A DNA stretch of 246 bases, taken from NCBI RefSeq assembly GCF_003334385.1, contig NZ_QOWN01000222.1; one strand, given 5' to 3'. The position numbers were made by a program, and so were the translations under genes. A model generated the notes under the pieces. It worked only from the letters and a program-made list of their open reading frames with translations, searched no databases and was not told the origin of the DNA. Below are positions 1 through 246 of the stretch, piece by piece; positions within the stretch are counted from its first letter, which is position 1, and the number at the start of each line of letters is the position of its first letter. Origin of the DNA: Escherichia coli (GTDB lineage Bacteria; Pseudomonadota; Gammaproteobacteria; Enterobacterales; Enterobacteriaceae).

Positions 1-29
1 ATACATGATCAAATACTCCTTACATAAAT

Positions 30-36
30 AAGGTGA
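30..36 (+). promoter_or_regulatory. Shine-Dalgarno-like ribosome binding site (AAGGTGA) for the transposase start codon
   Basis: Seen in sequence: purine-rich AAGGTGA at 30-36, about 4-5 nt upstream of the ATG at 41. The same frame is closed upstream by TAA at 29-31, so ATG 41 is the first start codon in that frame after a stop. Confidence 0.55.
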
Positions 37-40
37 ACAA

Positions 41-246
41 ATGGAACTTAAAAAATTGATGGAACATATTTCTATTATTCCCGATTACAGATAAGCCTGG
101 AAAGTAGAGCATAAATTGTCAGGCATCCTACTATTGACTATTTTTGCCGTTATTTCTGGTGCAGAAAGTTGGGAAGATATAGAGGATTTTGGGGAAACAC
201 ATCCCGATTTTTTGAAGCAATATGGTGATTTTGAAAATGGTATTCC
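41..246 (+). pseudogene. ISAs1-family transposase (H-repeat-associated protein), N-terminal region, interrupted by an in-frame TAA at 92-94; the frame continues past the 3' window edge
   Basis: Manual translation from ATG 41 gives MELKKLMEHISIIPDYR, then a stop, then [50 protein letters not shown] in the same frame. From memory this matches the conserved N-terminus of enterobacterial ISAs1-family transposases (for example the E. coli YhhI/YbfD/YdcC H-rpt proteins), which have Gln where this sequence has the stop. The only stops in this frame in the window are at 29-31 and 92-94. No alignment was run; the identification is recalled. Confidence 0.7.

Follow-up and report, generated by a model that had tools for sequence, protein, structure and literature searches.

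The window, by which we mean the whole 246-nt stretch of E. coli DNA analysed here, has a GC content of 33.7% and, judged from its sequence, is the 5' part of a defective E. coli H-repeat copy, an allele of the ybfL-type pseudogene of K-12, which would very probably lie directly 3' of an Rhs locus. The H-repeat, listed in ISfinder as ISEc1, is a member of the ISAs1 family, and the classical H-repeat of Rhs elements reportedly goes back to work on K-12 that Hill and co-workers published in the 1990s. The window covers H-repeat positions ~104-349 of the 1,290-bp element, and neither element end is inside it. The features are given below in window coordinates.

1-40, plus strand: leader of the H-repeat ORF (H-repeat positions ~104-143), read from the sequence
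41-91, plus strand: transposase codons 1-17 (MELKKLMEHISIIPDYR), by translation; the same 17 residues as in K-12 ybfL
92-94, plus strand: in-frame stop (TAA) that closes the ORF early, at codon 18; copies without the stop have CAA (Gln)
95-246, plus strand: codons 19-68 and part of codon 69, the remainder of the N-terminal DDE_Tnp_1-associated domain (PF13808, NF033564)
116-118, plus strand: in-frame TTG, codon 26, where the ybfL pseudogene feature of NC_000913.3 starts (position 9901 of locus L002 corresponds to window position 116)
79-190, plus strand: 'ybfL-type' diagnostic 5' block, ~20 clustered substitutions relative to the intact copies yhhI and ydcC (ORF nt 39-150)
190-211, plus strand: three polymorphic sites (190 T, 204 C and 211 T) with the states of the neighbouring ybfD copy
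189-216, plus strand: terminator-like hairpin and T6 run within the ORF, from a consensus scan and folding; probably a chance structure

The interrupted transposase frame

The ORF begins at an ATG preceded, at a spacing of 5 nt, by a Shine-Dalgarno-like AAGGTG at 30-35. At the closest locus, L001, the window corresponds to 12001-12246 and the left terminal inverted repeat to 11898-11915, from which we judge that the left end of the element would be ~103 nt upstream of the window. With the stop replaced by Q, the window peptide matched Pfam PF13808 (DDE_Tnp_1_assoc) over residues 8-68 (E 6.4e-20) and NCBIfam NF033564 ('ISAs1 family transposase') over residues 29-68 (E 1.6e-10, 40.7 bits). The latter score is under the whole-protein cut-off of 70 bits because the window spans just 40 of the 314 profile positions; the intact full-length paralogue yhhI scored 412 bits on the same profile. 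The DDE_Tnp_1 catalytic domain of the ISAs1-family transposase falls outside the window, and in relatives the ORF runs for ~310 further codons beyond its end. Across the sampled loci, aligned H-repeat copies (ybfQ, ybfL, ybfD and others) were 92-99.6% identical to the window, and those without the stop 92-95%. The two profile matches and these identities bear out the H-repeat (ISAs1-family) assignment already made in the first-pass annotation.

The TAA interrupts the frame at codon 18, a stop that the first-pass annotation did not point out, so that the window copy cannot give rise to a full-length transposase and lacks the open frame expected of an autonomous insertion sequence (IS). The closest-match CDSs carry the PGAP label 'internal stop', and we infer that the window copy is likewise a pseudogene and a non-functional, passive relic. 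The in-frame TTG at 116 is a possible but unsupported re-initiation codon; no convincing ribosome-binding site could be read from the sequence before it.

Other candidate features of the window were not retained. No Rfam family was found in the window on either strand at E<=1. Two promoter-like sites were rejected, as shuffled sequence gave as many. The hairpin at 189-207 followed by T6 was rejected as a terminator: its folding energy was -8.2 kcal/mol (z = -1.7), and 12 of 200 shuffled sequences were equally stable. Polymorphic sites 190 and 204 sit in the stem of this hairpin. Two ORFs of 29-30 aa on the minus strand, both overlapping the transposase frame, were rejected as having no support.

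Distribution and closest matches

By megablast, the window was matched in 5,211 of 5,426 complete E. coli genomes, at 23,499 places in total (median five per genome), of which 20 were on plasmids. All of the matches lay beneath features annotated 'ISAs1 family transposase'. None of the 5,426 genomes matched the 246-nt window at 100%, and an exact 150-mer of the window had zero matches in species-representative genomes and metagenome contigs. The best matches, identical at 245 of 246 positions, came from seven records, namely five K-12 MG1655-derived genomes (CP010441-45) and two environmental strains, while ybfL (b0705) of NC_000913.3 was identical at 243 of 246 positions and had the TAA at codon 18 in common with the window. 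The window is a sequence variant, by one to three SNPs, of a pseudogene long annotated in the K-12 reference.

The stop codon itself is widespread within the species. An exact TAA-bearing 67-mer (window 62-128) was present in 2,673 records, or ~49% of complete E. coli genomes, whereas an exact 57-mer spanning the TAA was absent from all 100,044 species-representative genomes. Examples of the 67-mer are found at L001:12062-12128, L005:12062-12128, L010:7001-7067 and L018:6001-6067. The TAA allele, which was seen at three Rhs sites, is not a private lesion.

Genomic context of the TAA allele

The surroundings of the allele were read from 18 TAA-allele loci in relatives, consisting of the best whole-window matches and an even spread of the 67-mer matches, with identities to the window of 98.4-99.6% over 246 nt. 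In all 18 an Rhs locus had the copy at its 3' end. Annotated Rhs core genes or fragments were present upstream in 17, and a 48-nt remnant of an rhs start was found in the remaining one. Eleven of the loci were at RhsC, where the copy follows rhsC-ybfB-orphan rhs-ybfC-ybfQ or a shorter rhs-ybfC-ybfQ arrangement. Five were at the ansP-pptA (RhsE/H) site, where dsORF-h1 and an 'RHS element core protein' precede the copy and pptA comes directly after it, and two were at a T6SS-linked site, after Rhs fragments and between the T6SS gene cluster and yafV. The junction of ybfC, ybfQ and a second H-repeat was found in 2,764 genomes at a coverage of at least 80%, and that of dsORF-h1 and an H-repeat in 977 genomes. 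In K-12, all H-repeat copies are Rhs-linked, RhsB with yhhI, RhsC with ybfQ, ybfL and ybfD, and RhsE with yncI and ydcC.

The remnant belongs to strain NCTC11476, whose copy is at the ansP-pptA site, with ansP directly upstream and the Rhs body lost; the retained 48 nt of the rhs start (ATGAGCGGAAAACCGGCGGCGCGGCAGGGCGACATGAC..., coding MSGKPAARQGDM) abut the left end of the element. The same 48-nt start with its MSGKPAARQGDM codons lies directly upstream of the left inverted repeat with and without an Rhs body (L017:5755-5850 in NCTC11476; L016:996-1043 and 5755-5842 in ECOR29, where the Rhs body is present). This stretch may be where an old deletion or insertion ended, next to the IS terminus.

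The anatomy of the closest locus, L001, is that of a typical Rhs composite. Its RhsC gave 10 Pfam RHS_repeat (PF05593) matches at E<=0.001 together with an RHS domain (PF03527), and the PxxxxDPxGL motif reads PISNIDPLGL at residue 1238, with a GC content of 41% in the tip versus 61% in the core. The tip is followed by two small AT-rich ORFs, ybfB (31% GC) and ybfC (37% GC), and the orphan ybfO is made up of a core fragment with the variant motif PVQYIDSMGL and a tip of its own. At the T6SS-linked site, the corresponding motif in the Rhs fragment is PIQVIDPMGL. The element itself ends in 18-nt inverted repeats, CAGGGAAAGATCACGTAA and TTTCGTAATCTTTCCCTG, which are 89% complementary and map to 11898-11915 and 13170-13187, 1,290 bp end to end. 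Partial H-repeats adjoin it on both sides, ybfQ being truncated at about position 380 and ybfD lacking its first ~27 nt, and because the three H-repeats abut one another no simple target-site duplication was readable at L001. Host genes flanking this locus have a GC content of 53-56% versus 34-40% for the H-repeats.

Much of what the first-pass annotation had expected outside the window was thus found in its relatives. An Rhs-locus context, which it had proposed on general grounds, is borne out by proxy in 18 of 18 loci, and the items that it had suggested looking for in the flanks are present at L001, namely rhs core (YD) repeats, the PxxxxDPxGL motif, small orphan toxin/immunity ORFs (AT-rich ybfB and ybfC, and the core-plus-tip fragment ybfO) and an 18-nt pair of IS terminal inverted repeats. 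Its use of low GC as a sign of acquired DNA also holds, with the window at 33.7% against host flanks at 53-56%; Rhs genes flank the copy in relatives, and the host genes there are not AT-rich. Its expectation that novelty would be found in the flanks did not stand, as the flanks of the relatives are the long-described K-12 RhsC, RhsE/H or T6SS-Rhs loci.

Mosaicism among H-repeat copies

Apart from the TAA, full-length relatives have an open frame of 1,137 nt (378 codons). Comparing TAA-bearing and intact H-repeat copies in pairs gave a dN/dS of 0.05-0.13, a range that, taken alone, would not look like that of a decaying pseudogene. The distribution of variable sites suggests a different origin for this signal. 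All examined TAA copies have one identical 5' block (ORF nt 1 to ~150), the same at three different Rhs loci, which differs from intact yhhI and ydcC at ~20 clustered and mostly synonymous positions; in the first 100 ORF nucleotides, yhhI and ydcC show 11-13 differences from ybfL. The 3' parts of the TAA copies are haplotypes of intact copies in varied combinations. On this pattern the H-repeat copies are clear recombination mosaics, and dN/dS is low in the TAA copies because recombination with intact paralogues carries over the constraint signal. Purifying selection on the TAA copies was accordingly rejected as evidence of function, their variable sites being mosaic with those of intact copies. 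The mosaic comparison can be followed in L002:9826-10962, L010:6980-8116 and L018:5980-7116 against the intact copies L019:7379-8515 and L020:7817-8953.

Gene conversion between paralogous H-repeats would account for both the mosaic 3' parts and the allele differences at 190, 204 and 211, and the 190-211 patch of the window looks like a short gene-conversion tract. A related difference was seen between genomes of laboratory lineages. Two ybfL sites differ between CP010441-45 and NC_000913.3, both toward the state of the adjacent ybfD (L001:12190-12211 versus L002:9975-9996), which reflects either gene conversion in these lineages or mis-assembly of paralogous repeats.

We considered whether the TAA allele is retained for a function, as a throttle on the transposase, as a source of an N-truncated protein started from TTG 116, or as a homology patch for Rhs tip exchange. 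The abundance of the allele (2,673 records have the exact 67-mer, which amounts to roughly half of the complete E. coli genomes), its presence at three Rhs loci, the otherwise open 378-codon frame and the dN/dS of 0.05-0.13 all point in that direction, but the low dN/dS is accounted for by mosaicism and gene conversion and does not reflect independently constrained evolution. Moreover, 3' truncations are common among the TAA copies, TTG 116 has no convincing ribosome-binding site upstream, and the authors of the E. coli W genome, referring to previous studies, state that H-repeat transposition has not been observed (PMC3032704). A retained function is therefore highly improbable. Slightly more doubtful still is a related idea in which the 'ybfL-type' 5' block would be a maintained module that slows translation, supplies a truncated regulator derived from the transposase, or serves as a recombination handle; if the last version were true, the block would help Rhs tips and orphan cassettes to move between loci.

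Assignment to an Rhs site

Reading the window as a passive ybfL-type relic leaves the question of where this particular copy is sited. From the relatives we infer an Rhs context for it: the copy would most likely have its place in the chromosome of an E. coli or Shigella strain, immediately 3' of an Rhs polymorphic-toxin locus. The likeliest site would be RhsC, with the window in the second of three tandem H-repeats, in the order rhsC-ybfB-ybfO-ybfC-ybfQ-ybfL-ybfD-ybgA.

Two observations together favour RhsC. The four distinct genomes or lineages that differ from the window at one position are all RhsC-linked, and in them the order is rhsC, ybfB, an N-terminally truncated rhs (ybfO), ybfC, ybfQ, the match, ybfD and ybgA. 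In addition, the T, C and T of the window at 190, 204 and 211 are the states of ybfD, and ybfD neighbours ybfL at RhsC only. Other TAA alleles have C,C,T; C,T,C; C,T,T or T,T,C at these sites, and the T/C/T combination together with the TAA block was found in no complete genome. The same defective allele could instead be located at another Rhs site, either ansP-pptA (RhsE/H) or the T6SS-linked Rhs beside yafV. Alleles with two mismatches were found at RhsC and also at the ansP-pptA site; TAA copies with two to four mismatches occur at the two alternative sites in O43 RM10042, 07-4299, O178:H19, S40, ECOR29, NCTC11476, E2865 and VL7S7, and the dsORF-h1-H-repeat junction is present in 977 genomes. 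However, every one-mismatch match is at RhsC, the ybfD-like states at 190, 204 and 211 fit ybfL's neighbour at that site, and the RhsC-type junction is about three times commoner than the dsORF-h1 one. We thus regard another Rhs site as unlikely, though a serious competitor; RhsC is favoured by about two to one over the other Rhs sites.

A position outside any Rhs locus, for example on a plasmid, among O-antigen or other polysaccharide genes, or in a different enterobacterial species, would be far more surprising. H-repeat relatives do occur in O-antigen clusters of Salmonella and Vibrio cholerae, 20 of the 23,499 window matches are plasmid-borne, and the exact window sequence was matched in none of the genome and metagenome collections scanned. 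Nevertheless, the diagnostic TAA block was at an Rhs site in every one of the 18 loci sampled, and the absence of the 57-mer from the 100,044 species-representative genomes speaks against a wide host range of the TAA allele, which leaves this explanation with very little probability. The NCTC11476 element, which has no Rhs body alongside, is a point against the Rhs-context explanation.

Comparison with known systems

The nearest known counterpart of the window is K-12 ybfL, the middle of the three H-repeats at RhsC, which has the ATG, the TAA at codon 18 and the diagnostic 5' substitutions in common with it. The two differ by one to three substitutions; these fall at 190, 204 and 211, and the window shows the ybfD states there. 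The intact copies yhhI (RhsB-linked) and ydcC (RhsE-linked), as well as genes of other strains annotated 'ISAs1-like element ISEc1 family transposase', represent the same element with a 378-codon ORF. Like the relatives of the window, yhhI and ydcC lie 3' of an Rhs element; unlike the window, the intact copies have CAA at codon 18 and an open frame and are free of the ybfL-type block of ~20 substitutions.

With the ISAs1 family at large, the window has the transposase family in common (NF033564, PF13808). Members of this family are single-ORF ISs of ~1.2-1.3 kb with short terminal inverted repeats. ISAs1 is from Aeromonas salmonicida, and IS1358 and H-repeat relatives are found in O-antigen clusters of Vibrio and Salmonella. 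These members from other genera are distinct, and are active or linked to polysaccharide clusters, whereas the window represents an E. coli, Rhs-linked and inactivated form.

Literature on ybfL, or on H-repeat, ISEc1 or ISAs1 together with Rhs, was mostly irrelevant to the window; PMC10711316 concerns ISEc12, and a mobilome preprint mentions ISAs1 briefly. For the Rhs loci themselves, a C-terminal displacement model has been put forward (Jackson et al., 2009; PMC2935791), in a paper that makes no mention of the H-repeat. The full-length Rhs tip of strain 2011C-4251 is the displaced orphan ybfO of K-12 (501 of 507 aa identical), with ybfC directly after it, as this model predicts. The RhsC locus of 2011C-4251 (L006:6670-12799) is also simpler, a single hybrid H-repeat with a ybfL-type 5' part and a ybfD-type 3' part replacing two copies. 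2011C-4251 and K-12 form a natural before-and-after pair, both for the displacement of C-terminal tips and for recombination between H-repeats in tandem.

The flanks of the relatives match the anatomy of the E. coli Rhs composite, with its core ORF, AT-rich tip, downstream ORF, orphan tips and H-repeat. Their neighbour genes are textbook K-12 Rhs components, and there is nothing new in kind; a mildly useful by-product is a view of how paralogous IS relics at Rhs loci homogenise via gene conversion. The window itself differs from the composite in containing no rhs sequence, and represents only the IS-like passenger with which the composite ends on its 3' side.

Follow-up and report, generated by a model that had tools for sequence, protein, structure and literature searches.

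What do the 40 nucleotides that precede the start codon of this transposase gene contain? An earlier note on the window (the whole 246-nucleotide stretch of Escherichia coli DNA that was analyzed here) took them for the AT-rich, untranslated leader of a transposase gene of the ISAs1 family, and held that they probably contain both the left end of the insertion sequence and the transposase promoter. Alignment of the copies of the element shows that a defective H-repeat copy (H-rptC2, which is ybfL; ISEc1, ISAs1 family) in the RhsC locus has a leader of 143 nt, and that bases 1-40 are the part of it next to the ATG. They are internal to the element and constitute its translation-initiation region. 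The explanation as a whole is in our judgment highly probable, the mechanism proposed below much less so. The features of the window are the following.

1-40, plus strand: leader end, the last 40 nt of the 143-nt 5' untranslated leader of H-rptC2/ISEc1 (ybfL), from copy alignments and the K-12 match
7-10, no strand: GATC (Dam site), one base 5' of AATACT, at element nt 110
12-17, plus strand: candidate -10-like hexamer AATACT, part of the pair assigned in the SELEX study; invariant in 21 of 21 leaders; 8 of 12 match for the pair
16-35, plus strand: hairpin of anti-SD CTCCTTA (16-22), loop CATAAA (23-28) and SD arm TAAGGTG (29-35), with a U-U mismatch (17:34) in the window copy
30-35, plus strand: Shine-Dalgarno (SD) sequence AAGGTG, 5 nt before the ATG, from the sequence and the copy alignment
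41-246, plus strand: 5' part of the transposase ORF (ybfL pseudogene), start codon at 41-43, TAA at 92-94

Identity and genomic setting of the copy

By megablast, the window was found in 5,211 of 5,426 complete E. coli genomes, at a median of 5 places per genome. Its top match was ybfL of K-12 MG1655, at 99.6% identity over 246 nt, and none of the 5,426 genomes held a 246/246 match. Compared with one K-12 record, the window has a single difference, at position 190; compared with NC_000913.3, it has three, at 190, 204 and 211. At these three positions it carries the bases of ybfD where the ybfL of NC_000913.3 differs, a pattern compatible with gene conversion between tandem copies. In K-12, the window corresponds to the 5' end of ybfL, annotated as an ISAs1 family transposase with an internal stop, and the gene order around it is rhsC, ybfB, ybfO, ybfC, ybfQ, ybfL and ybfD. 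The gene is the middle one of three tandem H-repeat (ISEc1, ISAs1-family) copies, ybfQ, ybfL and ybfD, which lie 3' of rhsC in the RhsC locus and are the H-repeats H-rptC1 to C3, ybfL being H-rptC2. The intact H-rpt copies of K-12 are ydcC (H-rptE, at RhsE) and yhhI (H-rptB, at RhsB). A plasmid-borne copy (protein) of 97.9% identity carries the ISEc1 family annotation. Near-identity to the K-12 copies, together with linkage to rhs, identifies the window copy as H-rpt/ISEc1. A search of Rfam with the 2.9-kb H-rpt array returned no family.

The ORF that begins at position 41 reads MELKKLMEHISIIPDYR*, with the in-frame TAA at 92-94. This TAA replaces the CAA (Gln18) of the intact copies, which makes the copy the ybfL pseudogene. 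The assignment to the ISAs1 transposases (DDE enzymes encoded by a single ORF) is given by the score against the NCBIfam profile NF033564 (ISAs1 family transposase) and by the PGAP annotation. YdcC scores 416 bits against this profile, for which the cutoff is 70 bits, and PGAP labels the gene of the window an ISAs1 family transposase. The peptide of the window itself matches the start of the profile, the 50 aa past the stop codon corresponding to profile positions 1-40. On the strength of the NF033564 match and the identity to K-12 ybfL, bases 1-40 are indeed the untranslated leader of an ISAs1-family transposase gene, as the earlier note had it. It was also correct in stating that 40 AT-rich bp precede the ATG at 41-43, as the GC content of 1-40 is 27.5%; the string that it quoted, TACATAAATAAGGTGAACAA, occupies 21-40. 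The neighboring coding bases are even richer in AT (22.5% GC for both 21-60 and 41-80), hence the composition marks neither a boundary nor a signal. The GC content is 33.7% for the whole window, 28.7% for the complete 143-nt leader and 40% for the whole element.

Inside the ORF, about 150 nt past the ATG, a terminator-like hairpin TTGGGGAAACACATCCCGA is located at 189-207, followed by TTTTTTGAAG (T-run to 217). One such hairpin was found, against 0.1 expected. The difference from K-12 at 190 sits in the stem of this hairpin, where it turns a C-G pair into a U-G pair.

The leader region is an ordinary and already known one. It belongs to a long-described, apparently immobile IS relic of E. coli K-12.

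Ends of the element

Elements of the ISAs1 family are 1.2-1.5 kb in length and have terminal inverted repeats of about 14-22 bp with CAGGG ends. Two sets of alignments located the boundaries, one of all five K-12 copies and one of 21 leaders that belong to E. coli, E. albertii, E. whittamii, Escherichia sp. and Pseudocitrobacter. Coordinates are on L001, in which window position 1 is 5001 and the ATG is at 5041. An exact-pattern scan over one genome per species gave 14 further related stretches and one unrelated (L020, an archaeal MAG); of the related ones, several are MAG contigs and the others belong to E. albertii, E. whittamii, Escherichia sp. and Pseudocitrobacter.

In more than 10 genomic contexts, the homology among the copies starts at CAGGGAAAGATCA (L001 4898). 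This point precedes window position 1 by 103 nt, and wherever the left end is intact the homology breaks off at the identical CAGGG. The distance from CAGGGAAAGATCA to the ATG is 143 nt in ybfL and ybfQ, one less than the 144 nt of ydcC and yhhI. The left inverted repeat, CAGGGAAAGATCACGTAACGCT (CAGGGAAAGATCACG...), occupies L001 4898-4919, which is 103 to 82 nt upstream of window position 1. The right end, ...CGTAATCTT(G/T)CCCTG (...ATCTT(G/T)CCCTG), is found 10 nt past the stop codon. It is the inverted-repeat partner that the earlier note had asked to be sought at the far end; the two ends form an imperfect inverted repeat, with 13-17 matches over the first 22 positions. The element measures 1290 bp in ybfL and 1291 bp in both ydcC and yhhI. 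The latter value equals the length of H-rpt that Zhao et al. reportedly gave in 1993. Size and terminal repeats of the element are thus those of the ISAs1 family, with both ends outside 1-40. More distant plasmid-borne ISAs1 members (45-52% amino-acid identity) have a homologous left end, CAGGG[CT][AG]AGATC[AG][CT]GAACGTTTTTTGA, or other CAGGG-type repeats.

The left end of the IS was expected within 1-40, and the earlier note had itself named a left boundary outside this interval as the observation that would speak against it; the boundary lies 103 nt further upstream in all copies, and the expectation is thereby refuted. That 1-40 hold the left inverted repeat, with the transposase promoter partly inside, has next to no probability. 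A -10-like hexamer does occur at 12-17, and a promoter that lies partly in the left repeat is an established property of many IS elements, but the repeat sits at L001 4898-4919, bases 1-40 are internal leader that all 21 copies conserve irrespective of the flanking DNA, and no part of 1-40 is complementary to the right end. The practical gain is a correction: with the boundary of the element outside the window, an annotation of 1-40 as inverted repeat would be wrong.

The other mark that the earlier note had proposed to look for, a flanking direct repeat, is absent. No direct repeat of 8-10 bp flanks any of the copies examined (ybfL, ydcC, yhhI, L005, L012, L018 and L021), whose flanks share 2-5 of 8-10 bases. 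Missing target duplications are expected of old or recombined copies, and leave the family assignment by the transposase unaffected. They also fit the report that H-rpt transposition has not been observed (PMC3032704).

Several arrangements of the copies were also observed. In head-to-tail arrays (L001 4518-6187, L005 1156-1357 and L013 about 4590-4620), a 3'-truncated H-rpt copy abuts the intact CAGGG of the next copy, the truncations being at element nt 380, 201 and 31. These arrays would fit events directed by the left end, for example deletion of adjacent DNA or insertion of one copy into another already resident, and they also mark CAGGG as the functional terminus. At L001 6167-6215, the third copy (ybfD) is without the first ~24 nt of the left end and directly follows the right inverted repeat of ybfL; this copy has also lost an internal segment, and its right end is a variant one (CAGGACAAATTTACG in reverse complement). 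The MAG contigs L015, L016, L017 and L019, labeled Nanosynbacter, Planococcaceae, Bacillota and Streptococcus, contain H-rpt DNA with no or very few differences from the E. coli copies, and in L015 and L016 the match includes E. coli flanking sequence. The H-rpt DNA in these contigs is probably contamination or the product of mis-binning.

A predicted hairpin over the Shine-Dalgarno sequence

Intact copies have AAGGAG as the SD sequence and one more A before the ATG. In ydcC and yhhI, this sequence is part of a 7-bp hairpin (CTCCTTA/TAAGGAG) with a predicted energy of -8.0 kcal/mol (z of -2.0 to -2.4 in a 60-nt context and -4.2 in a 36-nt context). The hairpin of the window copy is weak (-3.5 kcal/mol, z of +0.25) and not distinguishable from shuffles, due to an A-to-T change in the SD that leaves a U-U mismatch. 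In ybfD, a C-to-U change preserves a G-U pair, with an energy of -5.1 kcal/mol. Among the 21 ISEc1 leaders, the changes in the hairpin are one-sided or break the outermost pairs, and the count of compensatory changes is 0.

The same hairpin arrangement is found directly 5' of the ATG in six relatives with otherwise diverged leaders, which are an E. hormaechei element, ISKpn31, a Photobacterium element, a V. scophthalmi element, ISAs12 and the element of Salmonella pBL661. The stems in the relatives are CCTCCA/TGGAGG, CTCCT/AGGAG, CTCCC/GGGAG, TCCCT/AGGGA and CTCTC/GGGAG. At 45-52% amino-acid identity, the pyrimidine arm tracks the SD variant of each relative, and in one case both sides have changed together, from T-A to C-G. 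In ISPa60 and ISRm21, the SD is likewise covered, by unrelated hairpins. RNAalifold on a MAFFT alignment of the hairpins recovered only 3 pairs, as the loop lengths differ. We also evaluated occlusion of the SD against a composition-matched control, in which the SD was fixed and the upstream 45 nt were shuffled. In ISEc1, the pairing of the SD was not significantly above this control (the fraction of shuffles at least as paired was 0.19-0.24), and only ISPa60 stood out. On balance, structure prediction and the relatives make it plausible that the SD-covering hairpin is real and conserved.

The palindrome at 16-35 might instead operate at the level of the DNA or on the opposite strand, as a protein-binding site or as a weak terminator of leftward antisense transcription. 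The minus strand is terminator-like in ydcC and yhhI, where the 7-bp stem is followed by TATTTGAT, yet the stem contains only 3 G-C pairs and the T-run is poor. Furthermore, the arm that varies among the relatives follows the SD variant (AGGAG, GGGAG, AGGGA or TGGAGG), as pairing with the ribosome-binding site predicts. We consider a role of the palindrome as DNA or in antisense transcription improbable.

Candidate promoter, Dam sites and a proposed mechanism

Shimada et al. 2014 documented by genomic SELEX-chip that the RpoD holoenzyme binds the ybfC-ybfQ spacer in vitro (PMC3946193). The pair TTTTCA-17-AATACT was assigned to this spacer in silico in the same work, which used 60-mer probes every 105 bp (PMC3946193). 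The signal has a resolution of ~100 bp, element DNA makes up just part of the spacer, and the leaders of ybfQ and ybfL, which are identical across TTTTCA-17-AATACT, are inseparable by the probes. In the leader of the window copy, the candidate -35 TTTTCA is at L001 4989-4994, 12 to 7 nt upstream of window position 1, and is separated by the 17-nt spacer from AATACT. The predicted transcription start is near A24, in the loop of the hairpin. Relatives have TATACT or TATGCT at the position equivalent to AATACT, and TGTGATC-N-[TC]AT[AG]CT at the equivalent place relative to the hairpin.

Consensus scans at the 9-of-12 level gave no sigma-70-like site in window 1-40 or in the leaders of ybfL or yhhI. 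A relaxed scan at 8 of 12 yielded 4 pairs in the leader versus 3.7 +/- 2.3 in shuffles, which is the chance level. The claim that the transposase promoter resides in 1-40 may at best be half right: the -10-like AATACT is inside, whereas TTTTCA is outside the window and the hexamers match at chance level. A promoter partly inside 1-40 is plausible. The sole 9-of-12 hit, TACACA-17-CATAAT in ydcC, was rejected, as its -10 is the hairpin loop and the start would fall inside the SD; its key positions A2 and T6 vary between copies (CATAAT, CATAAA, CCTAAT and CCTAAA). Sigma-S SELEX peaks near yhhI and ydcC are about 0.5-1.5 kb upstream and are hence uninformative.

The element has only 3-4 GATC sites; that of ydcC has 3, two of them in the leader. 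GATC-A-AATACT is present in 18 of the 21 ISEc1 leaders. A GATC one base from AATACT, in 18/21 copies and in relatives, is what the sequence of a Dam-regulated promoter would comprise, and the transposase promoter of IS50 is regulated via GATC sites (PMC4265352).

A second GATC is located in the left inverted repeat (L001 4906-4909, element nt 9-12) and is likewise kept in 18/21 ISEc1 leaders. It is also seen in the left ends of relatives at 45-52% amino-acid identity (L007, L008, L009 and L026); the right repeat has GATT. The leaders of these relatives are only ~85-95 nt in length (L007 470-564, L008 523-618, L009 520-603 and L026 385-473), and their order is left repeat, a conserved TTTGAC, two GATC as a small inverted repeat, TAT[AG]CT, the anti-SD hairpin and the ATG. 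The ISEc1 leader has about 55 extra nt between the blocks found in the relatives.

For active copies, we tentatively propose a weak sigma-70 promoter, TTTTCA-17-AATACT, that starts transcription inside the hairpin and confers protection from read-through, at a likelihood that we set clearly short of even. From this weak promoter, whose -10 would occupy window 12-17, transcripts would begin near A24, in the loop of the hairpin. The mRNA of the element itself would then have no anti-SD arm, leaving the SD free and the message translatable. Transcripts that come from rhs or other outside promoters would carry the anti-SD arm, and their SD would be folded away and poorly translated. The Dam site beside the -10 may provide additional damping of the promoter. 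The window copy has decayed in several respects, with AAGGAG turned into AAGGTG, the hairpin weakened, one base deleted before the ATG and a stop codon in the ORF. A number of observations weigh against this proposal. An alternative -10 in the relatives (TGnGATCAT) would put the start upstream of the anti-SD arm, the variation of the hairpin within ISEc1 is one-sided or pair-breaking, pairs at 8 of 12 are as frequent in shuffles, occlusion of the SD does not exceed the shuffled control, and transposition of H-rpt is unobserved (PMC3032704).

The main rival to a start in the hairpin loop places the promoter at another site in the leader (such as TTGTAC-16-TATGTT, some 30-60 nt in from the left end), or assumes that there is none and that the gene depends on rhs read-through only. 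Bases 1-40 would then be the ribosome-binding site plus hairpin, every transcript would contain the anti-SD arm, and translation would be damped constitutively. Several equally weak hexamer pairs upstream, the well-conserved TTGTAC...TATGTT block, the conserved TTTGAC further upstream in the relatives and the location of copies directly 3' of rhs genes on the same strand all favor this alternative. However, no upstream candidate exceeds chance either, and only one motif, [TAC]AT[AG]CT, recurs in the distant relatives with constant spacing to the hairpin and the ATG. A promoter elsewhere or absent is a serious contender, to which we give somewhat less than an even chance.

The hairpin-loop start could be one part of a module conserved across the ISEc1-like branch of the ISAs1 family, made up of one Dam site in the left repeat, another directly beside a weak -10 ([TAC]AT[AG]CT), and the anti-SD hairpin with the start in its loop. 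We regard this broader proposal as possible but doubtful. To our knowledge, such a regulatory module has not been described for the ISAs1 family, and our search of the literature on IS1358 and on ISAs1 regulation found nothing relevant. Were it true, the element's own mRNA would be translatable, read-through from rhs or neighboring genes would be silent, and hemimethylation would couple expression to replication. The overall importance of the leader finding is small. The conserved arrangement of GATC, -10-like hexamer and anti-SD hairpin that is common to distant ISAs1 relatives is a modest, testable lead, one that bears on how this poorly studied family silences its transposase within transcribed rhs loci.

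The arrangement invites comparison with IS10 and IS50. In these elements, sequestration of the ribosome-binding site in read-through transcripts is said to protect from outside transcription (by Davis, Simons and Kleckner in 1985, and by Schulz and Reznikoff in 1991). As in IS10/IS50, ISEc1 has a predicted anti-SD/SD hairpin directly before the ATG and a predicted start, from a weak -10-like hexamer, inside the hairpin. Two GATC sites, one beside the -10 and one in the left inverted repeat, recall Dam control of IS10 and IS50 (for IS50, PMC4265352). Unlike IS10/IS50, ISEc1 belongs to an unrelated family, and the likeness is one of sequence and predicted structure, with mixed hairpin statistics. 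With the ISAs1 family, the element shares the NF033564 transposase, the single ORF, the length of about 1.3 kb and the imperfect terminal repeats that begin with CAGGG; it departs from this family in that the H-rpt copies that were examined are without target-site duplication and in being tied to rhs loci. As for the H-rpt/ISEc1 of K-12, the window copy differs from it by one to three bases (190, 204 and 211), and is that very element, with the same neighbors, the same internal stop and 99.6% identity.

Follow-up and report, generated by a model that had tools for sequence, protein, structure and literature searches.

The 246-nt stretch of Escherichia coli DNA analyzed here (the window) very probably belongs to a ybfL-type copy of the H-repeat (ISEc1, ISAs1 family), the transposase gene of which became a pseudogene through a change of codon 18 from CAA to TAA. 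The stop is that of the ybfL-type nonsense pseudogene of H-repeat/ISEc1, which is already annotated and known, and the TAA is a common natural allele found in about half of the complete E. coli genomes. The features of the window are listed in Table 1.

Table 1. Features of the 246-nt window, with their coordinates and the evidence for them.
Feature	Coordinates	Strand	Evidence
5' untranslated part, internal to the H-repeat (ISEc1) element	1..40	+	alignment of the upstream regions of six copies
Shine-Dalgarno-like AAGGTG	30-35	+	SD:anti-SD duplex with the ATG predicted at -4.9 kcal/mol
Transposase start codon ATG (41-43) and codons 1-17, MELKKLMEHISIIPDYR	41..91	+	translation
In-frame ochre stop TAA, codon 18; C-to-T nonsense mutation of CAA (Gln)	92..94	+	
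Transposase codons 19-68 plus 2 nt, open and conserved, part of DDE_Tnp_1_assoc	95..246	+	
In-frame TTG, codon 26; first possible restart codon 3' of the stop	116..118	+	
T190, C204 and T211, differing from the common ybfL allele (C, T, C)	190..211	+	

Translation of nucleotides 41-246 confirmed the claim of an earlier note on this sequence that TAA occupies codon 18, with positions 89-97 reading AGA TAA GCC, and the frame was found to be open from this TAA at 92-94 to the end of the window. Only the 17 codons of MELKKLMEHISIIPDYR can be translated from the normal ATG start. These first 17 residues, together with the start codon, were the same in YhhI, YbfD and intact YbfL, and YdcC had one residue different. 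The frame matched the intact paralogues before and after the stop, with 91-97% amino acid identity over the 68 codons of the window. Since the match extends to either side of the TAA, the stop cannot be put down to chance in a random frame. Codon 18 falls within the Pfam domain DDE_Tnp_1_assoc (residues 8-94), a conserved N-terminal domain.

Alignment of the upstream regions placed the beginning of homology among six H-repeat copies ~142 nt upstream of the ATG, and the left terminal inverted repeat of the element was located ~100 nt upstream of the window, indicating that the window lies entirely within the element. The ribosome-binding site variant AAGGTGAAC-AAATG, with GGTG in place of GGAG and one A fewer, was common to ybfL, ybfQ and the copies at the yafV locus; in yhhI, ydcC and ybfD the upstream alignment showed AAGGAGAACAAAATG at this site instead. 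An Rfam search of the window with E values up to 1 returned no family, and hence no RNA element or recoding signal. Promoter-like matches in the window were at chance level (2 found versus 1.2 expected), and the minus-strand open reading frames of 29-30 aa were short and without support.

We searched the complete E. coli genomes by megablast, and the window was matched in 5,211 of the 5,426 genomes, the median number of sites in a genome being 5, which indicates that it is part of a repeated element. The best matches, which had one mismatch at position 190, were to a gene annotated in RefSeq as 'ISAs1 family transposase, internal stop'. This gene is flanked by ybfQ and ybfD, with rhsC-ybfB-ybfC further upstream and ybgA-phr further downstream, and it corresponds to ybfL (b0705) of NC_000913.3, which is entered there as a pseudogene. 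The MG1655 ybfL agreed with the window at 243 of the 246 bases (98.8%), with the same TAA and with differences at 190, 204 and 211, and ybfL in some K-12-like assemblies was identical at 245 of the 246 (99.6%), with TAA at the same base. The window also contains a set of ybfL-type bases (T79, A106, G109, G118, A121, G123, C124, C127, A133, T144 and A167, plus T92) that is common to the window and K-12 ybfL and that none of yhhI, ydcC, ybfD and ybfQ carries in full. The full K-12 ybfL frame consists of 379 codons, with stops only at codons 18 and 379.

Domain searches bore out the assignment of the frame to the ISAs1/H-repeat transposases that had been made from the letters alone. The conceptual translation with Gln18 and the 353-aa version both scored 414.6 bits with NCBIfam NF033564 (ISAs1 family transposase), which has a cut-off of 70. 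PF13808 (DDE_Tnp_1_assoc) was found at residues 8-94 with an E value of 7.5e-32, and the catalytic domain PF01609 (DDE_Tnp_1) at residues 102-343 with an E value of 7.1e-31, both in a full-length K-12-like sequence, of which the window covers residues 1-68 only. The K-12 ybfL element measures 1,290 bp between 18-nt inverted repeats that are 89% complementary (L003, 8683-8700 and 9955-9972), and these repeats fall outside the window. With TAA at codon 18, the copy in the window does not have the single uninterrupted frame of an autonomous element.

Comparison with known systems placed the window closest to K-12 ybfL, the middle of the three tandem H-repeats distal to RhsC, which is the same element and agrees with it in the start and in the TAA of codon 18; the window differs by its combination of T190, C204 and T211, which none of the complete E. 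coli genomes searched contained. The yhhI (RhsB) and ydcC (RhsE) copies of K-12 represent the same 1.29-kb element with a 378-codon frame and 95.8-96.4% nucleotide identity over the open reading frame. Unlike the copy in the window, however, they encode Gln (CAA) at codon 18 and keep an unbroken frame, and they have the stronger Shine-Dalgarno variant AAGGAG with one extra A. ISAs1 of Aeromonas, ISKpn31 and ISAs12 share the domain architecture and the NCBIfam equivalog, and their N-termini are conserved across codon 18, but their identity over the aligned N-terminal region is only 28-55%.

To the question of the ancestral codon the paralogues gave a uniform answer. All four of the other K-12 copies (yhhI, ydcC, ybfD and ybfQ) read CAA (Gln) where the window has the stop, in agreement with the expectation that intact copies encode Gln here, and the rare intact ybfL alleles likewise have CAA at codon 18. 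The intact sequence given in the earlier note matched YbfD and the intact YbfL alleles but not YhhI, which reads DYRQTWKVEHKL. Among more distant homologues, position 18 is Gln in Citrobacter, ISKpn31 and Salinivibrio and Ser in ISAs1, and Arg17 is invariant across the aligned ISAs1-family transposases. Since CAA is present in the paralogues and the intact ybfL alleles and the homologues have Gln or Ser, the proposed single C-to-T change at position 92, where the K-12 paralogues all have C, explains the stop. Neither the TAA 26-mer nor the ybfL-type CAA 37-mer was found in the GTDB species representatives, which therefore offer no outgroup species with which to date the mutation, and the literature mentioning ybfL contained nothing about the TAA at codon 18.

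We examined the reality of the stop with an 80-mer (window 61-140) that includes ybfL-specific bases on either side of it. With TAA, the 80-mer was the best match, at an identity of at least 99%, in 2,667 complete E. coli records, and with C at position 92 (CAA) in 5 records. The 2,667 records are independent assemblies from many hosts, countries and technologies, and the K-12 reference is among them. Of the two outcomes that had been put forward, an inactive transposase copy or a base-calling error, the former was thus supported and the latter was rejected by the identical TAA context in independent assemblies. The exact 246-base window had no identical match in any of the collections searched, the 5,426 complete E. 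coli genomes among them, which would fit a base-calling or assembly error at position 92 in an otherwise intact gene, but the bases that make the window unique are 190, 204 and 211, not 92, and the same TAA is found in the identical 80-base context at three loci. We consider that there is next to no chance of such an error.

The TAA-bearing 5' segment was located in three places. It was present at the RhsC locus (L001-L003, L010, L012, L013 and L016), at an Rhs element beside yafV/ivy/fadE (L007, L008, L009 and L014) and at an Rhs element beside pptA/yddH/nhoA (L011 and L015, both truncated at the 3' end); 3' truncation was also seen in L012 and L016. The window is without flanking DNA, and the same 5' segment adjoins yafV and pptA as well. 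Since the window lies wholly within the element and TAA copies occur at three loci, an origin at RhsC cannot be assigned with certainty.

Compared with L003 8826-9962, the TAA copies were mosaic, the 5' segment being identical and the 3' parts matching different paralogues; the TAA copy of 2014C-3655, for example, equals yhhI from about nucleotide 676 onward. The stop at codon 18 was the sole lesion in all nine of the full-length TAA copies sampled, and the remaining 360 codons were open. Pairwise dN/dS among the TAA copies was 0.04-0.13, and the differences were mostly synonymous. Intact YbfL proteins of 378 residues were found in public assemblies (63 contig blocks), in the UniRef cluster of which YBFL_ECOLI, 'Putative protein YbfL', is the representative. 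The intact genes occupy the same RhsC locus (gene at 4001-5137 or 3310-4446) and are of two kinds. In the first kind (L017-L020), C at position 92 was the single departure from K-12 ybfL over the window region. In the second (L021-L024), ybfD-type sequence had taken the place of the 5' end as far as about window position 106, by which the stop was removed. The mosaic copies and the patch-repaired genes together indicate recombination or gene conversion between H-repeat copies, and we infer that homologous recombination or gene conversion carried the TAA allele from locus to locus, with transposition being less likely. The three H-repeats at RhsC of K-12 are all defective, ybfL because of the stop and ybfQ and ybfD through truncation, and yhhI and ydcC are the only full-length H-repeat transposase genes in K-12.

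The three bases that set the window apart were also traced. T190, C204 and T211 match ydcC/ybfD-type sequence, and A167 and everything upstream of it are of the ybfL type. Intermediate combinations were found, with C190/C204/T211 in CP010445 and in strain I4 and C190/C204/C211 in L026. Window positions 140-246 had no exact match among the 5,426 complete E. coli genomes, and a search of metagenome contigs with a 58-mer spanning 190, 204 and 211 returned nothing. The combination is probably a short gene-conversion patch, or else comes from a source outside the collections searched, and it has no effect on the finding of the stop codon. T190, C204 and T211 create a hairpin and a T-run at 189-213. 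This terminator-like candidate, a hairpin at 189-207 with two G-T pairs among its six and T6 behind it, has a weak stem (-5.6 kcal/mol), and intact ydcC contains the identical sequence as a normal part of its coding region; for both reasons it was dismissed as very likely coincidental.

On the reading that we prefer, the window derives from a dead, non-autonomous copy of the H-repeat, an element located distally in Rhs elements. The C-to-T transition turned codon 18 from CAA (Gln) into TAA, and ribosomes starting at the normal ATG would release a 17-residue peptide without any domain, leaving both the DDE_Tnp_1_assoc N-terminal domain and the DDE catalytic domain unmade. The element would be non-autonomous and yet keeps both terminal inverted repeats. 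Judged from its sequence, the TAA copy should yield no functional protein and no transposase. The base after the stop is G, and in E. coli translation ends efficiently at TAA in this context.

Several ways in which the stop might be tolerated were weighed against this reading. Translation could restart 3' of the stop, for instance at the TTG of codon 26, to give a 353-residue, N-terminally truncated protein that might bind or poison the intact H-repeat transposase. The ybfL feature of NC_000913.3 (736900..737961) begins at this TTG, at window position 116, and many gene callers start there as well, the 353-aa product being called on 579 contigs; such start calls are, however, mechanical, and the SD-like match of the TTG is weak and poorly placed (-3.3 kcal/mol versus -4.9 for the native ATG). 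The intact downstream frame of the nine sampled copies also speaks for a restart, and their low dN/dS, taken alone, could suggest that this frame is still under selection, but such values are equally expected with recombination from intact copies, and the mosaic structure and gene conversion account for them. We read the low dN/dS as variation imported from intact copies that had already been filtered by selection, and not as proof of downstream expression. The 3' truncation of several TAA copies (L011, L012, L015 and L016) argues against selection for a downstream product. The preponderance of TAA over CAA would also fit a functional restart product, for which the Tn5 inhibitor protein (Inh) provides an analogy. 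On balance, a restart of this kind seems unlikely. It is also distinctly unlikely that the TAA allele has been favored, which would account for its high frequency and its occurrence at three Rhs loci, either by silencing a costly transposase or by giving a TTG-26 product that would act, as in Tn5, as a trans-dominant inhibitor. According to the part of PMC3032704 that cites Zhao et al. 1993, H-repeat transposition has not been observed, which leaves no observed transposition that would call for an inhibitor.

Readthrough of the stop, by programmed recoding or a suppressor tRNA, would still allow the full-length transposase to be made, and one lesion only separates the gene from the intact 378-aa product. 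Ochre suppressors occur in some laboratory strains, and supB inserts Gln, but wild-type strains are without an ochre suppressor. Recoding is not known to us in ISAs1-family elements, and the efficient termination context and the result of the Rfam search also speak against it, making readthrough very improbable. The earlier note had allowed for a true start further downstream, in which case the TAA would lie harmlessly in the 5' untranslated region. The NCBIfam ISAs1 model does begin only at residue 29; PF13808, however, begins at residue 8, the same SD-preceded ATG is used by all intact paralogues, and homologues with as little as 28% identity can be aligned from a point within residues 1-13 and on through codon 18, where Gln is common and the preceding Arg17 is invariant. 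These alignments refuted the downstream start, to which we assign a negligible probability.

The nonsense pseudogene of the ybfL-type copy thus remains the explanation that we favor. The analysis confirms that a genuine, annotated nonsense pseudogene, and not an assembly artefact, was recognizable from the raw sequence. It also provides a small example of a disabling mutation passed by gene conversion from one repeated IS copy to another, with the nonsense allele occasionally being repaired by a patch from a neighboring copy. What is known of Rhs elements and ISAs1 transposases is unchanged by it.

A few observations on the annotation and the surroundings of ybfL were made along the way. In RefSeq PGAP records ybfL starts with codon 1 (ATG) and is marked as having an internal stop, and in NC_000913.3 its start is codon 26 (TTG). 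Strains differ in the structure of the tandem H-repeat array distal to RhsC (L006, L010, L012, L016 and L020). The array was found with three copies, with two copies (ybfQ and a full ybfL), with two copies that included a hybrid of ybfL 5' and ybfD 3' sequence, with TAA in some cases and CAA in others, and in a form in which ybfL is followed by an inserted IS5-like gene (PF05598/PF01609). In NZ_CP010441-CP010445 (L001), five assemblies labelled K-12 MG1655, the RhsC locus was located at ~1.50-1.55 Mb, not at 0.74 Mb, and ybfL differed from that of NC_000913.3 at window positions 204 and 211.

What the first reader, a model, noticed from the sequence alone, without database searches (positions are those of the whole stretch)
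95..246. Frame remains open and protein-like for about 50 codons after the stop, indicating recent inactivation or downstream re-initiation
After the TAA there are no further stops in this frame to the window edge, and the translation still resembles the transposase N-terminal domain. In-frame TTG codons at 116, 134 and 212 are the only candidate restart codons; there is no in-frame ATG or GTG. Relative to the canonical sequence I recall ([32 protein letters not shown]), this copy appears to carry several substitutions (D to G, C to F, G to S, L to P), which would fit a decaying pseudogene. Those differences rest on my memory of the reference and need verification.
Basis: partly seen in the sequence, partly recalled or inferred. 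Interest (0 to 1): 0.35.

Follow-up and report, generated by a model that had tools for sequence, protein, structure and literature searches.

The report
Known E. coli ybfL transposase pseudogene
The window is the start of the known E. coli pseudogene ybfL, a dead copy of an H-repeat (ISAs1-family) transposase gene, and its single early stop codon is an old, common allele, so the finding is ordinary.

Summary
After TAA 92-94 the frame stays open to base 246. The only in-frame starts are TTG 116, 134 and 212. The translation is the N-terminal domain of an ISAs1-family (H-repeat/ISEc1) transposase.

The window matches E. coli K-12 ybfL (b0705), the middle of three tandem H-repeat copies in the RhsC locus, at 243-245 of 246 bases. 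RefSeq already annotates it as a pseudogene with an internal stop. NC_000913.3 starts the feature at TTG 116.

In K-12 and five other sampled genomes the TAA is the only lesion in a 378-codon frame. The stop is not recent or an error: an exact 60-nt match with TAA occurs in 2680 of 5426 complete genomes, at three or more chromosomal loci. The same flanks with CAA occur in 5.

Divergence from intact paralogues is mostly synonymous (dN/dS 0.06-0.18). Downstream variation mostly matches paralogue states, which fits gene conversion. Secondary lesions exist: a 1-bp deletion in 20 genomes and several 3' truncations.

D28G and C35F hit conserved family positions. G43S and L55P are ordinary variation.

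Restart at TTG 116 is not excluded. It has a weak Shine-Dalgarno match and would remove near-invariant D15, invariant R17 and conserved H24.

Already known; low interest.

The parts
1..40 (+). Untranslated left-end region of the H-repeat (ISEc1/ISAs1-type) element, with the Shine-Dalgarno sequence AGGTG at 31-35.
   Evidence: This stretch aligns with the regions upstream of ybfQ, ybfD, yhhI and ydcC in K-12. Homology among the copies begins about 140 nt upstream of the ATG, at CAGGGAAAGAT. SD duplex energy is -4.9 kcal/mol. ybfL and ybfQ share GGTG in place of GGAG and a 1-nt shorter spacer.
41..94 (+). Original start codon, 17 sense codons (MELKKLMEHISIIPDYR) and the premature stop.
   Evidence: The first 17 residues are identical to those of YhhI.
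92..94 (+). TAA nonsense codon at codon 18. The other four K-12 copies (yhhI, ydcC, ybfD, ybfQ) have CAA (Gln).
   Evidence: One search gives the codon table. The exact 60-mer with TAA is in 2680 of 5426 genomes, and with CAA in 5.
95..246 (+). In-frame remainder of the DDE_Tnp_1_assoc N-terminal domain coding sequence (codons 19-68 plus two bases), with no stop.
   Evidence: NF033564 hit at E = 1e-10. Pfam PF13808 covers residues 8-94 of the repaired K-12-like protein.
116..118 (+). TTG (codon 26). It is the start of the ybfL pseudogene feature in NC_000913.3 and of the 353-aa product that gene callers report, and the only plausible restart codon.
   Evidence: NC_000913.3 places ybfL at 736900-737961, and record position 736900 corresponds to window 116. 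The 353-aa protein is present in public collections. SD pairing is weak.
122..124 (+). GGC, the D28G substitution at a conserved acidic position.
   Evidence: Among 124 family members this position is D 73, E 29, N 12 and G 1. The change is specific to the ybfL-type 5' block.
143..145 (+). TTT, the C35F substitution at a conserved position.
   Evidence: Among 124 family members C occurs 80 times and F never.
167..169 (+). AGT, the G43S substitution. It is neutral-looking.
   Evidence: Family counts are G 34, S 32 and D 26.
190..211 (+). Three segregating sites (190 T/C, 204 C/T, 211 T/C). They distinguish the window from every record found. The window's state T, C, T equals the ydcC and ybfD state.
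   Evidence: Searches show other combinations of these sites in different strains. One search shows the window carrying ybfL-type markers up to 169 and ybfD-type markers at 190, 204 and 211.

Best explanation
The window is the 5' end of a ybfL-type H-repeat copy. This is a non-functional copy of the ISAs1-family (ISEc1/H-rpt) transposase gene of Escherichia coli, best known as ybfL (b0705), the middle of three tandem H-repeat copies downstream of rhsC.

A C-to-T change turned Gln codon 18 (CAA) into TAA. Translation from the good SD and ATG 41 ends after 17 residues, so no full transposase is made.

The frame downstream is still open and protein-like for three reasons:
1. Most of its divergence from the paralogues happened while the gene was constrained.
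2. A single nonsense mutation does not close a frame. Over within-species time scales many neutral lineages will not yet have a second lesion (back-of-envelope inference).
3. The sequence downstream of the 5' block keeps being overwritten by gene conversion and recombination with the paralogous copies yhhI, ydcC and ybfD.

Shown here: identity, the stop, the open frame, allele frequency, the multi-locus distribution, the mosaicism and the secondary lesions. Inferred: that the protein product is absent or irrelevant, and that gene conversion rather than selection keeps the frame clean.
For: Identity:
- The window has 1 mismatch in 246 bases to the ybfL position in MG1655-derived records and in strain I4, and 3 mismatches to NC_000913.3.
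- RefSeq annotates the gene as 'ISAs1 family transposase, internal stop' or as pseudogene ybfL, lying between ybfQ and ybfD.

Domains:
- PF13808 covers residues 8-94 and PF01609 covers 102-343.
- The window fragment hits NF033564.

State of the frame:
- TAA is the sole lesion in 7 of 13 sampled TAA-bearing copies.
- Two of the 13 carry an extra 1-bp deletion at window position about 216. That allele is in 20 genomes.
- Four of the 13 are truncated at the 3' end or are ybfL-ybfD hybrids.

Age of the allele:
- 2680 genomes carry TAA, against 5 with CAA on the same flanks.
- The TAA copy is found next to ybgA (RhsC), next to pptA (RhsE) and next to yafV.

Constraint:
- dN/dS is 0.06-0.08 over the full length and 0.10-0.18 within the window.

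Mosaicism:
- Most of the 41 variable sites among full-length TAA copies carry states seen in the K-12 paralogues, whereas the sampled copies differ from the window at 0-1 sites across bases 1-189.
- Sites 190, 204 and 211 occur in several combinations.
- A laboratory-evolved K-12 strain acquired a ybfL-ybfD fusion deletion (PMC10044804).

Decay in the 5' block:
- D28G and C35F are at conserved positions.
Against: - Seven of 13 sampled copies keep a perfect 361-codon frame after the stop, even though the allele is widespread. This is also what weak selection on a restart product would give.
- Gene callers and the NC_000913.3 feature start at TTG 116, 22 nt after the stop. That geometry resembles the classical restart mutants of lacI and T4 rIIB (from my own knowledge, not checked here).
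- No expression data were examined.
- The window's own downstream sequence is unknown. Its exact haplotype was found in no collection.
Confidence: 0.87

Rival explanations
1. Translational restart. Ribosomes that terminate at TAA 92-94, or ribosomes initiating de novo, start again at TTG 116 and make a 353-aa N-terminally truncated transposase. This product has some activity, for example as a trans-dominant inhibitor comparable in principle to the Tn5 Inh protein, and that activity keeps the downstream frame intact.
For: - TTG 116 lies 22 nt after the stop. It is the annotated start in NC_000913.3 and in called proteins on 590 contigs.
- The NCBIfam ISAs1 model begins at residue 29, so the product would retain all of that model's region.
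- The frame is intact in 7 of 13 sampled copies of an allele carried by 49% of genomes.
- dN/dS is low.
Against: - The start is TTG with weak SD pairing: -3.3 kcal/mol, against a background mean of -2.3 and -4.9 for the native start.
- No special RNA structure surrounds it (z = -0.14).
- The product would lack D15 (121 of 124), R17 (124 of 124) and H24 (102 of 124), and would carry G28 and F35 at conserved positions.
- Natural lineages have lost the frame by a 1-bp deletion, by 3' truncation and by an upstream IS1 insertion.
- The low dN/dS is explained by divergence before inactivation and by gene conversion.
Confidence: 0.07
2. Sequencing error or a very recent private mutation in an otherwise intact transposase gene.
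For: Only one lesion is visible in the window.
Against: - The identical TAA-bearing 60-mer is in 2680 independently assembled complete genomes.
- The window differs from every intact paralogue at 13-16 of the 204 compared coding bases, not only at position 92.
Confidence: 0.01
3. Programmed or suppressor-mediated read-through of the TAA gives a full-length 378-aa transposase at a low level.
For: The frame is continuous across the stop, and the rest of the gene is intact in K-12-like copies.
Against: - TAA is the most efficiently recognised stop codon in E. coli (established knowledge).
- No recoding signal or RNA family was found (Rfam gave nothing; the local fold is not significant).
- The product would still carry G28 and F35 at conserved positions.
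- H-repeat elements have not been seen to transpose (PMC3032704).
Confidence: 0.02

Closest known systems
E. coli K-12 ybfL (b0705), which I recall as H-rptC2, the RhsC-linked H-repeat pseudogene
   Same: - 243-245 of 246 bases are identical.
- It has the same TAA at codon 18 and the same copy-specific markers (codon 13 ATT, codons 22-23 GTA GAG, TTG TCA GGC ATC CTA, F35, S43).
- It has the same SD variant, GGTG with the shorter spacer.
   Different: - The window carries T190, C204 and T211, a combination not seen in any searched record. These are the ydcC/ybfD states.
- The chromosomal locus cannot be read from the window, and TAA-bearing copies also occur next to pptA and next to yafV.
Full-length K-12 H-repeat ORFs YhhI (RhsB-linked) and YdcC (RhsE-linked), both ISAs1 family and ISEc1-like
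   Same: The same 378-codon gene, about 96% identical in nucleotide sequence, with the same two-domain architecture.
   Different: They have CAA at codon 18 and D28, C35 and G43. They are annotated as intact genes.
Classical translational restarts after early nonsense codons (lacI, T4 rIIB) and the N-terminally truncated Tn5 Inh inhibitor. This comparison rests on my own knowledge and was not checked in the literature here.
   Same: An early stop is followed within about 20 nt by an in-frame non-ATG start. A truncated transposase lacking part of the N-terminal domain could in principle act as an inhibitor.
   Different: No product has been demonstrated, SD pairing is weak, and the truncation removes invariant family residues. 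Inh is made from a dedicated start in a functional element, not from a nonsense allele.

Membership tests
ISAs1-family transposase gene (H-repeat / ISEc1) | N-terminal DDE_Tnp_1_assoc domain (PF13808), or a match to the NCBIfam ISAs1 model. | tested here: met
   PF13808 covers residues 8-94 at E = 7.5e-32 on the K-12-like protein with codon 18 repaired. The window's 50 post-stop residues hit NF033564 at E = 1e-10. The score of 41 bits is below the 70-bit whole-protein cutoff because only 40 of 314 profile positions lie in the window.
ISAs1-family transposase gene (H-repeat / ISEc1) | DDE catalytic domain (PF01609) downstream. | not testable with these tools
   The domain lies outside the 246-base window, and the source contig was not found. 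It is present at residues 102-343 in the closest relatives.
ISAs1-family transposase gene (H-repeat / ISEc1) | A single uninterrupted transposase ORF, that is, a functional member. | tested here: not met
   TAA at codon 18. The sequence is a pseudogene member of the family.
ISAs1-family transposase gene (H-repeat / ISEc1) | An element of about 1.3 kb bounded by short terminal inverted repeats. | tested here: inconclusive
   In the K-12 copies homology starts at CAGGGAAAGAT about 140 nt upstream of the ATG and ends at ATCTTGCCCTG after the stop codon. Both ends lie outside the window.
E. coli ybfL (RhsC-linked copy) | TAA at codon 18 together with the ybfL-specific 5' block markers. | tested here: met
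   All markers from 41 to 169 are of ybfL type. The exact 60-mer is shared with 2680 genomes.
E. coli ybfL (RhsC-linked copy) | Position between ybfQ and ybfD, downstream of rhsC-ybfB-ybfO-ybfC. | not testable with these tools
   The window lies wholly inside the repeat. The same block occurs at the pptA-linked and yafV-linked loci in other strains.
Translational restart / truncated-transposase inhibitor | An in-frame initiation codon close downstream of the stop, with a usable ribosome-binding site. | tested here: inconclusive
   TTG 116 lies 22 nt after the TAA. The best SD duplex is -3.3 kcal/mol, against a background mean of -2.3.
Translational restart / truncated-transposase inhibitor | A detectable truncated protein with activity. 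| not testable with these tools
   This needs ribosome profiling, proteomics or reporter fusions. Papers that mention ybfL gave no functional data.

The most novel reading that the evidence does not exclude
The TAA-bearing ybfL-type allele is not merely dead. A 17-residue leader followed by restart at TTG 116 yields a 353-aa truncated transposase that dampens H-repeat/ISEc1 transposition in trans. This would help explain three things: why the allele is carried by about half of E. coli genomes, why it has been copied to several H-repeat loci, and why it often keeps an intact downstream frame.
Probability: 0.03. Interest if true: 0.4.

Novelty: already known. Interest (0 to 1): 0.08.

Why it matters
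It matters little. ybfL is already annotated as a pseudogene with an internal stop in reference E. coli genomes.

The modest added value is descriptive:
- The nonsense allele is old and common, in about 49% of complete genomes.
- It sits in a nearly invariant 5' block that occurs at three or more H-repeat loci.
- The rest of the gene is a gene-conversion mosaic.

This makes it a clean small example of why an open, protein-like frame after a stop does not by itself indicate recent inactivation or function in a multi-copy family. It also warns that gene callers routinely report the post-stop ORF as a 353-aa 'ISAs1 family transposase'.

Tried and rejected
**Searches for the window's exact haplotype**
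- A 136-nt exact pattern found nothing in the GTDB species representatives or in JGI metagenomes.
- A Y-degenerate 56-nt ybfL-block pattern found nothing in the GTDB representatives.
- Contigs encoding the P55 version of the 353-aa product all differ from the window at 190 and 211.
- The source strain and the window's true downstream sequence therefore remain unknown.

**Sequence-feature scans**
- Rfam at a permissive threshold returned nothing.
- The RNA fold around the stop and TTG 116 was no better than shuffles.
- Promoter-like sites were not above shuffled expectation.

**Literature**
- Papers naming ybfL use it only as an integration site or list it in deletions.
- The original H-repeat paper (Zhao et al. 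1993, PMC204594) is not held. Statements about H-rptC1, C2 and C3 rest on my memory.
- A search for restart literature gave nothing directly usable.

**Polymorphism among TAA-bearing copies**
- I tried this as a test of neutrality after inactivation. There were 30 synonymous and 11 nonsynonymous variable sites.
- Most variants are paralogue states imported by conversion, so the ratio says nothing clean about selection. I rejected the test as inconclusive.

**Other readings rejected**
- 'Sequencing error' and 'identical to intact copies except at position 92'.
- That the 5 CAA-bearing genomes hold an intact ancestor. They are 3'-truncated ybfL-ybfD hybrids with mosaic markers.

Full report
**What is in the window**

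The + strand carries a good Shine-Dalgarno sequence (AGGTG, 31-35) and ATG 41. Seventeen sense codons follow, then TAA at 92-94. The same frame then runs without a stop to base 246: [67 protein letters not shown].

After the stop the only in-frame start candidates are TTG 116, 134 and 212. There is no ATG or GTG. From base composition, 50 stop-free codons have P about 0.015. The 50 post-stop residues alone match NCBIfam NF033564, ISAs1 family transposase, at E = 1e-10.

**Identity**

Megablast against 5426 complete E. coli genomes finds the window in 5211 of them, at a median of 5 places per genome.
- The best matches have 1 mismatch, at position 190. They lie at the gene between ybfQ and ybfD, downstream of rhsC-ybfB-ybfC, in MG1655-derived records and in strain I4. 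RefSeq annotates that gene 'ISAs1 family transposase, internal stop'.
- In NC_000913.3 the same place is pseudogene ybfL (b0705), with 3 mismatches at 190, 204 and 211.
- That annotation starts the feature at 736900, which is window TTG 116.

The K-12 copies share homology from about 140 nt upstream of the ATG (CAGGGAAAGAT) to just after the stop codon (ATCTTGCCCTG). Window bases 1-40 are therefore the element's untranslated left end.

The protein with codon 18 repaired has PF13808 (DDE_Tnp_1_assoc) at residues 8-94 and PF01609 (DDE_Tnp_1) at 102-343. From memory, this is the H-repeat of Hill and colleagues (H-rptC2), called ISEc1-like in ISfinder. I could not read that paper here. A genome paper held in the library states that transposition of H-rpt has not been observed (PMC3032704).

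The recalled string is exactly YhhI residues 26-57. Relative to YhhI the window has D28G, C35F, G43S and L55P.
- P55 is also present in YdcC (intact) and YbfD, so it is ordinary paralogue variation.
- I aligned 124 full-length family members at roughly 36-54% identity, taken from a search that returned 29,902 representatives at E up to 0.001.
- Position 28 is D, E or N in 114 of 124 and G in 1.
- Position 35 is C in 80 and never F.
- Position 43 is G 34, S 32 and D 26.

D28G and C35F look like damage. G43S and L55P do not.

**Extending downstream in relatives**

In K-12 the TAA is the only defect in a 378-codon frame. I examined 13 TAA-bearing copies.
- Seven are full length with the TAA as sole lesion. 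Six are RhsC-linked and one is yafV-linked in strain E2865.
- Two have an additional 1-bp deletion at window position about 216. That allele is present in 20 genomes.
- Four are truncated at the 3' end. One is a ybfL-ybfD hybrid in 2011C-4251. Three are pptA-linked (RhsE-position) copies in RM10042, FWSEC0008 and GPEC1366.

Dead-copy lesions therefore do accumulate, but they are not universal.

**Age and spread of the stop**

An exact 60-nt match spanning the TAA is found in 2680 of 5426 genomes, from many hosts, serotypes and countries. The same 60-mer with CAA is found in 5. The three of those examined are 3'-truncated ybfL-ybfD hybrids with mosaic markers, not intact ancestors.

The ybfL-type block was absent from all GTDB species representatives. 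The stop is therefore neither an error nor a private recent mutation. It is an old, common E. coli allele that sits at three or more H-repeat loci.

**Substitution pattern**

| Comparison | Synonymous differences | Nonsynonymous differences | dN/dS or pN/pS |
|---|---|---|---|
| ybfL vs yhhI, full length | 32 | 8 | 0.06 |
| ybfL vs ydcC, full length | 35.5 | 11.5 | 0.08 |
| Window 95-244 vs yhhI, ydcC and ybfD | 7-8.5 | 3-5 | 0.10-0.18 |

The window differs from these paralogues at 13-16 of the 204 compared coding bases.

The ybfL-specific changes are strongly concentrated in codons 13-57. That region has about 10% divergence and includes the stop and three missense changes. The remaining ~960 bases have under 2% divergence.

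Among full-length TAA copies, most of the 41 variable sites downstream carry states seen in yhhI, ydcC or ybfD. Across window bases 1-189 the sampled copies differ from the window at 0-1 sites.

Sites 190, 204 and 211 occur in at least five combinations across strains. Nominal MG1655 records even disagree with one another at these sites. A laboratory-evolved K-12 strain acquired a ybfL-ybfD fusion deletion (PMC10044804).

Together these results indicate a distinct 5' haplotype block carrying the lesions, joined to a body that is repeatedly homogenised by recombination with paralogues. That explains the clean frame and the low dN/dS without invoking function.

As a back-of-envelope inference, a neutral ~1.1-kb frame over within-species divergence of about 1-2% is expected to acquire well under one disrupting mutation per lineage. 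Seven intact frames out of 13 is therefore unremarkable.

**Re-initiation**

In favour:
- TTG 116 lies 22 nt after the stop.
- It is the start used by the reference annotation and by gene callers. The 353-aa product occurs on 579 contigs for the L55 form and 11 for the P55 form, named 'ISAs1 family transposase'.
- The NCBIfam model starts at residue 29, so that model's region would be retained.

Against:
- The start is TTG with SD pairing of only -3.3 kcal/mol. The background mean is -2.3 and the native start scores -4.9.
- No significant local structure is present.
- The restart product would lose D15 (121 of 124), R17 (124 of 124) and H24 (102 of 124) of the N-terminal domain, and would carry G28 and F35 at conserved positions.
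- Natural lineages have lost the frame.

A low level of restart translation cannot be excluded from sequence alone. A selected function is unlikely, and I put it at about 0.07.

**Unresolved**

The window's exact haplotype (T190, C204, T211) was found in none of the complete E. coli genomes, GTDB representatives, metagenomes or contigs encoding the P55 product.
- Its markers are ybfL-type up to position 169 and ydcC/ybfD-type from 190.
- The source copy may carry a short conversion tract, or it may be a ybfL-ybfD hybrid with a truncated 3' end.
- The window lies entirely inside the repeat, so its chromosomal locus cannot be assigned.

**Verdict**

This is an already known, annotated pseudogene of a well-known IS-like family. 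It is partly wrong: the inactivation is not recent in population terms, and two of the four substitutions are normal variation. Re-initiation remains untested. Interest is low.

Noticed in passing
window 189-213: There is a terminator-like hairpin with a T-run, TTGGGGAAACACATCCCGA TTTTTT. One such site was found against 0.1 expected in shuffles. All three sites that distinguish the window from MG1655 ybfL (190, 204, 211) fall in this hairpin or T-run. The window's states, which equal those of ydcC and ybfD, give the best stem and an unbroken T6. It lies inside the ORF of the paralogues too, so it is probably chance.
   Followed up: partly
window 26-41; L002:8811-8826: ybfL and ybfQ share a variant ribosome-binding region, AAGGTGAACAAATG. 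yhhI, ydcC and ybfD have AAGGAGAACAAAATG, that is GGAG rather than GGTG and a spacer 1 nt longer. The 5' haplotype block therefore extends upstream of the ATG and links the first two tandem copies.
   Followed up: partly
L001:4204 and 4211 vs L002:8989 and 8996 (window 204, 211): Records labelled E. coli K-12 MG1655 (CP010441-CP010445) differ from NC_000913.3 inside ybfL at two sites, and both changes are to the ybfD/ydcC state. This is either a short gene-conversion tract in a laboratory lineage or an assembly effect in a repeat.
   Followed up: no
L010:3041-3814, L013:1379-2152, L016:1379-2152, L011:1379-2515: The TAA-bearing 5' block also occurs outside the RhsC locus. It is found in 3'-truncated copies next to pptA, the position of the intact ydcC in K-12, and in a full-length copy next to yafV in strain E2865, which is tandem to a second, frameshifted ISAs1 pseudogene.
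   Followed up: partly
L005:2979-3737, L006:2979-3737, L007:2979-3737, L009:3041-3799: Natural ybfL-ybfD hybrid copies reduce the three tandem H-repeats to two. Three of them have CAA at codon 18 flanked on both sides by ybfL-type markers, which implies very short conversion patches. A laboratory-evolved K-12 strain made the same kind of fusion (PMC10044804).
   Followed up: partly
L017:410-1107: In strain 23CRST038 an IS1 element lies just upstream of the ybfL-type copy. That copy also has the 1-bp deletion, and PGAP starts the pseudogene only after the TAA.
   Followed up: no
window 95-246, minus strand: One antisense frame across the same stretch is also free of stops. I take this as a by-product of the sense-strand codon pattern and did not pursue it.
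   Followed up: no
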